A stretch of DNA of 64,000 nucleotides from Candidatus Woesebacteria bacterium (lineage in GTDB: Bacteria > Patescibacteriota > Microgenomatia > UBA10105 > UBA927): the NCBI GenBank assembly GCA_044223895.1, contig JBGALL010000001.1, positions 27,506 through 91,505 on the forward strand, read 5' to 3'. How positions within the stretch are numbered: the first letter of the stretch is position 1; each line of letters starts with the position of its first letter. Positions 1 through 64,000 of this stretch are shown piece by piece. The notes under the pieces are model-generated. The model saw nothing but the letters and a program-made list of their open reading frames with translations, did no database searches and was not told where the DNA came from. Both the position numbers and the translations under genes were made by a program.

Positions 1-11
1 TATTTTTTTTC

Positions 12-1226
12 TTGTTTGCTACCCCATTCCCCCATCTGATCAATACCGCATCTGGGTTTTGGTTTAGCTACGACCGACAATGGTTTAACATTGGCGGAGA
101 TCCTTTTAACCGACTAGATCCAGCAGCCAACCACCTTATTGCACCGGCTGCAGTAATGGGAATATTTTCCCTTATCTTCCTTTATGATAAACATCGTACC
201 AAAAAGAACTATTGGCTCTTACTCCCACTATCTATTCTTGCTGCAATAATAATTACCTTACAACCAATACAACTGATGGTAGTGTTTCTGGCTTTAGCTG
301 TGCACTATGGATGGCGATGGGTTACTTCTCACCAAAGATTTAACCGGGCGAACCTACAAGAATTAGTTCGAACCTTTATCCCGATGATAGTGATGGGTAT
401 CAGTATTCTTCCGTTATTCATCTACATGAATAAAATAGTCGCTATTCCTCCGTATAATGCCGGGAAAGCCTTCGAAAATTCAGTACAAGTGCATATTAAT
501 CCCTTAGTCTATCTTGAACTCTATGGACCTCTTGGGATTATTGGATTACTCGCTTTACCATTTTTTTTGAAAGGGAAAAATCATAGCCGACACCTTCTCT
601 TTATCTATTCTTTTATAGCTTTTACTATCGCCATCTCTCCCTTTCCAGAAAAAATTGAGGTATTAAATGTTCGCTTTTTGGCTGCAGTAGAGATGCTTAT
701 ATTTGCAGCCGCTTCTACCTGGGGAATTTTTGCAGTAGGAAATATTCTCAAACGTTTTTCGGTCGCGATTACGACGCTGATTATTGTACTTACTAGTTTA
801 ATGTTTGTTCCTGCCTACACTATTGAACTTCAAAAACGAATATCTCCAGATATTAATAATATGGAATATTACCTTCCTACGCCTGTCTATGAAGCTATAG
901 TACAGGCCAAGAATATGACTGCTCGAGATGAGACTATCTTGCCATTGTGGCCATTTGAAAAAATAACTTCCGCTTTAACTGGAAAAAGAGTATTGTTTTG
1001 GAACGAAAATGTTACCCTAGATTTTGAGGAGAAAAATAAACAAGCCTATTATTTTGTTGCCAACCAAATGACGGAATCTGGACGCGAAGAATTTTTAGTA
1101 AAAAATAATATTCGTACAATCATAAGTTATCTAGGATCTATTCAGTCCCCTCCTCCTTATTTGGTAGAAAAGTTTAAAAATAATCTCATGGTTGTTTATC
1201 GAGTGGAGTTGAATGATAATAGGTAA
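12..1226 (+). CDS. Polytopic membrane protein, probably 5'-truncated by the window edge; GT-C-like 'family A' paralog
   Basis: The frame is open back to base 3. There are multiple hydrophobic segments. The C-terminal ~110 aa (WPFEKI..VTLDFEEKNKQAYYFVANQMTESGREEFLVKNNIRTIISY) aligns with the C-terminus of ORF 15978..17585 (WPYEKV..LTVDFDTKNQNAYKFLVSQMTESEKKDFLKKNKITYIIAS). Confidence 0.6.
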   Translation: MFATPFPHLINTASGFWFSYDRQWFNIGGDPFNRLDPAANHLIAPAAVMGIFSLIFLYDKHRTKKNYWLLLPLSILAAIIITLQPIQLMVVFLALAVHYGWRWVTSHQRFNRANLQELVRTFIPMIVMGISILPLFIYMNKIVAIPPYNAGKAFENSVQVHINPLVYLELYGPLGIIGLLALPFFLKGKNHSRHLLFIYSFIAFTIAISPFPEKIEVLNVRFLAAVEMLIFAAASTWGIFAVGNILKRFSVAITTLIIVLTSLMFVPAYTIELQKRISPDINNMEYYLPTPVYEAIVQAKNMTARDETILPLWPFEKITSALTGKRVLFWNENVTLDFEEKNKQAYYFVANQMTESGREEFLVKNNIRTIISYLGSIQSPPPYLVEKFKNNLMVVYRVELNDNR

Positions 1227-1238
1227 GTTTTCAAGAGT

Positions 1239-2393
1239 ATGTTTTTTTCACCACGCGCAAAAGTCACCTTAGCTAAATCAGCCCTCTTTCAAAATACGCC
1301 GGTTTACGTACAGTTTTATATTACCGCCAGGTGTAATTTAACTTGTAAACAATGCAATATCCGCTACGCCAACGCCGATATGCGCGAATGCACTCTGGAA
1401 GAGATCAAAGGTATTGCTGAAAATTTTGCCGTCATGGGAGTTGCGATGATCCTGCTTACCGGTGGAGAGCCATTTACCCGTCAGGATTTACCAGAAATAA
1501 TCAGAGAGTTTGAATCACGAGGTATCCACGTCCGAATGCAAACCAATGGGTTAGCTACCAAAGAGCAAATCCATAAAGCCATCGAATATGGAGGTCATGA
1601 TATTTCAATCTCTCTTGATTCGCTGAAACCAAAAACTCAAGACGAAATTAATGGTGGTTTCCCTAAATCATGGAATCGAGCCTTAGAATCAGTAGCGGTT
1701 TTTTCGGAATACCTTCCCAAAGACAGAAGCTTCGGATCATTTGGATGTGTTATGCAGCGAGATAACCTTCAGGATATTGAGGGAGTTATCCGTTTTGGTA
1801 CAAAAATTGGTTGGTTCACTTCCTTGGTTCCAATTCATGTCTCAGATCATTTTGAACCATTAGGATTTAGAACCTATGATCGCAGTTTACGTTTTAGACC
1901 TGATGAATATGACGCTGTAGACGCTGTGGTTGAAAAAGTTCGTTCTCTGCGTGAATCAGGTTTCTTATTATATGACAGCGATCAATATCTCGACGATATC
2001 AAGCGTTTTGTAAAAAATCAGCCAACAACATGGAGAGGTAAAAATAATAATGTTTGCGACAGTCCGAATCTCTATTTTGCTATTTTACCAAATGGTGATT
2101 TTGCTCCCTGTTGTGATTGGAGACTTCCCCGCTCTGTACATACCTACGATAAAAATTTCCCTGAAACCTACCATGATGCTATATTTCGTAAAGATGTATT
2201 TGCCATTACGGGAAACTGTAAAGGCTGCATGTATGGAAGTTATCCAGAAATGACTATTTCTATGAGATTTAATAAAGCTAAAATGCAACGAGTGGGAAAC
2301 TTTTTTACAAAAGCTCCCAAAAAACCTTGGCCACTTACCTATGATCAACTAATAACTACTGCTCAATCGGTCTTAGATGACCTGAATAATTAA
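1239..2393 (+). CDS. Radical SAM enzyme with Cys-rich C-terminal (SPASM/twitch-like) domain
   Basis: CxxxCxxC cluster motif (ARCNLTCKQCN), GGEPF glycine motif, and C-terminal cysteines (VCDSP..APCCDW..GNCKGCMYG). Confidence 0.85.
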   Translation: MFFSPRAKVTLAKSALFQNTPVYVQFYITARCNLTCKQCNIRYANADMRECTLEEIKGIAENFAVMGVAMILLTGGEPFTRQDLPEIIREFESRGIHVRMQTNGLATKEQIHKAIEYGGHDISISLDSLKPKTQDEINGGFPKSWNRALESVAVFSEYLPKDRSFGSFGCVMQRDNLQDIEGVIRFGTKIGWFTSLVPIHVSDHFEPLGFRTYDRSLRFRPDEYDAVDAVVEKVRSLRESGFLLYDSDQYLDDIKRFVKNQPTTWRGKNNNVCDSPNLYFAILPNGDFAPCCDWRLPRSVHTYDKNFPETYHDAIFRKDVFAITGNCKGCMYGSYPEMTISMRFNKAKMQRVGNFFTKAPKKPWPLTYDQLITTAQSVLDDLNN

Positions 2394-2400
2394 AACTTCT

Positions 2401-3609
2401 ATGCCAAAACGAGCTTTTTTTGAAAGTGCCAAACATCATTTATTACTTCAAGCTAAAAATATAGCCAATCAGGAACGGCTTATTGATCCCCATGCCTACC
2501 GAACCTGGAAATTGTGGGTGAACTCATTTACGTTTATTTATGTAGATCCGGATACAATTAAAATCACCTGGGACTTTCCCAAAAAAGGTTCCGACACTAT
2601 ATCCATAAAAAAAGTTCAATATTATAGTCGTGGAGATACTCCCAAATTCGTTGAAGAACAAGAACACCATCATCAATTGTTTCATGACGATAAAGTTCGT
2701 GCCGCCAATGACAAATTGTTCCAAAGCCTGGTAATTCAACTTGCCAAAAAAGCCAGAATTCCTCTCCCAACTGCTCGAAATAAACGAACAGCGATTGATA
2801 TCGCTCGGATCCATGATGAGGAAGAATTATCTGACCATTGGGCAGAAGGTGTTGATCCTGCAAGTATCGATGTTATTCATACCAATACCGCTTTGACATC
2901 ACCAGAACTCAGATATCTTCATCAACGCATAGGAGATATCAAGGGAAAATCAGTCCTCGATCTCGGCTGTGGATTAGGGGAAGTAAGTGTCTATTTTGCA
3001 CTTCAAGGAGCGGATGTTACTGCAGTTGATTTATCACAACCAATGCTCGATGTTGTTCAACAGGTTGCCAAACGCTATAAAGTGAAGTTGAAAACAGTTC
3101 AAGCCTCGGTTGAAGAACTCGACAATTTAAAAAAACATTCTTTTGACATTATCTATGTTGGGAATTTATTTCATCATGTCAATATTCCCAAAACCTTAAA
3201 ACATGTTACCAGAGTCTTAAAACCATCCGGTCAGCTCATTTGTTGGGAACCGGTTGATTATAACCCGGTAATAAATGTGTACCGTAAGATCGCCAATAAT
3301 GTTCGCTCGTACGATGAACGTCCCTTTCGGATGAGTGATATAGAATTATTTAAACAAACCTTTAAAACAGTAGAAATTCGCTGGGCTTGGTTTAGCACCT
3401 TATTTGTTTTCGTCTATATGGCACTGGTACAACGTCGAGATCCGAATAAAGAACGCTATTGGAAAGTAGTTATCAAAGAATCTGAAAAATGGCGTCCACT
3501 CTATGCACCATTAGAAAAATTCGATCGATTTATTCTTAAGACCTTCCCAGCACTCGGTCCTCTTTGCTGGAATGTTATTCTCGTTTGTTCCGGAGTGAAA
3601 AAAAACTAA
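2401..3609 (+). CDS. Class I SAM-dependent methyltransferase with ~170-aa N-terminal extension of unknown function
   Basis: Motif I VLDLGCGLGEVS, followed by DLS and VGNLFHH post-I/II motifs. Confidence 0.8.
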   Translation: MPKRAFFESAKHHLLLQAKNIANQERLIDPHAYRTWKLWVNSFTFIYVDPDTIKITWDFPKKGSDTISIKKVQYYSRGDTPKFVEEQEHHHQLFHDDKVRAANDKLFQSLVIQLAKKARIPLPTARNKRTAIDIARIHDEEELSDHWAEGVDPASIDVIHTNTALTSPELRYLHQRIGDIKGKSVLDLGCGLGEVSVYFALQGADVTAVDLSQPMLDVVQQVAKRYKVKLKTVQASVEELDNLKKHSFDIIYVGNLFHHVNIPKTLKHVTRVLKPSGQLICWEPVDYNPVINVYRKIANNVRSYDERPFRMSDIELFKQTFKTVEIRWAWFSTLFVFVYMALVQRRDPNKERYWKVVIKESEKWRPLYAPLEKFDRFILKTFPALGPLCWNVILVCSGVKKN

Positions 3610-3610
3610 T

Positions 3611-3973
3611 CTATTTTCTTCGATAAATCTGATAGCCAGGGAGATCTTGAATTAATACATACTCTTCTAGCAATAAATCTTGACGGGCCTCTACATGAAT
3701 AAATCCCATACCAGTCGTATGTTGCGTGTACAGTTTTACGACAATCCACTGGATTTTATGGGCGTTTAAAGTTGAAATTAATTGTTCTGGAGTCTTAATG
3801 TTTTCCGTAGCATCAAAATACTGAATATATGGTAAGGGATTTTTTCGTTTGGTGAGTGCATAAAAAGGATCTTCTCCAGGGGTGAAGACGACACTTTCTT
3901 CCATAGGAATAATTTGAGAAACCACCGTTAACATCCGCTCCATATTGGGAAGATAATCACCCGGCAACTCCAT
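3611..3973 (-). CDS. Small soluble protein; possibly the detached C-terminal domain of the GT-C-like ORF immediately upstream
   Basis: It starts 5 nt after the stop of 3979..5337 in a different frame. It has no TM segments. Its size and position match the extracytoplasmic C-terminal domains of the other GT-C-like proteins here. Confidence 0.4.
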   Translation of the reverse strand: MELPGDYLPNMERMLTVVSQIIPMEESVVFTPGEDPFYALTKRKNPLPYIQYFDATENIKTPEQLISTLNAHKIQWIVVKLYTQHTTGMGFIHVEARQDLLLEEYVLIQDLPGYQIYRRK

Positions 3974-3978
3974 ATCTC

Positions 3979-5337
3979 CTAAGGAAGGATAGGTAGCTTT
4001 ATGGGTATAGACTCAATGTTGTATACATATCTATGGTAATCATACAGTTTCAGTGATCCCCACAAGATATAACTTACACTAATAATTAACGGAGTTACGA
4101 TACCCATCACTACGAGATTAGGAAGATATTTTCGTACCATAAAAACCCCATATCCGATGATGAGTACCCACATCGCCCAACCAGAATAACTTGATCCCAC
4201 CATTCCGTAGGACATAAAGGTTGCAAAAATGGTCATTAATGCAGGAACTGGCAATACCAAGCTGATTAATTGACTCTGTTTGGAATACCAGATTCCCCAG
4301 ACCGTGGTAATTATTACCAGACAGGAAGCAATAAACCAAGAAAGAATTATGAGGTTGGAATCTATCTCAAATATATGGTGAGGATCAGCGGTATAAAAAT
4401 ACCATCCTAAATACCCGATGATCGCTCCTGGAATTATGAGATACACTCCCTTACGTATACTCGATGGAATATATTTTGCTGCCCATACAAGTATTCCGAT
4501 TCCCAATATTGGTAACAACAATGGCACAAACAGTCCAAATCCATTTTTATATTCACTTAGTACTAACTGAATAATTGGTCCAACATTTCTAGTCTGAGAT
4601 GGCAATACGAATAGTTGATAATAGGCTTGTCCTAAAGCATTATTAACCATCAACCACAAGATAAATCCACCTAATAATGAATAAGCTGTCATAAAAATAG
4701 GAGCCAAAGAATGTATTGCCTGAGCACCTTGTTTTCTAATAAAGCCTAGGGTAATGAAGAAAGAAGCTGATCCTAGAAATAAGATTCCATAATTTTGTTT
4801 AATAAGTACCGGGATAATCAGGCTGATACCAGTAACCACCGACAACAAGAGTGAACGCTTTGATGCAAAAATCATCGTTAGTATCATGTACAGAGAAAAT
4901 AAAATTGCACACATAGCAGTCATGTCATAAGAAGGAATCGGATAATAGGCATGTCCTCGAAAGAGAAATGGCAGAATCAGGATATTTGGCCATAGGTCTG
5001 AAAATTGAAAAAATTTCCGTTGAATTCTCAAGAGTAAAAAAACAGATACGGCAGTGGTTCCATATGCCACCAACATTTGAGAATTGTGACCATATCCGCC
5101 AACCAGATGCATAACCAGTTGCATGAGGAAAAATAATCCTGGAGGAAGTACCAGAAAAAAATCTCGATAGGGCATCTTTCCTTGAAATAGTTGAAAGGCT
5201 GATTCTACGTTGTAGGCATAATCGATCTGAATAAAGAATCGATGAATCGACCAGTAATGAATCGCAATTGCTGCAAATATAGTAAGTAAATCAAGAATTA
5301 TTAGAATGAATACTCTTCGAGAGATACGATCAGACAT
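3979..5337 (-). CDS. Polytopic membrane protein, GT-C-like (PMT_2/ArnT-like fold suspected)
   Basis: At least 10 hydrophobic segments. The early loop KMPYRDFFLVLPPG resembles loop-1 motifs of PMT_2/DUF2029-type transferases. Confidence 0.55.
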   Translation of the reverse strand: MSDRISRRVFILIILDLLTIFAAIAIHYWSIHRFFIQIDYAYNVESAFQLFQGKMPYRDFFLVLPPGLFFLMQLVMHLVGGYGHNSQMLVAYGTTAVSVFLLLRIQRKFFQFSDLWPNILILPFLFRGHAYYPIPSYDMTAMCAILFSLYMILTMIFASKRSLLLSVVTGISLIIPVLIKQNYGILFLGSASFFITLGFIRKQGAQAIHSLAPIFMTAYSLLGGFILWLMVNNALGQAYYQLFVLPSQTRNVGPIIQLVLSEYKNGFGLFVPLLLPILGIGILVWAAKYIPSSIRKGVYLIIPGAIIGYLGWYFYTADPHHIFEIDSNLIILSWFIASCLVIITTVWGIWYSKQSQLISLVLPVPALMTIFATFMSYGMVGSSYSGWAMWVLIIGYGVFMVRKYLPNLVVMGIVTPLIISVSYILWGSLKLYDYHRYVYNIESIPIKLPILP

Positions 5338-5374
5338 GAGGAAATTGTAACAGCTTTAAAGAAGGGATTGTGGT

Positions 5375-6106
5375 TTATTTTCCTTTGGCAGCGTAAATCA
5401 AATTGGTTCCACAATACAAGCGATTAACAAAAGGTAAGCCTTCAAAAAAAGGCGAGATACTGACCAAAAGATCTACCATCCAATCAGGGGCAAAATATGG
5501 AACAATGGAAAAGAATTTTTGTTCTTTGATCGTATACCCATGCTCCTGAATCCAGCGATTCAGGGTAGGAGGAAAATATGATTTTTCACCATGATCTTTG
5601 TGATATTGACTGGTTTTTTCAATAACTTTTAAAATTGGGTTATATCCACTTGGTTCGAGGATAAACACATGATCACAGATCCGTGCAAATTCAGCGATAG
5701 CTGGCACAGGGTTATCTACGTGATGCAAGACGCCTCTGACAACCACAATATCGAATTGATTGGGTTTTACAAACGAAGAGATTTCAAACATATCCTGTTT
5801 TTGAAAGTTAACTATTTTTTTATACTCTTTAGGGGTAGCTTTTATAGCGTACTTAATTGATTCACCCGCAGGATCAAAGGCTAGTACCTTTTTGGGATGC
5901 AGGTGTTTAATAAGTTCAAAGGTAAACGTTCCATCTCCACACCCTACATCTAAAATAGATCGCACATGTGGGGCATGACGACGGATCATATTGATGAGCT
6001 CGGTAGTTTGAATACCAGTAGCTACAATATTAGAATGCTTATCCGTGGTATAACGATAATGTCCGGTTTGTTTTACATCGTCATCAAATACTTCGTGAGA
6101 TTTCAT
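5375..6106 (-). CDS. Class I SAM-dependent methyltransferase
   Basis: Motif I ILDVGCGDGTFT, and VVVRGVLHHV. A 4-nt ATGA overlap with the upstream ORF suggests coupling. Confidence 0.8.
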   Translation of the reverse strand: MKSHEVFDDDVKQTGHYRYTTDKHSNIVATGIQTTELINMIRRHAPHVRSILDVGCGDGTFTFELIKHLHPKKVLAFDPAGESIKYAIKATPKEYKKIVNFQKQDMFEISSFVKPNQFDIVVVRGVLHHVDNPVPAIAEFARICDHVFILEPSGYNPILKVIEKTSQYHKDHGEKSYFPPTLNRWIQEHGYTIKEQKFFSIVPYFAPDWMVDLLVSISPFFEGLPFVNRLYCGTNLIYAAKGK

Positions 6107-7008
6107 GGTTTTTGAGCAATTATATAGTTATTCCCTGCTGCTAACTCCAGAGGAAACGAATCTAAACCTACTAATTTTAATAGGGTATTTATAGTTTTTT
6201 TAATTGGTAATGGCAATGGGAACATCCGAATCCAATAGCGCAAAGGAAAGGTATTGGTTGAACTGTTACATTCTTTCGTAACAAAGCCATTGAGTTCAAA
6301 AATTTGTTGTAAGTTTTTTTTATTAAATAAGAAAATATGTTCTATATCAAAGATAGGCGATCGTTCTTTTAATAAACGAACAGATAAGCCTTCGGTATCA
6401 TGAAGAATACATAGGACTACCCCACCCTTCCTGAGTGTTTTAAAACAAGATTTTAAGAAGGCATTAGGATCAATAATATGATCTAAGGTTTGAAACACAC
6501 AAATAATATCTTGGGTTCCGGGTTTTACTTTTTTTGAAGGAAAGAAATCAGTGATTAAGTGTTTTTTTATATCAGGACGAGCTTGTTGTACTGACTGTTT
6601 GCCGGGTTCGATTCCCGTCACTGAGGTAATCCCCATGTCGATAGCTTTTTCCAAAAAGAATCCATTTCCAGCACCTATTTCCAACAATCGAGGATTTTTA
6701 CGAACGTATTGTAACGTCTTCTGGAGATATCGACCGTACGTATCTTTCAGACTATCAATTTCATGATCATAGGTAACATTACTTGCTTTGTATAAATTGG
6801 CAATAGTTTTTTCAGAAAGGATAGGTGAAGAAAAAATTAACCCACAACGAGAACATTGTAATAAGCGATAATGAATGCGATCAGGCATCCGTCTTGCTGA
6901 AAAAATCTCAGCATCAATTTTGTCAAAGTCTATTGTCTCGTTAAAAAGAACGTGTGTATAATCATTCGTTTTACAAATGGCGCATTGTATAATTCTCATA
7001 TGAAACAC
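6103..7008 (-). CDS. SAM-dependent methyltransferase with N-terminal Zn-ribbon (resembles NDP-sugar C/O-methyltransferases)
   Basis: CAICK..36 aa..CSRCG zinc-ribbon pairs, motif I LLEIGAGNGFF. The start is ambiguous (GTG 7008 or ATG 6999). Confidence 0.75.
   Translation of the reverse strand: MFHMRIIQCAICKTNDYTHVLFNETIDFDKIDAEIFSARRMPDRIHYRLLQCSRCGLIFSSPILSEKTIANLYKASNVTYDHEIDSLKDTYGRYLQKTLQYVRKNPRLLEIGAGNGFFLEKAIDMGITSVTGIEPGKQSVQQARPDIKKHLITDFFPSKKVKPGTQDIICVFQTLDHIIDPNAFLKSCFKTLRKGGVVLCILHDTEGLSVRLLKERSPIFDIEHIFLFNKKNLQQIFELNGFVTKECNSSTNTFPLRYWIRMFPLPLPIKKTINTLLKLVGLDSFPLELAAGNNYIIAQKP
6988..6993 (+). promoter_or_regulatory. -10 box with leaderless geometry for the SDR gene
   Basis: TATAAT, then 6 nt, then ATG 7000. 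Confidence 0.45.
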
Positions 7009-7944
7009 CGATATCTTATCACTGGAGCCTCAGGTTTTATAGGAGCAAATATAGTACAACGTTTACTGAAAGAAAATACTGAAGTTCATGTACTAGTTAG
7101 ACCAAAATCGAACACCTCAAAACTCTCCGCTATTCTTACACAAATTCAGACGCATACAATTTCTGTTGACGACTCTCAGACGTTAGAAAAGGTTCTTCTC
7201 GATATCCATCCAGAATATATCTTTCATCTAGCATCATATGGAAACAATTCTGCCCAAACAGACGTTGCCCAAATGGTACAAAGCAATATTCAATTTTCAA
7301 CCAATCTCTTACTCGCTGCCCAAACAATACCCTACAAAGCTTTTGTTCTTACGGGAAGTTCTTCTGAGTATGGATTTAAAACAAAAGCAATGTCAGAAAC
7401 AGACATATTAGAACCGGCGAGTTTTTATGCAGCCACCAAAGCCGGGATAACCCATATTGCCCAGGTGTTCAGGAAGTTGTATAACAAACCTATTGTGGTT
7501 GTGAGACCGTTTTCTGTGTACGGTCCGTATGAAGATGCGTCACGACTTGTACCCACAGTTATAAAAAAATGCCTTGCCCAGGAAGATATCATGCTTACAC
7601 CAGGAACTGAGAAGAGAGATTTTATTTATGTTGATGATTTCGTAGAGGGATTTTTCCGTGTTGCAAACGCTCCAGAAAAACTTCCTGACGGTCTGGTTAA
7701 TATTGGAAGTGGCCATGAATATACTACCAAGGAAATGGTCACGACAATCCATCAGTTGACTCAAAGTAATAGTAAACTCCTCTGGGGAACCTACCCAAAT
7801 CGAAAATGGGATACAGAATTTTGGAAAGCTGATATGCGTCGTATGGTAGATTATTATCAGTGGCAACCACATACCAGCCTTTCACAAGGAATTAGCAAAA
7901 CAATTCATTGGATGAAAGATCATCATCAACTCTATGACATCTGA
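7000..7944 (+). CDS. NAD-dependent epimerase/dehydratase (extended SDR)
   Basis: Rossmann motif ITGASGFIGANIV and catalytic YAATK. I moved the start to ATG 7000, because the ORF-track start 6952 adds a non-homologous leader. Confidence 0.85.
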   Translation: MKHRYLITGASGFIGANIVQRLLKENTEVHVLVRPKSNTSKLSAILTQIQTHTISVDDSQTLEKVLLDIHPEYIFHLASYGNNSAQTDVAQMVQSNIQFSTNLLLAAQTIPYKAFVLTGSSSEYGFKTKAMSETDILEPASFYAATKAGITHIAQVFRKLYNKPIVVVRPFSVYGPYEDASRLVPTVIKKCLAQEDIMLTPGTEKRDFIYVDDFVEGFFRVANAPEKLPDGLVNIGSGHEYTTKEMVTTIHQLTQSNSKLLWGTYPNRKWDTEFWKADMRRMVDYYQWQPHTSLSQGISKTIHWMKDHHQLYDI

Positions 7945-8710
7945 TAAAGAAAAAATTTTAGCAAAGAGAATACGAAAATCTATTCTTACACTCTCCTATA
8001 AAGCCCATGTTGGACATATTGGCTCTGCTTTTTCAATAGTCGAAATGCTCATAGCTCTGTATTTCCAGATCATGAAAAAAGGTGACAAATTTATTTTAAG
8101 TAAAGGCCACGCAGCGCCAGCGCTCTACGTAACACTCCACGAACGCGGATTATTGCCTGAAAAAGATTTACTCACCTACTGCCAAAATGGCAGTATTATC
8201 GAAGAACATCCCAATCACATCGTTCCTGGTGTAGAAGTATCCACAGGATCACTTGGTCATGGATTATCAATTGGAATTGGTATGGCGATAGCAGCCAAAG
8301 TCAAAAAGACTTCGACAAATGTATTTGTGATTACCTCTGATGCTGAATGTGATGAAGGAGAAACGTGGGAAGGAGCGCTAAGCGCGGGTCATCATGCACT
8401 CAATAACTTATGTGTTCTGCTTGATTACAATAAAGTGCAAGCATTTGGAACAAAAAAAGATGTCTTAAATATCGAACCTCTGGCAGATAAATGGAGAGCA
8501 TTTGGCTGGAATGTATATGAGGCCGATGGACACGATGTTTCTGCTATGGTAAGTGTCTGGGAAAAACGTGAGTTGAACAACAAACCAAATATCATAATTT
8601 GCAATACTGTCCGGGGAAAAGGAGTTGAATTTATGCACCATCTTATTGACTGGCATTATCTCAACCCCACCGAAGAACAATTTAATATAGCTATTAAAGA
8701 GCTTTCATAA
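7934..8710 (+). CDS. Transketolase, N-terminal (ThDP pyrophosphate-binding) subunit of a split transketolase
   Basis: HIGSAFS, SKGHAAPALY, GSLGHGLSIGIGMA, SDAECDEGETWE. Confidence 0.9.
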   Translation: MTSDKEKILAKRIRKSILTLSYKAHVGHIGSAFSIVEMLIALYFQIMKKGDKFILSKGHAAPALYVTLHERGLLPEKDLLTYCQNGSIIEEHPNHIVPGVEVSTGSLGHGLSIGIGMAIAAKVKKTSTNVFVITSDAECDEGETWEGALSAGHHALNNLCVLLDYNKVQAFGTKKDVLNIEPLADKWRAFGWNVYEADGHDVSAMVSVWEKRELNNKPNIIICNTVRGKGVEFMHHLIDWHYLNPTEEQFNIAIKELS

Positions 8711-8714
8711 CTAT

Positions 8715-9647
8715 ATGCGAAACGCATTTATACAATCATTAACAGCCATAGCAGAAAAAAATAAAAATGTTACCCTTCTCACCGGAGATTTAGGCTATAC
8801 CGTATTCGAAGATTTTAAGGAGAAATTTCCCTCTCAATTTTTTAACATGGGTGTGGCGGAAGCAAATATGATCGGAGTTGCCAGTGGTATGGCTATGTCT
8901 GGGCTCGTCCCTATCGTCTACAGTATCGCAACCTTTGCCTCGATGCGTGGATATGAACAAATTAGAACTGATGTATGTTTACATAATGCCAATGTAAAAA
9001 TTATTGGAACAGGGGCAGGACTTTCTTATGGTCATGCAGGTTCTACCCATCATTCTCAAGAAGATATAGGAATCTTACGCGTATTACCGAATATTACTAT
9101 AGTGTGTCCTTCTGATCCGACTCAAACCAGAGTTATTACTGAACATATTATTAATCACAAAGGGCCGGTGTATATGCGACTCGGCAAACGTGGTGAGCCA
9201 GTTATTTATAAATCACTCAAACGATTTAAACTTGGGAAAGGAATTGTCTTACGGGAAGGAAAAGCCATTGCCCTAATCGCTACCGGAAATCAGGTTCATA
9301 ATGCGCTGCTTACGGCTGATTTACTAGCCAAAAAAGGTCACCAGATAACCGTTGTTGATATGCATACGATCAAACCTATCGATGAAAAACTCATCAAACA
9401 ACTCGTTCAGTCTCATCAGTGTGTTTTTACCCTGGAAGAACATTCCATTATTGGTGGTTTAGGAAGTGCAGTGGCAGAAGTGATTGCCGAAGGAAATCGT
9501 GCTTCTATTGCTGGGTTTCATCGGATCGGTATTTCTGATACATTCTTTACCAACGTAGGAAGCCACGAATACCTTCGAGAGATCGCAGGGTTAACACCGA
9601 AGCAAATAAGCAAAACAATCTACCAACAATACAAAAAATATGCCTGA
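8715..9647 (+). CDS. Transketolase, C-terminal (pyrimidine-binding) subunit
   Basis: FNMGVAEANMIGVASGMA, GHAGSTHHSQEDIG, and HTIKPID. It directly follows the N-terminal subunit. Confidence 0.9.
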   Translation: MRNAFIQSLTAIAEKNKNVTLLTGDLGYTVFEDFKEKFPSQFFNMGVAEANMIGVASGMAMSGLVPIVYSIATFASMRGYEQIRTDVCLHNANVKIIGTGAGLSYGHAGSTHHSQEDIGILRVLPNITIVCPSDPTQTRVITEHIINHKGPVYMRLGKRGEPVIYKSLKRFKLGKGIVLREGKAIALIATGNQVHNALLTADLLAKKGHQITVVDMHTIKPIDEKLIKQLVQSHQCVFTLEEHSIIGGLGSAVAEVIAEGNRASIAGFHRIGISDTFFTNVGSHEYLREIAGLTPKQISKTIYQQYKKYA

Positions 9648-10353
9648 TTTTTCACTCGTTTTACCAGTATTAAATGAAGAAGATATTATTGGACCGGTTG
9701 TCGATTCTATCTCTGCTCAGTTGAAGAAATTACCCATCTCCTATGAGATAGTTTTGGTTGAAAATGAATCAACCGATTCCTCTTTAAAAGTTATTCAAGG
9801 GATGGCCAAAAAAGATAAACATATTGTGGTTACAACGACGAAACGGGGCTACGGAAGTGCACTTATTGCTGGAATAAAAAAAGCCAGTGGAGAGTATATT
9901 GGATATATGCCATCTGATGGACAGATAGATGTCACTATCCTTCCAGAGATGTGGAAAGAAGTTGAAAAAAAGCAATATGACGCAGTAAAAATATCTCGAA
10001 AGAACCGCGAAAGTAGAGTTCGCTTTGTTCGTTCGAAAATCTTCAATATTTTGACTCGCATTCTCTACCCTATCGATGTCATCGATATCAATGGAAGCCC
10101 TCGGATAGTTGCAAAAAATAAAATGAAACAAATTGATCTCACCTATCCTGATTCTTTTATAGATACGGAGTTCGCAGTAAAAGCTCACTATCTAGGTTGG
10201 AAACAGAAAGAACTCCCGATGAAAAATTTAGATCGTTTGGGTGGAAAATCAACTGTCCAGTTTGCAACAGTCATAGAATTTTTGCGCAACTTACGAGATT
10301 TCAGAAATAATCCTCAATTTATCGCCTGGAAAAAGAAAAACAATATCACTTAA
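9640..10353 (+). CDS. GT2 glycosyltransferase, polyprenyl-phosphate sugar synthase (DPM1/GtrB-like)
   Basis: LVLPVLNEE, ENESTDSS, YMPSDGQ (DxD-type region). Confidence 0.8.
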   Translation: MPDFSLVLPVLNEEDIIGPVVDSISAQLKKLPISYEIVLVENESTDSSLKVIQGMAKKDKHIVVTTTKRGYGSALIAGIKKASGEYIGYMPSDGQIDVTILPEMWKEVEKKQYDAVKISRKNRESRVRFVRSKIFNILTRILYPIDVIDINGSPRIVAKNKMKQIDLTYPDSFIDTEFAVKAHYLGWKQKELPMKNLDRLGGKSTVQFATVIEFLRNLRDFRNNPQFIAWKKKNNIT

Positions 10354-11800
10354 TTCTTCGTTGTATTTTTACTTGCCAAAAGAAGTAAATAAACATTTGA
10401 AAAAACTCCCAGCCATTTGAAAATCGATTTAATTTCGTGTCACCATATTTTCTTTGAGTGTAACGGACTGGCACTTCTGCGATTTGAAGATTCTTGGTAT
10501 ACGCGTGTAGTAATAAGAAGTAGTCACCGTATTTATCAAGATGATCATAAGAGGTATGTTCTTTTTCAAACGTTTCAAAATCTTTTTTGAAAAAGCCTTT
10601 GCTCCCACACAATGTATCGGTAAAATGTTGACCAAGCGCCCAGGTAAATAAGATAGCAAAAAATGAATTGGCAATGTGATTAAGAAATCTCATGGCTCCT
10701 TTTTCGGTGGGATATACCAATCTCGTACCATTAATCAGTTCTGCTCTCCCTTCTACTAAGGCTAGATAAAATTTATATAAGTCAGCAGGAGGGATAGTAA
10801 CGTCGGCATCATAGGTCAAAATAATATCCCCAGTGGCTTTTTTAACCCCCAAACGAAGGGCCCCAATCTTCCCATTCTTTTCCTTTTGCTCAATAAAGGT
10901 GATGGTTAAAGGCCCTTTATAACGTTTTTTCTCATATTTTATTTTTTCAGCAGTTCCATCTTTACCTGGAAGATCTACAAAAATAAGTTGGGTATCTTTT
11001 CCAATGTGTGGTGTAGTTTTGATAATGGTTTCGATATTTCCTGCTTCCTGATGAGTGGGGACAATAATTGAGACAGATTTTTCTGGAGGCTTTTTTTCGT
11101 ATAAAAAGGTTGGTCTGGCGACCAGATACTCAATCAATCCTAATCGTGAAACACCAGGAACCACCGACAAAGCGGTATTAATACCTCTTCCAAGTGATCC
11201 CAAATCCAAAGGTGAGTGCAAATAGGTTCCCTTTTTTACTATTTCAAAACCATTCAAGGATAAGAAATGAATGAGGAATTCCTGAGGTAGCCAGTTTTGG
11301 ATCCGATCGGGCATTTTTTGATTCAAATATTCCGCAGCGGCAACAATGGGTTGCCAAAAATAATTATAGTTAGTTATGATGATCCTACTACGTTCATGAG
11401 TTACTTTTTGTAACTGGCGAAAGACTTGCCAAATATCTTCGGTGTACCCCACCAAATTTGACAGAATAATATAGTCAAATGGTCTATCAAATTCTAAATG
11501 ATGAGCATCCATTACTTGAAACGATAATTTTGGATATTTCTGTTGGGCCCGTTTAACCATTTCATAGCTAAAATCAATACCAATTCCCTCACTGGGAGTA
11601 ACAGCTGCTAGCAAATTTCCGGTTCCGCATCCGATATCTAAAACCCTACTTCCTCTGGGAATTAAATTCTGATGAAGTCGTGTCAACTCTTGATAATAGA
11701 AGGTGTTTTTTTCAATCCAGTAATCACGCTGGGGAGCGAGTTGATCAAAAAAATTTCGTAATGATTCTTGTGATTGAATAATTGACATAATATATGTCAT
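10346..11800 (-). CDS. Fusion protein: N-terminal class I SAM methyltransferase + C-terminal GT2 glycosyltransferase
   Basis: N-terminal half: VLDIGCGTGNL. C-terminal half: VSIIVPTHQEAGNI, TYDADVT, TLCGSKGF. Confidence 0.8.
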   Translation of the reverse strand: MTYIMSIIQSQESLRNFFDQLAPQRDYWIEKNTFYYQELTRLHQNLIPRGSRVLDIGCGTGNLLAAVTPSEGIGIDFSYEMVKRAQQKYPKLSFQVMDAHHLEFDRPFDYIILSNLVGYTEDIWQVFRQLQKVTHERSRIIITNYNYFWQPIVAAAEYLNQKMPDRIQNWLPQEFLIHFLSLNGFEIVKKGTYLHSPLDLGSLGRGINTALSVVPGVSRLGLIEYLVARPTFLYEKKPPEKSVSIIVPTHQEAGNIETIIKTTPHIGKDTQLIFVDLPGKDGTAEKIKYEKKRYKGPLTITFIEQKEKNGKIGALRLGVKKATGDIILTYDADVTIPPADLYKFYLALVEGRAELINGTRLVYPTEKGAMRFLNHIANSFFAILFTWALGQHFTDTLCGSKGFFKKDFETFEKEHTSYDHLDKYGDYFLLLHAYTKNLQIAEVPVRYTQRKYGDTKLNRFSNGWEFFQMFIYFFWQVKIQRRIK

Positions 11801-11844
11801 CCTGAGCGATTTCTATAACGCGAAGGATCCATATTGTGACATGC

Positions 11845-12771
11845 TTAAATTTGTTTTAAATACCATTCTACTGTTCTTTTAAGACCTACCTCCAAGGGAG
11901 TTTTGGCGGTAAAGCCAAACCACTCTTTTGCCCTGGTAGTTTCAAATGAACGACGAGGTTGTCCATCTGGTTTGGAAGGATCCCAGACGATATCTCCATT
12001 AAATCCAATAATCGATTTGAGTAGTACGACAACATCACGAATCGATATCTCTCTACTCGTCCCAATGTTAATCGGTTCACCACCATCGTAGGTTTTCATT
12101 GCAGTAACTAAGGCTTCGGCTGCGTCTTCTCCATACAAAAATTCTCTGGTAGCCACACCTGACCCCCAGACTAAAAATTCTTTATGCTTTTTTTTCTTGG
12201 CTTCAACCATACGCATAATCAACGAGGGAATTACATGACCATAGGTTTCATGGAAATTATCACCTGGTCCATACAAATTTCCTGGAATCATATATATGCA
12301 ATTGAATTTATATTCCTGACGATAGGCTTGAGCTTGCACCAACAACATTTTTTTGGCTAATCCATAAACACCAGTAGTTTCATCAGGATAACCATTCCAA
12401 AGATCTTCTTCACGAAATGGGACCGGGCAATATTTGGGATATGAACAAGCTGTACCAACAACCAACATTTTATCTACTCCCGCGATCCTCGCCTCCTCTA
12501 TTAATTGAATTCCCATCATGGCATTGTCATAGAACAGCTGTCCAGGATGGGCTTTGTTTAAAGCGATTCCTCCGACATGAGCAGCTAAATGAAAAATCAC
12601 ATCAACGTCAGAGACCAAGGTTCGACAGACATCCTTATCACGAAGATCAGCATCTTTAGAACGGGGAATAATAATTTCTTTTACCTGTTCTTTTTTTAAA
12701 CGTTTAACTACCCACGATCCTAGAAATCCAGCTCCCCCAGTAACTAATACACGAGAATTTTTTAATGTCAT
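11845..12771 (-). CDS. fcl: GDP-L-fucose synthase-like SDR (GDP-4-keto-6-deoxymannose 3,5-epimerase/4-reductase family)
   Basis: It aligns by eye along its length with E. coli Fcl (recalled from memory): VLVTGGAGFLG, HLAAHVGGI, SCSYPK, YGLAKK, PGNLYGPGDNFH..HVIPSLI, WGSG..REFL, SKPDGQPRR. The start is set to ATG 12771; the ORF-track start 12828 is TTG. Confidence 0.75.
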   Translation of the reverse strand: MTLKNSRVLVTGGAGFLGSWVVKRLKKEQVKEIIIPRSKDADLRDKDVCRTLVSDVDVIFHLAAHVGGIALNKAHPGQLFYDNAMMGIQLIEEARIAGVDKMLVVGTACSYPKYCPVPFREEDLWNGYPDETTGVYGLAKKMLLVQAQAYRQEYKFNCIYMIPGNLYGPGDNFHETYGHVIPSLIMRMVEAKKKKHKEFLVWGSGVATREFLYGEDAAEALVTAMKTYDGGEPINIGTSREISIRDVVVLLKSIIGFNGDIVWDPSKPDGQPRRSFETTRAKEWFGFTAKTPLEVGLKRTVEWYLKQI

Positions 12772-12850
12772 ATAGGAAAACCTCGGTCTTACTCTATCAC
12801 AAAAAGCCTCAAAAATATCAACCGTCAACTTTAGTGAAAGAATAATCTTC

Positions 12851-12859
12851 TGCTATACT
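12851..12859 (+). promoter_or_regulatory. Extended -10 with leaderless geometry
   Basis: TGcTATACT, then 7 nt, then ATG 12867. Confidence 0.45.
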
Positions 12860-12866
12860 TTGGAGT

Positions 12867-14294
12867 ATGTTCAGCTTTATCAAGAAGTATCGCTTTTATC
12901 TTCTATTTATTGGTATCTCTATAGTTCTTTCCTACTTTATAGCTACTCACATTGGCCTGTTTGATTTACCAGACGGGTTTTTCTATTACAATCTCGGGGC
13001 ATTCCTTCTCTACGGAAGACAACCAAATATTAATCCCTTTAATATCACCACACCCCAAACTCTTTTTGGGCCGTTTTATAGTATTTTACTTGCCTTAATA
13101 ATCCCCAAGCCATTTCCTTGGGCAATGACAGGGATTCCTTTTTTGCAAGTATTTGCTATATGTATTGCGAGTTTATGGGTATTTATCATGGCTAAATTAC
13201 TGATTGGGAAAAAATGGGCACTGTTATCGTTTCCTATCTTTCTGAGTATGCCGTTTATGCTGGTATATGCCACTTCTTTAATGTCAGAAGCGCTAACTAT
13301 TTTTCTGATGTCTACCTATAGCGTATTATTTACTCTCATTTCTAAACAAAAAACCAAGATTCCCCCATCACTCTTGGTGTTTGTTGCCTGTCTTTTAACC
13401 CTAACCAAAAATGCCTATGTATTGATTGTGTTTTTAACAATACCCTTGTGGATCTTTTTCTTGTGGAGAGATCGTTCGAAGATAACCCCGATACGAGGTG
13501 GACTAGAACAGATTCCGGTTCTTTTAGGATTTATTGGGATTATGCTTTGGGTACGTTTTAACAAAACCTATCACGATATTTACTCTCTTACCAATTATAC
13601 GGGGAGACATCTTTACAATAATGTTGTTCATTCAGGACATTTACTGCCAGACAAAAATAGCGATATATACAAAGAATTCTTTCAGAAAGCTGGAGATGAA
13701 CAGGTTTTTTATTTACCCGAATGGGAAGCTGAGCGAATTTTTGTGCCCGATTTTAATGAACACAAGATAACCGAAGCTCAAATAGATAAAAAATTTATGG
13801 CCTTTAGTACCGCAGCCATCAAGAATAATCCTCTTGGTTATGCTACCCACCTGTTAACAGTTATCTGGGGAGATATCACGACTGCTCCCTATCATGCGAA
13901 ATTACTGGCAAGTCTTGGGAAGCCCGATCCGGAATGTACTGATTGTGGAGTTATCCCCTGTCGGACAACCTGGGACCCCAAAATATGTCAACCACAATAT
14001 GATGACCCGTTTATGCAAAATGTATGGGCAGGATTAATCTATCTTAATCGAGCAATGTATCCGTACGGAATGGCAGTACTCGCAGGAATAGCGGCTATTG
14101 GAATTTTCGAAGGATTTCGTAAGCGAAATTGGGAATATCTATTTTTAACAGGAATTTTCTTATTATTTCTCACTGTCCAGGCAGCCGCCCAAAGAATAGA
14201 GGGTAGGTATATGATCCCCTTATTTCCGCTATTCTCTCTTTGTGTCCTCAAGGGAATTCAAACACTCTCTCTGTGGATCAAAAAAAGAATTTGA
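12867..14294 (+). CDS. Polytopic membrane protein, GT-C-like
   Basis: About 10 hydrophobic segments plus a ~150-aa soluble insert with 4 Cys. No family motif recognised. Confidence 0.55.
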   Translation: MFSFIKKYRFYLLFIGISIVLSYFIATHIGLFDLPDGFFYYNLGAFLLYGRQPNINPFNITTPQTLFGPFYSILLALIIPKPFPWAMTGIPFLQVFAICIASLWVFIMAKLLIGKKWALLSFPIFLSMPFMLVYATSLMSEALTIFLMSTYSVLFTLISKQKTKIPPSLLVFVACLLTLTKNAYVLIVFLTIPLWIFFLWRDRSKITPIRGGLEQIPVLLGFIGIMLWVRFNKTYHDIYSLTNYTGRHLYNNVVHSGHLLPDKNSDIYKEFFQKAGDEQVFYLPEWEAERIFVPDFNEHKITEAQIDKKFMAFSTAAIKNNPLGYATHLLTVIWGDITTAPYHAKLLASLGKPDPECTDCGVIPCRTTWDPKICQPQYDDPFMQNVWAGLIYLNRAMYPYGMAVLAGIAAIGIFEGFRKRNWEYLFLTGIFLLFLTVQAAAQRIEGRYMIPLFPLFSLCVLKGIQTLSLWIKKRI

Positions 14295-14300
14295 TACAAT
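14292..14300 (+). promoter_or_regulatory. Extended -10 with leaderless geometry for the ATP-grasp gene
   Basis: TGaTACAAT, then 6 nt, then ATG 14307. It overlaps the stop of the upstream gene. Confidence 0.4.
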
Positions 14301-14306
14301 GCTCCC

Positions 14307-15356
14307 ATGAAACATATTTTGGTATTAGGTGCAGGGGGAGCTCCTTCAACTAATTTCGTTCGTTCTCTAAAAAAGAAGAAGAGAAAATATCGGCTTATCG
14401 GTACCGATGCAAACCCCTATTACCTAGCCAGATCAGAAACTGACAGAACCTACTTAGTACCAAAGGTAACTGAAGCAGATTTTTTTCCACGATTAAACGC
14501 TATTATTGCCAAAGAAAAGATAGATTATGTTCATATCCAAAATGATAAAGAAGTGGGAGTTATTAGCGAGCAGAGAGAAAAAGTAAACACCAAACTTTTT
14601 CTTCCTTCCAAAGAGACAATAAGAATTTGTCAGGATAAATATCTGTCATATCAGAAATGGGAACATGCCAAACTTCCTTTACCAAAAACAGTAAAAATAA
14701 ATACTCCCAAAGACCTAACTCACGCCTTACAAACCTTTCATGGTGAGACCTGGCTACGATTTACCCAAGGAGCTTCTGGAAATGGTTCATTAAAGGTAAA
14801 CGATGAAAAAACAGCTAAATCATGGATAGATTTTCATCAAGGATGGGGAAATTTTACTGCAGCGGAAGTATTAGAACCCAATAGTGTAACCTGGATGTCG
14901 ATTTGGAAAAATGGTGAATTATTGGTTGCCCAAGGGAGAAAGCGTCTCTACTGGGAGATGGCTCATGTTTCCCCATCAGGGATTACCGGAGTAACAGGAG
15001 GGGCAGTAACAGTGAGTGATCCAATAGTTGATGATATCGCCCAAAAAGCTATCAGAGCTATTGATCCATCACCTCATGGATTATATGGCGTGGATCTCAC
15101 CTATGATAAAAATGGCATCCCCAATCCCACAGAAATAAATATAGGCAGGTTTTTCTATACTCATTTTTTTTTTACGGAACTTGGCTTAAATATGCCAGCA
15201 ATATCAGTGGCAGCTGCCTTGAATGAGAAACTCTCACTCCCCAAGCAGCGTATTAATCCACTGGAACCAGGATGGGTATGGATTCGAGGGGTAGATTTTA
15301 AACCGATTTTGATACGTCAAGAAAAAATTGTTTATGAAAAAAACGATCTTCTTTGA
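14307..15356 (+). CDS. ATP-grasp domain protein (carbamoyl-phosphate-synthase-like short form)
   Basis: N-terminal Rossmann-like ILVLGAGGA; central and C-terminal ATP-grasp-like layout (QDKYLSYQ.., ..PTEINIGRF). Confidence 0.65.
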   Translation: MKHILVLGAGGAPSTNFVRSLKKKKRKYRLIGTDANPYYLARSETDRTYLVPKVTEADFFPRLNAIIAKEKIDYVHIQNDKEVGVISEQREKVNTKLFLPSKETIRICQDKYLSYQKWEHAKLPLPKTVKINTPKDLTHALQTFHGETWLRFTQGASGNGSLKVNDEKTAKSWIDFHQGWGNFTAAEVLEPNSVTWMSIWKNGELLVAQGRKRLYWEMAHVSPSGITGVTGGAVTVSDPIVDDIAQKAIRAIDPSPHGLYGVDLTYDKNGIPNPTEINIGRFFYTHFFFTELGLNMPAISVAAALNEKLSLPKQRINPLEPGWVWIRGVDFKPILIRQEKIVYEKNDLL

Positions 15357-15975
15357 TTTGGACGGGACAATAATTGATGTTAAGAAACGACATCTCGCAG
15401 TCTTTCAAAAGGTAATCTCTGTTCTAACAATGCCATCGGTTGAGGAAGATGTCTATTGGAACAGTAAACAGATTCATACTCTACCCTGGAAGGATATTTC
15501 GCAACAACAACAGAACCGTTTTAATCAACAGTTTAAGCTCTACAGTGAAGAACAATCTCTTTTGGTATTTGATACTCCCATCCCCAATATAATTCCCTTT
15601 TTAACCATAGCGAAACAACAATATAGTCTCGTGTTAGTAACTCAAAGACATAATCCCGACAATTTACGTCAACAACTGGAGGATCTCCAGATAGATTCAT
15701 ATTTTAGTGCTGTATTAACTCCCTATCCGGATACGAAACAACTATCTATTCAAAACTATGGATTTCATCCGGAAGATTGTATGGTTGGAGATACAGAGGA
15801 AGATATTCTTACGGCACGAGAATTATCTCTATCCTCTGTCGCAGTAACCTGGGGGTTACGGTCAAAAGAATATCTTCAAAAATTTAATCCTACCTACCTA
15901 GTCGATACGGTAGAAGAACTACGAAGTGTTACAAATAATAGCGGAAATGGTACCCAGGGATCACTGCCGTCGTAG
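15328..15975 (+). CDS. HAD-superfamily hydrolase (phosphoglycolate-phosphatase-like)
   Basis: Motif I FFDLDGTIIDV, motif II LVTQR, motif IV VGDTEEDI. It overlaps the ATP-grasp gene by 29 nt. Confidence 0.8.
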   Translation: MFMKKTIFFDLDGTIIDVKKRHLAVFQKVISVLTMPSVEEDVYWNSKQIHTLPWKDISQQQQNRFNQQFKLYSEEQSLLVFDTPIPNIIPFLTIAKQQYSLVLVTQRHNPDNLRQQLEDLQIDSYFSAVLTPYPDTKQLSIQNYGFHPEDCMVGDTEEDILTARELSLSSVAVTWGLRSKEYLQKFNPTYLVDTVEELRSVTNNSGNGTQGSLPS

Positions 15976-15977
15976 GG

Positions 15978-17585
15978 ATGACATGTTGTACACTTACTGG
16001 TATGGAGAAAAAAATCCTCATTGCCCTTTTTATATTCTTTAATTGCGTTCTCCTAACCCCCTTTGTCTATGGCAGTTTACATACTCCTTCAGGAGCAGTG
16101 TTCCTCGGAACTGTCCATTATCCACCTGACTATTTGTATTACCTCTCTCATATAACTCAAGGACGAGAACACTTATTATTTACCACTTTCCTAACAACCA
16201 CAGAACCCATGCCTAATTTATTTATTAGTTTTGTTTACGTTTTTTTAGGGAAAATTGGATATATGCTTCATATTTCGCCGATTTATATGTATCAAATCGG
16301 TTTGGTTTTGTTTGGAAGTCTCTACATGTATGCCGCATATACAATAATTAAATTTTTCTATCCTACAAAGCTAACCAATCGAATACTAACCTTCTTGTTA
16401 TTCATGTTTAGTAACACCCTTCCACGAATAGTTTTCGAAAACGGTCAACGAATATTAGCCCCCTATTTCAGTTGGTACAATTATGGAGAACCATTTCTTC
16501 GTTTCGAAAGTATTCCTCACCATCTCCTCATTTTTGCATCAATATTCATGATGGTGAGTTGTTATTTACACTATCAGCGAGAAAAAGGACTAAAACAAAA
16601 GATATTGTTAGTGGCTATCGCTGTAATTTCAGCTATTTCACTCGGTATCATGAACCCGGTGCAATGGATGTTGTTAGTAGGAACCTTGGGATTGTTTTCC
16701 CTTGTGAAAGACTTCCGTTCACTATCTCTACAAACAGTAACAAAGTATCTTCCCTTACTTGTCTTTACAATAATTGGAGCGGTCTGCGTTTTTTATCTAA
16801 AATTTGTTCTGAATCGGGAACCTTTTACCAGCGCTTATATCTGGGAGGCCGCCCAGTCACCAACCTTATATTGGGATCAAATTTTGCAATACTATGGCAG
16901 TGTTTTCATATTGGCGTTAGTAGGAATGCCTTTTTTTCTTAGATCTAAGAATGAATCACGATTGTTGGTTAGCTGGATTACCCTGGCAGGATTACTTCTA
17001 TTCTTTGTTCCCTTTACGAAAAAACTGCCTGTTTTAACCTTCCGGTATCTATCTCCGTTAAATGTACTACTATATGCTGCCGCTGCAACCCAAGCTTTAG
17101 ATACGATTCCAAAACTATTTAAGAAACTAGAACCACTTATAAAAAGTGTTAGTTTTACCATTCTTTTTTTCCTCTTAGTTCCGCTCTTTTTTATTCATCT
17201 TGGATATAAATTAGCAATGCCCACTACGGATATATCTTTTTACGTTCCACAATCGATTTATAGAACGTTTCAGAAGGCTGCTGATTACTCTACCTTAGAT
17301 GATATTTTCCTTGTTTACTGGCCATATGAAAAAGTATTTCCAACCATTGCGGGAAGAAAAGAGTTTTTTACGAGTAAGTTTTTAACAGTTGATTTTGATA
17401 CCAAAAACCAAAACGCCTACAAATTCTTAGTGAGTCAAATGACCGAAAGTGAAAAAAAAGACTTTTTGAAGAAAAATAAGATAACCTACATTATTGCTAG
17501 TAACCAAGATTCATTATCGGGAAATTCGTTTCTCACGGTATTAGAAAAATCTTCTTTGGTCACAATCTATAAAGTCTCCTTATAA
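15978..17585 (+). CDS. Polytopic membrane protein, GT-C-like 'family A'
   Basis: The loop-1 motif YPPDYLYYLSHITQG is shared with 19827..21629 (FPTDYELYLSKIRQG). The C-terminal domain is paralogous to ORF 12..1226. Confidence 0.65.
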   Translation: MTCCTLTGMEKKILIALFIFFNCVLLTPFVYGSLHTPSGAVFLGTVHYPPDYLYYLSHITQGREHLLFTTFLTTTEPMPNLFISFVYVFLGKIGYMLHISPIYMYQIGLVLFGSLYMYAAYTIIKFFYPTKLTNRILTFLLFMFSNTLPRIVFENGQRILAPYFSWYNYGEPFLRFESIPHHLLIFASIFMMVSCYLHYQREKGLKQKILLVAIAVISAISLGIMNPVQWMLLVGTLGLFSLVKDFRSLSLQTVTKYLPLLVFTIIGAVCVFYLKFVLNREPFTSAYIWEAAQSPTLYWDQILQYYGSVFILALVGMPFFLRSKNESRLLVSWITLAGLLLFFVPFTKKLPVLTFRYLSPLNVLLYAAAATQALDTIPKLFKKLEPLIKSVSFTILFFLLVPLFFIHLGYKLAMPTTDISFYVPQSIYRTFQKAADYSTLDDIFLVYWPYEKVFPTIAGRKEFFTSKFLTVDFDTKNQNAYKFLVSQMTESEKKDFLKKNKITYIIASNQDSLSGNSFLTVLEKSSLVTIYKVSL

Positions 17586-17631
17586 AGGTTTACCATTGTC
17601 TCTTTGTTTATTCTTGTGGTACAACCATCAT

Positions 17632-18264
17632 ATGGACAAACATATTTTCGTATCGATTATGGGCACCATGGGTTCGGGGAAAACCACTGTAGCCAAATTA
17701 CTTGCCAAAGAACTTGACTATCCCTTAATATTAGAAAATTTTGAGGAAAATGCTTTTCTCCCCAAATTCTACCAAGACATGCAACGCTGGGCGTTTCATT
17801 CTCAAACATTCTTCCTTTTGGAAAAAATTCGTCAAATAGAAAAAATTCCCTCCTTATTGGAAAAGCATTCAATTATTCAAGATACCCCTATTATGCAGGA
17901 TGTATTTTCCTATGCTCAAGCACAATATGAGTTAGGAAACATGGATAAAGACGAATGGAGACTGTATCTAAAAACCTATGAACTGATGAAAGAACACTTC
18001 AAGCAACCGGATGTCATTATTTATTTAGATGCTTCTGTGGATACTATTATGAATCGGATAACTCAACGAGGTCGTGAATTTGAGCAGTCTATCCCCCGCA
18101 GTTATATAGAATTATTAGATCGTTTGAATACTGAATGGCTAAAAAATTCAAAAATTCCTGTGGTTCACATCGACACTAATACTAGAGATATTATCAAAAA
18201 AGAATTAGATAAAGAATTTGTGGTCATAAACCTACGACACGCACTTGCTCAATATACACGCTAA
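17632..18264 (+). CDS. Deoxynucleoside kinase family protein
   Basis: P-loop GTMGSGKTT and dNK-like layout (FLPKFY, QDTPIMQD, LDAS..RITQRGREFE). The start is moved to ATG 17632. Confidence 0.8.
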   Translation: MDKHIFVSIMGTMGSGKTTVAKLLAKELDYPLILENFEENAFLPKFYQDMQRWAFHSQTFFLLEKIRQIEKIPSLLEKHSIIQDTPIMQDVFSYAQAQYELGNMDKDEWRLYLKTYELMKEHFKQPDVIIYLDASVDTIMNRITQRGREFEQSIPRSYIELLDRLNTEWLKNSKIPVVHIDTNTRDIIKKELDKEFVVINLRHALAQYTR

Positions 18265-18270
18265 ACTTCC

Positions 18271-19830
18271 ATGTACAGGAAATTATTGATTGTGGGTCTT
18301 TTATTACTTACTTTTAGCAGTTTATCGGTGTATGCCATCAAAACCCATCAATATCCACAATGGGATGAACATCATTATCTCACCATAGCGGTAAAGACCC
18401 TTGATGCAGTTCATACCAAAGGGTTGATAGGCTTCGCAGATGTCATTTCCATAAGTACGTACAGACAACCACTCTATCCCCTCCTACTTGCCCTATTACT
18501 CTCCATCTTAGGAACAGCTCATACCTACGTGATGGCACTAATAGTGAATGCTGGGCTATATACGTTAACTATCTTTGCAACTTATTTAGTAGCCCGTTAT
18601 TTTTTTAAACCATGGATAAGTATCCTGGCTGCAGTGATAGCTGCAACCTACGGGAATGGCTTATTCTATGCCCATTTCACCTATGTAGAAACTGCAGTAA
18701 CCACTATGATTGTCTGGGGATTATATTGGTTGCTGCGAACTGACGGATTTCGCAGAAGAAAATATTCTCTCATTGCGGGTTTATGGATTGCCTTGGCAAC
18801 CCTCACGAGATTTATTGCACCAGTATTTCTCATCGGACCACTACTAGGGTTATTGCTACAACTGTGTATTGAAAGACAAAAGTCTACCAAAGATCAATGG
18901 CAAAACGTCACCATCCTTCTAGGTTTAGCAATAGGTATCCCCCTCATCTTATATTTTATTCCGAATCATCAGTCCTTTTTAGAATACGTACACAATAACC
19001 AGACACTCGGTCCCGGATGGGTTGCTCAATATCGTGATCCGGCTATGGCAAATACCTTTTCGGTACGATCAATAATGTATTACTTTAATATTATTCAACA
19101 AAAATACCGTACCGCCCTTCGTCGTATTTGTAGGCGGATTTGTAGTGGTAAGCCTCTCAGCTTTTTAAAAAATATTGTAACTAAAAAAGATTTCATCAGA
19201 GATGTTTTCAAAGATATTTTTATTAGCGGGATTCATCGTCCCCTACTGTTTTTTAACCTTGTAACGATTTGGAAAGAAGATCGATTCTTGGTCTCTATAT
19301 ATCCAGATATGGCATTACTATCAGTTGTTGCTCTCCAAGCGTTATCTCGCTGGAAAAAAGTTTTTATTACCACGGTAACTATAGTTATAGTCATTAGTAT
19401 CATGAATGCTTACGGTGGATTATTTGGTATTGGTCCAATGGGAAAACAAGGACTGGTAGATTATGTAACTCCCACGTGGATTCCCCACCCACGCCGACTG
19501 TATCTCACTCCCCTGGTTTGGCCACCTACAAAGGAATATTCCAATGCGGATATATTTGTAAAGGCTATCCAACAAGATTGGAAAGGATCAGAGAAAGCCA
19601 AGATTGGCCTCACCTTTAATCATGAACCATTTATCAATGCCGTAAACTCAATCCTCACCTATGAAAAGCGCAGTTTGGGAGAATTGAAACTGGATCAAAC
19701 AGCTACCCAGACAGCTTCACTTGATTATCTTGTTAGTCAATCCGAGATTACCCCTGGAAGCGATTTACATGAACTGAATAGACTGATAATTCCCTACGAC
19801 AAATCACCGGTATTTATTTATAAGCACTAG
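18271..19830 (+). CDS. Polytopic membrane glycosyltransferase-like protein (ArnT/GT39-like)
   Basis: First-loop acidic motif YPQWDEHHY, many TM segments, C-terminal soluble domain. The central segment looks frame-disturbed (see findings). Confidence 0.6.
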   Translation: MYRKLLIVGLLLLTFSSLSVYAIKTHQYPQWDEHHYLTIAVKTLDAVHTKGLIGFADVISISTYRQPLYPLLLALLLSILGTAHTYVMALIVNAGLYTLTIFATYLVARYFFKPWISILAAVIAATYGNGLFYAHFTYVETAVTTMIVWGLYWLLRTDGFRRRKYSLIAGLWIALATLTRFIAPVFLIGPLLGLLLQLCIERQKSTKDQWQNVTILLGLAIGIPLILYFIPNHQSFLEYVHNNQTLGPGWVAQYRDPAMANTFSVRSIMYYFNIIQQKYRTALRRICRRICSGKPLSFLKNIVTKKDFIRDVFKDIFISGIHRPLLFFNLVTIWKEDRFLVSIYPDMALLSVVALQALSRWKKVFITTVTIVIVISIMNAYGGLFGIGPMGKQGLVDYVTPTWIPHPRRLYLTPLVWPPTKEYSNADIFVKAIQQDWKGSEKAKIGLTFNHEPFINAVNSILTYEKRSLGELKLDQTATQTASLDYLVSQSEITPGSDLHELNRLIIPYDKSPVFIYKH

Positions 19831-21629
19831 AAGTTAACTTTATAGACAATAACCTGTGGATTTCGAAACATTTCAGTGAGAAAGGGATAATAGGGACGGA
19901 GATCAGGAGCACCATAAGCTAAGCCTTGTTCTTCAGGTCCATACAACACGTATTGAATATTGTTCTCTTTAAATAAGCTTAAAAATTCTTCTGGTGGTCG
20001 TTTTCGTCCAAAGAAATTTGCTACAATAATTACTTTCATTTCCGAATTGACCGTATTGGCGTGACCTACATAGGTAAAATTTCCTGAGTATACAGGTATA
20101 AGATTGCCCGTTGCCTGACCAGAAAATACAGCCACATCCCGAGGAGTATTCACCTGCAACCAAACCATAGCATCAACTAAATCTAATAAGGGATACATTA
20201 CTTCTGCACCTTGGGGAACAAGTGGAATATCAGCCCGTAACTTGTGATCTACGAAATCTTTTTGCCATAGCCATGAAGAAAACATCGTTCCACACCCTAG
20301 TAAAATAACGATAATGGGAATGATCAATAATGCTTCACCAAAACCACTTCCTCCTTTGACACTATCTTGCTTTGACGCTGTCTTGCTTTGCCATTTCTTA
20401 ACATATTGATATCCAGTATAAATCGCATACATACTCATAATTGCTAAGGGAATATGAGGGGCCATTTCTGTCCAACGGGTTGGTGATTGTTGAGGAATAT
20501 AATTAAAGAGAAATACAAAGAATAACCACGAAAAAATCCAATAAGAAAATATTGGAAGCTTTTTTTGTAACACTGTTCTCGTGCTTGAAGGTTTGAGTTG
20601 ATCGAGACAACTAATAACCACGCCCACTAAACCCAATGGCAAAGTTGCACCCAATGCTAAAAAGTATTCTATGTATGAAAATTTCGTAGGATGCAGAACG
20701 TCAAATTCGACCAACCTTTTCCAAGGATATTGGGCGGAAATCATGGCAAAATAAATAATTGATGGTAAACTTAAAACTCCAAAAATAATTCTTCCAAACA
20801 AATTATTGGTAAAGTATCTAACTGCTATTTTTTTGAGTGAAGCACCACTTCCACTACTAAGATCTTTCCAATTATCTTTTATAAGAGCAAAAATTTCTCC
20901 CAGAGTCCAAAATGCTAACACGCCATAAATAAAAGCTAAAGCAGGAGTAAAAACAATACCTAATAACAATCCAATAACTCCTAAGAAAACCCAATTACCA
21001 GGCATCTTTTTCGTTATAAATCCCCCACCAAAAACCCACAAAATAAACGCTAACATTGCTTGTCCAAAGAGGATATGAGGTAAAAATGTAGTTCGTTGCA
21101 TACTATCGACCACGGTATACCACGGCATATACCCCCCGAATCGAGGCCAGCCATCAACAGTTTCAAACTTAGGCCAGGTAGAAGCCGTCACGATCAGTAA
21201 GAAGGTTATGATTTGCCAGGAAAACCCGGGGAAAACCCATTCCGAAACTCTCCACATGACAAAGAGTAAAACAACAGCAAAAAATACTCTCATCACATGA
21301 TAGGAAAACCATACATAAGGTGTCTGAACGTGTACCCAATCTGAAACTTTTCCTATAAACACATATAAGACTTGAATTAAACTCCCCTCGTGGGGTTCAC
21401 TGGTATATTTTTCCTTTGCTAACCATGATCCTTCTTTCCCCTGTCTAATTTTTGAGAGATACAATTCATAATCTGTTGGGAAATTATGAACTAATTCAAA
21501 ATATCGAATCGGTTTTATTTTCCAACGAAGACTCCATTCATAAAAGGTTGGCACCATGGCGAATAATACAAAAAAAAGTATTAAAAATGCAGGTAGAAAT
21601 GCACGAATCCAATGGAAGATTTTTGACAT
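19827..21629 (-). CDS. Polytopic membrane protein, GT-C-like 'family A'
   Basis: It shares the N-terminal loop motif and the C-terminal domain architecture with 15978..17585. Its stop overlaps the convergent gene's stop (CTAG). Confidence 0.65.
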   Translation of the reverse strand: MSKIFHWIRAFLPAFLILFFVLFAMVPTFYEWSLRWKIKPIRYFELVHNFPTDYELYLSKIRQGKEGSWLAKEKYTSEPHEGSLIQVLYVFIGKVSDWVHVQTPYVWFSYHVMRVFFAVVLLFVMWRVSEWVFPGFSWQIITFLLIVTASTWPKFETVDGWPRFGGYMPWYTVVDSMQRTTFLPHILFGQAMLAFILWVFGGGFITKKMPGNWVFLGVIGLLLGIVFTPALAFIYGVLAFWTLGEIFALIKDNWKDLSSGSGASLKKIAVRYFTNNLFGRIIFGVLSLPSIIYFAMISAQYPWKRLVEFDVLHPTKFSYIEYFLALGATLPLGLVGVVISCLDQLKPSSTRTVLQKKLPIFSYWIFSWLFFVFLFNYIPQQSPTRWTEMAPHIPLAIMSMYAIYTGYQYVKKWQSKTASKQDSVKGGSGFGEALLIIPIIVILLGCGTMFSSWLWQKDFVDHKLRADIPLVPQGAEVMYPLLDLVDAMVWLQVNTPRDVAVFSGQATGNLIPVYSGNFTYVGHANTVNSEMKVIIVANFFGRKRPPEEFLSLFKENNIQYVLYGPEEQGLAYGAPDLRPYYPFLTEMFRNPQVIVYKVNF

Positions 21630-21721
21630 AACACAGATTAGTCTACACGAAATCTCTGACTCTAGAAAACTACTAAACTTTCGGGTATAAATAATTACAC
21701 GACAACAATACCTATTCTAGT

Positions 21722-22432
21722 ATGGAAAACGAAGAACAAGAAATGAAATCATTGTTAAAAGTTGGTGGTTTGGTAGCTGTTTGTGTGGTCTTTCTGCTGA
21801 TTGTTATCTTCGTCTGGAATTCATGGACCGTGAAACGAAACAGTAAAGTAGTTCTTCATTCCGGAGTTACCTATACAGGTCCGACACCAGAGGGACAACA
21901 AAATGCTCCGGCTACGACTGCTCCCAATAAATTTACTGTCGATCAGAATACGAAATGGAAAATAGTCAGTGGCATGTTATATCCTTACAGTTTTGAAGCT
22001 CCAGAAAATCTAGAATTAGTGAGATTTAATAATGATCCCTACGATATTTTTGCGATCTCTTGGAATGGTCAAAGACCTGATTCAAACGTATTAATTGGAG
22101 TCGATAATCTGTCTAATAAAGATAATTTAAAGCAATATATTAATCAGTCTAAACAAACCTATGTAGAAAATTGGTGGAAACAAATTGGTTCATTAAGTGG
22201 CGTTTCCAGTATCACCCCGTTTACCAACAGTAAAGGAATGAAAGGCTATAGAGCAAAATTTCTCTTACAAGGAGGCTCTCCTGCTCCCTATGAAGATATC
22301 TTCTTTGAAACCTCAAAGAAAAAAGATGTAGTGATCCATATGGCAAATAGTGTATTGGAAGATAAAGTCTTTGAAAGAATTGTAGATACTGTTTCTTGGG
22401 GAACGGCAACAAACTCAGCAACCAAAAAATAA
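21722..22432 (+). CDS. Hypothetical membrane-anchored extracytoplasmic protein
   Basis: Single N-terminal TM segment (LLKVGGLVAVCVVFLLIVIFVW) followed by a ~190-aa soluble domain. No recognised motif. Confidence 0.5.
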   Translation: MENEEQEMKSLLKVGGLVAVCVVFLLIVIFVWNSWTVKRNSKVVLHSGVTYTGPTPEGQQNAPATTAPNKFTVDQNTKWKIVSGMLYPYSFEAPENLELVRFNNDPYDIFAISWNGQRPDSNVLIGVDNLSNKDNLKQYINQSKQTYVENWWKQIGSLSGVSSITPFTNSKGMKGYRAKFLLQGGSPAPYEDIFFETSKKKDVVIHMANSVLEDKVFERIVDTVSWGTATNSATKK

Positions 22433-22446
22433 CGTTTACTTTTGTC

Positions 22447-22467
22447 ATGCTGAATTCACATCAGCAT
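22447..22467 (+). terminator. Hairpin after gene 21722..22432 (weak terminator candidate)
   Basis: ATGCTGA-attcaca-TCAGCAT, a perfect 7-bp stem 15 nt after the stop. The following T tract is poor (CTTTAG). Confidence 0.3.
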
Positions 22468-22524
22468 CTTTAGCGCTATCAACGCTTCTCTAAGACGACA
22501 ACCTAAGATCCCGACTTACTCGGG

Positions 22525-24399
22525 ATGACAACTATACGTATGAACAAGAAATACATTCTTATAATAGTATTTTCCCTAGCCTTTCTTCTCCGTTTATTTT
22601 TCATCCCTAATCCTGGATTTGAAGCTGATGTGGCTTTTTGGAAAGGATGGGGACTAGCAGCAGCTGATAAGGGTGTTGTCTGGGGCATAACCCATACCAA
22701 TAATAACTACCCTACCCCCTTTGCCTATACCTTAGGAGGCATGGTAGTTCTCTATCGTCTCTTGGGTGGGAATCCCTATGATTTTAATGATTATTGGAGT
22801 AATACCAATCTTAAATTTTTAATTGCTTCCAAGTCGCCAGCAATTATCGCTGATTTTGGTATCGCCCTACTGATTTTATTTATAGGAAAACGATTTGCTT
22901 CTCAATTTATTCCTTCAACAACAGAAAGGAAAAAGGGGTTGGCAAAAATCCTTGATAATGACCATATTTGGGCGGTACTCGCTTGTGTCTATTTGCTTAA
23001 CCCTATTTCAATTATGGATGGCGCCTGGTGGGGCCAGGTTGATAGTTTAGGTGTGGTCTATTTTCTTCTGGTTGTTTTGTGTTTGCTCTACAAACGGACA
23101 TTTTTGGCCGGGATTGTATTTATGGTAGCGATGATGACCAAGCTACAGAATATGATTTATGGGCCTGTATTATTTGTATTTATATGGCGAGAATTTGGCT
23201 TTGACGGATTTAAAAAAGCTCTTGCAGGATCAGTCCTTGGATTTTTTGGATTAAACATTGAATTTTTTCTCTCCAAAAATATGAACCTGGTCATAGGTTC
23301 TTTGATAAATAATTATGACTATTTTCCTTGGATGTCTTTAAATGCATTTAACCCCTGGTGGATCGTTTCTGGTGGTCATGGAATGCAAATGTCCGATAAA
23401 TACTTATCGATTGGGGTAATGACTGCCAAGTCCGTAGGGACTATTTTATTTGCAGCCTGTTATTTAATAAGCGTGCTCTCGCTCATCCGCCCCAATATCA
23501 AAAGGATATTATCTCCTCAGACATCTCAAGATCAAACATCTCCTAAGGGGTTTTTCTTGTTTTTTCTAAGTTTATCTATTGTTAACTTTGGATTTTTCTT
23601 ATTTCAAACTCAATCTCATGAACGCTATGCCTTTCCATTCATTGTCTTTAGTTTATTTCTGGTTCCCTTTCTTAAAGGGAGAAAACAACTTATATTTTTT
23701 ATAAGTTACCTAATTTTTTCAGTTATCTATTTCTTGAATTTACATGTCGCCTTTGCATTTAATTATCCAGATAATGTCTTTCAATGGCTTTCATTTTTAG
23801 CCGCTCCCGGACCTTCAATAGCCATCGCTGCTATTCAGACGTTGATGTTTATCTTATTTTTACTATTTTTTATCCCTGAATTATCACTAGGAGTATCGGG
23901 CGTTGGGGTAGCCTTTTGTGTTGGTTTGATTGTTATGGGCAATCTCAAATATCTGAGAGGTCAACCTATTTTGTTATCAACGATGACCCCAATTACCAGC
24001 GCTCAAGGGTATGGAACCCGTCAAAAAGATATGCCGGTCGACGGGGGCTTTGGTCCCAAAAGTTGGGCTTGGTTATCTACCCAATATGCTTTTTACCGAC
24101 ATGGTATAGGGACTCACGCCAATAGTGAAATAACCTATGATATTGGCCAGCACTTTAAAGAGATTCAAACTGATTATGGCATTGATACGATTGCTGGAAC
24201 CCAGGCAAGTGCTATTTTTGAAGTCTGGGGAGACGGGAGAAAATTATTTGAATCCCCAAAAATGGGACGATTTGATATGCCAAAACATGCCAGAGTTAGC
24301 TTGATCGGAGTTCATTATTTAACCCTAAAAACGACTGACGCAGGAGACGGAACCACCGATGATCATACCAATTGGCTGAATACAAAATTAGTTCCCTAA
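22525..24399 (+). CDS. GT-C-like polytopic membrane protein fused to a C-terminal NPCBM-like carbohydrate-binding domain
   Basis: N-terminal ~480 aa are polytopic. The C-terminal ~130 aa match the NPCBM pattern as I recall it (HGIGTHANSEITYDIG..F..DYGIDT..ASAIFEVWGDGRKLFES..VSLIGVHYLTLKTTDAGDGTTDDHTNWLNTKL). Confidence 0.75.
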   Translation: MTTIRMNKKYILIIVFSLAFLLRLFFIPNPGFEADVAFWKGWGLAAADKGVVWGITHTNNNYPTPFAYTLGGMVVLYRLLGGNPYDFNDYWSNTNLKFLIASKSPAIIADFGIALLILFIGKRFASQFIPSTTERKKGLAKILDNDHIWAVLACVYLLNPISIMDGAWWGQVDSLGVVYFLLVVLCLLYKRTFLAGIVFMVAMMTKLQNMIYGPVLFVFIWREFGFDGFKKALAGSVLGFFGLNIEFFLSKNMNLVIGSLINNYDYFPWMSLNAFNPWWIVSGGHGMQMSDKYLSIGVMTAKSVGTILFAACYLISVLSLIRPNIKRILSPQTSQDQTSPKGFFLFFLSLSIVNFGFFLFQTQSHERYAFPFIVFSLFLVPFLKGRKQLIFFISYLIFSVIYFLNLHVAFAFNYPDNVFQWLSFLAAPGPSIAIAAIQTLMFILFLLFFIPELSLGVSGVGVAFCVGLIVMGNLKYLRGQPILLSTMTPITSAQGYGTRQKDMPVDGGFGPKSWAWLSTQYAFYRHGIGTHANSEITYDIGQHFKEIQTDYGIDTIAGTQASAIFEVWGDGRKLFESPKMGRFDMPKHARVSLIGVHYLTLKTTDAGDGTTDDHTNWLNTKLVP

Positions 24400-24428
24400 G
24401 ATATGACCAAGCAATTAACCCAAATTCT

Positions 24429-26927
24429 ATGAAAAAACTAGAAAAAATAATTTCTTTACTAATGTTAGTATTTGCGGTTGGATTTAATCTGTGGTTATAC
24501 CGATTAGAGCCATCAGCCAAAATTGATCCGAACGATAATCCTTTTCAATACGCCTTAGTCGATCGTACTAATCAGATGTGGGATTATGCAGCCAGCAAAT
24601 GTAGCATTAACCCACTCTGTTTCACTGGATACTTGATAGATCATTGGGTGCCAAATTGGGCTCAAGGGTACAATCTCCCCTACTACTATTCTCATGCGCC
24701 ACAAATTGGTATTGTTGCCAGCTATCGTTTGCTCGGTCATTTCGCGGGATATAGTTTATTCCAATGGTATCATCTGCTAATTTATCTCCTCCTTTGTTTA
24801 TTTCCGATCTCTGTTTTTGTAGCGTTTCGTGTACTAAGAGTCCCACCTCTTATAGCAGGCATCGCAGCGTTACTCGCTAGTCAAGTATCTACGGATGGAT
24901 TATATGGTCTCGACCCTTCTTCCTTTCTTTGGAGAGGATATGGTTTGACGAGTCAGTTGTTTTCAATGATTTGGATGCCAGTGGCGATTGCCTATTCCTT
25001 TCAATTCTTTAACCAACATATTGATAATTTTGCAGTTCTTCTTCCTGAAAATATTCAACGTCTTGGTAAAAAACTATTGAATCTATCGATTACTGACAAA
25101 GCAACCAGCGATACAGCAATCGCTACCCGAAAAACTTTTTGGTATGCTGTCTTATTTCTCATCCTGACTATTTCCGGCCATTTGGGTTTGGGAGTAATGA
25201 CCTTACTTTCTATTGGTATTTTAGCTATGTCAAAGCCAATTTTCAGTTTGTTAACGGAACAATCGATTACCACGCTTATAAAAGATACGAAAGAACGCAT
25301 CTATAAATTAGTTGCTGTCTCTGGAGCAACCTTATTTTTCTTAAGTTATTTCATTCTCCCAGCCTTAGTGAATGATAAATACCATAACTATTCATTTTGG
25401 GATCCGGTTTGGAAATTCAATTCATGGGGATGGAAAGAGGTTTTGCAATATTTCTTTAACGGAGCCCTGTTTGATTTTGGAAGATTCCCAGTACTGACAA
25501 TTCTCATTTTACTCGGAGCCTTTGCAATATTCTCTCGCCGTAAAAAAGTTGCGAAAATACAATCTGTCAAAGCATCAACAGAGTCTATAAACACAACAAC
25601 TACTTCGTTAGCTGATTTTGAATTTTATCCATTTTCATTGTTATTTGCCTTTTGGTTGTTAATGTTTTTTGGAAGAACCACCTGGGGTGGGCTTCTCGAC
25701 CTTATCCCCAGTATGAAAGAATTCCATCAATCTCGTTTCATCGTGGGAGTCCACTTAAGTGGATTTTTTCTGGCTCCTCTCGGACTATGGTATTTAGTTG
25801 AATGTATTCCTAGTTTCCTGCTTACTATAAGAGCAATTGTCACCAATGGTTTTTCGTCATTGAAGAGCGCCCATAGCTATGAGATTTCTTCATCATCAAA
25901 AGTCATCCTTACTAGCGTGTTGGCACTGCTAACAATTGTTGTCGTATATCCCCAAACCATGCGCTATTCAGATTTTAACGATGTCTTAATAAAACGAGGA
26001 AATGATAATTTTGAGAAGCAACGGAAAGATGTTGATACCCTTATTTCTACTTTACAAAAAGCTCCTCCAGGAAGGGTCTTTACCGGTCGTGGAGGGTCGT
26101 GGGGAAAGAAATTACAGATCGCTGAGACTACTTATTTCATGCATCTATCAACCTACGGTCTTCCAGTTATCCTTTGGCTTCCTGAAACTTGGTCGCCAAA
26201 TTCTGACGTAGAACAGTTTTTCATTGAAGACTGGAAAGAACACTACGACTTGATGAATGTGAAATATGTAGTAACTCCGCCAGATTTAGAACCTCAAAAA
26301 TTCTGGAAACTCCTGTCACAAAGTCCCCAATGGAAATTGTATGAAGTTGAAACGTCGGGATATTTTGGTTCAGGAAGTCAGGCTGCAGTTATTTATTCTT
26401 CAAAATTTGATTATATAAACGTTGTCCGTCTGTGGCTTCAATCTGATTATGTAAAGAAAGGAATCTTTCCAGCACTAACCTTTAAACGAAATGAGATGAT
26501 CAATTCAAAACTACCAGCCTTTGAAATGATTGACGAGGCTTCATATAAAACTCGTGATGGCAATCTCTATGGTTTGTTTGGTGATATTCCTAAGTATGAA
26601 GCTCCTGTAGCTCAAGTAACCACCACCAGAGAGACCTCTCTGAAAGATATGGAATTTACCTCCACAGTCGATATAAAAGATCCCTGTACGCAATGTATAG
26701 TATTCCTAAAACAGAGTTTCCATCCTAACTGGCATGCGTGGGTGGATGGTAAGCGAACTGATACGTTTGTTTCCTTTCCTTTTTATACAGCAGTTTCACT
26801 AACTACCCCAGGGACTCACACTGTGGAATTTAAATACGAACCAAGCACCATGAAAATGGTTTTATTTACCCTCGCTCTGGCTATTGGACTATTTATTGTT
26901 TTCCCTACAAAAAAGTTTAATAAATAA
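24429..26927 (+). CDS. Large polytopic membrane protein, YfhO-like
   Basis: About 830 aa with many TM segments. The C-terminus FHPNWHAWVDGKRTD..TPGTHTVEFKYEPS plus a final TM segment matches the YfhO-family C-terminal pattern. The start is moved to ATG 24429, after the upstream stop. Confidence 0.6.
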   Translation: MKKLEKIISLLMLVFAVGFNLWLYRLEPSAKIDPNDNPFQYALVDRTNQMWDYAASKCSINPLCFTGYLIDHWVPNWAQGYNLPYYYSHAPQIGIVASYRLLGHFAGYSLFQWYHLLIYLLLCLFPISVFVAFRVLRVPPLIAGIAALLASQVSTDGLYGLDPSSFLWRGYGLTSQLFSMIWMPVAIAYSFQFFNQHIDNFAVLLPENIQRLGKKLLNLSITDKATSDTAIATRKTFWYAVLFLILTISGHLGLGVMTLLSIGILAMSKPIFSLLTEQSITTLIKDTKERIYKLVAVSGATLFFLSYFILPALVNDKYHNYSFWDPVWKFNSWGWKEVLQYFFNGALFDFGRFPVLTILILLGAFAIFSRRKKVAKIQSVKASTESINTTTTSLADFEFYPFSLLFAFWLLMFFGRTTWGGLLDLIPSMKEFHQSRFIVGVHLSGFFLAPLGLWYLVECIPSFLLTIRAIVTNGFSSLKSAHSYEISSSSKVILTSVLALLTIVVVYPQTMRYSDFNDVLIKRGNDNFEKQRKDVDTLISTLQKAPPGRVFTGRGGSWGKKLQIAETTYFMHLSTYGLPVILWLPETWSPNSDVEQFFIEDWKEHYDLMNVKYVVTPPDLEPQKFWKLLSQSPQWKLYEVETSGYFGSGSQAAVIYSSKFDYINVVRLWLQSDYVKKGIFPALTFKRNEMINSKLPAFEMIDEASYKTRDGNLYGLFGDIPKYEAPVAQVTTTRETSLKDMEFTSTVDIKDPCTQCIVFLKQSFHPNWHAWVDGKRTDTFVSFPFYTAVSLTTPGTHTVEFKYEPSTMKMVLFTLALAIGLFIVFPTKKFNK

Positions 26928-27004
26928 TTAACTCCAACGCACGTAGGTTTGCGTGAAAATTTCCTCTTGACAAGAGTTCACGTTTTCAGCAAAACTAGAT
27001 ACAT

Positions 27005-27232
27005 ATGAAAAAAAGACCTGCTCTCAAAAAGAAAACCCAACATCGATCATCTTTATCATCTAGTAAGAGAGTTACTAGAACTGAAGATAGGTATGTTGTC
27101 TTGGTAAGAAGTTGGGTCTTTTTAGTCCTTTTCGCCTTCATGCTCGGCATTGGCGTGGTTGTTGGCAACTACTTAAATGCACAGATCAATGGTGGATCAC
27201 CTACCGTTGCTGGAGTTTCTACAGATAGATAA
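27005..27232 (+). CDS. Small basic membrane-anchored protein, hypothetical
   Basis: 75-aa ORF with a Lys/Arg/Ser-rich N-terminus and one TM segment (WVFLVLFAFMLGIGVVVG). Confidence 0.4.
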   Translation: MKKRPALKKKTQHRSSLSSSKRVTRTEDRYVVLVRSWVFLVLFAFMLGIGVVVGNYLNAQINGGSPTVAGVSTDR

Positions 27233-27255
27233 TAATTCTTTCATATATTCACTAA

Positions 27256-27285
27256 GTGACTACAACTATAGGTTGATGGTATAAT
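27256..27285 (+). promoter_or_regulatory. Promoter with near-leaderless geometry
   Basis: GTGACT, 18-nt spacer, TGgTATAAT (27277..27285), then 8 nt to ATG 27294. Confidence 0.5.
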
Positions 27286-27293
27286 TTGACATT

Positions 27294-27695
27294 ATGCCAC
27301 ATCCTGAAGGTTTGTCACCTATTCAACAAGACCCAAACCCAAAATTATTAGAACTTCGGTCACGGTTTCATTTTTTTGATCAATGGATAGACAATGGAGC
27401 TTTACCTGTAGACATGTCTTTAGACCCTATTCCAGGTCGTCAAGCGGGTAAAGACTTTATGATGGCCTGGGCTGAAACATTTAAACACGGCGATATAAAA
27501 CTATTAGGTAAGGATTATGTGACAGCAGTCCGAAAAGAAATAGAACGCTTGCACAGGGTAATGCCAAGAGCTGCGGAAGAAGTTGTCAATGAACTTATAG
27601 AAAAAAGAAAAGCAGAATATGAGCAAAGAATGATAGATGAAGGCCGGGTAAATATACATGGAAGATGGGTTAAACAAAAACCCAAGAAGAGTTAA
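27294..27695 (+). CDS. Hypothetical soluble protein
   Basis: 133-aa ORF behind a strong extended -10 promoter. No recognisable motif. Confidence 0.5.
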   Translation: MPHPEGLSPIQQDPNPKLLELRSRFHFFDQWIDNGALPVDMSLDPIPGRQAGKDFMMAWAETFKHGDIKLLGKDYVTAVRKEIERLHRVMPRAAEEVVNELIEKRKAEYEQRMIDEGRVNIHGRWVKQKPKKS

Positions 27696-27707
27696 TATTA
27701 TTCTATG

Positions 27708-27778
27708 TGGACTCGAGGGGAATCGGACCCCTTTCTACTCCATGCCATGGAGTTATACTACCGGTGTACTACGAGCCC
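27708..27778 (-). tRNA. tRNA-Ala (anticodon GGC)
   Basis: The reverse complement folds as a cloverleaf: acceptor GGGCTCG/CGAGTCC with the G3:U70 Ala identity pair, and anticodon arm ACTCC-ATGGCAT-GGAGT. The T-loop reads TCCGATT (C at position 55, unusual). No encoded CCA. Confidence 0.8.
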
Positions 27779-27857
27779 TAAAGACTAAAGCCAAAGTGGT
27801 ACGCTATATTGTACTATAAATCTTCTTTACTTTCGAACCTAAATGTAAAATTCTTTG

Positions 27858-27930
27858 TGGACCTGAGCGGAGTCGAACCGCTGATCTCCGCAATGCGAAT
27901 GCGGCGCATTACCAACTGTGCTACAGGCCC
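27858..27930 (-). tRNA. tRNA-Ala (anticodon CGC)
   Basis: Acceptor GGGCCTG/CAGGTCC with G3:U70, anticodon arm CCGCA-TTCGCAT-TGCGG, canonical T arm AGCGG-TTCGACT-CCGCT. Confidence 0.9.
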
Positions 27931-27958
27931 GTATTTCAACCTGTATTGTAGCAGAAGC

Positions 27959-29065
27959 TTACTTGAGATAGGAACCAGGATTTACCACTGCAGCACCATT
28001 AACTCGAACTTCAAAATGTAAATGGGTTCCTGTGGAACGACCAGTAGAACCCATCTTTCCAATAACCTGTCCTCTACTCACCTTGTCACCAACTTTTACA
28101 TAAATTTCTGATAAATGAGCATACAAGGTTGATAATCCACCACCATTATCAATAATAATGTGTCGTCCATAATCATATTTCAAATACTCTACCAAAATAA
28201 CGGTACCTTCCCCTGCAGCAACGACCGGAGGCATCGATGGATTCGCGATGTCAAAAGCTTTGTGATACCAGATAGGATACTGAGTAATAATGCCATTTGT
28301 GGGCCACATAAACTGCCCTGAGCCTCCTGAGACAAGTGGCGCCTGAGGGTTGGCGAATGATGGTGTCGATGGTCTCACTGGAGCCGGTGCTTCTGGCATT
28401 ACCCCATCAGGAACAATTAAGGTTTGTCCCACCGATAATCCAAAGGTATCAGAGTCAGTAAAATCATTAAAAATCCAGTTAGCTATTTTTTGAGGATCAG
28501 TTTTATACTTTTTAGCGATACTATAAATAGTTTCACCTTCACGCACTTTATGAACAATACCAGTAACTGGGGGAATTTTCAGTGTGTCACCAATTTTTAA
28601 ATTGGTACCAGACATATTATTCGCCCACTGAATTGTCTCTACTGAGATGCCATACTTGTCAGCTACTGTAGATAAAGTATCTCCCGTCTTAATGGTATAT
28701 TCCTCAACAATATCTCGGGGTTTATCTGATCGTTCTGTCTTTACCCCATATTCAGATAAATCCAATGAAGTCACTACCGCTGAGGGAGGCGTAAAGGAGT
28801 TTAAATCATTGGCGTAGGTGGAACCTGGATAGGTATCAGCCAGAATTGGGGCGGCTAATACACCGGTTGTAAATAACACAATGATAGAAAAATGCATGAA
28901 TGGGCGTTGATACATTCCCCTTCTGGCCATCAAAATATCAACCACGGTGTCTTTTTGGGTTTCAAACCAGTGGGAAAAGGTGCGGATGTGACGCTCAATG
29001 TAATATCGAAGTCCCCGATGCCATAAATTGAGGTCATCCAAGAAGATGGCAAATTGCCGCTTCAT
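27959..29065 (-). CDS. LysM-domain M23 family metallopeptidase (peptidoglycan hydrolase)
   Basis: Two LysM repeats (YTIKTGDTLSTVADKYGISVETIQWAN; HKVREGETIYSIAKKYKTDPQKIANW). M23 motifs HKAFDI and GSTGRSTGTHLHFEV. N-terminal TM anchor. Confidence 0.9.
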   Translation of the reverse strand: MKRQFAIFLDDLNLWHRGLRYYIERHIRTFSHWFETQKDTVVDILMARRGMYQRPFMHFSIIVLFTTGVLAAPILADTYPGSTYANDLNSFTPPSAVVTSLDLSEYGVKTERSDKPRDIVEEYTIKTGDTLSTVADKYGISVETIQWANNMSGTNLKIGDTLKIPPVTGIVHKVREGETIYSIAKKYKTDPQKIANWIFNDFTDSDTFGLSVGQTLIVPDGVMPEAPAPVRPSTPSFANPQAPLVSGGSGQFMWPTNGIITQYPIWYHKAFDIANPSMPPVVAAGEGTVILVEYLKYDYGRHIIIDNGGGLSTLYAHLSEIYVKVGDKVSRGQVIGKMGSTGRSTGTHLHFEVRVNGAAVVNPGSYLK

Positions 29066-29117
29066 CGTCTACGTAGAGTAACAAAAGATCAGGGAATACG
29101 CAACTTTTGAGGGTAAA

Positions 29118-30689
29118 TTAGTCGCCTTTAGCAAGTGATTCTAGAAATTCATCGTTCTTTTCAACTTTTCCAAGGCGATCAATTAACATGACTGTTCGTT
29201 CTTCATCTGAAAGCATAGATAACATATGTCGCAAGGTAGTAACCTTTTTCATTTTTTCTTCTCCCAAAAGGAGTTCATCATGACGTGTTCCTGATTTAGC
29301 GATATCAATTGCTGGGAAAATACGTCGTTCTTGCAATACTCGTGAGAGGTGCAATTCCATGTTTCCTGTCCCTTTAAATTCTTCGTAGATTAAATCATCC
29401 ATGCGACTTCCAGTATCTACTAATGCAGTACCTATAACAGTCAGAGATCCACCTGGTTGTGGCTGTCCATCTGGACCGGTTACTTCTACACATCGTGCAG
29501 CCCCTAAGAATCTTTTTGCTGGATACAAAGCTGCCGGATCAAATCCACCTGATAAGGTTCTTCCTGATGGATTAACGACTAAATTATATGCTCGGGCTAA
29601 GCGAGTAATAGAATCTAATAAGACGACAACATCTTTTCCCATCTCTACTAAGCGTTTGGCTCTATCCAAAGCAACTTCAGCAATTCTGGTTTGTTCTTGT
29701 GGTGACTGATCAAAATTACTGGCTAAAACTTCACCTTTGACACTTCGAGAGATATCGGTTACTTCTTCTGGTCGCTCACCAATTAAAGTCGCCATAAGAT
29801 GAACTTCTGGGAAATTAGCAGCAATACCAGCAGCTAATTCTTTGATAATAGTAGTTTTTCCAGCTTTTGGAGGAGAGACAATTAAGCCTCGTTGCCCAAA
29901 TCCAATGGGAGCAACTAAATCAATTATCCGCGTGGACAAAGGAATTTTTCCTGTTTCTAAGATCAATAATTTATTTGGATAAATAGGGGTTAAGTCTTCA
30001 AATTTAGGACGATTGGTCATTTCTTCCGCAAGTCGTTGATTAATTTTTTCTACTTTTAATAATCCCCAGTATCGTTCGTTTTCTTTTGGTTGGCGGGCTT
30101 GCCCTTCGACCATATCCCCGTTTCTTAAGAGGAAACGACGAATTTGGGATTGGGAAATATAAATATCTCGATCACTGGGGGTAAATTTAGGTCGTAAAAA
30201 TCCATGACCTTCTGGCATAACATCCAAAATTCCATGAACAGTCTCTGTAGGAACGTTAATATCTTGCGTATATCCACCATCTGGTGAGGCAAAATCACGA
30301 CGCATTCCCATACGACGATGTCCACCTTGGTTATTGTTATTGTTGTTATTATAGCGATTGCGATATCCACCGCCGCCATAATTACCACCACCATAATTAT
30401 TACCATTACCACGGAACTGTTGCTGAGGAGCAGAATGTCCAACATTTTGAGTAATTGGTTGACTGTCTACTGGTGGTAAAGGGAGTTCATTTCTCGGTTC
30501 TTCAGCAGGTCGAGCTACAGGAGCTACGCTTTCCTGAACTGGAGTATTTGATGGTGTACCTATAAAGTCATCAACAGATAAGTTTGCAGCTGGAATAGCT
30601 GGAGCTTCTTCTACGGGTTGAGTTTCAACCGCTTTGGTTTTGCGTGATGGTTTGGTAGTTATTGGTTTTCTGGAAGCACGGAATGCCAT
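29118..30689 (-). CDS. rho: Transcription termination factor Rho with ~150-aa low-complexity N-terminal extension
   Basis: It is collinear with E. coli Rho (recalled from memory) from [14 protein letters not shown] through [50 protein letters not shown] to the C-terminus. Confidence 0.95.
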
Positions 30690-30809
30690 ACAAGAGGTGT
30701 TAAAAAAAAACGATTATACTGTTTCCATGGGATATTTATTGGGCTAGATACCTATACTATTTTGCGAGAAAAAGTAAGAGAACATTAAACCTTTGAGGTT
30801 ATCTGACGT

Positions 30810-30838
30810 ATTACACCATGGGAGTGTAATTTTGTCAA
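30810..30838 (-). promoter_or_regulatory. Candidate sigma-70-type promoter for rho with a ~110-nt leader
   Basis: The minus strand reads TTGACA (30838..30833), a 17-nt spacer, then TGTAAT (30815..30810). Confidence 0.5.
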
Positions 30839-30854
30839 TAGGTACAAATAACTA

Positions 30855-32498
30855 TTAATTTTTCTCGTATATGACCGTATTTCCGGAACGGAACACTTCA
30901 TGAGAGATGGTTGCTAGTTCAGATTCTGCCAATTTAGTGAATTTTTTCCTCTCTAAATCGCCTACTATTATATAGTGGACATTGTACTTATTAAGTACTT
31001 CTAAACGTTTCGCTGGGTCGTTGCCTTCGTATACAGCAGCAACTTCATCCTTTCTGGGTGATACAACATCATAGGTTCCTCTCCATAGCCATTCATGAAC
31101 TCCCCAGCCGACGACTGTTGGCATGCCTGCAAAGGCACTCATTCGATCGAAGTCAGTATAACTATCCCCATCTGCTTCAATAATCACGGGAATAGTAGCT
31201 AGATGAGAAGTAAAAAAGTTGTCATGTACATGACTGTCCATTTTTGACAAATTCTTCAAAAATGACCACCCAGATTGCTTGCCCACCGTAGCTTTAGCGA
31301 AGGAGGGCTCTGACGTTCTTGTAGAAATCCACTCCATTGCCGCGAAGTCGTCTGGATATTCACGCTGAAACCAGCTTAAACCATACAATCCTTTGTAGGT
31401 TTGTAGATTACCAAAATAAGAACGCACAGAAAAAAATGGGAAGATCGATACTAAAAACAATTGAGGGATAAGCAAAATAAAAAATAACCGTTTCCCCCAC
31501 GTCCTCACCAAAGCGTTAGCGACAGAGGGTTTTTCCGTTGCTGTGACGCTTCTTTGCAGTAGGTTTACAATTACATACCCACACAGCAATGAACACATCA
31601 TAAATGCTTGGTATCCTAGCTTAAACATAGTATTACTCCGGAAATGAGCCGGATATATATCCTTAAAGTAGAAAAACTCCGCAAAGAAAATAAGTCCGAC
31701 ACAGTAGAAGAACACAGTAATTAAAAATTTTTCAACTGGAGATGAGAATTCAAAAAATTTTCTTTTGGAAACGTTGAATTCCAAACTCTTAAATTTCAGT
31801 TGTTTAATAATTAAGGTAGTACCACAGAAGAAAAAGAATCCCCACAGCAAAGAAACCATCCACATTGGTGATTTCTGACACTTATCTACGGTTTCAAAAA
31901 TAATTGGACCAAACTTCATATTTTCCAATGCTTTTGGTGGACAATTGACGGCTAAGCCATTAGCAAATGAAGTAAACGTTAATAAGAAAGGAAGCGCCGT
32001 AAGAACAACCCCGATCACAGCAATACCAAGTCTCTCCCCTTTTTCCCATAGCCATTCATAAGAAAGGAAGGAAAATGATGAAGATTGAAATAACAACAGC
32101 AAGGAAAATAATCCCATATAGATGGGGCCATCGAGGGCATTGGTCATTAACAATATTCCACTGAGTACACCATATAATCCATATGGAGCTAAATGACTGA
32201 GCTTTTCCCGGTTAAGGGTAGCTTTAGCACTAGCAAACAGTGTTAATAACGAAGCTATAGCCAATAAGGCAAAAGGAATAGAGAGTACATGTCCATGATT
32301 ATCTGAAACGACAAATGAATAGCTCGGGAATTCGTGAATGGTAAACGGTATAAATCGAGTTGCGTTTGCATACCAATACGTATTTAATCCTTCAGGAAGC
32401 TTGGTAAAGAATTGATCGACTGGCCAGATAATTTTCCAAAATGGTGGTGGGGTGTCTTCACCGTTATAGCCTTTCGTAAAGGCATAAATCGTCTGCAT
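30855..32498 (-). CDS. DUF2298 / 'YYY' family membrane protein, C-terminal fragment (3 of 3)
   Basis: TIHEFPSYSFVVSDNHGHVLSIPF motif and a C-terminal soluble domain typical of this family. It follows two shorter same-strand ORFs that carry the N-terminal parts. Confidence 0.7.
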   Translation of the reverse strand: MQTIYAFTKGYNGEDTPPPFWKIIWPVDQFFTKLPEGLNTYWYANATRFIPFTIHEFPSYSFVVSDNHGHVLSIPFALLAIASLLTLFASAKATLNREKLSHLAPYGLYGVLSGILLMTNALDGPIYMGLFSLLLLFQSSSFSFLSYEWLWEKGERLGIAVIGVVLTALPFLLTFTSFANGLAVNCPPKALENMKFGPIIFETVDKCQKSPMWMVSLLWGFFFFCGTTLIIKQLKFKSLEFNVSKRKFFEFSSPVEKFLITVFFYCVGLIFFAEFFYFKDIYPAHFRSNTMFKLGYQAFMMCSLLCGYVIVNLLQRSVTATEKPSVANALVRTWGKRLFFILLIPQLFLVSIFPFFSVRSYFGNLQTYKGLYGLSWFQREYPDDFAAMEWISTRTSEPSFAKATVGKQSGWSFLKNLSKMDSHVHDNFFTSHLATIPVIIEADGDSYTDFDRMSAFAGMPTVVGWGVHEWLWRGTYDVVSPRKDEVAAVYEGNDPAKRLEVLNKYNVHYIIVGDLERKKFTKLAESELATISHEVFRSGNTVIYEKN

Positions 32499-32527
32499 AT
32501 TTCCATACTAGGTCACCAGATACGCGC

Positions 32528-32926
32528 TCAGTAAACCGGGACAATGATATACCATTTTTTTCCAATTTTTCGATTATGAAAACGCATACTGGTACGAAGT
32601 AATTGACAACTGATAGAAAAACTCATGGTGAAACATAAAGCAAAGATAGTAGTCAGCATTAAGTTGTATCCATAGGCCAAATCAATAGAAGAAAGTTTTG
32701 ACAACAATGCCATTGTCATATGTCCAAAGTAGTAATAGTTAATTGTTCCACCGGCATACCACATGTCTGGAGGAAAGTAAGAAGAGTTATAGATGGTTTT
32801 AGCAAAGCCATAATCCATGAATTTTTCTAGTCCACGAATATCGGGTTCGAAGGCTTTGATATAACTCCAAAAACTTAAACAAACCAAGAAAAATACCTCA
32901 AGGATAATCATTCTCCAAGAGATCAT
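32528..32926 (-). CDS. DUF2298 / 'YYY' family membrane protein, middle fragment (2 of 3)
   Basis: LEKFMDYGF..FPPDMWYAGGTINYYYFGH signature. Confidence 0.65.
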   Translation of the reverse strand: MISWRMIILEVFFLVCLSFWSYIKAFEPDIRGLEKFMDYGFAKTIYNSSYFPPDMWYAGGTINYYYFGHMTMALLSKLSSIDLAYGYNLMLTTIFALCFTMSFSISCQLLRTSMRFHNRKIGKKWYIIVPVY

Positions 32927-33285
32927 TTGACGATCTGTATCATTTCTTTATGTTTATCAGACTGTTTAAATGGACTCTGGATACCTATTATCCCTAATAT
33001 ACTGGTGATAATTCGCTGTGTTGAAGAAAGGTTTTGAGCAATGACTCCAATTGAAAAAAGCAAAAACAGACTAATTAAAATTGTAATCTGAGTAAATGGA
33101 AGTAGTTTATAACTTCCCAGGTACCAGGTTATAAAGGTTACCCCAGCCAGACCAACTGCTTTAGAAAGAAGATATCCTTGATCCCACCAAGAAGAGAATA
33201 ATTTTCTGGTTAATGGTAAGGCAGCTGCTCCAATGAGAAATAAAACCGCCCACCAACCAAGAATAAGAAATAAATCCTGAGACAT
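32923..33285 (-). CDS. DUF2298 / 'YYY' family membrane protein, N-terminal fragment (1 of 3)
   Basis: Three TM segments with WWDQGYLLSKAVGL. Its stop overlaps the next start (ATGA). Confidence 0.6.
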   Translation of the reverse strand: MSQDLFLILGWWAVLFLIGAAALPLTRKLFSSWWDQGYLLSKAVGLAGVTFITWYLGSYKLLPFTQITILISLFLLFSIGVIAQNLSSTQRIITSILGIIGIQSPFKQSDKHKEMIQIVK

Positions 33286-33330
33286 AAGATAGATTATAGG
33301 AAGAAGCTTCTCCCCTGTCTATAAATACCG

Positions 33331-33336
33331 TATCAT
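33331..33336 (+). promoter_or_regulatory. -10 box with leaderless geometry
   Basis: TATCAT, then 6 nt, then ATG 33343. Confidence 0.35.
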
Positions 33337-33342
33337 ATTTAC

Positions 33343-35109
33343 ATGCGTAAACGGCTCACTCAAAAAATCCCCTGGGAAAAAATCCTTTTTATTATCTTTT
33401 TCTTTTTTTCGTTTTTTATCATGGTCCATACATTTACCTATGATTCAAATAAACAGGAGATGCTGATGGCCTCTCGGGTTTGGAGTGATTTTGGCGCAAA
33501 CATACCACTTATCCGTTCATTTTCACTGGGCGATAACTGGCCACCGGAATATGCAATTTATCCTGGTGAAAAAATTCGCTACCATTTTCTTTTTTATTAT
33601 CTTGTTGGGGCATTAGAACATTCTGGTGTCCGCATTGATTGGGCTATGAATATACCGAGCATCCTTGGGTTTTTCCTTTTACTGATTTTTATCTATAAAT
33701 TAGCTAGCTTACTATTTGAACGAAAAAGTATTGGTCTTCTTTCGGTACTATTTTTTTTGTTAAATGGTTCCTTCTCCTTCTTAAAATTTTTTGAAAAACA
33801 TCCCTTTGGTATCTCTACCTTGAAAGATATCTTTACATCGAACCAATTTTCTACCTTTGGACCTTGGGATGGGAATCTGGTTACTGCTTTTGTTCATCTG
33901 AATGTTTATACAAATCAACGACATTTAGCCCTATCATTCGCAATTGTATTAGCAATTCTCTATTTGTTACTTAAATACCAATTTGAACAACAGACAATTT
34001 TTCAGAAAAAACAAACCTTGTTACAGCGGATAAAACAACGAACTGTGACAGCGTTCAAAGAATTGAAACCCACGACACATACCTTACTTATGGGGCTTTT
34101 TGCAGGTCTACTGGTGGGAAGTTTGTTTTTTCTGAATCATCCAGCGCTGTTAGTTAGTGTAATCTTCTGTGGATATTTGTTCATCTTTCATGGCAAAACT
34201 AGATTTCCTCTGTTTATCACCTTGCTAGTTACTCTTCCGTTCTTATGGTACTTCTTTCAAATAGCTGCCCCTGGTGGAACACCGACCTGGGAAATTGGCT
34301 ATTTATCGCACAAACCATTTGAATGGAAAACATTTATAGAATTCTGGTTTCATAATTTAGGTCTTCATCTGATATTCATTCCTATTGGGTTTGTCATTGC
34401 TCCCAAAAAAATTCGTTTCTTATGTATTCCTCTACTGATCTTGTTCATCGTCCCTAATCTCTATCGTTTTTCGGTAGATATGATTAATAATCACAAATTT
34501 TTTAACTTTTTTGTTCTCATTGGAAATATGTATAGTGCCTATGTTGTAGTTTCTGTGGAACGATTTTTTTCCCGCCATATTGCAACCATTCGTCATAAAG
34601 TCGTTCGACTAAGTTTCTACGTTCCATTATCTGGAGTGGTAACAATCTGTATCTTTTTTCTAACCTTCTCCGGATTTCTTGATTTTATGCCTATCGTCAA
34701 TGATTATTATTTAGTTCTTGATGATATCCCTGCCAATAAAGATGCTAGTTTTATTGCAAAGAATACCCCGGCAAATGCGGTTATTCTCAATAGTACCTGG
34801 TTTTACCATCCTGCATCATTAGCAGGGAGAAAAATTTATAATGGATATTCATTTTTTACCTGGTCTGCTGGGTATGATGCCTACGGACGAGAAGCTATTG
34901 TCAAAGAAATATTTCATTCTGATGATAAAAATCACATATGTAACTTGCTCTATCACGAAAATATCAGTTACATAGAATTAAATAGAAATCCTGAGAACTT
35001 TCTCAAACCAATTAATCCTTTATGGGAAACCTTATTGCCATGGTACGACAATCAAGAAACCGGTGTACGTTTATTCAAAAGGAGCGATATTTGTGAAACC
35101 ACGAACTAA
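33343..35109 (+). CDS. Polytopic membrane protein, GT-C-like
   Basis: About 12 hydrophobic segments. C-terminal soluble domain ending ..YHENISYIELNRNPENF, as in the other paralogs. Confidence 0.55.
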   Translation: MRKRLTQKIPWEKILFIIFFFFSFFIMVHTFTYDSNKQEMLMASRVWSDFGANIPLIRSFSLGDNWPPEYAIYPGEKIRYHFLFYYLVGALEHSGVRIDWAMNIPSILGFFLLLIFIYKLASLLFERKSIGLLSVLFFLLNGSFSFLKFFEKHPFGISTLKDIFTSNQFSTFGPWDGNLVTAFVHLNVYTNQRHLALSFAIVLAILYLLLKYQFEQQTIFQKKQTLLQRIKQRTVTAFKELKPTTHTLLMGLFAGLLVGSLFFLNHPALLVSVIFCGYLFIFHGKTRFPLFITLLVTLPFLWYFFQIAAPGGTPTWEIGYLSHKPFEWKTFIEFWFHNLGLHLIFIPIGFVIAPKKIRFLCIPLLILFIVPNLYRFSVDMINNHKFFNFFVLIGNMYSAYVVVSVERFFSRHIATIRHKVVRLSFYVPLSGVVTICIFFLTFSGFLDFMPIVNDYYLVLDDIPANKDASFIAKNTPANAVILNSTWFYHPASLAGRKIYNGYSFFTWSAGYDAYGREAIVKEIFHSDDKNHICNLLYHENISYIELNRNPENFLKPINPLWETLLPWYDNQETGVRLFKRSDICETTN

Positions 35110-36955
35110 AGTACTAGCCGCCATTTATTTTGTAATGATTCTGGGTGTAGCCGCTTTTTCCAGATTCTATGGAAATAATTGGGATCAAGGGCAACATTTA
35201 AATCCAGACGAACGATTTTTAACGATGGTCGCAACTGGCATGGAGTGGCCAGCAAGCGTGAAAGAATATCTCGATACAGATCGTTCCAAACTTAATCCCC
35301 ATAATAACAAAAACGATTTTTATGTTTATGGTACCTGGCCAGTTATCTTGGTAAAGTTTATTGCGGAGAAAATGCATCAGGGAGATTATGGTGGACTGAC
35401 GTTAATAGGCCGAATAATTTCAGGACTATGTGACATGCTTACATTAATGGTGGTTTTTCTCTTCGGAAAACGTCTTTCATTTCTGTTGAGAGCGAATGCT
35501 CAGCATGACAAGCGACAGACTGAACCTCGAGATTTGGTAATGGGACTTTTCAGTATGGGGTTATATGGATTAATGGCTCTCCCTATCCAACTCTCGCATT
35601 TCTACACAACCGACCCTTACCTAACTCTATTCTTAACAATTTCCTTGTTTATCCTCTTATTCTCTCCTTCTTTAGGAACCGGAGTCCTGTTGGGAGTATC
35701 CACTGGATTCGCCTTATCTGCAAAAATTTCTGGATTCCTAATATTTCCGGTTATTTGTCTCTATGGATTGGTATATATTTTCCCTGAGTTGTCTTCGGCA
35801 ATAAAAAGGTCCTATAGGAATAGTTTTAACACCGAAAAATCAGTGTGGAAAAGTCTTTTTAGCAAATGTGTTCAATTATTCATATTTTACTCAGTTTTTA
35901 GCGTATTTTTTTACTTGTCTTTTCGTTTACTAATGCCCTATTTATTCGCAACTCCCAATCTAATTACCGTTTCACTCAATCATAAAGTTTTAGACAATTG
36001 GAAAACACTAGAGGGCTTTAATAATGCGAACGCCTGGTTCCCTCCCAGTGTCCAATGGATTAATCAAGCAAAAATAAGTTATCCTTTTTTTGATATTGCC
36101 TTCATCGGCTTAGGATTGCCCATGGCAATGGTATGTTTTTCAGGAATTCTCCTTGCCATAAAAAAAACTAAAAAATATTCAATCCTTTTACTTCCACTGG
36201 CAGTAGTCGGGGTCACCTTTTTTTATCAGGGAGTACAGTTTGGAATGAACATGCGATATTTTCTTCCTTTATATCCTGTATTTGCGGTAATGGGTGGGCT
36301 TTTTCTCTTAACAGTCTATTCATCATCTCTATGGAAAAAACAACCAGTGAGGATTAGCAGTGGAATTCTTATAGGGATTAGTTTACTTATCTGGCCAGTT
36401 TCGTTTCTGAGAATTTACACCAGACCACATTCCCGCGTATCTGCCTCTGAGTGGATATACACCAACATCCCCCCCGGGAGTCATGTGAGTTACGAACATT
36501 GGGATGACCCACTACCACTAAATCTTCCTGATTACCCGGCGAGCAATAACTATCCTGGAGTAGAACTTCCAATGTTTGGCGATGATTCTCCAGAAAAATG
36601 GAAAGATCTTGAGAAAAAATTAGATACGGTAGATTATCTTGTACTTTCGAGTAATCGTGTTTATGGATCTACCGGTTCTGTACCCGAACGATATCCTCTG
36701 ACAGCAAAATTTTATGATCAGTTATTTTCGGGGAAATTAGCCTTCAAAAAAGTTGCCGAGTTTACCTCCAGACCAGGTTTATCCATTCCAATAGATGCGT
36801 GTATCCCGATCCCCCTATTTAATTATGGATTTCTTGATACTCGTACCAAAGTGAAACAACCATGTCAGGGAATTGAATTTATCGATGATTATACCGATGA
36901 ATCATGGACAGTCTATGATCATCCAAAAGTGACTATTTTCCAGAAAAAATTCTGA
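35093..36955 (+). CDS. Polytopic membrane protein, GT-C-like with first-loop DE motif
   Basis: HLNPDERFLTMV in the first loop. The start is set to GTG 35093, 8 nt after AAAGGAG (35078..35084), one of the few clear SD sites in the window. Confidence 0.6.
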   Translation: MKPRTKVLAAIYFVMILGVAAFSRFYGNNWDQGQHLNPDERFLTMVATGMEWPASVKEYLDTDRSKLNPHNNKNDFYVYGTWPVILVKFIAEKMHQGDYGGLTLIGRIISGLCDMLTLMVVFLFGKRLSFLLRANAQHDKRQTEPRDLVMGLFSMGLYGLMALPIQLSHFYTTDPYLTLFLTISLFILLFSPSLGTGVLLGVSTGFALSAKISGFLIFPVICLYGLVYIFPELSSAIKRSYRNSFNTEKSVWKSLFSKCVQLFIFYSVFSVFFYLSFRLLMPYLFATPNLITVSLNHKVLDNWKTLEGFNNANAWFPPSVQWINQAKISYPFFDIAFIGLGLPMAMVCFSGILLAIKKTKKYSILLLPLAVVGVTFFYQGVQFGMNMRYFLPLYPVFAVMGGLFLLTVYSSSLWKKQPVRISSGILIGISLLIWPVSFLRIYTRPHSRVSASEWIYTNIPPGSHVSYEHWDDPLPLNLPDYPASNNYPGVELPMFGDDSPEKWKDLEKKLDTVDYLVLSSNRVYGSTGSVPERYPLTAKFYDQLFSGKLAFKKVAEFTSRPGLSIPIDACIPIPLFNYGFLDTRTKVKQPCQGIEFIDDYTDESWTVYDHPKVTIFQKKF

Positions 36956-36994
36956 TATATTCTTTAAAAAATCCAGCTGCTAAGATAGATATTG

Positions 36995-38572
36995 ATGAGT
37001 AAGAACATCATTGAATCATTTGTATTTCAGGGTACAGTTTTATTTTTATTTATTTTTCTCGCCTTCTTTTCGTCCGCAGTTGGTTTATATAATTCTGTTG
37101 ATGCACCGCAGTTTTTTACCACTGAATCTATTCTCAACTTTAGAGATTTTGATATATCTCATTTTTCTAATAGTCCTTTTTACTATACAGAACCTGATGT
37201 ATTTTATCGAAACGATCACACCTACAACATTCGTGGGTATATGGTCAGCGTTCTGTCTATTCCACTTCATTGGGTATCGAAAGCACTTCATTCTTTTTAC
37301 AATACCAGTTGGTTTGATGCCCAATTACATTCCGTAACTGATTTCTCATATCCTTTAGCCGTAACCTCCCTGTTCCCTGTCTTTTCTATTATTGGACTGT
37401 ATTTCTTTTGGAAAACGGCTAAGGAAGTTGGCACGGACGCATCTGCCACCATTACCACACTTATTTTGGCCTTTGGTACCTACATTTGGAAATATACCAA
37501 TACCTATTCCCGACTAGGAGTTGATGTGGCTATATTAGGAATATCTTTCTACCTATTCCATAAATCTTTTAGTACGAAAAATTTTAAATATAGTTTCCTA
37601 TTGTTGGTGATGATTGCTATTGCATTTGGCGTCGATACTATTTTGTTTTTAAGCTTACTACCTGCACTGATATGGAGCTTCATAAAAGTTTTTTCAAAGC
37701 AGAAATTACCAAGCAAACAGCAGAGTGTGCTATTGAGTATTCCAATCGTTTTAATCGGGGCAATTATCGGTGTGAATAAATATGTATACAACTCCTATAT
37801 CAGTATTCAAACATTACAACAACCCATTGTGAAGCAAGCCTTACAAGAAAATGCTCGAAAAGCGTGGATGTCTACTCCACTGTATCCAACCCTCTATTGT
37901 GTATTGTTTTGTGCAGGAAAAATTCCTGGAGAAAGTTTTAGCAATTTTGAAAATTTTCCAGAAGAAATTCGAACTTTTGCTTCTTTGACATTTGCAGAAA
38001 CAAACAATTTCTATGGAATTTTCACTGTTACCCCAGCATTTTTTCTCATCGTGGGCTTATTATTTCTTCGGCTTTCTGACTATGAACGAACGCTAGTAGG
38101 AATAGGTATGATAACCGTTGCCATTGGGGTTATTGCCAATGCAAAAGTTCTCGTCTTTTGGGGAGGCAATCAGTACGATATCCGATATTTTGTCCCATAT
38201 ACCCTCTTACTGGGATTTCCTGTGAGCTTATTTTTTTCTAAAGTCCAGAAATTACCAGGTATCGTAATAAAAAGCTTTCTCTATTTAACTGGACTAGGTC
38301 TAGCTATTAGTTCCATCTATATGGGGTGGTTGGGTGTGTTAGCAATGTATCTCCCAGCAGAAACAGGTGAAAATAGATTATTGGTTGCACCATCTGTGGG
38401 GGTATCGGTAATTCAGCAAATTGATCCAGCGGTACTATTCCGATTAACCTTTATGAACTTCCCGAACATCTTGATCGGAGGAATTGTTGCTCTGTATATT
38501 CTCTGTTGGTGTGGAGCTATTCGATTTGCTATTAAACATCATGCCGCATTTTTTAACCAACGGTACAAATGA
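36995..38572 (+). CDS. Polytopic membrane protein, family not recognised
   Basis: About 12 hydrophobic segments. ATG 36995 is preferred over TTG 36992. Confidence 0.5.
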   Translation: MSKNIIESFVFQGTVLFLFIFLAFFSSAVGLYNSVDAPQFFTTESILNFRDFDISHFSNSPFYYTEPDVFYRNDHTYNIRGYMVSVLSIPLHWVSKALHSFYNTSWFDAQLHSVTDFSYPLAVTSLFPVFSIIGLYFFWKTAKEVGTDASATITTLILAFGTYIWKYTNTYSRLGVDVAILGISFYLFHKSFSTKNFKYSFLLLVMIAIAFGVDTILFLSLLPALIWSFIKVFSKQKLPSKQQSVLLSIPIVLIGAIIGVNKYVYNSYISIQTLQQPIVKQALQENARKAWMSTPLYPTLYCVLFCAGKIPGESFSNFENFPEEIRTFASLTFAETNNFYGIFTVTPAFFLIVGLLFLRLSDYERTLVGIGMITVAIGVIANAKVLVFWGGNQYDIRYFVPYTLLLGFPVSLFFSKVQKLPGIVIKSFLYLTGLGLAISSIYMGWLGVLAMYLPAETGENRLLVAPSVGVSVIQQIDPAVLFRLTFMNFPNILIGGIVALYILCWCGAIRFAIKHHAAFFNQRYK

Positions 38573-39543
38573 GATATACCGTCTTTATAATTCATTGCTG
38601 GTTTCCAATGAATTTCCTGTTCAATCTTGGCTGTATTGGCTACAAAATATGGTTGATCACCTGGTCTTTCTTTTTGGAGGGTTGTAGGGATAGAGGACCC
38701 CACAAGTTCTTCTATCATTGGACCAAACTCTTTCCAGATAGAGATGCTATTCGTTGCTCCCCCACCCATGTTATAAATCTTTCCTTTAGTAAGGTTAATT
38801 TGAGAGATAGCTGTATCATAGGCAGTAATTAAATCTTCTACCCAGAGGATGTCACGTACTTGTTTGCCTGTTCCATAGATAGTAATTGGTCGTTTGTTGA
38901 TAGCTGCAATGAGAAACCAGGCTACCCATCCCTGATCTTCTATTCCCAACTGATGAGGCCCATAGATACATGACTGACGAAATACCAAGGTAGGAATATC
39001 ATACATCCGTGCATAATCACGAACATATTGATCAGCAGCTCCCTTACTACAACCATACGGAGAATGAAAATCTAAGGGCTCTGTTTCATCTATGCCATCT
39101 GGTCGGTCCGGACACATATATCTCGTCTCGGTTTCAGCAATCTTGAGATGTTCTAGCCCTCCATATACTTTATTAGTAGAACTGTAGATAACAATTGGTG
39201 GTTTGGTACTCTTCCTAGCCGCCTCTAGTACATTGACTGTTCCCCAAGCATTTGACTGGAAGTCATTCACTGGATCAATGACCGATCCTGTAACCGCTAC
39301 TTGGCCGGCAAAATGAAAGACTATGTCAGCCTGTTGGATTGGTTGCAGATCAGCTTCTTTCCGAACATCGGCTGTAATAATTTCTACCGCTGGATAGGTT
39401 TTCTTTAGCCACTCGGCATTGAGGTCGGTTCCTTTGCGAGAGAAATTATCGAGGATAGTAACCTTTTCCTTCTTTTCCAAATAAAAGGCTGCTGTATTAA
39501 CCCCGATAAATCCCGCTCCTCCAGTAATAACGATATGTTTCAT
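38539..39543 (-). CDS. SDR sugar epimerase, CDP-paratose/tyvelose 2-epimerase-like
   Basis: Near end-to-end resemblance to Salmonella Tyv/RfbE as I recall it: ITGGAGFIG, ILDNFSRKG..NAEWL, SSTNKVYG, HSPYGCSKGAADQY, DQGWVAWF, GTGKQVRD. Confidence 0.8.
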   Translation of the reverse strand: MKHIVITGGAGFIGVNTAAFYLEKKEKVTILDNFSRKGTDLNAEWLKKTYPAVEIITADVRKEADLQPIQQADIVFHFAGQVAVTGSVIDPVNDFQSNAWGTVNVLEAARKSTKPPIVIYSSTNKVYGGLEHLKIAETETRYMCPDRPDGIDETEPLDFHSPYGCSKGAADQYVRDYARMYDIPTLVFRQSCIYGPHQLGIEDQGWVAWFLIAAINKRPITIYGTGKQVRDILWVEDLITAYDTAISQINLTKGKIYNMGGGATNSISIWKEFGPMIEELVGSSIPTTLQKERPGDQPYFVANTAKIEQEIHWKPAMNYKDGISHLYRWLKNAA

Positions 39544-40679
39544 AGATTGTTTTCTAAAATCTTTTTGTAACTATTAAACGTTTTGTCGATAGAAAATAAC
39601 TCAACAATAGTTTTTTTTGACTGAATAAAGTGCTTTTTATCTTGAACTATACGGACAATAGCCTCTGCTAATGCCTGCGTATCCTTTACCGGAACTACTA
39701 TACCCATTTTACTGAGGTGAACTACTTCACGTACACCATACAAATCACTAGTTACCACGGGCACCCCACAAAGCATAGCTTCTACCTGAACGATTCCAAA
39801 TGCTTCTGTACTATTAATTGATGGGAGAGCTAAGACATCCAGTATATGATAAAACGCCCCTATCTCCCTTTGACTAAGACTACCTAAGAATATTACTTGA
39901 TCCTTATAAGACTCGACAAGAGAAAAGATCTTCTGTTTATATGATTCTTCACCGACAGGATTCAGTGGACCGGCCATGACTATTACTACCTTTCTTTTCT
40001 TAAAGGCACTATTTAACAATGGTAAAGCTTCTAAAAGGTACTCTATTCCCTTTTCGGTTGCTAATCTTGAAGCTATTCCAATTACGACAGCACTAGTTGG
40101 TATAATCTTTTGTAATTTTTTTTGAAAGTTTTCATCCAGATGAGGAACAGGAACTGGGGGCAATATAGCTACTGTTTTATCTTTATAATTTGAAAGAAGA
40201 GGCATATGGTCACGATAATCGTTGGTATAGGTAACAATCTGATGGGATACGCCTAATGTACAACGGTGAGATAGTTCAACTATTGTTTGGATACAACGAT
40301 TCATAAACCCCGCCGGTAACTGAATTTCACAATGGTAGATTGAGATAACTCTTTTTCCTAATAATCTGCCAAGAATCGCAGGAACTATTCCTTCTAGTTG
40401 AGGTACATTAATCACAATTACTTCGTTTTCCCTTACTAACCGGAGGCAACGAAAAAACCAATCTACAGAAAAAAACCCTTTGTGTAACTGAATCAGTGGG
40501 ATAGCTCTATGAACCGAAACTTTAGCAATTTCTTCAGTAACCGGCAGGGTTGGTTGGTGACGAAGTGCCACGACTGAAACTGTATTTTCTTGGGCTAAAT
40601 TCTCTGCTAACCGCTGGGCACAAATAGTTAAACCTGAAATATACGGGGCGTAGTAGGTAATAGAAAACAAAATACGCAT
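39540..40679 (-). CDS. GT4-type (GT-B fold) glycosyltransferase
   Basis: C-terminal E-x7-E region EAFGIVQVEAMLCGVPVV. N-terminus MRILFSITYYAPYISG. Confidence 0.85.
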   Translation of the reverse strand: MRILFSITYYAPYISGLTICAQRLAENLAQENTVSVVALRHQPTLPVTEEIAKVSVHRAIPLIQLHKGFFSVDWFFRCLRLVRENEVIVINVPQLEGIVPAILGRLLGKRVISIYHCEIQLPAGFMNRCIQTIVELSHRCTLGVSHQIVTYTNDYRDHMPLLSNYKDKTVAILPPVPVPHLDENFQKKLQKIIPTSAVVIGIASRLATEKGIEYLLEALPLLNSAFKKRKVVIVMAGPLNPVGEESYKQKIFSLVESYKDQVIFLGSLSQREIGAFYHILDVLALPSINSTEAFGIVQVEAMLCGVPVVTSDLYGVREVVHLSKMGIVVPVKDTQALAEAIVRIVQDKKHFIQSKKTIVELFSIDKTFNSYKKILENNL

Positions 40680-40684
40680 GGTAA

Positions 40685-41251
40685 TTACCAGCTTTTTTCT
40701 TTCTGTATATGCTCTAACGCCCGTTGAAGATAGGGAAATTTATATGGGTAGGGATAATTTCTATCGAGGATGTTATAAATCCATAACAACTTGGTATCTG
40801 TTTTGGGTGAAACATGTTTCACAATATCTAAATTATCTTCGATAAAATAATCAAACTTTTTTTCTTTAATCGTTCTTTCCTTATACATATGGGGCTGCTC
40901 ATCGTTCTTATTAATTGTTATTGAACTAAATAAATCCTCAAGATCATTCTTTCTAAGCCAATGATAAAGGTTTTTTTGTAGAAAACTATACCTCGCAGTG
41001 ACGAGGTGGGCTTCTATCTTCTTTTCTTGAGTCAGCTGTCTTAGTAGGTCAACTCCTATGGCAGGAAAGACACTTGATTCATGGAGGACGGTCCAGATAA
41101 ATCGTTCTATCCCAGTCTGGGGAATATAAAATTTTGTTTTTCGTTCACCTAAAATCTTTCGCTTCACATAGGTGACAGGAGCTCTCCCTATTCGGAACGG
41201 GTTATATGCCAACACTCCATCAAAATCTATGCCTACCTGTACTTTTTTCAT
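40685..41251 (-). CDS. Small HAD-like phosphatase/nucleotidase-fold protein
   Basis: Motif I GIDFDGVLA, motif II LVTAR, acidic motif IV FIEDN. The start is moved to ATG 41251. Confidence 0.55.
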   Translation of the reverse strand: MKKVQVGIDFDGVLAYNPFRIGRAPVTYVKRKILGERKTKFYIPQTGIERFIWTVLHESSVFPAIGVDLLRQLTQEKKIEAHLVTARYSFLQKNLYHWLRKNDLEDLFSSITINKNDEQPHMYKERTIKEKKFDYFIEDNLDIVKHVSPKTDTKLLWIYNILDRNYPYPYKFPYLQRALEHIQKEKSW

Positions 41252-41256
41252 GTAAT

Positions 41257-42186
41257 TTAGCCTCCAATACCGTAGACCACAAAGAGAACTGCAAAGGCCC
41301 ACAAGCACACGGTAATCAATAGCGGTTTATCTTTAGTAACCACGTTTATGAGTACTTCTTTCCCTGAGTATACTAATTGAAGATATCGCATAATAGCATA
41401 TAAGACAAAAGGAACAGTTACCATTAGCCATTTCCGACCAATAACCGAAAGTACATAGTCATTGTAGCCTTTAAAAAATAATCCATTTTCTGAAACTTGT
41501 GATAAGAAGGTAAAGTAGGTATACGCCAAAAAAGCCGAACTCGCAAAAACCGCCACATAAGAGTCCAATATCTTTTCTGAGTAATGAAATTCTTCCTCTT
41601 TTTCCTTCCCCATTTTACTCGCTAAATTTTGAGCTAAGGACAGTTCACTTCTCCGTTTTCCGATAGCTAAGAGCAAAGATCCAGAAAGAACGGTTAAAAA
41701 TAACCAAACAGACATGGTTACTTGCGACGCCTGCTCCCCCGCCATTATTCGGAGAACATATCCAGATGCCAACATTAAGACATCAATAACCGGAATTCGG
41801 CGGAAGAAAAAATAAGATAGATAATGTAACAATACAAAGATAAATCCTATCAGTAAAAAAGACTGGCCAATACTAAAAGCGAGAAAAAATCCGGCTAAAC
41901 CAAATAATAATGCCGATCCCAACGCTTGATTATAAGTAAGGTCATTCTTGGCAATGGGACGATTTTTTTTGTAGGGATGTAACTTATCACTCGATGAGTC
42001 CAGCAGATCGTTAACAATATAATTTGAAGATGATAATAAACTAAATGAGATCACCCCTAATGCTACTGACATGAATCTGTCGCCATAAAAGAATTTACCA
42101 TCAAGTACTAACGGAACGAACAGACCTAGGTTTTTAATCCATTGTCTGGGACGTGCAGCAATAAGAATATGTCGAATAAGATCCAT
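41257..42186 (-). CDS. UbiA-family polyprenyl-phosphate 5-phosphoribosyltransferase-like protein (decaprenyl-phosphate phosphoribosyltransferase subfamily)
   Basis: ARPRQWIKNLGLFVPLVL, NDLLDSSSDKLHPYKKNRPIA, VIDVLMLASGYVLRIMAG, IGKRRSEL. This pattern fits the DPPR-synthase branch of UbiA as I recall it. Confidence 0.8.
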   Translation of the reverse strand: MDLIRHILIAARPRQWIKNLGLFVPLVLDGKFFYGDRFMSVALGVISFSLLSSSNYIVNDLLDSSSDKLHPYKKNRPIAKNDLTYNQALGSALLFGLAGFFLAFSIGQSFLLIGFIFVLLHYLSYFFFRRIPVIDVLMLASGYVLRIMAGEQASQVTMSVWLFLTVLSGSLLLAIGKRRSELSLAQNLASKMGKEKEEEFHYSEKILDSYVAVFASSAFLAYTYFTFLSQVSENGLFFKGYNDYVLSVIGRKWLMVTVPFVLYAIMRYLQLVYSGKEVLINVVTKDKPLLITVCLWAFAVLFVVYGIGG

Positions 42187-42223
42187 TTATTCACCCAATT
42201 CTAACACATTTACTCAAGTGACT

Positions 42224-43675
42224 TTAGAGAAAGGTTCCCAAAATAATTGGAAAACTCTTCCCTCCTGGTTTTTCTCCTCGAACAAGTTCTTTTAGTAATA
42301 GTTGTCCAGGAATATATTGATATTTTTGAAACACGAAAAAGGTATGTTTCTCTTTTAGTGCATATAATTCTGGATCAATAAACTCGATTTTTTCTCGAGA
42401 CATAATGTGGACATTGGGATTGTTTTTGAAATGTAACTCAAAGGCATATGGAAACAGACCAAAGGTTCCTTCACTAACCACCACAATTGGGTTGTCTTTG
42501 GCTTCACGTTCCAAGTAGTCGATGACTGGATCTAATCCGTATCCTGAGGTATAGGATGAGATAAATTGTTCATAATCTTCCTTGGGAATTTTTGCCTCAA
42601 AGGGAAATCTTGCAAAGGAAAAGATAGATAATAATGCCGGAAGCAGCAATATGCTCAGAGTTCCTAGATGTCGTCGTTTCAATCCTTGAAACTGGTTAGT
42701 AAATTCGGAAATTGTATATGCCAGAGGTATTAAAAAATAGGGCGTTAAAAAGACAATATATCGCGGAAAGACAACTTTTCCAACTAATGCAAATAAAACT
42801 AATGACCCACCCCACAACAACAAGAATACTTTCGCTAGGTCCTTGTGATACCGAAATAAAACAATGAGGCCGACTATTCCCATAAGAAAGATTGGAAAGG
42901 TGTAATAGGTGTTGAGCCAGATACCAAAGCTGATTATATTTTTAAAGAATATCTCAAAAGGATGATGGAAAAATTCACTTGGTGTCAGTTGAAACTGAGC
43001 ATTTTTGGCAACCATGGCTTGATAATTTCCAGAGATTCTCACCAAACTATTCATTGCTAGGCTAATCAGCACTACCGGGAGAACTAACCAAAGCTTTTTA
43101 CGAGAAAGGATGAGAAAGCCAATGGGAGTCAAAATCAAAAACAACAATGCAGGTGGCTTTACCAGAAATCCTAGTCCAAGAAATACCCCCCAACCTAAGG
43201 CATCTTTGACTGACAATGTTTTGGCGGTACGAAACATATAGTAGGTAGCCCAGACCAACATTGTGGTAAATAAAGAATCAAATAACGCCAAACGGTCGTA
43301 AACAAATGAAAACGGGGTGATGATATATAACCCAGAAGCCAGCCAGGCAACATTCTTCTCCTTAAATAACAATCGACAGATAGCAAAGATTGCCACAACT
43401 GTTCCTACGGAGGATAGGACTGAGACCAATCTCCCGGCAAACAAATACCAGTCTGGAGGGAACACCAATAGAGAGGCAGATATCAACCAGATAAAGATTG
43501 GTGGCTTGCCATCGTATAAGGATATAAATAAATCGTGATGGGTAGTAACGATATGTTGAGCCCAGTATATATAAATGGCTTCATCGGTGAAAATCGGTAA
43601 TCTCGTCAAGAATACTATGCGAGAAAGGAAGCAAATACTGCCGAGAATAAATCCTTGAATAATAGGTTTCTTCAT
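42224..43675 (-). CDS. GT-C glycosyltransferase, ArnT/PMT_2 (GT39/83-like)
   Basis: First-loop motif LPIFTDEAIYIYWA, about 11 TM segments, C-terminal soluble domain. Confidence 0.75.
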   Translation of the reverse strand: MKKPIIQGFILGSICFLSRIVFLTRLPIFTDEAIYIYWAQHIVTTHHDLFISLYDGKPPIFIWLISASLLVFPPDWYLFAGRLVSVLSSVGTVVAIFAICRLLFKEKNVAWLASGLYIITPFSFVYDRLALFDSLFTTMLVWATYYMFRTAKTLSVKDALGWGVFLGLGFLVKPPALLFLILTPIGFLILSRKKLWLVLPVVLISLAMNSLVRISGNYQAMVAKNAQFQLTPSEFFHHPFEIFFKNIISFGIWLNTYYTFPIFLMGIVGLIVLFRYHKDLAKVFLLLWGGSLVLFALVGKVVFPRYIVFLTPYFLIPLAYTISEFTNQFQGLKRRHLGTLSILLLPALLSIFSFARFPFEAKIPKEDYEQFISSYTSGYGLDPVIDYLEREAKDNPIVVVSEGTFGLFPYAFELHFKNNPNVHIMSREKIEFIDPELYALKEKHTFFVFQKYQYIPGQLLLKELVRGEKPGGKSFPIILGTFL

Positions 43676-43732
43676 ACCCTTCCATGGTATACTATCCCCT
43701 ATTAAATATATGCAACAAGAAGGAATTGTTTT

Positions 43733-45022
43733 ATGAAGATTGCGATTGTTGGCGGAGGTTTTACTGGACTCACTACAGCCTATGAACTATCCAAACAAGG
43801 TCATCAAGTAACCGTCTTTGAAAAAGAAGCCTATCTCGGAGGATTAGCTTTTGGGTTTAAGGAAAAGTCATGGGACTGGTCCTTGGAATATGCCTACCAT
43901 CATTTATTTACCAATGACGATGCAATACTCAATCTTGCAAAGGAAATAGGTTTAGAACAACAATTGATTACCAAACGTCCGATTACCGCGAGTTTGTATG
44001 ATGGAAAGGTTTATCAGTTAGATTCTGTTCGTTCTCTTCTTACCTTTCCAGGTATGCCGTTAGTCGATCGTATTCGTACAGGGATTTTCATTGCTTCTTT
44101 GAAATTTAATCCTTTTTGGAAACCACTAGAAAAAATCACTGCCAAAGAATTTGCCCTAATAGTAGGAGGAGAAGCGGGATGGAAAGCAATTTGGGAACCA
44201 TTAATGGTAGGTAAATTTAGTGGCTATGCTGATCGAATCGCGGCTTCTTGGTTATGGGCCAGAATTGTGAAACGTACGCCAAGTCTGGTGTATTTCGAAG
44301 GAGGATTTCATACATTTATTACTACCTTAGAAGAAAAGATTAAAAAACAGGGGGGCAAAGTTTTCACCAACACTTCTATTACCTCTATTACCCCTATTAC
44401 CTCTCCCCCTTCTCACGCTATCTCTATCTCTTATGGCAAGAAAAAAGAATCTTTTGATCAGGTTCTTCTGACCATTCCTACGCCTTTGGCAACAAAATTG
44501 GTACCTCAGTTGGCAGATTCATTACGAGAAGCCTTGTCGATACCGCACTTGCATGCTCAGGTCATGATTTTGGAGACCGAAGAGCCAGTACTGAAAGATA
44601 TCTATTGGTTAAACATGACTGATCGTTCTTTCCCTTTCCTGGCTGTAGTAACTCATACCAATTTTATGAGTTCAAAGCACTACAACGGGAAACATTTGAC
44701 CTACGTCGGCAACTACTTGCCAGCTGATCATCCATTTATAAAAATGACCAAAGAGGAATTATTAAGAAAATTCCTCCCCTACCTTAAGAAACTCAATCCT
44801 TCCTTTAAGACAAAAACATTTATTAGTAATTCATACCTTTTTACTGGTCCATTTGCTCAACCGGTTCATGAGAAAAACTACTCCACTCGTGCGCCAAAAC
44901 TAGAGACCACTATTCCCAACCTGTATCTCGCAAATATGGATTCAGTTTACCCTTGGGACCGAGGCACGAATTATGCTGTTGAGTTAGGCCAAACTGCAGC
45001 AAGATACATCTTGAACAAATAA
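43733..45022 (+). CDS. FAD-dependent oxidoreductase (phytoene desaturase / protoporphyrinogen oxidase-like)
   Basis: Dinucleotide fold MKIAIVGGGFTGLTTAYELSKQGHQVTVFEKEAYLGG. SD GAAGGA lies 8 nt upstream of the start. Confidence 0.8.
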   Translation: MKIAIVGGGFTGLTTAYELSKQGHQVTVFEKEAYLGGLAFGFKEKSWDWSLEYAYHHLFTNDDAILNLAKEIGLEQQLITKRPITASLYDGKVYQLDSVRSLLTFPGMPLVDRIRTGIFIASLKFNPFWKPLEKITAKEFALIVGGEAGWKAIWEPLMVGKFSGYADRIAASWLWARIVKRTPSLVYFEGGFHTFITTLEEKIKKQGGKVFTNTSITSITPITSPPSHAISISYGKKKESFDQVLLTIPTPLATKLVPQLADSLREALSIPHLHAQVMILETEEPVLKDIYWLNMTDRSFPFLAVVTHTNFMSSKHYNGKHLTYVGNYLPADHPFIKMTKEELLRKFLPYLKKLNPSFKTKTFISNSYLFTGPFAQPVHEKNYSTRAPKLETTIPNLYLANMDSVYPWDRGTNYAVELGQTAARYILNK

Positions 45023-45039
45023 TTACTATAGGGTATAAT
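45011..45039 (+). promoter_or_regulatory. Promoter with leaderless geometry for kinase 1
   Basis: TTGAAC (45011..45016), 17-nt spacer, TATAAT (45034..45039), then 6 nt to ATG 45046. Confidence 0.55.
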
Positions 45040-45045
45040 GTGGAG

Positions 45046-46218
45046 ATGACTGAAGTACTTCCAGCCAGACTAGATTCCCTTGATCAACCTGTTCAACCAG
45101 AACCTCAAGCCGAATATTTTGAGATACCTGTACCGATTGCCGATAAAATACTCCCTTTGTATGTACAATCCCGACCATTCGCAGGGGGTGGATTTGGTGA
45201 CATCTATGCTGCTTATCTTCCAGCTTTTCAACAATATTATGCCCTGAAAGCAGTCTCCGAATCCAAACTAAGAAATCGCTATCCAGATGATCATGAGTTT
45301 GAGATGAAAAAAATTTCCAGCCAAAGTGAGCTCGAGAAAGAAGCAGCTTTAGTGCAGGCAATCCCCCCTCATGAAAACATCGTAAAAGGTTACGGAACAA
45401 TACTTCATGAAAATCAAGTTTTTGCAGTCTTTGAATATCTTCATCCAGATAAATGGCAAAATCTTCGAGAAGCCCGTTCTTCGGGAAGGCCATTTTCCTT
45501 ACAAGAAACAGACACTATTCTGGAACAAGTTATAGCTGGTTCCAATCATGCACGTCTTAATATGACACCCCAACGCGATCCAACTCCTGATAATATTATG
45601 GTCACCAAACAACCGGACAAACTGGGTAAACACCACATCAAATTGATTGATTTCGGAGCGACGGACTTAGTATTCGAAACGTCTTCGATACTCAGGCCAC
45701 AAGATCAGAGAGAGCGAATAGGTGTATCAACTGGATACATAGCTCCAGAGTTATTTGATAATAGGGTGTACACACCTCAAACCATGGTGTATTCATTGGG
45801 TGTTATTGCCACAGAGATGGTCGTCGGTAAAAATGTATTTAAAGGTGAAGAGGATGAGATTTGGACCCTAGAACAAGGATTAACCCCTGTACGGATAGAT
45901 TTATTACTAGAACAACGCGGATATCCAGAAGAAGTTAGAAAAGTCTTTTCGATTGCCACGTCTGAATTAGAAAAACGATACAAAACCCCCGAAGAATTTT
46001 TGCAGGCGTTACGGGAAATTTCCTGGTACCCCATCCCTATAGTCGCTCAAGAAACGATGGTGGAGGGATTTCATGATAATGAAACGCATCAGGTAGTTTT
46101 TTCAGGGACACAGGTATTAGAGACCACCCCACAATTATCAGTGGAGTTACGTCCGACAGCTAAGCCTCAAAAAAAAGACTTCATCAATCGACTTATCGCC
46201 AGACTGCGCAAGATCTAA
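45046..46218 (+). CDS. Ser/Thr protein kinase (Hanks type), cytoplasmic, with atypical catalytic loop
   Basis: G-loop GGGFGDIY, YALKAV lysine, catalytic loop QRDPTPDNIMV (Thr where DxKxxN has Lys), DFG, GYIAPE. Confidence 0.85.
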   Translation: MTEVLPARLDSLDQPVQPEPQAEYFEIPVPIADKILPLYVQSRPFAGGGFGDIYAAYLPAFQQYYALKAVSESKLRNRYPDDHEFEMKKISSQSELEKEAALVQAIPPHENIVKGYGTILHENQVFAVFEYLHPDKWQNLREARSSGRPFSLQETDTILEQVIAGSNHARLNMTPQRDPTPDNIMVTKQPDKLGKHHIKLIDFGATDLVFETSSILRPQDQRERIGVSTGYIAPELFDNRVYTPQTMVYSLGVIATEMVVGKNVFKGEEDEIWTLEQGLTPVRIDLLLEQRGYPEEVRKVFSIATSELEKRYKTPEEFLQALREISWYPIPIVAQETMVEGFHDNETHQVVFSGTQVLETTPQLSVELRPTAKPQKKDFINRLIARLRKI

Positions 46219-46273
46219 ACTAAATTACTCTCTAGGAAATGTTTCATATTTATGGTACACTACTATAGGTTAA

Positions 46274-47488
46274 ATGAGCGCAGAAAATCCCATTATCATC
46301 CCCGATTACACCAAAATCCTTGCCCTTCCTCCCGGGGAAATCAAATCTAGCCCCAAAATCGTACCAGAGGATGAACAACACTATCCAGATTACCTCCTCC
46401 CTTCAGCCATAAAGCTGGTAAATTATCTTGAACAATCATCAAAGATCTATGAGCAACTTATACAAAAACGTGAGATTACCGCCGATGATTTAGATAGTGC
46501 AATTAGTATTTACCCCTGGGAAGAGTCAGCAACCCAGATTAACCGTTATCAGATTGGCACTCAAATAGATTCGGGCGGATTAGGAGATGTGTTTATTGCC
46601 CAGGATACCTTACTAAATCAGAAATGTTGTATTAAAAAATTAAAAGCCGATAAAGCCAATGACACTAAATACCAGAGACTTTTCCTCCGGGAAGCTCTCC
46701 TGCTGATGGTTCTCGATCATCCAAACATTGTTCACGGACAAAATGTCTTTATTCATAAAGATGAGACATATCTGGTTATGGATTATATTCCAGACCCAAG
46801 TCTTCGTAAAAGAATTTATAGTGAAGGAGTTTTATCACCGGAACAAACCTTTGATGTGATCAAAGATGCTGCCAGTGCAATTGGGTACCTCCATAGTCGA
46901 GGTATAGTCTATAGAGATTTCAAAGCAGATAATTTACTCTCTGGCAATAAAAATATGTTAATAGATTTGGGAGTTTCTAGTGCTGTATATCCACATGATA
47001 GCAATACCCTTGTAGGAACAGTCGGATATATCAGCCCCAATGATTTTATAGATGATCCTTCAAAAGACGTACTCTCAATGGGAGCTACTATTTACGGAGC
47101 CTTAACAGGTGACACTGATGGACTTTTTACCCGAACTACCTTGGTAGATTCCTTAGCAACCGTAGGCCGAAGAGAAACCTTTATTCCCACAATCGGCAGA
47201 ATGACCTTAAATTTAAAGAATAAAGGCTACAATAATGCCAAGGATTTTGGTCTAATTATTGACAGAGCTACCCATCCAGATCAATTTAGCAGATATTCTT
47301 CCATGAATGAACTGATCAGTGCCTTTGAAATTGCAATCAAAAACAAAAAAGGAAAATCTTCGACCAGGAAAATACTCTATCCTTTAGAAGCAGTACCCCA
47401 ACCTGAGAATCAACCACAAACAATTATTTTTGACTTTGGGGATATGGGATCAACTTCTGGATCTAGCGTGGCAAACACCGGGGATTAA
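46274..47488 (+). CDS. Ser/Thr protein kinase (Hanks type) with ~95-aa N-terminal extension
   Basis: GGLGDVF, CIKKLK, HPNIV, YRDFKADNLL, DLG (DFG variant), GTVGYISPN. Confidence 0.85.
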   Translation: MSAENPIIIPDYTKILALPPGEIKSSPKIVPEDEQHYPDYLLPSAIKLVNYLEQSSKIYEQLIQKREITADDLDSAISIYPWEESATQINRYQIGTQIDSGGLGDVFIAQDTLLNQKCCIKKLKADKANDTKYQRLFLREALLLMVLDHPNIVHGQNVFIHKDETYLVMDYIPDPSLRKRIYSEGVLSPEQTFDVIKDAASAIGYLHSRGIVYRDFKADNLLSGNKNMLIDLGVSSAVYPHDSNTLVGTVGYISPNDFIDDPSKDVLSMGATIYGALTGDTDGLFTRTTLVDSLATVGRRETFIPTIGRMTLNLKNKGYNNAKDFGLIIDRATHPDQFSRYSSMNELISAFEIAIKNKKGKSSTRKILYPLEAVPQPENQPQTIIFDFGDMGSTSGSSVANTGD

Positions 47489-47492
47489 AAAA

Positions 47493-47557
47493 GGTCATAC
47501 CCTTGGTGGAAGATAGCACGCCTGCCCAACATACTATCCTCCACTAAAAATATGACC
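47493..47557 (+). other. Long imperfect stem-loop immediately after the kinase 2 stop
   Basis: Outer arms GGTCATA (47493..47499) / TATGACC (47551..47557). Inner arms TGGTGGAAGATAG (47504..47516) / CTATCCTCCACTA (47534..47546), with one mismatch and one G:U. 17-nt loop. Confidence 0.6.
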
Positions 47558-47803
47558 TGTAACAATTTAATTTGTCCTATATAATTCTGGACACTCTCTC
47601 TGTTCAATACTCATCCCTCTGGATATGTCCCCTACTCAATACCTTATGTTTTTCTCGTGTCGAAGACCATTGTAACGCGCGACCTAGTAAATGTCAACAA
47701 AAAAGAATTAACATGCGAAAACCTTGTTTTGACGTGACAAATAAATTTTCTTGAACGTAAAAAATCATTTGACACAAGCTAATTTCCTTGTTAGTGTTAC
47801 TAG

Positions 47804-47903
47804 CACAAGTACTGATTAACTGTCCTAGTATCGGTACCATCAAAAGGCATTACTACTCGTAGACGCTCTTCCAGGTTTCTAGCGGTAGTGATGCTTTTTT
47901 TTT
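47804..47903 (+). ncRNA. Candidate ~100-nt small RNA (promoter plus intrinsic terminator, no ORF)
   Basis: TTGACA (47769..47774), 17-nt spacer, TAGTGT (47792..47797). Downstream, a 10-bp stem GCATTACTAC / GTAGTGATGC is followed by T9. Confidence 0.3.
47847..47903 (+). terminator. Rho-independent terminator
   Basis: Stem 47847..47856 / 47885..47894 (one G:U), inner CGCT/AGCG helix, then nine T residues at 47895..47903. Confidence 0.6.
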
Positions 47904-48041
47904 GGTCTGCAGTTAATGAGTGAATTGATATTCACGAATTTCCTGCCACCAATCCACCGTAGCTTTAGCGTTGGTGGATAGTACATATTGTTAATCTATA
48001 TAACAACTCTGCCCAGATGTTGCTATATATTTTGAATTTGT

Positions 48042-48101
48042 ATCACTGCCTGCCCAGGCAAGTGATTGAAAGAAAGTGACCATCCTTCAATTGTTTTTTT
48101 T
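48042..48101 (+). terminator. Tandem hairpins followed by a T8 run (possible second terminator)
   Basis: ATCACTGCC (48042..48050) / GGCAAGTGAT (48057..48066, one bulged A), then ATTGAA/TTCAAT, then T8 at 48094..48101. Confidence 0.35.
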
Positions 48102-48158
48102 AATGTGTCGAATTTCATAGGTATAGTTTGATTCAACCACTTTCGTTTTTTTTCGTCA

Positions 48159-48201
48159 AGACCTATATTTATTTTGTAAATTATTTTTCATAGACCTATA
48201 T
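48159..48201. repeat. Direct repeat AGACCTATAT x2, 33 nt apart
   Basis: Exact 10-mers at 48159..48168 and 48192..48201 inside an AT-rich ORF-free stretch. Confidence 0.6.
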
Positions 48202-48380
48202 ATTTTAGATGGCTAAATAGATTGATTTGGCAAGATATTTTTTCTCATATATTTTTTGTGGATAACTTATGGACAACTTTATTGCCATCAATTTCCCCTT
48301 TTTCCTTCTTATTGCACATCCACTAGGTGAGTATTTCGGTAATGAGAATGTAAGGAGTGAATAAAAACCAGAAGGTACTG

Positions 48381-48917
48381 TTACAAAATAGAAAAGGTTA
48401 TCGCTTTTTCGAGAGAAGATAAATACACGGTACGAATTTCTTTTAAACTTTTTCTGTTGCCATTTTCGTCTACCTCAGAGTTATCGGAACGTAAGAGAAA
48501 GAACGTCTCTTTAGAAATACGTAGCTTTTGCTGTTTATTAGCTTCAAAAGTTACTGGCAACACCACAAAATAATCTTCATACATACCTTTACCAGCATGG
48601 AGTACATATTTAATTGAACAGTGCCCCGTATATTCTTGAATACCTTTTTTATAGTCTTTATCGACCTTTATATATCGAAGACCATCGAGAATCCCTAACA
48701 CCGTTACGAGGATGATGAGAAAAACCAAACTGGTTTGGGTTAACACCACAGAGGTAATGGCTACACCGGCAATTGGAACTAAAATAAGAAGGAACAGGAG
48801 AAAGAATCGATAATATTGAAGAACTTTTTTGTAGTTATCTGGAGTGATACTCTCAAGAAATGCGGGGTGAGCTAAGGACCCTAATACCAGCAAAAAAATA
48901 GGCGCTATACCGAGCAT
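48381..48917 (-). CDS. Hypothetical membrane protein (3 N-terminal TM segments + soluble C-terminal domain)
   Basis: Hydrophobic N-terminal 90 aa. No recognised motif. Confidence 0.5.
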   Translation of the reverse strand: MLGIAPIFLLVLGSLAHPAFLESITPDNYKKVLQYYRFFLLFLLILVPIAGVAITSVVLTQTSLVFLIILVTVLGILDGLRYIKVDKDYKKGIQEYTGHCSIKYVLHAGKGMYEDYFVVLPVTFEANKQQKLRISKETFFLLRSDNSEVDENGNRKSLKEIRTVYLSSLEKAITFSIL

Positions 48918-48924
48918 ATCTAGA

Positions 48925-49806
48925 TTATTTTAATCTACCAAAGAAAAGTTGACCTGCTGCAGTCTGATGAACTTTGGAGAGAACAACCACAACGTCTAAG
49001 CCTACTTTGGTTTTTGCATCTTCCACAACTACCATCGTACCATCTGGGAGGTAGCCTACTCCTTGGGCACGCTCTTTCCCCTCGTGTGTTATCTTTACGA
49101 CAACTTCTTCACCCGGGATAAGCGACAATTTAATAGCATTTGCCAGATCGTTGATATTTAATACCCGAATACTTTCAGCTCTAGCCAATTGTGCCAAATT
49201 GAAATCAACAGTGAGAAGTTTGGTTTTCCATTGACGAGCCAAAGCAGCCAGTTTGTGATCGACTTCTTTTACCTCAGGAACATCATCTTTAATAATTTTG
49301 GTGACTAATAATTCATTTACTTTTTGGGTAGTAAGTTTATTAACAACCTCCAATCCCCGTCTCCCTTTGGCTCGACGAAGAGAATCGCTCGAATCTGCAA
49401 TATGTTGAATTTCTCCAAGAACAAACTCAGGGATTAATAAAGTACCAGCCATAAAACCACTATTGACGATAGGTAAAATCCTCCCATCGATAAGCACACT
49501 AGTATCCACCATAATCAGATTTTCCCCCTCTGGAGCTGGAATATCTTTTATTTGAATTATTGGAGTATCTTTTGCAAACGGTTTCAGACGCAAATTAGAG
49601 AAGCTAAGGTTTTTCACAATCTCTCTGGCAACCATGGCAGCAAATTCAGCGGCTGCCGCTGGCCGGAGGACTGTTTCTGATGAGGAAGGTTTTTTAACTG
49701 GTACCAATGTTTTTGATTCCTCTTTGGCTACAACTTTTTCAGCAACTGGTTTGGCGGGTGATGAATTTTTAGTCTCTTTTTTCTTACTAGAAAGGGATAA
49801 TTTCAT
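48925..49806 (-). CDS. PIN + TRAM domain protein (YacL-like)
   Basis: PIN-like MVDTSVLIDGRI..IPEFVLGEIQHIADS..RRAKGRRGLE, and a C-terminal TRAM-like beta domain (GEEVVVKITHEGKERAQGVGYLPDGTMVVV). The N-terminal 70 aa are low-complexity. Confidence 0.75.
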   Translation of the reverse strand: MKLSLSSKKKETKNSSPAKPVAEKVVAKEESKTLVPVKKPSSSETVLRPAAAAEFAAMVAREIVKNLSFSNLRLKPFAKDTPIIQIKDIPAPEGENLIMVDTSVLIDGRILPIVNSGFMAGTLLIPEFVLGEIQHIADSSDSLRRAKGRRGLEVVNKLTTQKVNELLVTKIIKDDVPEVKEVDHKLAALARQWKTKLLTVDFNLAQLARAESIRVLNINDLANAIKLSLIPGEEVVVKITHEGKERAQGVGYLPDGTMVVVEDAKTKVGLDVVVVLSKVHQTAAGQLFFGRLK

Positions 49807-50002
49807 ATGTATATTTTACCATAGATTATTCTGACAATCTCAACTATAAAGAACCACCAAAAAATTCTTATAAATATGGTGTAATAGGAAGGTAAATGAT
49901 ATTACTGAGAAAATACTGATAAAGATCTGGAAGTCTGATGTTTTAATCATTGATTATCAAATTCTTGATGCTATAGACTAATTCTAGAACTTATTTTTTG
50001 GT

Positions 50003-50686
50003 ATGAAATACTCAAATAAAAAATCCTCACTCAGAGGACGTGCACTTCCAAAAAGTGCCTTATTGTTTATCGTTATACCTTTTATTCTTACTCTCATACT
50101 CGTATTTAACGTTGTCCAAAGCGATTCTATAGGTGATATAAGAAATCATGCAGCCTACCCAATTCCTACATCTAACCCTGTATGTGCTACGGGATGGCAA
50201 TGTGGAACTCAATGCGCGAGTACTGCCGATGTTAAACTGTTTAATTCGACCTGGTGTGATGGTAAATCCCATTGGCTGGCAGAATCTGCTGAGTCTCAAG
50301 GTAAACTTGCAAATTTTTGTGGAGGTAGTAAAAGCTCTCCCTCTACAGCACAAGGATGTCCGGTAAAATGTCCCACAGGAGCTACCTGTTTATCCCCATA
50401 TGTAATGTGTCAGGGCACAAAAAACACTCAAGTTAGGAATTGCACCTATAATGGAGGCACGGATGGATATTGTTGTAATCTGATTCCTCTGTGCACACTT
50501 TCGAAACGAGTAACCAATTCTTCTGGCTTTTGTAATACGAATTCCCCAAACACCTCTAATTGTGCAGGAAAACGAGAATCTTCTTCATGCACCTATACCG
50601 CCCAATGTGGAGGTGGTTCTGGACGGTGTGTTGTGGTCTCTCAAGGAGCAACCTCTCAATGTCAATGTCATCCGACTATGTACTAA
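50003..50686 (+). CDS. Secreted/anchored cysteine-rich protein (20 Cys in ~180 aa)
   Basis: N-terminal signal/anchor LLFIVIPFILTLILVF, then Cys-rich, Gly/Ser/Thr-rich sequence with no recognisable family. Confidence 0.55.
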   Translation: MKYSNKKSSLRGRALPKSALLFIVIPFILTLILVFNVVQSDSIGDIRNHAAYPIPTSNPVCATGWQCGTQCASTADVKLFNSTWCDGKSHWLAESAESQGKLANFCGGSKSSPSTAQGCPVKCPTGATCLSPYVMCQGTKNTQVRNCTYNGGTDGYCCNLIPLCTLSKRVTNSSGFCNTNSPNTSNCAGKRESSSCTYTAQCGGGSGRCVVVSQGATSQCQCHPTMY

Positions 50687-52002
50687 TCCAACAGTTTTCT
50701 TGCTTGTTGGAGACTTTTGACAACTCCGGGAGATATAGCAGTGGTATATCCTAATCGTTTTGATTCTTTACTTCGTCGCTCTTCCTGCGTAATCCTTCGA
50801 ACTTCTCCTAATAAACCAACTTCACCAAAGATTACTGTTTGTTTATCTACTGCTTTGTTGAGAAAGGAAGAGATAATTGCCATACAAACTGCTAAATCCA
50901 CCGCTGGCTCAGAAACAGAAATTCCTCCAGAAACATTGATAAAAATATCAAATCCTCCCAGAGGCATATTCAAACGTTTTTGGAGTATGGCAGTTAATAG
51001 CTGTAATCGGTTCTGATCAAATCCATTAGCAACCCGACGAGGAATCGCTAACTGGGTAGTCACTGTTAAGGCTTGAATTTCAACCAGTAGGGGCCGTGTT
51101 CCCTCCAAGATAACCGTTACCACTGATCCAGGAACATTGGTAACTCTGTCAGTAAGAAATAATTCAGAAGGATTTTTAACTTCGGTGAGGCCTTCTTCAC
51201 GCATATCAAATATTCCTACTTCTTCTATAGCTCCAAAACGATTTTTTAGCGTGCGTAAAATACGTGCGCTGGCAAACCGCTCGCCTTCAAAAAATAAGAC
51301 TGTATCGACCATATGTTCTAGGATCTTCGGGCCAGCAATACTTCCCTCTTTGGTAACATGACCAATAATAATTAAAGGGATCCCTTTTGACTTAGCAACT
51401 TGTACCAATTGCTCTGCACAAAAACGAATCTGCCCTACTGATCCAGCCATTCCTTCTAAATTATCTGATGATAACGTTTGTATAGAGTCAACGATTACTA
51501 CTGGAAGTTTAGTTTCAGAAGACGAAGAAATAGTATTGATAACTTCAATAATGGCTTCGACGTTAGTTTCTGGATAAATAATTATATTTTCACCAGCTAT
51601 TCCCATTCGAGCGGCACGGAGCTTAACTTGTTCTGCAGACTCTTCTCCGGCCACATAGATACCACCGATCTTGGAAATGATAGTAAGTAATAAGGTTGAT
51701 TTCCCAATTCCTGGATCTCCAGCTAAGAGAGTTACACTACCCGGGACAATTCCCCCACCCATAACCCGGTCAAATTCATCCAGATTACTTTTCAAACGAT
51801 TGGTTTCAATATGTTTAACCTGAGATAGTTTTTGTGGTTCCACTTTGGTACGTATCTGTGTCACGGCACTCGGCTTACCCTTCCCAGCATCTTTATTAAA
51901 TTCCACTAAACTACTCCAGGTGCTACACGAAGGACATCGTCCATACCACTGAGGACTCTCATACCCACACTGCTGACAGACAAAGACAGTTTTTCGTTTC
52001 AT
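50683..52002 (-). CDS. radA: DNA repair protein RadA/Sms
   Basis: N-terminal Zn finger CQQCGYESPQWYGRCPSC, Walker A GDPGIGKST, KNRFG motif, Lon-like C-terminal domain. The start is moved to ATG 52002. Confidence 0.95.
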   Translation of the reverse strand: MKRKTVFVCQQCGYESPQWYGRCPSCSTWSSLVEFNKDAGKGKPSAVTQIRTKVEPQKLSQVKHIETNRLKSNLDEFDRVMGGGIVPGSVTLLAGDPGIGKSTLLLTIISKIGGIYVAGEESAEQVKLRAARMGIAGENIIIYPETNVEAIIEVINTISSSSETKLPVVIVDSIQTLSSDNLEGMAGSVGQIRFCAEQLVQVAKSKGIPLIIIGHVTKEGSIAGPKILEHMVDTVLFFEGERFASARILRTLKNRFGAIEEVGIFDMREEGLTEVKNPSELFLTDRVTNVPGSVVTVILEGTRPLLVEIQALTVTTQLAIPRRVANGFDQNRLQLLTAILQKRLNMPLGGFDIFINVSGGISVSEPAVDLAVCMAIISSFLNKAVDKQTVIFGEVGLLGEVRRITQEERRSKESKRLGYTTAISPGVVKSLQQARKLLD

Positions 52003-52098
52003 ATGTGTTTCTTTGTTATACCAGATTTGCGTACTTTCTACGAACGCATTGAAGACTACCACGATGATATTTTAGGAAAACTTTACGAAGGATGAAGG

Positions 52099-52950
52099 TT
52101 ATTTCTTTATCTCTTTATGATGCTCATCAAAATCCACATGTTCTGGATCTACCGGTTCATTCATATCGTCTTCATTATAGCCATTGTAGTTGGAGAATAA
52201 TTCTTCCCCTTTGTGAATATCTTTCAGAGCAGTGAATAATAAGATATTATTTTTAAAACTTCTCCCAAAATAGACATTTGGCTGGTAGGAATGATTAATT
52301 AGTGCACCATAACCTAAACAGACAGCATTTTTTTGTTTGTTCCACTCAAAATAATACTTTCCTATCACCGTTTGATCCATATCTTTTTCTTCATTTCTTG
52401 GGAAGAAAACCACAGGGCATCGTTCAATGGTTTGACCTTCTTTTATATCTTCATCGGCAATAACTCCACGAATATTCAATGTTGGTGAGGTTCCTATAAC
52501 AAAGGGGAGATGAATACCTTTCTTGGAATGATCTGAACTATCTTGCTTAATTTTATGGAAGTGTTTATTACCATCTATCAATTCAGTGGGAATAGGATCA
52601 GTCCCATAAGGATTACCATTGTAGTTCACCTGTAACTCTTCTCCCGGTTGAATTGTCTTCAAAACTTTAAAGTTTAACGTATTGGCTTTGTAGTCAAATA
52701 TATATTGTATATTTGGTTCAAAGGAATGATTTACCAAACTCCCATATCCCAAAGCAATACAATGATATTTTTTGGTCCATTCAAAATAATACTTCCAAAG
52801 AACCGTATTTTTGAGGTATTTTTCCTGAGTTACCGGGAGAAACACCAAGGGACATCGCTCAGCAATACTTCCTTTTGGAATAAGCTGTGTAGCAATAAGC
52901 CCTCGAAAACCAAGGGTTGGAGAGATACCAACGGTGAATGGAAGGTTCAT
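52099..52950 (-). CDS. Tandem double SET-domain protein (putative lysine methyltransferase)
   Basis: Two ~130-aa repeats each carry the SET signatures GYGSLVNHSFEPN..GEELQVNY and GYGALINHSYQPN..GEELFSNY. The start is moved to ATG 52950, 24 nt after the rpsA stop. Confidence 0.8.
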   Translation of the reverse strand: MNLPFTVGISPTLGFRGLIATQLIPKGSIAERCPLVFLPVTQEKYLKNTVLWKYYFEWTKKYHCIALGYGSLVNHSFEPNIQYIFDYKANTLNFKVLKTIQPGEELQVNYNGNPYGTDPIPTELIDGNKHFHKIKQDSSDHSKKGIHLPFVIGTSPTLNIRGVIADEDIKEGQTIERCPVVFFPRNEEKDMDQTVIGKYYFEWNKQKNAVCLGYGALINHSYQPNVYFGRSFKNNILLFTALKDIHKGEELFSNYNGYNEDDMNEPVDPEHVDFDEHHKEIKK

Positions 52951-52973
52951 ACTGGACAGTTTGTAAGATGTGA

Positions 52974-54104
52974 TTATCTGTAACCGATTGGTTTTTCCAT
53001 CAAGGCCATGGAGAGAGAAATTTTTCTCTTTTCCGGTTGAACATCTTCTACAATACAAGTAATTTCTTCACCTTCTTTGGGTTCTTCACCAGGAGCTACT
53101 TTACTGATATGAATCAGACCCTCTACTCCAGGAAGCAAGGTTACGAAAATACCAATTGGGGTAACTCGTGACACCGTTCCTTTGACTTGTGATTCTTTTT
53201 CAAAGATATCAGTAACATTCTCCCAAGGATCTGGAAGTAATTGTTTGATGGACAAGGTAATTTTTCCACTTTCTTTGTCGACACCAACAACTTTAACTTT
53301 AATCTTATCGCCTTGTTTGATGTATTGAGATGCATCATCAACCTTTTCCCAGGCAATTTCAGAAATATGGATTAATCCTTCAACTTCGTGTTCCTTTTCA
53401 TCTTTGGTAACTGCAAATTTAGCAAAAGCACCAAATGGAACTACTGTTGTGATGGTGGCTTGAACTGTTTCATCAACTGGAACATGTTCTAAGAGATCTT
53501 TTTGCTTAGAGAAGGCTTCTGCTTCAGTCACAGCACGTTGTGAGAAGACAAGTCGATTACTATCTTTGTCTACCTCGACAACTTTTACTGATACGCGACG
53601 ACCAGAAACTTTATCTACCTGTTTTGAGGTCTGAGAATCCAACTGAGACATAGGAATATAGCCTCGAATACCATTGTATTCAACTAAAATTCCGCCCCGG
53701 ACAACTTCTCGGAAAACAACATCCACAGGAACCCCTGATTTCTGAGCTTCGGTAAGAGTTTCCCAACGACGATCAGTAATAAACTTACGAAGTGAAAGAA
53801 CTGATTGTCCCCGATCATTTTCTGGGACAATAACTTGAGCCATAACATGATCGTTCACCGCCAAACTCATGAGCATATCTTTATAAAACTCGAGTTCTCG
53901 ATCCATAACCACACCTTCGGCTTTACCACCGATATCGATTAAGATTTCGCGTGCGGTTACTTTGGTTATAGTTCCTTCAACAGTATCGCCTTTTCGTAAG
54001 CCCTTGAGGGTATACCCTGTATTCGCCAGTAATTCTTCCATCGAAGATGCTGCGGACGCTCCTTTCGTAGAGGTTGGGTTTGAGGATTGTTTTGATTTAG
54101 CCAT
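52974..54104 (-). CDS. rpsA: 30S ribosomal protein S1 (short, four S1 domains)
   Basis: Four repeats of the S1 OB-fold pattern (G..v.G.V..v....v.vd.g...G.ih.se). Confidence 0.9.
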   Translation of the reverse strand: MAKSKQSSNPTSTKGASAASSMEELLANTGYTLKGLRKGDTVEGTITKVTAREILIDIGGKAEGVVMDRELEFYKDMLMSLAVNDHVMAQVIVPENDRGQSVLSLRKFITDRRWETLTEAQKSGVPVDVVFREVVRGGILVEYNGIRGYIPMSQLDSQTSKQVDKVSGRRVSVKVVEVDKDSNRLVFSQRAVTEAEAFSKQKDLLEHVPVDETVQATITTVVPFGAFAKFAVTKDEKEHEVEGLIHISEIAWEKVDDASQYIKQGDKIKVKVVGVDKESGKITLSIKQLLPDPWENVTDIFEKESQVKGTVSRVTPIGIFVTLLPGVEGLIHISKVAPGEEPKEGEEITCIVEDVQPEKRKISLSMALMEKPIGYR

Positions 54105-54139
54105 TAAAAATTAATACCACCTTTCAAAATGATCTACCT

Positions 54140-54145
54140 ATTATA
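54140..54145 (-). promoter_or_regulatory. Candidate -10 box for rpsA
   Basis: The minus strand has TATAAT, then a ~30-nt leader containing AAAGGTGG 12 nt before ATG 54104. Confidence 0.35.
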
Positions 54146-54165
54146 CTGTATATTACACAAAAAAA

Positions 54166-54310
54166 CACCCCTCATCAAAAAATCAAAAACTTCACACAAA
54201 TAAAACAAAAAACGCAACAACGCGAAATAAAATAACAATTAAGTAAATTTATTTGGTTAGTACGAATAAGTTATAATTTGAAGCTTCGATAATAAAACAG
54301 ATGAGGGGTG
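54166..54310. repeat. Perfect 11-bp inverted repeat flanking a 123-nt A-rich spacer
   Basis: CACCCCTCATC (54166..54176) and GATGAGGGGTG (54300..54310). Confidence 0.6.
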
Positions 54311-54749
54311 AGATAAGACAGGCAGCAAGACCACAGGCGACGATGCGATAAATGAGATAAATCGTAGTGGTGGGCTTACTGCGGCAAACAAGAGAAATCA
54401 GTGGTCAGGCGTTATTTTCGCCGGAATCGATTGTCAAAAGCATCGCAAAAATCTTTCAAAGCATTGGGTGTATATACCCAAACCGCCGCGCGATTCTGTT
54501 CTTCCTTTTGACCAAATAAACTCTGAAACCACTTCTTCAATGCGTTCATCTTCAACCTCCGTGAAATATATTTGGAACACATTTTCTCTTAGACCTCTTT
54601 TAGAGATCACGTTCAGTTGTCTTACGAAAAAACACCTAAACGCGAGTTCCAAAGAGACCGATGTTAAAGAGCAAAATTAACTATAGGACTAGTATTGTAG
54701 CTCTACGAAGAATATTTTTCAAGAGGGAGCACAACAAGCCTTTAGGCAC

Positions 54750-54768
54750 AAAAAAACCGCTTCTCGGT
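54750..54768 (-). terminator. Weak hairpin + T7 at the end of the rRNA operon
   Basis: The minus strand reads ACCG-AGAAG-CGGT followed by TTTTTTT, directly after the 5S 3' end. Confidence 0.35.
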
Positions 54769-54892
54769 CCCCCAGCCTTGACCTATCTTCCAATAGCCCG
54801 CGAGAGCTAAGTATTGTGGGCGCTAACGTGTTTCACTGCTGAGTTCGAGATGGGATCAGGTGGGACCACGTTGCTCAAAAGACTGGAAGACC
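54766..54892 (-). rRNA. rrf: 5S rRNA
   Basis: The reverse complement contains GGTCCCACCTGATCCCATCTCGAACTCAGCAGTGAAAC. Terminal helix GGTCTTCCAG/CTGGGGGACC. Ends are approximate (+/- 5 nt). Confidence 0.9.
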
Positions 54893-55048
54893 CAAAAGCG
54901 GCCTTCACTTTATTACAGTAAAAATTTTAAATTCTCAACTTTACACTTTTCTAGTAGTTGCCTAAAAGGGATAATTCATGAGAATCACCGATTTTATGCT
55001 TTCAATAGTATCATCAGAGAAAACAACTCCCGACTTAGTCGGGACCCT

Positions 55049-58282
<3,234 letters not shown>

Positions 58283-58511
58283 AAGGTTCGTCCGTTTTTG
58301 ACGAATTTTGTTCTGACGACTCAATTTACAATGGCATAAAAATAGAAGTAATTCTAAATGAATTACCCCTTTTAGATGCAACTACTCATTTAATTTTTCA
58401 ATTCTTACTGTATTAAAGTGTTAAAGAGCAATGTTCAGATGTATGAATTAATAACTGAAATTAACTAATTAATTTTCAGATATCAATTCATAATATCGAA
58501 CTATGTAGCGG

Positions 58512-58584
58512 TGGACCTGGGGGGAGTCGAACCCCCTACCTCCTCATTGCAAATGAGGCATTCAACCAGGTAAACTTCAGGCCC
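58512..58584 (-). tRNA. tRNA-Ala (anticodon UGC) upstream of the 23S
   Basis: Acceptor GGGCCTG/CAGGTCC with G3:U70, anticodon arm CCTCA-TTTGCAA-TGAGG, T arm GGGGG-TTCGACT-CCCCC. Confidence 0.9.
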
Positions 58585-58634
58585 AAAAAATCTATGGTTA
58601 CCCTACTTGCCGTTGTTAAAATGTGCTGGGCATT

Positions 58635-58656
58635 AAAAATCCCCGCTTTCGCGGGG
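58635..58656 (-). terminator. Rho-independent terminator downstream of the aminotransferase operon
   Basis: The minus strand reads CCCCGC-GAAA-GCGGGG followed by ATTTTTAA. Confidence 0.5.
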
Positions 58657-58819
58657 CTCAACAATACTTTGCGGCAAGAAGCTCAGTTAGGACAGAAAAA
58701 GAAAGTTTTAATAGAAAAATCTTTTTGGGTTTTGTAGCTTCTCATGAAAAACATTGTTGATTACCTATTCGCAAAAGGTATAGAGATTTTAACAAGCTCA
58801 GAAGATGAAGTCAATAGGT

Positions 58820-60019
58820 TCAATGTGACTGGTTATACACCTCAAGAGCTTTTTTGAGAATTTCTACACAGCGTTGAAGTTTTGGTACCTCTATAACATA
58901 GGCTAATCTGACTTCGTGCTTCCCCAGGCCCTCAGTTCCATAAAATCCTGAAGCTGGAGCAAGCATAACTGTCTCATTCTGATCGCGAAAATCAGTGAGT
59001 AACCATTGGCAAAATGTATCACTATCATCTACTGGAAGGGTCACAATAGTATAGAATGCACCTTCTGGCTTAGGGATTTTTATTCCTGGAATGGTTCGTA
59101 GCCCTTCAAAGATAACATCCCTGCGGGTTTCGTACTCTTTCTGTACTGCCTGAGTATACGATTCGGGAACATCTTTGAGCTTAGCAGCCATCTTTTGTTC
59201 AATAAATCCAGAAGATAATCTACTTTGGCCTATTTTTAAAGCGCCAGTCATTAGCTGTTCATTTAATGAAACAAACACCCCAAGTCGAGAGCCACATAAA
59301 CTATATCGCTTCGACATACTGTCCAAGACGACTGCCCTATCTGGAATCTTTGGCATATAGTCCAGTAATGATATCTGCTTGTGACCATCATAGACAAATT
59401 CCCGATATACCTCATCTGAAAGTAAAAACAGATTATATTTTTTAGCTAAGTCAACTAACATTTCTATCTCTTGTTTAGTATATACAGTCCCCGTAGGGTT
59501 ACTGGGATTACAAAATAAGATTGCTTTAGTTTGAGGTGTAATGTAGGTTTCTAACACCTGCCGTGAAGGTAAATGGAATCCATTCTCAGCTGAAGTTGGA
59601 ACTGAAGTAAATTCAACCCCGTTGAGAACTGCAAAAGACTTGTAATTTGCATAAAATGGTTCAAAAACGATGACTTTTTCACCTGGATTACAAGTAGCAA
59701 ATAATGCCATCGATATTGCTTCTGATCCTCCTGAACTGACTTGAATATTTTTTGAACTCAAATAGGAATACCCTAAGGTATGGTAATACCATTCCAACGC
59801 AGCAATAAATTCAGGGTCGCCCTGAGATAGAGCGTAAGAAATGGTCTCTATATTCCAGTCTTTAAGAACCTCTAGCATCTGCGGAGGTGTTTTTATATCA
59901 GGGTCACCTATATTTAAGTGATACACCGTCACACCTTCTGATTTAGCTTTTTGTGCGTAAGGAATTAATTTTCTTATTGGTGAGGCAGGAAGTGTGTCTA
60001 TCCGACTGGAAAGATTCAT
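58820..60019 (-). CDS. PLP-dependent aminotransferase, class I/II (aspartate aminotransferase-like)
   Basis: PIRKL N-terminal motif, NPSNPTG, SMSKRYSLCGSRLG (PLP lysine). Confidence 0.9.
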   Translation of the reverse strand: MNLSSRIDTLPASPIRKLIPYAQKAKSEGVTVYHLNIGDPDIKTPPQMLEVLKDWNIETISYALSQGDPEFIAALEWYYHTLGYSYLSSKNIQVSSGGSEAISMALFATCNPGEKVIVFEPFYANYKSFAVLNGVEFTSVPTSAENGFHLPSRQVLETYITPQTKAILFCNPSNPTGTVYTKQEIEMLVDLAKKYNLFLLSDEVYREFVYDGHKQISLLDYMPKIPDRAVVLDSMSKRYSLCGSRLGVFVSLNEQLMTGALKIGQSRLSSGFIEQKMAAKLKDVPESYTQAVQKEYETRRDVIFEGLRTIPGIKIPKPEGAFYTIVTLPVDDSDTFCQWLLTDFRDQNETVMLAPASGFYGTEGLGKHEVRLAYVIEVPKLQRCVEILKKALEVYNQSH

Positions 60020-60852
60020 ATATGTTCTTTTATATACCTTTTTATAAAATCACGATATAACTTAAGCATTTTCTTGGTATTTTCCCCAACCATCCCTGTT
60101 CCTACTTGTTGGGTATCTATGCGCGTCACTGGCATTACCTCTTTATTTGAAGCAGTGATAAATATTTCTTGAGCTGACAAAAATTCCTTCACGGGTATAG
60201 TACGTTCCTCAACGGGAAATACGTTTTGGGCTAGTTCTATTACCTTCGTACGAGTAATCCCCCCAAGAATGTTCATGGCTGGAGTAACTAATTTATTTTC
60301 CTGAAAGATAAATACGTTACTGGTAGACGCTTCCAATATATTTCCTTGGTAATGATAGATAATTTCTCGAGCACCAATCTTTTGTTTCTCAGGAGTTAAG
60401 GCTATTGCAGTTAAATAATTTAAGGTCTTCGCTTCTGGAAATAACCGTAAATGCTCATACGTCATAACCGTAATTCCCTCACGATAGCTGGTGGAATCGT
60501 GTTGGGGAGAAGCTGGAGTAACCATAATATAAAAGGAAGGGTGAGTACTTGTCATTTGATCTTCACTTGGACCACCAGTAATTACTATTTTGATATGTGA
60601 CTCTGGGAAATTATTCTTTTTTAACAGGTCCAGGATCCATTGCTTTATTTGATCAAGAGTGTAGGGAACCGCAAGTTTCATGATCTTGGCAGTTCTCACC
60701 AGTCGTTCCAAATGTTCATCGAGGAGAAATGGCACGCCTTTATAGGTTCGGAGGTAATCAAAATATCCGTAACCACGGATAATCCCCAAGTCATTGAGAG
60801 GTAGGCCGGCAGTTTCAAATGGAACAACAGAGCCATTGAGGTTGCAAAACAT
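60016..60852 (-). CDS. Class IV aminotransferase (branched-chain / D-amino-acid aminotransferase family)
   Basis: GYGYFDYLRTY, EHLERL, ASTSNVF, GITR, ITASNKEVMPV. Confidence 0.85.
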   Translation of the reverse strand: MFCNLNGSVVPFETAGLPLNDLGIIRGYGYFDYLRTYKGVPFLLDEHLERLVRTAKIMKLAVPYTLDQIKQWILDLLKKNNFPESHIKIVITGGPSEDQMTSTHPSFYIMVTPASPQHDSTSYREGITVMTYEHLRLFPEAKTLNYLTAIALTPEKQKIGAREIIYHYQGNILEASTSNVFIFQENKLVTPAMNILGGITRTKVIELAQNVFPVEERTIPVKEFLSAQEIFITASNKEVMPVTRIDTQQVGTGMVGENTKKMLKLYRDFIKRYIKEHI

Positions 60853-60853
60853 A

Positions 60854-61564
60854 TTATGTTTTGAAGAATAATTCTTTCTTTATCTGGTGGTTAGGGACAC
60901 CTTTTTCTTCTAGTCGACTGTGCATTTCGTCTACCATTCGCCCACTACCACAGAGATAAAAATCACATTGCAATAGATCTGGTTCCTCGGTAAATATAAA
61001 ATCTGCGACATGGCCCTTTCTCCCCTGCCAGTTTTCTTGGGGTTGAGACAGAATTAATTTGTATTGAAATGATGGGTATTGCTTAGAAAGTTCTTCAAAA
61101 CGATCGTTCCAAAACATATCTTCTTCATGCCGTAGTCCAAAGTATAACGCAGCTGGCTTCATCACCCCTTTGGCAAGATATTCTTCTACTGCAGATTTAT
61201 ATGGGGCAACACCGGTACCGGTTGCCACAAAGATAGCTTTTCTCGGACTTTCCACATCATAGAGGAATACCCCTAACGGACCCATAAATTCAACGAGGTC
61301 GCCAACATTTTTGGACAATAACCACTGACACCCAGGTCCCATTGGGGAAATATCCCAACATAAGGTAATCTCTCCTTTTTCTGTTGGAGGAGAAGCGATA
61401 GACATTGACCGGTTAACTCCAGGGGAAATGTAGATCATAATCGTATGACCTACTTTATATTCCATTTCCACTGGATCAGTCAGTTTCAATCGAACATCAA
61501 ACACTTTGCTGGAAATTTTCTCTTTCTTAGAAAGAATTGCCTTAAACCGTGAAGGTCGAATCAT
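60854..61564 (-). CDS. Ferredoxin-NADP reductase-like FAD/NAD(P)-binding oxidoreductase
   Basis: RSMSIAS (RxYS-type FAD motif), ATGTGVAPY, YLCGSGRMV. Confidence 0.8.
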   Translation of the reverse strand: MIRPSRFKAILSKKEKISSKVFDVRLKLTDPVEMEYKVGHTIMIYISPGVNRSMSIASPPTEKGEITLCWDISPMGPGCQWLLSKNVGDLVEFMGPLGVFLYDVESPRKAIFVATGTGVAPYKSAVEEYLAKGVMKPAALYFGLRHEEDMFWNDRFEELSKQYPSFQYKLILSQPQENWQGRKGHVADFIFTEEPDLLQCDFYLCGSGRMVDEMHSRLEEKGVPNHQIKKELFFKT

Positions 61565-61665
61565 AGTGCTATTACCTTACCGCTAACTCTACCAAAATAC
61601 AACGTAGATAACACTAGCTCATCCTTTACGCTCAATACTAGAGATGATAGCCTACTACTAAGAGT

Positions 61666-62622
61666 ATGGAAGAACAGAATGATGATATACCACGAATGGG
61701 TAGTTTTGACGCTACTCCTGGCAAATTTCGTCCTTTATCAATTCAGGATATAGTTTCGAACGCCGCCGACAAAAGAGATCACGCAATTCTTCCTATTAAC
61801 CACAACGCCATTAGGCAAATTGTTGAGACAGGACTACACTCAGAAAATTTCCTCCATCCAGAAGATCTAGTAATTGGAAAAGATCGAGTTGGGATCGCAA
61901 AACGATTAGGAGGCAGAGAGAATAATCAGGATAATGTTTCTATCCAAAGGATTGTTGAAAGCAATGGCAATGACCTTGGGGAGACTCTCTACATAGTGGC
62001 TGATGGCATGGGAGGTCATCAACATGGTGAAGATGCTAGCCGCCTAGCTGTTATAGATATTTCTCGTCATTATCAGGAAAAAAGACAGAACGGTGAATCT
62101 GTCGACCGGGCATTACTTCAATCGTTTGAATTAGCAAATAAAACTATCATTGAAACTATTGGAGAAGAAAACGGCGGAACAACAGCAGTAGCTGTTGTTA
62201 TTGAGAATTCTGGGAAGTACAGCATTCTTAATATTGGAGATTCGCGAAGTTACCATATAAATCCTAATGGAATAACTCAACTTACTGAAGATGATACTCA
62301 AATAGCTAAATTGTTAAAGGAAAAGAAAATTTCTAAAGCAGATATAAAAGGACACCCAGATCAAGGAGTTCTCTTAAAAGCACTGGGATACGACAAACAT
62401 ATTGTTCCAAAGTTTACTCATGGAAAACTATTACAGGGACAACGTCTACTACTCTGTAGTGATGGCGTTAGTGGTGGTCTGGAAGAAGAAGAAATTTATG
62501 AAGCTTCGGCCTATCATACTTCCCCATCAGAACTTGCCAGAGATCTTACCAAAGCTGCAATCGATTTAGAGGGTGAAAATGCGGATAACACAACCGCAAT
62601 TGTGATCCAGAGATCTCAATAA
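61666..62622 (+). CDS. PP2C-family Ser/Thr phosphatase with ~90-aa N-terminal extension
   Basis: QDNV, ADGMGGHQHGEDAS, GDSRSY, LLLCSDGV, ADNTTAIVI. Confidence 0.9.
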   Translation: MEEQNDDIPRMGSFDATPGKFRPLSIQDIVSNAADKRDHAILPINHNAIRQIVETGLHSENFLHPEDLVIGKDRVGIAKRLGGRENNQDNVSIQRIVESNGNDLGETLYIVADGMGGHQHGEDASRLAVIDISRHYQEKRQNGESVDRALLQSFELANKTIIETIGEENGGTTAVAVVIENSGKYSILNIGDSRSYHINPNGITQLTEDDTQIAKLLKEKKISKADIKGHPDQGVLLKALGYDKHIVPKFTHGKLLQGQRLLLCSDGVSGGLEEEEIYEASAYHTSPSELARDLTKAAIDLEGENADNTTAIVIQRSQ

Positions 62623-62633
62623 ACCAACGTAAT

Positions 62634-63659
62634 TTAATCACTTTCACTTAACCACTTTTCCACATCCAGAGCTGCCATAGCACCAAATCCAGCAGCGGTT
62701 ATAGCTTGTTTATATCGTGCGTCATGAACATCCCCAGAAGTAAAAATTCCTGGGAACTTCGTTTTGGTGAAATATTTGGTTACACCATTTTCATCAAACT
62801 CTTCAACTCGCTTTAAATAGCCACGAGGATCTACATCAAATCCTTTTAAGAATTGAGTATTAGGTACGAGACCAATGGCTACGAAAACTCCCATTCGAGG
62901 CAAGATCCACTGATTCTTTCCAGCTTTGATACCGGAAAGTTCCAACACACCACCAAAAGCTTTTACTAATTCATTTAAATTTTTAACCCCTTGTTTAGGA
63001 GAGATTTCGGAAGTTTCTAATAACAATCCTCCTAAGGTTGGGTCACCGACGACATCAACAACTTTAGTGTTATATAGCAAACGAACATTCTTTTTCGCTT
63101 TTACTTTTTCTACCATCGCACTCTGCGCTCTAAATTCGTCCCGTCGGTGAATAAGAACAACATCCGAAGCAACGTTGGCTATGACTTGAGTTTCTTCCAT
63201 AGCGGTATCTCCCCCGCCGACAACGGCTACTGGCTTACCACGGAAGAAAAAGGCATCACAGGGTGCACAGGCTGAAACACCTTTACCACGTAACCGCTCT
63301 TCATTCGGAACACCTAACCATTTTGTGTCTGCTCCGGTAGCGATGATCACCGATTTCGCTTCTATACTGGTTCCGTCTTCTAAGGTAACTTTGAAAGGTC
63401 GTTTTGAAGGATTTAATTCTGTCGCCCACAGATCTCGAATCTCTACTCCTAAATGGGTAACATGATCTCGCATCTTTTGCATCAATTCTGGTCCCATGAT
63501 TTGACCCATTCCTGGAAAATTTTCTACATCAGTGGTGTTTTGTAATTGTCCACCCCAAGCTCTACCAGCAATTACCACAGTTTTTAATAAAAACCGCTGG
63601 CAATAGATTGCTGCCGTTAATCCAGAAGGACCAGAACCAATAATAATGACATCGTACAT
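62634..63659 (-). CDS. trxB: Thioredoxin-disulfide reductase
   Basis: IIIGSGPSGLTAA, redox centre SACAPCDAFFF, GGGDTAMEE, FTSGDV. The start is moved to ATG 63659. Confidence 0.9.
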   Translation of the reverse strand: MYDVIIIGSGPSGLTAAIYCQRFLLKTVVIAGRAWGGQLQNTTDVENFPGMGQIMGPELMQKMRDHVTHLGVEIRDLWATELNPSKRPFKVTLEDGTSIEAKSVIIATGADTKWLGVPNEERLRGKGVSACAPCDAFFFRGKPVAVVGGGDTAMEETQVIANVASDVVLIHRRDEFRAQSAMVEKVKAKKNVRLLYNTKVVDVVGDPTLGGLLLETSEISPKQGVKNLNELVKAFGGVLELSGIKAGKNQWILPRMGVFVAIGLVPNTQFLKGFDVDPRGYLKRVEEFDENGVTKYFTKTKFPGIFTSGDVHDARYKQAITAAGFGAMAALDVEKWLSESD

Positions 63660-63715
63660 ATTTATAAAAAGTATCAAAGCAAGACGGTATCACAGCAAGA
63701 ACTAAAACTCTGACA

Positions 63716-64000
63716 CTAGTTTAATAACTTATTTAACTCTCCCATCAATGTTTGTTTACTTTGAACACCGATAAACTGACGAATCATCTGTCCCTTATGA
63801 AATATCATCACGGTAGGAATAGACATAACATTAAATTGCATCGACATTTGAGGATTTTCATCAACATTAAGCTTTCCGACAATTGCCTTTCCTTCTAAAT
63901 CTTTAGCTATTTCTTCAACAATCGGTCCCTGGACTCTACAAGGTCCACACCATACTGCCCAAAAGTCTACTAAGACAGGTTTATCTGCCTTTAATACTTC
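63716..64000 (-). CDS. trxA: Thioredoxin (5' end beyond the window)
   Basis: My own translation of the minus strand: ..KPVLVDFWAVWCGPCRVQGPIVEEIAKDL..SIPTVMIFHKGQ..ELNKLLN, with stop TAG at 63718..63716. It is absent from the ORF track because it is truncated by the window edge. Confidence 0.85.
   Translation of the reverse strand, partial: EVLKADKPVLVDFWAVWCGPCRVQGPIVEEIAKDLEGKAIVGKLNVDENPQMSMQFNVMSIPTVMIFHKGQMIRQFIGVQSKQTLMGELNKLLN

Follow-up and report, generated by a model that had tools for sequence, protein, structure and literature searches.

A Patescibacterial Rho Factor with a Conserved, Predicted-Disordered N-Terminal Tail in Place of the Helix Bundle

In Escherichia coli Rho, a basic N-terminal helix bundle (NHB) provides non-specific RNA affinity. 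Surveys place atypical Rho in about 40% of species, and 7.8% of Rho sequences have residues ahead of the OB fold in which no N-terminal domain can be recognised ('2d', PMC11347177), so that disordered-insert Rho is not confined to the 'few' proteins suggested in the preliminary description of the locus studied here. Type 2d was defined by Moreira, Chyou, Wade and Brown (NAR 2024, PMC11347177), with Microbacterium oleivorans and many PVC and Spirochaetota species as examples. In some other Rho proteins the disordered segment accompanies the bundle. Mycobacterium tuberculosis Rho keeps the bundle with its NID inserted behind (Type 2c), and the NIDs of this protein and of Micrococcus luteus Rho raise RNA affinity (PMC13650167, PMC8828861), Arg-rich NIDs being required for Rut-site engagement (PMC13650167; PMC11347177). 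Bacteroides thetaiotaomicron Rho (BtRho) has an intact NHB followed by a 309-aa insertion comprising KE-rich, BCD and prion-like subdomains, and short charged motifs in this IDR govern RNA-dependent condensation (PMC13269538); mycobacterial Rho IDRs likewise undergo phase separation (bioRxiv 10.1101/2025.08.28.672908). Finally, the short-form Rho proteins (Type 4 or 'group B'; NF041509 paralog_Rho2; Fusobacterium nucleatum) begin at the OB fold without bundle or extension. As the sole Rho of Fusobacterium is of this kind and its gene is essential (PMC11347177), replacement of a missing bundle is not obligatory.

The gene described here lies in a 64,000-nucleotide stretch of a Candidatus Woesebacteria genome (the window, to which all positions refer; Table 1). 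It encodes a Rho factor, as first proposed, scoring 539.6 bits against the NCBIfam Rho equivalog NF006886 (cut-off 315) and 531 bits against TIGR00767 (cut-off 509.45), with matches to Rho chains in the PDB down to E=1e-123. Homology starts at the OB fold, again in agreement with the preliminary description: every Rho chain of the PDB is matched from about residue 150–152 onward, and the NCBIfam equivalogs align from model position 50. The primary binding site (PBS) residues F64/R66/Y80/E108/Y110 of E. coli Rho correspond to F164/R166/Y177/E205/Y207, the first four of which are invariant among 118 homologues and the last at least 90% conserved, while the position of E. coli F62 is taken by H162. 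The ATPase motor contains a 9-aa insertion, specific to the clade, near residues 403–411. Its Walker A (PPKAGKTT), catalytic Glu (GERPEEV), Walker B (LLDS), Q-loop, R-loop (TGSRMD) and Arg finger (SGTRHDE) line up with those of solved Rho structures and do not vary among the same 118 homologues. The AlphaFold2 (AF2) model of the core has pLDDT values of 85–96. With its catalytic and RNA-binding residues intact, the gene is, judged by its sequence, the genuine and evidently functional Rho termination factor of a patescibacterial genome (Microgenomates, Gottesmanbacteria-like). With a canonical OB-fold primary site and a canonical RecA-type hexameric motor, the core would be expected to pass through the usual cycle, loading on C-rich unstructured RNA, shutting into a ring, translocating 5'→3' on ATP and dislodging RNA polymerase.

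Table 1. Positions of the rho gene and its parts in the window
Feature	Coordinates	Strand	Basis or remark
rho gene, 523 aa plus stop	29118..30689	(-)	ORF list, NCBIfam scores, PDB Rho matches
rho 5' intergenic/leader	30690..30854	(-)	TATAAT box 30713-30718 and T-run, read from sequence
N-terminal intrinsically disordered extension without helix bundle (predicted), residues 1-150	30240..30689	(-)	AF2, Rho_N, NHB HMM, hhalign
Basic head, residues 1-19	30633..30689	(-)	start motif MA[FY][RK]A[ST]xK at residues 1-8
Acidic-hydrophobic short linear motif LS[VI][DE]DL[IV]GxP (motif 2), residues 37-46	30552..30581	(-)	conservation
Variable Pro/Glu/Gln/Ala-rich spacer, residues 47-91	30417..30551	(-)	17% identity, length 6-85 aa in homologues
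Gly/Asn/Tyr/Arg low-complexity block, residues 92-131	30297..30416	(-)	family Arg/Gly/Tyr block, unusually Asn-rich here
Degenerate hexanucleotide (AACAAT) array	30330..30352	(-)	TRF: period 6, 3.8 copies, score 32
Acidic tail motif, residues 141-151, entering OB strand beta1	30237..30269	(-)	88% identity; T148, E149, T150 invariant
OB-fold RNA-binding domain (primary binding site), residues 152-219	30033..30236	(-)	Pfam Rho_RNA_bind PF07497, E=1.1e-27
RecA-type ATPase motor, residues 253-466	29292..29933	(-)	Pfam ATP-synt_ab PF00006

Ahead of this core the helix bundle that characterizes canonical (Type 1) Rho could not be found. Pfam Rho_N (PF07498) has no match in the whole protein at E≤1, nor at E≤10 among 40 homologous N-termini. 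An iterated custom NHB HMM detects the bundle in 115 of the 146 nearest 50%-identity cluster representatives but in 0 of the 120 family members. A vestigial bundle was also considered, motif 2 (here SVDDLIG) being superficially like helix 1 of the E. coli NHB (VSELITLG), and was ruled out by profile–profile comparison (hhalign) of residues 1–60, 25–55 and 1–150 with a 116-sequence NHB alignment, which gave probabilities of 0.3–0.7%, all below 1%. AF2, run with a 118-sequence MSA, predicts in residues 1–150 no folded bundle of the kind that would have overturned the preliminary description: from residue 1 to about 140–150 the pLDDT is about 39–53 with essentially no secondary structure, the only helical turn of the tail falls on residues 39–41 inside motif 2, a strand starts at residue 148 within the acidic tail motif, and the model shows no sign of the tail motifs docking on the core. 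Pro and Gly make up 22% of the tail and hydrophobic residues 16%. Both the absence of the canonical bundle and, at the level of structure prediction, the disorder of the first ~145 residues, as put forward in the preliminary description, are thus borne out. It is, in our view, highly probable that the protein is a Rho without NHB whose tail is disordered and kept by selection.

The tail is built to a fixed order: the basic head comes first and is followed by an acidic spacer that closes with motif 2, a Pro/Glu spacer, an Arg/Gly/Tyr block and an acidic tail with the motif TQDI[ND]VPTETV. Scanning by pattern gave matches in 334 GTDB species genomes, the layout itself being read in 80 fetched loci that include Gottesman-, Woese-, Davies- and Levybacteria, with a Pacebacteria variant coming from separate searches. 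Residues 1–8 show 78% identity across the family, and the net charge of residues 1–20 is +7 in the window Rho and +5 in the family median. Motif 2 is present in 101 of 118 homologues at 59% identity, with S38, G44 and P46 at least 90% conserved (alignment A1), as is D41 in a 40-sequence N-terminal alignment (A2), and variants of it persist in Davies-, Levy- and Pacebacteria. Between the conserved motifs (59–88% identity) the spacers drift (13–26%), and the alignment columns matching the low-complexity block hold 11–74 aa among homologues; this block has, under a sliding-window rule, a family median net charge of +7 and a median Lys count of 0. The sequence of charge blocks, +5/−4/−1/+7/−3, is conserved across the family, and every indel that separates the window Rho from its nearest relative (L081, 84% identical) has a length divisible by 3. 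Motifs and charge pattern being conserved clade-wide, the tail is to all appearances non-random and under selection. An earlier characterization of the N-terminal region as Pro/Ala/Glu/Gln-rich is roughly right, although residues 1–91 are better described as Pro/Ala/Thr/Gln/Val/Glu-rich and the first 19 are strongly basic. The block at residues 92–131 is encoded by AAT/AAC and GGT/GGC/GGA codons and was located by the preliminary description at about 30300–30420, close to the exact span. Of 16,247 windows of 40 aa in the 47 long ORFs of the window this one has the lowest entropy (2.43 bits versus a mean of 3.73, sd 0.18), a low complexity far above chance expectation.

On sequence grounds, this architecture corresponds to Type 2d: some 150 aa precede the OB fold, and this pre-OB region holds no recognisable Rho N-terminal domain. 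As in the published examples, an OB fold and Rho ATPase follow more than 25 aa of biased, predicted-disordered sequence without detectable NHB, and counterparts exist for the APA-like Pro/Ala stretch, for the Arg-rich stretch and for the acidic motif adjoining the OB fold, the last lining up with the place of the actinobacterial 'EDDV' in M. tuberculosis Rho (PMC11347177). The differences lie in the phylum, Patescibacteria not being mentioned in the Type 2d paper (PMC11347177), in the length of the extension (150 aa versus up to 393), in its composition (Gly/Tyr/Arg versus RxR/QN) and in the clade's own motifs (MAFRASxK, motif 2 and TQDI[ND]VPTETV). With the NIDs of M. tuberculosis and M. luteus Rho the protein shares an Arg/Gly-rich disordered segment just before the OB fold, and HMMER aligns window residues 88–150 to the end of the M. 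tuberculosis NID; unlike M. tuberculosis Rho, it has no bundle ahead of that segment. In BtRho, too, the N-terminal region is disordered and carries short charged motifs that are conserved, along with blocks of alternating charge (PMC13269538), yet its IDR has no sequence similarity to the present tail.

What might such a tail do? The six tails would crown the RNA-entry face of the Rho hexamer, where the Arg/Tyr block and the basic head could give the non-specific RNA affinity otherwise supplied by the basic helix bundle, much as the Arg-rich insertion domains of M. luteus and M. tuberculosis Rho do. The alternating acidic and basic blocks would permit intra- or intermolecular electrostatics that either gate RNA binding or drive RNA-dependent condensation after the model of BtRho. 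The tail does share with phase-separating Rho proteins a disordered N-terminus with charged motifs (AF2 pLDDT below 55 combined with the charge pattern given above), and given the BtRho-like charge blocks, RNA-dependent complex coacervation is plausible for the window Rho too. The block had been called RGG-like in the preliminary description, and this holds only in a loose sense, its composition being Gly/Arg/Tyr-rich (GGY, GYR); an RGG/RG box in the strict sense it is not, with zero RGG triplets and one RG in the window protein and a family median of 0 RGG (maximum 4). The case for RNA binding by the tail is therefore one of composition and analogy. We infer RNA capture, autoinhibition and condensation, and we judge the chances that RNA capture and/or condensation is the tail's main role to be evenly balanced. 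Taken as a whole, the description of the protein as a canonical Rho core whose bundle is replaced by a block-structured disordered tail, RNA-capturing and possibly condensate-forming, is the one we moderately favor. More tentatively, the tail may be a compact modular replacement of the bundle in which motif 2 and the acidic tail regulate, by autoinhibition or partner docking, two basic RNA-capturing blocks.

Alternatively, the conserved tail motifs might serve to dock a protein partner. In its full form this alternative makes the tail mainly a docking hub, with the MAFRASxK head and motif 2 recruiting a partner such as the ribosome, a regulator, NusA, NusG or a subunit of RNA polymerase, so standing in for the helix-bundle contacts of E. 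coli pre-termination complexes, and with the low-complexity segments serving as flexible spacers only. Sharply conserved short islands amid poorly conserved spacers of very variable length are typical of short linear interaction motifs and to that extent speak for it, as do the slightly higher pLDDT and the helical turn predicted for motif 2. A mere spacer, however, would not need the composition and charge that the Arg/Gly/Tyr block keeps in each homologue (+7, no Lys), and no other ORF within the 64-kb window carries motif 2, which might have hinted at a shared partner; one loose match (IEELVG, 38698–38715) was judged not credible as a second copy, leaving rho alone with the motif. We hold a tail given over mainly to docking to be rather unlikely, while noting that docking and RNA capture or condensation are compatible and not mutually exclusive.

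Far less probable is that the tail is a prion-forming domain switching Rho to a self-propagating, aggregated and inactive state. In its favor, the disordered region holds 12 Asn in 39 residues and a run of seven (N7), the longest homopolymer run in the 47 long ORFs, such runs being expected at ~3e-6. The classical prion criterion, reportedly set by Michelitsch and Weissman in 2000, is at least 30 Q/N in 80 residues; the maximum here is 22, and 0 of 120 family members reach 30. These explicit compositional measures (Q/N per 80 aa and Asn per 21 aa) constituted our prion test. Precedent comes from Clostridium botulinum Rho (PMC4703818; Yuan and Hochschild 2017, as cited in PMC12360218), which also has an Asn-containing low-complexity segment N-terminal to its OB fold; there, however, the PrD is long and Asn-dominated with an amyloid core of 67% Asn over 21 residues (PMC4703818), whereas the best 21-aa window here holds 9 Asn (43%) set among Gly and Arg, and the Asn stretch is broken up by 7 Arg and 12 Gly. 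Moreover, the N7 run is the longest and the Asn-richness the most extreme among 118 homologues (family median Asn 3.3%), and both are missing in the nearest relative. The label 'prion-like' of the preliminary description is for these reasons not upheld.

As the Asn content is maximal of 118 and the run is missing in that nearest relative, Asn is not the selected feature; the poly-Asn stretch of this genome arose by recent expansion, within its own lineage, of an AACAAT repeat and is no conserved functional feature. The array encodes N114–N120 (30330–30350), its TRF span reaching 2 nt into the Y113 codon. Slippage at these codon repeats, suggested earlier, finds weak backing: TRF reports only a degenerate 23-nt array, while a 15-nt in-frame indel separates the nearest relative from the window Rho at exactly that point. 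A strong tandem repeat or contingency locus was ruled out, the sole array being weak, short and of period 6 and hence not comparable with phase-variable tracts.

The rho ATG is the first start past an in-frame stop located 8 codons upstream, and 115 of the 118 homologues begin with the motif MA[FY][RK]A[ST], also seen across the fetched genome loci, which identifies the upstream start, a point singled out beforehand for checking, as genuine. Reading of the sequence found no Shine–Dalgarno (SD) element before the ATG. The closest relative keeps the TATAAT box as well as the T-run and the surroundings of the ATG; a consensus promoter/terminator scan of the rho flanks returned nothing beyond shuffled expectation and did not call the TATAAT box, which is therefore put forward as a putative promoter element. 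Like short-form Rho the protein is without the bundle; unlike it, it has a conserved 150-aa extension. That this extension is non-functional, whether because the start was mis-called and the real protein begins at about M127/M129 as a short-form Rho or because a low-complexity sequence drifted neutrally in a reduced, AT-rich genome, is the least credible reading of all: although some public annotations begin at an internal Met (the 412-aa P0051, on a contig, L012, that nevertheless bears the full MAFKAT... ORF), the upstream ATG goes without SD element and SD-like strings arise from GGN codons ahead of M127, the start motif and whole block architecture are kept with in-frame indels only, the 5' leader and ATG context are kept in L081, the internal Met is not conserved, YRREW or GYRRD standing in its place in many homologues, and conservation of the N-terminus together with a score of 434.8 against the short-form model NF041509 (cut-off 628) rules out a downstream start. 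The family thereby draws attention to certain public annotations that shorten these rho genes to an internal Met.

To our knowledge, the studied cases of Rho with a disordered N-terminus all come from cultivated phyla and all retain the bundle. Here, a whole class of uncultivated, reduced-genome bacteria, the Microgenomates, has lost the bundle and has kept in its stead a short, motif-punctuated Arg/Gly/Tyr tail. The protein is a new example of an already described atypical Rho, extending Type 2d to Patescibacteria, and no new kind of system; the motif set of the Microgenomates tail is previously undescribed. Disordered N-terminal variants of Rho are now tied to the choice of Rut sites, to phase separation and to fitness under stress, and the well-aligned family at hand, with its pattern match in 334 species genomes and its defined motifs, is suited to mutational tests. 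If the modular arrangement proposed above is true, a switchable, possibly condensate-forming terminator would be common to a whole class of ultra-small, host-dependent bacteria, and its ~150 aa would provide a minimal natural system for how short motifs in an IDR tune an essential RNA motor.

The 523-residue product of rho (see the table) is a bona fide Rho, as the preliminary description had it. It clears both cut-offs of the NF006886/TIGR00767-type NCBIfam Rho equivalogs (539.6 against 315 and 531 against 509.45), contains the two Pfam domains listed in the table and matches every solved Rho structure with E = 1e-111 to 1e-123, the alignment always starting at residue ~150–152 of the window protein. 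Residues F164, R166, Y177, E205 and Y207 of the primary RNA-binding site (PBS; E. coli F64, R66, Y80, E108 and Y110) are kept, as are Walker A/B, the catalytic Glu, the Q-loop, the R-loop and the Arg finger, and all of these are invariant or almost so among 118 homologues. Two otherwise conserved Rho positions have changed and are invariant in the clade: E. coli PBS residue F62 is His at residue 162 (EGHGFLR), and D210 (LIDERPEEV) is Gly at residue 304, the resulting LIGERPEEV resembling the GER motif of F1-ATPase beta. The ATPase domain also carries, between GAARCVE and GGSLTV, a 9-residue insertion (VTGPDGQPQ) that is absent from every solved Rho structure, is modelled by AlphaFold2 as an extended beta-hairpin, and is conserved in the clade in its presence, with variable sequence.

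Features of the Rho protein and of its surroundings in the window
Feature	Residues	Window positions	Strand	Remarks
rho ORF	1–523	29118–30689	minus	ORF list
Rho_RNA_bind	152–219			Pfam
ATP-synt_ab, nucleotide-binding domain	253–466			Pfam
Tail block 1, basic head				residues 1–8 78% identical across the family
Tail block 2, acidic spacer				ends in LS[VI][DE]DL[IV]GxP (residues 37–46); block charge about −4
Tail block 3, Pro/Glu/Gln/Ala spacer				6–85 residues long, 17% identical
Tail block 4, Arg/Gly/Tyr(Phe/Asn/Gln) block				medians: net charge +7, 10 Arg, 0 Lys, 8 aromatic residues
Tail block 5, acidic tail				11-residue motif TQDI[ND]VPTETV, 88% identical; T148, E149, T150 invariant
Low-complexity string	92–131	30297–30416	minus	
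ATPase-domain insertion	~403–411	~29457–29483	minus	
rho leader		30690–30760	minus	positions 54–123 in the locus of the closest relative
Membrane-protein ORFs (120, 132, 547 aa)		30855–33285	minus	directly upstream of rho
Peptidase-like gene		27959–29065	minus	52 nt after rho
Peptidase-like gene with the following tRNA-Ala pair		27707–29065	minus	anticodons CGC and GGC
23S rRNA region		54770–58584	minus	
5S rRNA		54770–54887	minus	downstream of 23S
tRNA-Ala (TGC)		58510–58584	minus	by the 23S gene, upstream

The canonical N-terminal helix bundle (NHB), described earlier as apparently absent, was sought in the N-terminus and not found. Pfam Rho_N gives no match to the whole window protein at E ≤ 1, nor to any of 40 homologous N-termini at E ≤ 10. 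An NHB profile, built from canonical-length Rho proteins and iterated to 116 sequences, recognizes 115 of the 146 nearest representatives of 50%-identity clusters as having the bundle, which in them usually opens the protein and has a long insertion behind it; in the window protein's family it recognizes 0 of 120 members even at E ≤ 10, and profile–profile comparison of the family N-terminus with the NHB alignment gives a probability <1%. AlphaFold2, run with the 118-sequence alignment, models the core with pLDDT 85–96 and residues 1–140 with pLDDT 39–53, a helical turn at 39–41 being the sole secondary structure there. The structural interpretation, a disordered tail and no helix bundle, is correct.

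The alternative that the true start codon lies downstream of the low-complexity region was also checked, and conservation upholds the upstream start. MA[FY][RK]A[ST] opens 115 of the 118 homologues and heads the ORF in most of 80 fetched genome loci, and the internal M127 and M129 are not conserved among homologues. Comparison with the nearest relative (84% identity) shows a conserved rho 5′ leader and, in the part of the gene that encodes the N-terminus, six indels, each a multiple of three in length. This leader, common to the two closest genomes, comprises a TATAAT box and a T-run, with an anti-SD-like CACCTC before the rho ATG in place of a Shine–Dalgarno sequence, features that could bear on autoregulation of rho or on non-SD initiation. 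Public annotations of the family exist that start at an internal Met (protein records P0051, 412 aa, and P0271, 406 aa); since the full conserved MAFKAT... ORF is present on the contig of P0051 (JACREM010000053.1, locus L012), these records cut the disordered tail short.

Alignments and per-segment statistics of the family resolve the tail (residues 1–150) into the five blocks listed in the table. Net charge over residues 1–20 is +7 in the window protein (family median +5). Identity in the motif closing block 2 is 59%, S38, G44 and P46 being at least 90% conserved and D41 likewise in a 40-sequence N-terminal alignment; the motif of block 5 leads into the first OB strand in the AlphaFold2 model. 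What is conserved, then, is the composition, the charge pattern and three short motifs, with sequence and length free to vary in between, the hallmark of a disordered region that has a function.

The N/G/R string reported at about 30300–30420 is indeed there: no 40-residue stretch in the window's 47 long ORFs has a lower entropy than residues 92–131 (2.43 bits; mean 3.73, sd 0.18), and N7 is the longest homopolymer run in these ORFs, with about 3e-6 such runs expected. Tail Asn content (11.3%) is the extreme among the 118 homologues (median 3.3%), as is the length of the N7 run, 79 of the 118 having no run longer than 1; the nearest relative has ...YRNRFGGGQGHRR... opposite an 18-residue segment of the window protein. 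In the DNA alignment with this relative the site of a 15-nt in-frame indel is exactly that of the AACAAT-type array, which TRF reports as a weak 23-nt repeat of period 6, so that slippage is a reasonable origin of the Asn run. The tract, short and in-frame, gives no sign of phase variation.

The classical Q/N-rich criterion is at least 30 Q/N in 80 residues; the maximum in the window protein is 22, and 0 family members reach 30. Its best 21-residue stretch holds 9 Asn, and the C. botulinum Rho core is 67% Asn (PMC4703818). The emphasis on a prion-like tail has a lineage-specific Asn run as its basis and finds no support. Strict RGG boxes are absent, with 0 RGG in the window protein (family median 0). 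The conserved chemistry is Arg with Tyr/Phe and Gly; as judged from composition, this is a 'sticker–spacer' arrangement of the kind common in regions that bind RNA or form condensates.

From a classification of 2730 genomes, Moreira et al. (NAR 2024) defined 'Type 2d' Rho, in which a region precedes the OB fold but no N-terminal domain is recognizable. It makes up 7.8% of Rho sequences, with the PVC group, Spirochaetota and some Actinomycetota as notable carriers, and the region was proposed as a possible remnant of, or functional replacement for, the N-terminal domain (PMC11347177). The window protein shows both defining features of Type 2d, and the acidic motif next to its OB fold parallels the actinobacterial 'EDDV' motif, the positions of the two being aligned by HMMER. 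C. botulinum, B. thetaiotaomicron and M. tuberculosis Rho all keep the bundle that the window protein lacks. Short-form (Type 4) Rho is ruled out by an NF041509 score below its cut-off. Patescibacteria or CPR are not mentioned by Moreira et al. (PMC11347177), and a full-text literature search returned no paper connecting Patescibacteria with Rho disorder. The architecture falls into a published category, to which a new phylum, with a set of motifs specific to the clade, is now added.

Named homologues belong to Candidatus Gottesmanbacteria or the Patescibacteria group. Two peptide patterns taken from the junction of tail and OB fold, run against GTDB at one genome per species, identified 334 genomes encoding a relative; those that are named are Gottesmanbacteria, Woesebacteria, Daviesbacteria, Levyibacteriota and 'Microgenomates group'. 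The more distant Davies-, Levy- and Pacebacteria have recognizable variants of the layout (M[PA]xT[RK]SFKPK..., ...[ED][EQ]LVGxP..., a GY/R-rich block and ...RDVPTE[ED]V). The nearest out-of-clade relatives (~60% core identity; named Chloroflexota/Limnocylindrales and Eremiobacterota/Binatia) keep the bundle, with a short basic region before it. The simplest reading of these sequences is that the bundle was lost on the Microgenomates branch. The Microgenomates-specific Rho is also encoded in many MAG records (SPIRE/binchicken-type assemblies; loci L001, L006, L007, L009 and others) that bear the title 'uncultured Gammaproteobacteria bacterium', evidently placeholder or mislabelled taxonomy.

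Around rho, three consecutive same-strand ORFs encode hydrophobic membrane-protein fragments, the first two sharing a 4-nt overlap; the three resemble a single large membrane protein broken up by frameshifts, or else a truly split gene. On the other side lies a LysM-repeat, M23-type peptidase-like gene (family judged from its sequence), followed by two adjacent tRNA-Ala genes. Elsewhere, the match to 23S rRNA is 3224 nt long where the Rfam model has 2925 nt, the extra ~300 nt possibly being an insertion or intron. No 16S rRNA was found in the remaining 5.4 kb upstream of 23S within the window, so the 16S gene appears unlinked.

The core of this Rho should work as in E. coli, with six tails projecting from the ring face that bears the primary RNA-binding sites. 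In the Rho proteins of M. luteus and M. tuberculosis, Arg-rich insertion domains raise RNA affinity and are needed to engage most Rut sites (PMC13650167; PMC11347177), and by analogy we infer that the Arg/Tyr block and basic head most likely add non-specific RNA affinity; the tail would then stand in for the basic helix bundle. Folding back onto the basic blocks or the OB cleft is one possible behaviour of the interleaved acidic blocks and the acidic-hydrophobic motif; binding a partner is another. Either would give regulation, as in the B. thetaiotaomicron Rho IDR, for which regulation by short charged motifs has been shown (PMC13269538).

Follow-up and report, generated by a model that had tools for sequence, protein, structure and literature searches.

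A conserved intergenic cassette with two candidate small RNA genes and the remnant of a small protein gene in Patescibacteria

In the 64-kb stretch of DNA analysed here (the window), a Ser/Thr kinase gene on the plus strand (46274-47488) and a 178-aa ORF on the minus strand (48381-48917) converge upon one another, their stop codons separated by a gap of 892 nt (47489-48380). The median spacer of the window in a crude gene map is 22.5 nt and, with two artefacts of that map left out, the gap is the largest ORF-free interval, followed by others of 642 and 577 nt. No exact-protein match is on record for the kinase, the 178-aa ORF or protein P0001, and Pfam gives no match for the 178-aa ORF. An initial annotation had described the gap as unusual in size, highly structured and lacking any credible ORF, and had proposed that it encodes one or more non-coding RNAs or a cis-acting element. 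This description has stood up well: the entire gap is more structured than shuffled sequence on both strands (z -4.45 on the plus strand, -7.70 on the minus strand), its 31-codon ORF (48118 to 48023, minus strand) is what is left of a small conserved gene that has decayed, and both kinds of proposed element are present. Judged from sequence, the gap is predicted to hold two genuine, previously undescribed small RNA genes, here called RNA-1 and sRNA-2, together with the control region and remnant of a small protein gene, arranged as follows:

47485-47662, minus strand: predicted RNA-1 transcript of about 175 nt, its ends placed by the promoter and the U-run
47492-47558, minus strand: RNA-1 3' hairpin, with an outer stem, an inner stem of 13-15 bp and the apical loop UUGGGCAGG
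47633-47638, minus strand: YGAGUA box of RNA-1, 30 nt past the -10 hexamer
47669-47697, minus strand: RNA-1 promoter, TTGACA (47697-47692), 17-nt spacer, TACAAT (47674-47669), matching the consensus at 11 of 12 positions
47769-47797, plus strand: sRNA-2 promoter, TTGACA (47769-47774), 17-nt spacer, TAGTGT (47792-47797)
47803-47903, plus strand: sRNA-2, about 100 nt, with hairpin 1 (47809-47837), an A-rich linker, hairpin 2 (47842-47899) and a T9 terminator ending at 47903
47904-47995, no strand: filler without conservation that separates the ORF remnant from the sRNA-2 terminator, with a palindrome (47920-47935) and a hairpin (47945-47985)
47996-48118, minus strand: decayed small ORF, ATG at 48118, in-frame TAG codons at 48025-48023 and 47998-47996
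48066-48044 and 48024-48000, minus strand: two short hairpins inside the ORF remnant, each with CUGGGCAG (z -3.5 and -3.1)
48131-48159, minus strand: small-ORF promoter, TTGACG (48159-48154), 17-nt spacer, TTGAAT (48136-48131)
48167-48159 and 48200-48192, minus strand: two direct repeats TATAGGTCT, the proximal copy abutting the -35 box
48218-48234, minus strand: conserved block TTGCCAAATCAATCTA
48257-48276, minus strand: tandem DnaA-box-like sites, a perfect TTATCCACA (48265-48257) preceded by TTGTCCATA (48276-48268)

The compound stem-loop originally noticed at 47493-47557 is the 3' hairpin of RNA-1, which lies 5 nt past the kinase stop, has its best fold on the minus strand (-41.4 kcal/mol, z -9.0) and is followed there by U6 (47492-47487); on the plus strand its apical loop reads CCTGCCCAA (47521-47529). 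The predicted transcript as a whole has a minimum free energy of -54.5 kcal/mol (z -5.8), and the covariance model of the family (R2) finds the hairpin as its single match in the window (72.8 bits, E about 1e-19; 25 bits for the antisense). Among relatives, 16 of the 23 hairpin pairs have changed on both sides with 93.7% paired, a degree of covariation reached by 0 of 500 shuffles, bearing in mind that shuffle statistics overstate independence because the sequences are related by descent. The sense strand is taken to be the minus strand because of the G.U pairs, and a 15-codon frame across the hairpin was dismissed as coding since the stem covaries as RNA. The loop is invariant across relatives, in many of which RNA-1 consists of nested modules repeating a GGCAGG motif, and a promoter of the form TTGACW-17-TAYAAT, often with CGCGTTACAAT, stands upstream of the hairpin in 72 of the 84 relatives examined, at a distance of 44 to 520 nt. 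Relative to its neighbours, RNA-1 can point either way; many relatives in which it is encoded on the strand opposite sRNA-2 have the YGAGUA box at an equal distance. At 60 of 63 loci fished by the sRNA-2 arm alone, the RNA-1 loop motif lies no more than 2 kb away. Matches to ribosomal RNA were set aside: an 8-nt match of the loop to 23S (CCUGCCCA, 56411-56417) and a 10-nt match of a hairpin arm to 5S lie at or close to chance expectation and gain no support from this organism's 5S sequence, and a supposed likeness to E. coli 5S was dropped.

The promoter/terminator pair that had been proposed within the gap is that of sRNA-2, whose -35 TTGACA and -10 TAnnnT elements keep a constant spacing in aligned relatives. 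sRNA-2 (-35.9 kcal/mol, z -6.35) is likewise the single match of its covariance model (R1) in the window, at 71.4 bits (E about 1e-12; 25 bits for the antisense). In helix 1 all seven of seven pairs have changed on both sides; helix 2 is invariant and contains three to four G.U pairs that become A.C on the opposite strand, although the invariance of its 3' arm is partly so by construction, because most loci were fished with that arm. Hairpin 2 is predicted to double as a bidirectional terminator. Two smaller features of the initial annotation fared less well. Firstly, a 'second hairpin + T8' exists as sequence, but the plus-strand hairpin before the T8 equals shuffles (z -0.03) and the element was rejected as a terminator. 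Secondly, the palindrome GTGAAT-TGAT-ATTCAC is present two bases away from where it had been placed, but is weak (z -2.2) and not shared by relatives; it belongs to the filler, whose other hairpin is similarly weak (z -2.5) and which has no counterpart in relatives L081, L083, L086 or L208.

The cassette is conserved among Microgenomates-type Patescibacteria (CPR), recurring at the same place in more than 100 related uncultured genomes, always flanked by a PIN-TRAM (yacL-like) gene and an amine-oxidase-like gene. When metagenomes were searched with a 20-mer taken from the 3' arm of sRNA-2, at least 120 loci came up, with the PIN-TRAM gene upstream in 75 and the amine-oxidase-like gene downstream in 55, and loci obtained independently via PIN-TRAM homologues (L001, L081-L086, L208) contain the same cassette parts; the organism is placed by the named matches to the PIN-TRAM and small proteins, which are from Candidatus Gottesmanbacteria and the Patescibacteria group. 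The two promoter-to-terminator units are conserved in more than 80 distinct related loci, and both show strong base-pair covariation, whereas an origin by degradation of a protein-coding gene, the alternative that had been raised for the gap, holds for about 120 nt (47996-48118) and for none of the rest. Both RNAs have a predicted sigma-70-type promoter of their own, an intrinsic terminator and a conserved structure, as expected of sRNA genes, and their ends and strands follow from promoters, terminators and G.U pairs. The Rfam scan that had been suggested places them outside described families: at the gathering score, Rfam 15 finds no family in the spacer (6S, SRP, tmRNA, RNase P, T-box, riboswitches and candidate motifs included), at E up to 10 the hairpin draws miRNA-model noise alone, at 18 bits where the cut-off is 130, and at E up to 0.5 nothing is found in the cassettes of six relatives. 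A literature search on CPR sRNAs and the motif strings returned nothing relevant on either RNA. Viral contigs contain no sRNA-2 match, and two RNA-1 pattern matches in such contigs failed both covariance models; a phage origin was rejected.

Beyond sRNA-2, a small protein gene that is intact in relatives has, by alignment, decayed in this genome. The family HMM (...KGLSIPVFTL) detects the ORF in L208, L081 and L086 (E 1e-20 to 7e-12) but, whichever frame is read, matches neither the spacer nor the window as a whole; aligned to those intact ORFs, the ancestral C-terminus of the remnant falls beyond the first stop. The relatives' product is 45-75 aa long and has no Pfam match. Of the three CTGCCCA copies noted earlier (47522, 48009, 48050), all on one strand of the gap, one is the RNA-1 loop and two belong to the short hairpins within the remnant, which are absent from L081; the window has ten copies over both strands against 4.3 +/- 1.9 expected. 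A TGCCCA cluster at 7.2-7.6 kb was set aside as coding sequence.

The AT-rich tail of the gap is, on comparative grounds, the conserved control region of the small protein gene, with putative DnaA-binding sites. The promoter is kept family-wide and nearly equals that of L208 (CTTGACGAC/AAAAAAACGAAAGTGA/GTTGAAT), and the direct repeats already remarked upon in this tail, which read AGACCTATA on the plus strand (48159-48167 and 48192-48200), are kept in relatives as TATAGG/TATGGG about 40 nt apart. The conserved block upstream of them is common to L081, L083 and L086 and is seen in the family consensus. The perfect DnaA box (48257-48265) is the only one in the 64 kb; of 85 relatives whose upstream sequence is long enough, 81 have tandem boxes, and at 64 of 71 distinct loci these precede the -35 box by 104-108 nt. 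In B. subtilis, sda is a small regulator gene under DnaA-box control, and the arrangement here is similar, a gene for a protein of about 50 aa having DnaA boxes ahead of its promoter; there is, however, no sequence relationship (Pfam finds nothing), and the boxes of the cassette are predicted DnaA sites.

Comparison of the RNAs with one another suggests how such a cassette may work. In most relatives 10-18 nt of sRNA-2 are perfectly complementary to the small-ORF mRNA, at a constant site that lies at the start of the mRNA and 133-166 nt ahead of the stop codon, and the two sides have co-changed in a lineage-specific manner (L091/L131, L119, L150, L193, L137 and L188). With the stem extension included, the helices comprise 20-24 contiguous pairs, the duplex has an energy of -42.6 kcal/mol where shuffles give -21 +/- 2.5, and cognate pairs are better than non-cognate ones by a mean of 4.8 kcal/mol; the duplex equals shuffles in the window, L081 and L083. 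Where RNA-1 is encoded on the opposite strand, loop 1 of sRNA-2 can form 7-10 pairs with the RNA-1 loop at 41 of 45 loci, the mean being 8.4 pairs and that of shuffled targets 6.15. About 40% of loci do not have this match; it is absent where RNA-1 stands in tandem with sRNA-2, and in the window's lineage it amounts to 6 pairs, a number attained by 58% of shuffled targets. Hairpin 2 is invariant even where complementarity to the mRNA is missing, and antisense pairing therefore cannot be the sole constraint upon it.

The best explanation, which we consider probable, is that the gap carries this genome's version of a regulatory cassette passed on by vertical descent, with two sRNAs in antisense and partner or decoy roles. 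For the family, sRNA-2 would act as an antisense regulator of the adjoining small-ORF mRNA: its hairpin-2 loop (CCCAAACCCAA) would seed pairing on the codons around LGLG, the duplex would spread into the hairpin-2 3' arm (GCUAGCGGUAGU with ACUACUGCUAGC) and open hairpin 2, and this would block translation or trigger cleavage. The RNA-1 loop would pair with the first-hairpin loop of sRNA-2 (YYUGYYCAAY), making RNA-1 a partner or decoy, and DnaA would tune transcription of the small ORF. In the window the protein target is lost and the pairings are at chance, with the RNAs fully conserved, so that they would also serve another partner; most likely this would be a protein recognising the invariant loop and stem.

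Several parts of this scheme have precedents. Antisense sRNA/small-ORF pairs are known both as convergent genes with 3' overlap, as in bsrG/SR4 and txpA/RatA of B. subtilis, and as separately encoded partners with about 20-30 nt of complementarity, as in tisB/IstR-1, dinQ/agrB and zor/orz of E. coli. The cassette resembles these in its small ORF, its adjoining sRNA with its own promoter, the common convergent terminator, and a complementary patch of 10-30 nt close to the ORF's 5' end, whose two sides change together from one lineage to another. It departs from them in that its protein is hydrophilic, highly conserved and chromosomally syntenic, its sRNA stem is invariant even without a target, it includes a second RNA and DnaA boxes, and in the window the ORF has gone. 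Loop-loop ('kissing') antisense control operates in ColE1 RNA I/RNA II, R1 CopA/CopT and hok/sok, and the cassette is comparable in its complementary apical loops (UUGGGCAGG with YYUGYYCAAY, CCCAAACCCAA with UUGGGUUUGGG) and in pairing that can extend into the stem; unlike these systems, it is chromosomal rather than devoted to plasmid copy number or maintenance, and its partners lie at separate sites rather than on opposite strands of one site. Decoy and sequestering RNAs are represented by CsrB/RsmZ, which act on CsrA, and by the chbBC spacer, which acts on ChiX. RNA-1 is like these in presenting an invariant short motif in loops, a motif that many relatives repeat within RNA-1 and that is present as three copies on one strand of the gap, and differs in that the motif is not GGA and the bound factor is putative. 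We know of no dedicated decoy gene that adjoins its sRNA.

It is possible, at a modest probability, that RNA-1, and perhaps also the invariant sRNA-2 hairpin, mainly binds a putative protein rather than RNA, the UUGGGCAGG loop, often displayed repeatedly, serving to titrate or recruit a conserved protein such as the small protein or the PIN-TRAM RNase. The invariance of loop and hairpin-2 stem even without detectable RNA complementarity would fit such a role, as would the nested GGCAGG modules, the three CUGGGCAG/UUGGGCAG hairpins on one strand of the window and the PIN-TRAM gene that consistently adjoins the cassette. PIN-TRAM genes are, however, widespread in bacteria without a cassette match, and substitutions in sRNA-2 loop 1 are confined to C/U at sites facing a G in the RNA-1 loop, the pattern that RNA pairing predicts.

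A type I toxin-antitoxin system, in which the small ORF is the toxin and sRNA-2 the antitoxin, the former lost here and the latter kept, is unlikely. The convergent sRNA with a common terminator, the 20-30 nt of extra complementarity near the ORF start and the decay of the ORF alone would be in keeping with it, but the protein is hydrophilic and charged, one long helix with an extended tail, and lacks the membrane segment of a hydrophobic toxin (its AlphaFold model is one helix, too simple for a fold search). Against it also stand the strong conservation of the C-terminal 35 residues, the single-copy occurrence of the ORF at one syntenic chromosomal site, the elaborate DnaA-box promoter and the lack of any match in viral contigs.

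It is very improbable that the hairpins are mere bidirectional intrinsic terminators of convergent genes, the rest being promoter debris and neither RNA functional. Both conserved hairpins do lie between an A-run and a U-run amid convergent units, that of RNA-1 directly past the kinase stop, and hairpin 2 also terminates the small-ORF transcript; a stable stem followed by a U-run is indeed found at both 3' ends, but describes those ends and not the whole function. Invariant 9-nt loops and 17-bp stems would not be expected where the flanking proteins are just 57-85% identical, each unit has its own conserved promoter at a fixed distance, sRNA-2 hairpin 1 and the YGAGUA box are further conserved domains outside any terminator, and RNA-1 is found in either orientation relative to its neighbours. 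A DNA-level element, be it a replication origin or another DnaA-dependent cis site, is the least credible reading: tandem DnaA boxes, one of them perfect, do adjoin an AT-rich stretch (GC 0.31) with direct repeats conserved family-wide, but the boxes number two only and sit at an operator-like fixed distance from the promoter, cumulative GC skew is monotonic through the site and across the window, and genes converge on the spacer, such that an oriC was rejected on skew, box number and gene orientation.

Patescibacteria are uncultured organisms with tiny genomes and few recognisable regulators and, to our knowledge, almost nothing has been described of RNA-based regulation among them. The regulatory cassette favoured here would provide two clearly covarying RNA families whose promoters and terminators are defined and whose place in the genome is constant. 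It would also supply an mRNA as the predicted target, in which compensatory changes are seen, and its DnaA boxes hint at a link with the replication cycle; both RNAs are candidates for Rfam-type curation and metatranscriptome mining, and the window, in which the protein gene has decayed and the RNAs have not, is an informative natural variant. More speculatively, and at a low probability, the cassette may represent a three-RNA circuit across a CPR class, composed of a DnaA-controlled mRNA for a tiny protein, a hairpin-loop antisense sRNA and a neighbouring decoy RNA with one to several loops, both RNAs having in addition a protein-independent role, as suggested by their being intact in a genome that lacks the protein gene. 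If true, such a three-RNA circuit would couple an RNA-only switch to the state of replication in bacteria whose regulatory repertoires are minimal.

The 892-base spacer between the stops of a Ser/Thr kinase ORF (46274-47488, plus strand) and a 178-aa ORF (48381-48917, minus strand) is read here as two new, well-supported predicted small RNA genes, RNA-1 and sRNA-2, together with a predicted control region carrying DnaA boxes and what is left of a decayed small ORF. The initial annotation had described this stretch (47489-48380) as an unusually large, highly structured gap with no credible ORF, and the description was confirmed: the median spacer of the window is 22.5 nt (crude gene map) and this is its largest ORF-free gap once two gene-map artefacts are dropped; no ORF within it exceeds 60 codons; and both strands fold beyond dinucleotide shuffles, the minus strand (z -7.70) more strongly than the plus strand (z -4.45). 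Two more ORF-poor gaps occur in this tightly packed window, at 52063-52704 (642 nt) and 40680-41256 (577 nt). The proposal that the spacer encodes one or more ncRNAs, or a cis-acting element, was supported in both its parts.

Features of the spacer and of the rRNA cluster, in window coordinates
about 47662 to 47485, minus strand: RNA-1, predicted (promoter, YGAGUA box, covarying hairpin, U-run)
47803-47903, plus strand: sRNA-2, predicted (promoter, two hairpins, U-run, covariance model)
48276-48257, minus strand: tandem DnaA-box-like sites TTGTCCATA-AG-TTATCCACA (sequence match)
between the DnaA-box-like sites and the TATAGGTCT repeats, minus strand: block TTGCCAAATCAATCTA (conservation)
between the TTGCCAAATCAATCTA block and the promoter, minus strand: two TATAGGTCT repeats (sequence)
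48159-48131, minus strand: small-ORF promoter TTGACG-17-TTGAAT (sequence)
54770-54887, minus strand: 5S rRNA, after the 23S
55053-58276, minus strand: 23S rRNA match, 3224 nt against a 2925-nt model
58512-58584, minus strand: tRNA, before the 23S

Related loci were retrieved in two ways. Firstly, close homologues of the window's PIN-TRAM (yacL-like) protein number in the hundreds, the few named ones being 'Candidatus Gottesmanbacteria' or 'Patescibacteria group', and these homologues led to metagenome loci L001, L081-L086 and L208, in every one of which a gap of 0.95-1.17 kb separates PIN-TRAM from a convergent amine-oxidase-like gene. Secondly, a scan with a 20-mer common to the window and L001, the remotest of these loci, found at least 120 further metagenome loci; among the matches listed, 75 have PIN-TRAM upstream, 55 the amine-oxidase gene downstream and 39 RadA farther upstream. 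The same parts at syntenic loci of relatives speak against the non-conservation that the initial annotation had named as a possible refutation. L001 (CAYUUX010000005.1), with the gene order 23S-5S, RadA, PIN-TRAM, cassette, amine oxidase, was deposited as 'uncultured Gammaproteobacteria', a label that is probably wrong, the contig being syntenic with the window's Patescibacteria locus. Two Ser/Thr kinase genes (45040-47488) and the membrane-like 178-aa ORF adjoin the cassette in this genome only, occurring in none of the ~75 syntenic relatives among the matches listed, and are lineage-specific insertions flanking an old cassette. In the window's rRNA cluster the 23S match carries ~300 bases more than its model, and the remaining 5.4 kb beyond the tRNA/23S/5S cluster holds no 16S gene, which is unlinked to the 23S-5S pair.

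The promoter of sRNA-2 (TTGACA, 17 nt, TAnnnT; TAGTGT in the window), with an A/T-rich stretch ahead of it, stands at a constant distance in all relatives and is followed by hairpin 1, an A-rich linker, a long hairpin 2 and U6-U9. Helix 1, in 83 distinct sequences aligned unfitted with MAFFT, shows both-side changes in 7/7 pairs with 97.7% of cells paired, values that no shuffle or slid register matched. Helix 2 is invariant in the same sequences. Its 3' arm served as the search pattern, which accounts in part for that arm's invariance; the 5' arm, outside the pattern, is as invariant. Its 3-4 G.U pairs become A.C mismatches on the opposite strand, and the window's plus strand is therefore the sense strand. 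The covariance model finds a single window match (71.4 bits, E about 1e-12; 25 bits on the antisense strand) and gives no score on unrelated loci.

RNA-1 has a promoter (TTGACA-17-TACAAT) with 11/12 consensus positions, a YGAGUA box 30 nt past the -10 hexamer and, after a variable body, an outer stem, a conserved internal loop, an inner stem of 13-15 bp, the loop UUGGGCAGG and a U-run. Among 50 distinct sequences aligned without gaps, both sides have changed in 16 of 23 hairpin pairs; the covariation proposed as a check on an ncRNA is seen in both RNAs. Of the RNA-1 hairpin cells, 93.7% are paired (77% in shuffles, about 47% in slid register), and the covariation score is 0.53 vs 0.22 in shuffles. 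Its model has one window match (72.8 bits). The invariance of the loop is no search artefact, because 60 of the 63 loci obtained via sRNA-2 alone, among the matches listed, carry the loop motif at most 2 kb away. An Rfam scan of the spacer, also suggested at the outset, returned no family at gathering score and only noise at E up to 10; on direct test neither RNA falls in any Rfam family. RNA-1 lies on the opposite strand to sRNA-2 (window) or in tandem with it (L001), and in many relatives comprises 200-500 nt of nested copies of its own module, so that the GGCAGG motif occurs two or three times per RNA. Nested, sometimes identical, hairpin modules, followed downstream by repeats of the 3' arm and terminator, were observed at loci L200 (about 5000-5450), L164, L157, L181 and L139; they could display the loop motif multivalently, or could stem from self-insertion beside the loop. 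The 23S rRNA (56411-56417, sense strand) holds CCUGCCCA, which is the complement of 8 nt in the RNA-1 loop; pairing between them was rejected, since chance alone would give a match of that length in an RNA of 3.2 kb.

At the AT-rich end, the tail with direct repeats noticed earlier corresponds to the two TATAGGTCT repeats, and the DnaA-box-like sites, repeats and promoter are kept in relatives, as a cis-acting element would be. The window's 64 kb hold only one perfect DnaA box; it is present in 81/85 relatives with sufficient upstream sequence, 104-108 nt ahead of the -35 box in 64/71 distinct loci. A replication origin is unlikely, since cumulative GC skew runs straight across this end and genes converge there; the better reading of the sites, predicted from sequence, is operator-like.

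In relatives the promoter precedes an ORF of 45-75 aa ending ...SPxxxERxRFExEVKEQFxKLKEKGLSIPVFTL. Searching 1.84 billion representatives with a profile gave 97 clusters (43-109 aa each, motif C-terminal in every one). The family lacks a Pfam match, and sources annotate it only as 'hypothetical protein'. AlphaFold predicts a single long helix and extended tail (pLDDT 73), and the invariant GLSIPVFTL lies behind the helix at the extreme protein end (e.g. L208 2808-2981; P0123, a relative's small protein); as a lead only, this tail may resemble the short docking peptides found at some C-termini, clamp-binding motifs among them. The window's promoter is near-identical to that of L208, whose PIN-TRAM is 83% identical to the window's; the ORF body of the window has decayed, the ancestral C-terminus aligning past an in-frame TAG and being followed by a second stop. 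The family HMM detects the ORF in L208, L086 and L081 (E 1e-20 to 7e-12) and finds none in the spacer or the whole window, whichever frame is read. Thus ~120 nt of the gap are a gene remnant, the only point at which the degraded coding gene named by the initial annotation as contrary evidence was found, and then in part. Two extra short hairpins with CUGGGCAG lie inside the remnant (z -3.5, -3.1); they and the RNA-1 loop account for the three CTGCCCA copies reported earlier, all on one strand of the spacer (window total 10, 4.3 expected). Directly past the small-ORF stop of L208, the end of the contig carries what seems to be a truncated antisense version of sRNA-2 hairpin 2 (2985-3016), which may be an assembly-end artefact.

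In most relatives, hairpin 2 of sRNA-2 carries an apical loop (typically CCCAAACCCAA) that is perfectly complementary over 10-18 nt to the small-ORF mRNA, always at the LGLG codons 133-166 nt ahead of the stop codon. Flanking positions of loop and target co-change by lineage: AGCAACAUUGGGUUUGGG (L091/L131), GCGUUGGGUUUGGGAAAG (L119), AUUGGUUUGGGAUC (L137) and AGCACGAUUGGG (L188). Pairing extends into the 3' arm opposite the KLLLA codons (ACUACUGCUAGC), giving 20-24 contiguous pairs; the local duplex reaches -42.6 kcal/mol (-21 +/- 2.5 with shuffled mRNA), and cognate pairs beat non-cognate ones by 4.8 kcal/mol on average. The hairpin-1 loop (UUUGCCCAAU, UCUGCUCAA and similar) has 7-10 potential pairs with the RNA-1 loop in 41/45 opposite-strand loci, its substitutions being exclusively C/U opposite G; the match is absent from tandem-arrangement loci. 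These complementarities are seen directly, and the family data suggest a regulatory circuit: sRNA-2 would repress the small-ORF mRNA via loop-initiated strand invasion, RNA-1 would act as its kissing partner or decoy, and DnaA would modulate the small-ORF promoter.

In the lineage of the window, L081 and L083 the sRNA-2/mRNA duplex does not exceed shuffles, and the loop-loop match amounts to 6 pairs, a number attained by 58% of shuffled targets. The window has lost the small ORF, yet both RNAs are kept in full, the invariant hairpin 2 and RNA-1 loop included; the invariant parts would therefore have a reader other than the small-ORF mRNA, for which a protein is the most economical guess, a rival reading given substantial weight. 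Of known systems, the nearest are small ORFs paired with an antisense sRNA (type I toxin-antitoxin-like), loop-loop antisense control, decoy RNAs and small regulators under DnaA control; type I membership itself fails because of the protein's character, a helix with an extended tail. Text searches on CPR small RNAs and motif strings found no description, and both RNA families are new. The uncultured Patescibacteria that keep the cassette form a large group. Its kind is already known, with promoter-to-terminator sRNAs and antisense control of an adjoining small ORF; what is new is that DnaA boxes and a further dedicated RNA are joined to such a pair.

Follow-up and report, generated by a model that had tools for sequence, protein, structure and literature searches.

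The window, that is, the whole 64,000-nucleotide stretch of DNA that was analysed, carries a gene for a 283-aa protein with two SET domains, located on the minus strand between an rpsA-like gene and radA (Table 1). The gene runs from an ATG at 52950 to a stop codon at 52101-52099, and an identical 283-aa protein is already on record from an NCBI contig of 99 kb. The best NCBIfam match of the rpsA-like product was "30S ribosomal protein S1" with 289 bits, under the 368-bit cut-off of the model, for which reason the product is regarded as a short S1 of the CPR type; all of its best NCBIfam matches bore this name, all under their cut-offs, and its homologues in Patescibacteria are named ribosomal protein S1 or S1 RNA-binding protein. 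The radA gene, which is absent from the first-pass annotation, lies 96 nt downstream of the SET stop codon on the same strand, and its open reading frame reaches further 5', to a GTG at 52062. Homologues of the PIN-domain gene directly follow radA in four relatives (L002, L087, L089, and L091). In these homologues the Pfam match to PIN was weak, and TRAM was seen faintly, solely in a homologue of the window's gene. The PIN-domain product may resemble YacL.

Table 1. Features of the SET-SET gene and its surroundings in the window.
Feature	Position	Strand	Basis
PIN-domain gene, third in the rpsA-radA-PIN cluster	48925..49806	minus	homologues after radA
radA/sms, 439 aa from ATG at 52002	50683..52002	minus	TIGR00416, 540.8 bits vs 403
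SET-SET gene, 283 aa (stop codon included)	52099..52950	minus	ORF and translation; Pfam SET twice
C-terminal tail (HVDFDEHHKEIKK) and stop codon	52099..52140	minus	orthologue alignment, AF2
C-terminal SET module, residues 146-270	52141..52515	minus	alignment, motifs, PDB match
Hydrophilic linker, residues 126-145 (DGNKHFHKIKQDSSDHSKKG)	52516..52575	minus	AF2 pLDDT, orthologue conservation
N-terminal SET module, residues 1-125	52576..52950	minus	alignment, motifs, AF2
Spacer from rpsA stop to SET start, 23 nt	52951..52973	minus	terminator scan
rpsA-like gene, 376 aa, four S1 domains	52974..54104	minus	Pfam S1 PF00575, 153.6 bits, 4 stretches
Sigma-70-like match TTGAAA-17-TACAAT, 10/12 positions	54694..54722	minus	consensus scan
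5S rRNA, immediately upstream of rpsA	54770..54887	minus	Rfam RF00001, 71.2 bits
23S rRNA, upstream	55053..58276	minus	Rfam RF02541, 2236.8 bits
tRNA-Ala(TGC), preceding 23S	58510-58584		ARAGORN

Co-transcription of the SET gene with rpsA, as proposed in the first-pass annotation, is plausible, since the two genes lie on the same strand and the terminator scan gave no terminator-like site in the short spacer between them. The annotation had placed the SET start 24 nt past the rpsA stop; the strand and the lack of a terminator hold, and the distance is corrected to 23 nt. The spacer shows no obvious Shine-Dalgarno sequence. Nearby matches in the terminator scan were found solely inside the SET coding sequence, with a total count not above the shuffle expectation. 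The sigma-70-like match between 5S and rpsA could mark where an rpsA-SET-radA transcript begins; it comes from the consensus scan alone, in a region with fewer such matches than its shuffles. In the L002 homologue, radA is called from a start that shares bases with the stop codon of SET, and translational coupling with radA is therefore suggested. A defence or phage origin of the SET gene was rejected: the PADLOC "orphan methyltransferase" match was at chance level (E 0.0011, 34 residues), and PHROGs gave two families of unknown function only.

Against Pfam SET (PF00856), the 283-aa protein scored 107.7 bits (cut-off 22.4, E 4.9e-31) in two stretches; SET alone passed the threshold in the Pfam scan, and a PR-domain match remained below it. 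Each half matched an HMM of the family halves at about E 2e-65, in a model that includes the protein's own halves. Residues 1-145 and 146-283 aligned with 46% identity (E 2e-45), close to the 45% estimated by eye beforehand. The SAM-binding motif is present in both halves, as NHSFEPN (residues 74-80) and NHSYQPN (residues 219-225), with NHS encoded at 52723-52731 (residues 74-76) and 52288-52296 (residues 219-221); its N and H were invariant in 5/5 double-SET orthologues. Each of the two GEEL..NY motifs contributes a Tyr, Tyr110 (52621-52623) and Tyr255 (52186-52188), that does not vary among the orthologues and is matched in the alignment with vSET by the Tyr of ISYGDDY. This position corresponds to vSET Tyr105, presumably the catalytic residue. 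Thus, the two motifs that had been read in both copies are present, and neither the catalytic Tyr nor the SAM-binding residues are missing on alignment. Each module has about 125 aa and is free of Cys-rich flanks, with no pre-SET or post-SET clusters and no inserted I-SET. Among orthologues, identity is 61-76% for the N halves, 55-80% for the C halves, and 32-45% for the linker; both modules are equally conserved, and both are under constraint. The flank of the tail, PVDPEHVDFD.HHK, is kept in the nearest orthologues. The halves differ in pI (8.5 vs 5.2) and in the strands after the NHS motif, each form being kept within its own orthologues. Judging from the motifs, both SET modules, which are of the smallest type of protein-lysine methyltransferase known, are complete and apparently active.

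Structure prediction agreed with the profile search in giving two SET folds. The AF2 model of the protein (pLDDT 78.4) showed block means of about 74-94 up to residue ~110 of the N module, which has a SET-type beta fold, dropping towards the linker; pLDDT was below 50 at residues 126-141 (linker) and 268-283 (tail). The leading Foldseek matches in the PDB were SET enzymes throughout, with a probability of 1.00, headed by Schizosaccharomyces pombe Set7 (5h6z), vSET (3kma), and Plasmodium PFL0690c. The pTM was 0.72 for the two-domain chain including 32 disordered residues, and may reflect a fixed orientation of the two SET domains. The hydropathy scan found no signal or hydrophobic segment in the protein, the maximum Kyte-Doolittle 19-residue window being 1.06, and residues 1-20 belong to the folded domain in the AF2 model. 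On the basis of hydropathy and fold, the double-SET protein is probably cytoplasmic.

The gene had been described as an internal duplication, which is misleading. The halves share 55% of their DNA positions and 42% of third codon positions; the repeat is therefore real but old. In trees with SETs of the family, the halves formed an exclusive clade in 0/100 bootstraps, and the N half grouped with single-domain SETs, including the SET that occupies the same slot in a sister lineage. Single-domain proteins were 48-54% identical to each half, as near as the halves are to each other. A recent internal duplication was rejected on these observations; more likely, the halves diverged long ago or stem from paralogues that became fused.

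Bacterial SET proteins had also been regarded as uncommon. This does not apply to the minimal SET family (~130 aa) to which the modules belong: 2,935 cluster representatives were found at E<=0.001, and 396 loci were confirmed in species-representative genomes, mainly of free-living bacteria and archaea, among them Saprospiraceae, Anaerolineae, Bacilli, Planctomycetota, and archaea. Members elsewhere, annotated as "SET domain-containing protein-lysine N-methyltransferase," are 40-57% identical to the double-SET protein and mostly consist of a single domain of ~130 aa; one such single SET (L087) fills the same rpsA-radA slot as the double SET. Adjacent pairs of SET genes occur in Promethearchaeota (Asgard archaea), Dethiobacter, and Patescibacteria, and fused doubles in Bacillota and Myxococcales. 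At least two SET domains were present in 27 of the 154 proteins scanned (the top 150 representatives plus close relatives of the 283-aa protein). In roughly half of these 27, one domain lacks the NH and/or the Tyr and the other is intact; many family fusions thus contain one catalytically degenerate copy, whereas both copies of the 283-aa protein are intact. Because gene pairs and fusions recur, and about half of the fusions carry a degenerate copy, the sequences suggest that a SET:SET dimer may be the working unit of the family. Literature searches returned nothing relevant on tandem or double SET domains in one polypeptide, on SET domains in CPR bacteria, or on SET pseudoenzyme heterodimers.

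The genomic context of the family was also investigated. Clustering and Pfam analysis of representatives among the +/-3 neighbours of 60 loci revealed no universal operon partner; only lineage-specific synteny was found, with an LptC-like gene and asnS in Saprospiraceae, Uma2 in Anaerolineae, and a nucleotidase in Fictibacillus. Two other members lie beside nusA-infB (L007) and overlap greA (L086). Among the neighbourhoods examined, no candidate substrate gene was linked to the family, and S1, RadA, or PIN/TRAM genes were near 0/80 other family loci.

The rpsA-radA junction itself is old. The order rpsA then radA persists down to relatives with only 37% S1 identity, and rpsA-radA-PIN/TRAM is an old CPR gene order. 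In ~20 loci, the gap between rpsA and radA is 7-133 nt. Elsewhere the junction holds a 225-aa protein family of unknown function, 23S-IVP four-helix proteins, an aminotransferase, an EamA transporter, and other genes, with each type of cargo restricted to its own clade on the S1 tree. The 225-aa slot family of the sister clade was searched as a possible hidden methyltransferase or acetyltransferase, and gave no Pfam match at E<=5 and no PDB profile match under E 0.3. SET genes at the junction were confined to one narrow clade (S1 identity >=75%); they follow rpsA there in 8 of 11 lineages. The linkage is not unique to one genome, a point on which the first-pass annotation stands: at least seven further lineages, sampled independently, have it as well. 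In one of the eight SET lineages (L158), the gene belongs to a different SET subfamily with a post-SET CxCxxxxC motif. A further lineage of this clade (L091) has a class I methyltransferase in the slot, and two others (L089/L090 and L160) have no cargo. A methyltransferase function at the slot thus looks retained or replaced within the clade, and its filling by SET, another SET subfamily, or a class I enzyme argues for some functional tie to the operon and against a purely positional one. The S1 linkage, which the annotation had used as a functional clue, is weak evidence of function because rpsA-radA is a conserved pair and its junction holds unrelated cargo or none; the 0/80 count points the same way. 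The SET gene may be functionally tied to S1.

Taken together, these results are best explained by a cytoplasmic SET methyltransferase of two modules, working as a covalent pseudo-dimer, expressed as read-through cargo and acting on an endogenous nucleic-acid-binding substrate; the probability of this joint explanation is estimated at about 0.55. The product would be a SAM-dependent protein-lysine methyltransferase in which two minimal SET modules are joined by a flexible linker of ~20 residues. Members of the minimal SET family may act as dimers, as vSET does; in that case, the fusion would amount to a pseudo-dimer that is covalently held together and has both active sites live. The halves have diverged in identity, pI, and the strands after NHS; each head probably targets a lysine of its own, or the two heads engage two copies of an oligomeric substrate. 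The gene would be transcribed by read-through from rpsA in the old CPR cluster 23S-5S-rpsA-radA-PIN/TRAM, as lineage-specific cargo in a junction that appears to accept many unrelated genes. If so, the neighbourhood sets its expression, which would be constitutive and growth-linked, and does not name its substrate. Since Go1-SET of Methanosarcina mazei methylates the endogenous chromatin protein MC1-alpha, and cpnSET of Chlamydophila pneumoniae the endogenous chromatin protein Hc1 (PMC3980110, review), our best guess, by analogy, is that the enzyme methylates one or several proteins of the cell itself that are abundant and bind nucleic acids, whether nucleoid-associated or ribosomal/translational. 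A histone H3 substrate is not expected in a CPR bacterium.

Two more specific assignments appear doubtful. The enzyme might be a dedicated modifier of S1, the 30S subunit, or the translation machinery, made on one transcript with S1 and using its two heads for the repeated S1 domains. The terminator-free 23-nt spacer, the linkage to rpsA in at least eight lineages of the clade, the non-orthologous SET or class I enzyme in sister lineages, and the members beside nusA-infB and greA are all consistent with this. Eukaryotic SET enzymes, e.g., yeast Rkm1-4, also methylate ribosomal proteins. On the other hand, the ancient rpsA-radA pair offers a general cargo site, lineages without cargo lie inside the clade, no other family locus examined is near S1, RadA, or the PIN gene, and the Pfam scan shows SET only, with none of the Rubisco-LSMT-type substrate-binding domain of the Rkm enzymes. 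Moreover, 3-4 housekeeping contexts in ~16 lineages are, by estimate, not clearly enriched, and are expected by chance in small CPR genomes. The enzyme might instead regulate the nucleoid or DNA transactions by methylating a small, basic protein that binds DNA (HU-type or histone-like), or else RadA or the PIN/TRAM protein, whose downstream genes would be expressed together with it; this is likewise improbable. MC1-alpha and Hc1 are the only characterised endogenous substrates of prokaryotic SETs (PMC3980110), the nearest solved relatives are histone methyltransferases, and the overlap with radA in L002 would fit; however, no candidate substrate gene is linked to the family loci examined, and the adjacency to radA, across a spacer of 96 nt in the window, is as weak as that to S1.

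A variant is considered quite unlikely in which a methyltransferase is maintained in the slot to act on S1 or the 30S/translation apparatus while it is being made, with the two-headed form as a covalent dimer whose diverged sites mark two different lysines, e.g., on the repeated S1 domains. If true, it would represent a previously unknown SET-based ribosome-modification system in bacteria.

Very improbable is the effector role suggested in the first-pass annotation, in which the protein is secreted by an episymbiotic CPR bacterium to methylate histones or other proteins of its host or partner cell: characterised bacterial SET proteins are mostly effectors and the nearest structures act on histones, but the chain has neither a signal peptide nor a hydrophobic segment and is folded from its N-terminus onwards, the sole NCBIfam match is the LegAS4 effector model NF043024 (AnkI/LegAS4) at 18.5 bits vs a cut-off of 550, the PADLOC/PHROG context is not meaningful, the gene lies among the housekeeping genes of an rRNA/rpsA/radA cluster, the family occurs widely among prokaryotes that live freely, and the known CPR hosts are prokaryotes without nucleosomal histones. 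The missing signal does not strictly exclude export, because BaSET of Bacillus anthracis has been reported to be secreted without a signal sequence (PMC3980110).

Ever since SET methyltransferases turned up outside eukaryotes, it has been a standing question what they do in free-living bacteria and archaea, and functional work on prokaryotic SET proteins has dealt nearly always with pathogen effectors. A large family with recurrent pairs and fusions, in which one partner is often dead, argues that the SET:SET dimer may be the ancestral working unit. Fusions of this family, including the present one with both heads predicted to be live, are natural covalent dimers for structural and substrate-trapping work. 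The rpsA-linked clade also provides candidate substrates, namely S1, 30S proteins, RadA, and the PIN/TRAM protein. A ribosomal substrate would mean a new type of bacterial ribosome modification; if the substrate is not ribosomal, the locus remains a clear example of how a conserved housekeeping operon of CPR bacteria can harbour a hot spot for cargo genes.

Compared with known systems, the 283-aa protein has its SET catalytic domain in common with Legionella RomA/LegAS4, Chlamydia NUE, Burkholderia BtSET, and BaSET, the last of which is also small and without a signal sequence. The secreted effectors, in contrast, are larger, are built of several domains, and bear signals for secretion or nuclear localisation, and a secretion-system context is absent here. 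Rkm1-4 and LSMT have a SET domain followed by a Rubisco-LSMT substrate-binding domain, which Pfam does not find in the 283-aa protein. Go1-SET and cpnSET, likened here by their descriptions, are the functional precedent for an internal substrate; both are single-domain proteins, and cpnSET-type proteins have nuclear-localisation-like motifs and are considered T3SS effectors.

In sequence and fold, the modules are closest to S. pombe Set7 and vSET. Set7 (PDB 5h6z) is the best PDB sequence match, obtained with the C half (E 1.9e-14, ~34% identity), and the best fold match (TM 0.79-0.80), with the YxFxW and LGxGSxxNH motifs in common; this protein is from a eukaryote, has a single domain, and is described as a histone methyltransferase, with no tandem form reported. 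vSET (A612L of Paramecium bursaria chlorella virus 1, PDB 1n3j/3kma) matches the N half at E 4e-7 and ~26% identity, with a Foldseek TM of 0.86 on the target. Like the modules, it is a minimal core of ~120 aa without pre-SET or post-SET zinc clusters, and the NHS..PN and GEE..Y motifs recur in it. According to its crystal structure, vSET is a side-by-side homodimer, which is the arrangement that the fusion is proposed to mimic. vSET is viral, specific for histone H3K27, and a single domain that dimerises non-covalently, whereas in the fusion, from a bacterium without known histones, two diverged domains are covalently joined.

The 283-residue protein was matched by the Pfam SET model in two separate stretches (107.7 bits against a cut-off of 22.4), as expected from the first-pass annotation, which had described a tandem double-SET ORF following the ribosomal protein S1 gene. 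Its place beside rpsA held, with the correction that the gene lies on the minus strand between rpsA and radA. The long frame in the ORF list extends from 53058 to 52099; ATG 52950 is the sensible start because the homologues all begin at an equivalent M-x-L-P-(F/I)-T-V-G and an identical 283-residue protein is on record. The two halves (residues 1-145 and 146-283) are 46% identical over 140 residues (E 2e-45), and both keep the NHS..PN and GEEL..NY signatures previously read in them, with NHS at residues 74-76 and 219-221 and the tyrosine at residues 110 and 255. Both halves are minimal SET cores, about 125 residues long and lacking a Cys-rich pre-SET or post-SET flank. By sequence, the best matches among solved structures were Schizosaccharomyces pombe Set7 (E 1.9e-14) and the chlorella-virus enzyme vSET (E 4e-7). 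The AlphaFold2 model, built on 15 sequences (mean pLDDT 78.4, pTM 0.72), contains two beta-rich SET folds with a disordered linker (residues 126-141) and tail (268-283). A Foldseek search of the PDB placed Set7, vSET, and Plasmodium PFL0690c first, followed by the SET domains of MLL, SETD8, SUV420H, and EZH2. PADLOC and PHROGs returned nothing meaningful for this protein.

SET proteins had been called uncommon in bacteria, which does not apply to the minimal SET family: HMMER, run exhaustively against 1.84 billion cluster representatives, gave 2,935 relatives at E<=0.001, and a pattern scan of species-representative genomes gave 396 confirmed loci. Most of the latter are single genes encoding about 125-135 aa, found in Saprospiraceae, Anaerolineae/Aggregatilineales, Bacillus/Fictibacillus, Planctomycetota, and Myxococcota, and also in several CPR groups, Woesearchaeota, and Promethearchaeota. 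Adjacent SET gene pairs occur at loci L014, L022, and L026 (Promethearchaeota), L024 (Dethiobacter), and L041 (Patescibacteria); fused doubles occur at L023 and L033 (Bacillota) and L028 (Myxococcales). At least two SET domains were present in 27 of the 154 proteins scanned (the top 150 representatives and the query's close relatives). The double SETs form two classes. The NH and Tyr residues are intact in both domains of the window protein, its orthologues, and the scanned proteins P0148, P0155, P0167, and P0176. One domain lacks these residues in the second class, which includes the first copies of L023, L033, L024, and L028, as well as P0137, P0143, P0147, P0162, P0174, P0189, P0231, and P0281; in the first copies of L023, L033, and L024, NCS or NSS is found and VNR or VKR replaces VNY. 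The Promethearchaeota (Asgard) pairs keep the motifs, save for NNS instead of NHS in L026b. Locus L001 (GCA_964405085.1) has three SET domains in a row, a 131-aa single-SET gene followed after 7 nt by a 266-aa double-SET gene, away from rpsA and within 5 kb of Fic, Uma2, and histone-deacetylase-family genes. The more distant double P0005 (43% identity) comes after a third, single SET gene, with Fic, Uma2, and deacetylase genes nearby, and the S1-SET-RadA order is not kept there.

The ORF had been described as an internal duplication; as a recent event this is ruled out. The DNA of the two halves is 55% identical (42% at third codon positions), and in neighbour-joining trees of 45 SET domains the N and C halves formed an exclusive clade in 0 of 100 bootstrap replicates. 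The four N halves grouped together in 91/100 replicates, as did the four C halves (91/100). Support for joining the N halves to the single-domain SETs of L087 and L007-L010 was 63/100; for joining the C halves to the L087 single it was 0/100. Representatives with one SET domain share 48-54% identity with either half, as much as or more than the halves share with each other. Among orthologues the halves are equally conserved (N, 61-76%; C, 55-80%), and the linker is 32-45% identical. This indicates that the fusion joins two long-diverged paralogues, each apparently under its own constraint. The halves also differ in charge (pI 8.5 vs 5.2) and in the strand after NHS (IQYIFDY vs VYFGRSF, each conserved within its own orthologues), which would fit two distinct specificities. 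In its crystal structure vSET, one of the nearest relatives with a solved structure, forms a side-by-side homodimer, and a dead SET copy kept beside a live one is the expected outcome of an obligate dimer. The dead/live pairs and the vSET homodimer thus suggest that the 283-residue protein may be a covalent pseudo-dimer with both sites live. The pTM exceeds what we expected for two randomly oriented 125-residue domains and is the sole direct hint on packing.

The rpsA-like gene matches '30S ribosomal protein S1' in all its top NCBIfam hits, under the curated cut-offs, and its product is therefore regarded as a short CPR-type S1. Its spacer to the SET gene is 23 nt instead of the 24 nt first given; the terminator scan found no terminator-like site in it, as had been claimed. 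The rRNA genes lead directly into rpsA in the order tRNA-Ala(TGC), 23S, 5S. The 64-kb window gave no 16S rRNA match, and protein ORFs begin right upstream of tRNA-Ala(TGC), which suggests that the 16S gene is not linked to this cluster. The 23S hit is 3,224 nt long, compared with 2,925 positions in the model, and this implies roughly 300 nt of inserted sequence; none of the intron families scored above the Rfam threshold. Between radA and the PIN/TRAM gene, in convergent orientation, is a Cys-rich ORF that has an N-terminal hydrophobic segment and no NCBIfam match. The two flanking genes are only about 70 nt apart in the relative L002, so the ORF is a second cargo insertion in the cluster.

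Coordinates of the SET gene, its neighbours, and related loci
Feature	Location	Strand	Basis or remark
Double-SET gene, 283 aa	52950-52099	-	Pfam
rpsA-like gene, four S1 domains	54104-52974	-	Pfam; NCBIfam
radA	96 nt downstream of SET gene	-	TIGR00416, 541 bits
PIN-domain gene	after radA	-	Pfam; relatives
tRNA-Ala(TGC), 23S, 5S	54770-58584	-	Rfam/ARAGORN
Cys-rich ORF, 227 aa	50003-50686	+	
ORF, 404 aa	46274-47488	+	Ser/Thr protein kinase-like by eye (HPNIV, YRDFKADNLL, DLG)
Two tRNA-Ala genes (GGC, CGC)	27707-27930	-	about 80 nt between them
Three SET domains	L001:6383-7585		
Degenerate + intact SET, fusion	L023:5016-5798		Bacillota
Degenerate + intact SET, fusion	L033:5070-5825		Bacillota
Degenerate + intact SET, adjacent pair	L024:4950-5768		Dethiobacter
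Degenerate first + intact second SET, fusion	L028:5118-6020		Myxococcales
Different-subfamily SET	L158:4462-5229		after rpsA
Class I methyltransferase	L091:7184-7999		between rpsA and radA
225-aa slot family	L092:3563-4240		
23S rRNA-intervening-sequence protein	L101:5128-5478		PF05635
Single SET by nusA-infB	L007:3823-8230		Paceibacterota MAG
SET overlapping greA	L086:1454-2349		MAG labelled Pseudomonadales

The linkage to rpsA recurs in independent samples within one clade. The closest double-SET homologues (74%, 73%, and 56% identity) keep the order S1-SET-RadA(-PIN) on their contigs, and SET genes occupy the rpsA-radA slot only where S1 is at least 75% identical to that of the window. Within this clade, a double minimal SET follows rpsA in the window and L002-L006 (S1 81-100%), a single 133-aa SET in L087/L088 (86%), and a same-family SET cut by the contig end in L157 and L159 (79%). 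L158 (76%) has a SET of a different subfamily (255 aa, one SET domain with NHSCMPN and EELTVHY, a post-SET CxCxxxxC motif, and a further unassigned stretch of about 130 aa at the C-terminus), and L091 (75%) has a 271-aa class I (Methyltransf_11-type) SAM methyltransferase; L089/L090 (76%) and L160 (79%) have no cargo after rpsA. The succession of rpsA and radA itself is kept in relatives with S1 as little as 37% identical. The gap is just 7-133 nt in about 20 loci, and the remainder carry clade-specific cargo: a 225-aa family without detectable homology (6 loci), 23S-rRNA-IVP four-helix proteins (4 loci), an aminotransferase (1 locus), an EamA transporter (1 locus), and several unknown proteins at various loci. 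The 225-aa family (L092, L093, L095, L100, L102, and L129; alignment A3) belongs to a sister CPR clade; it drew no Pfam match with the threshold relaxed to E<=5, and none against PDB profiles below E 0.3. In the four IVP lineages (L101, L110, L115, and L117), the slot follows closely on the rRNA genes. In our reading, the post-rpsA junction is a site for cargo within a long-established housekeeping cluster, and a single acquisition at the root of a genus- or family-level clade brought in the SET gene, whose neighbourhood may mainly secure constitutive expression.

The protein has two SET catalytic modules that are both intact, is cytoplasmic in character, and is encoded within an operon; it is probably a lysine methyltransferase that uses SAM and works as an intramolecular dimer on one or more endogenous proteins. 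Go1-SET methylates MC1-alpha and cpnSET methylates Hc1. Among prokaryotic SET enzymes, internal substrates are known only for these two, and both substrates are chromatin proteins (PMC3980110). Our best guess from these cases is that the predicted two-module enzyme would methylate abundant nucleic-acid-binding proteins, nucleoid-associated or ribosomal, with neither favoured. A substrate tied specifically to translation or transcription is a minority hypothesis that we consider unlikely. In two sister lineages (L158, L091) a non-orthologous methyltransferase seems to have replaced the SET gene, which speaks for it, as do minimal SETs elsewhere, one between a GNAT acetyltransferase gene and nusA-infB (L007) and one with its stop in a 4-nt overlap with the start of greA (L086); however, the post-rpsA junction holds unrelated cargo, and S1, RadA, or PIN genes were found near none of the 80 other minimal SET loci examined. 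CPR bacteria are known to attach to prokaryotic hosts. Although BaSET is exported without a recognisable signal (PMC3980110), an effector methylating host or partner proteins, the other role first proposed, is the least likely reading, because no hydrophobic segment was found in the 283-residue protein and its first residues form a strand of the fold, so that there is no Sec-type signal, the gene sits in a housekeeping operon, the minimal SET family is common in free-living organisms, and the sole NCBIfam match, the LegAS4 effector model, scored 18.5 bits against a cut-off of 550.

The locus, from an uncultivated organism, offers a clear-cut structural hypothesis and a limited set of candidate substrates; the sequence gives no direct evidence for a new mechanism. 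Bacterial SET domains and dimeric enzymes of the minimal SET type are already known, and the tandem SET-SET architecture is common in sequence databases; neither a tandem SET-SET polypeptide nor live/dead pairing in prokaryotes turned up in the searchable literature. The post-SET Cys motif of the L158 enzyme is absent from both halves of the window protein. vSET is a single domain that forms a homodimer, whereas the window protein joins two diverged domains in one chain.
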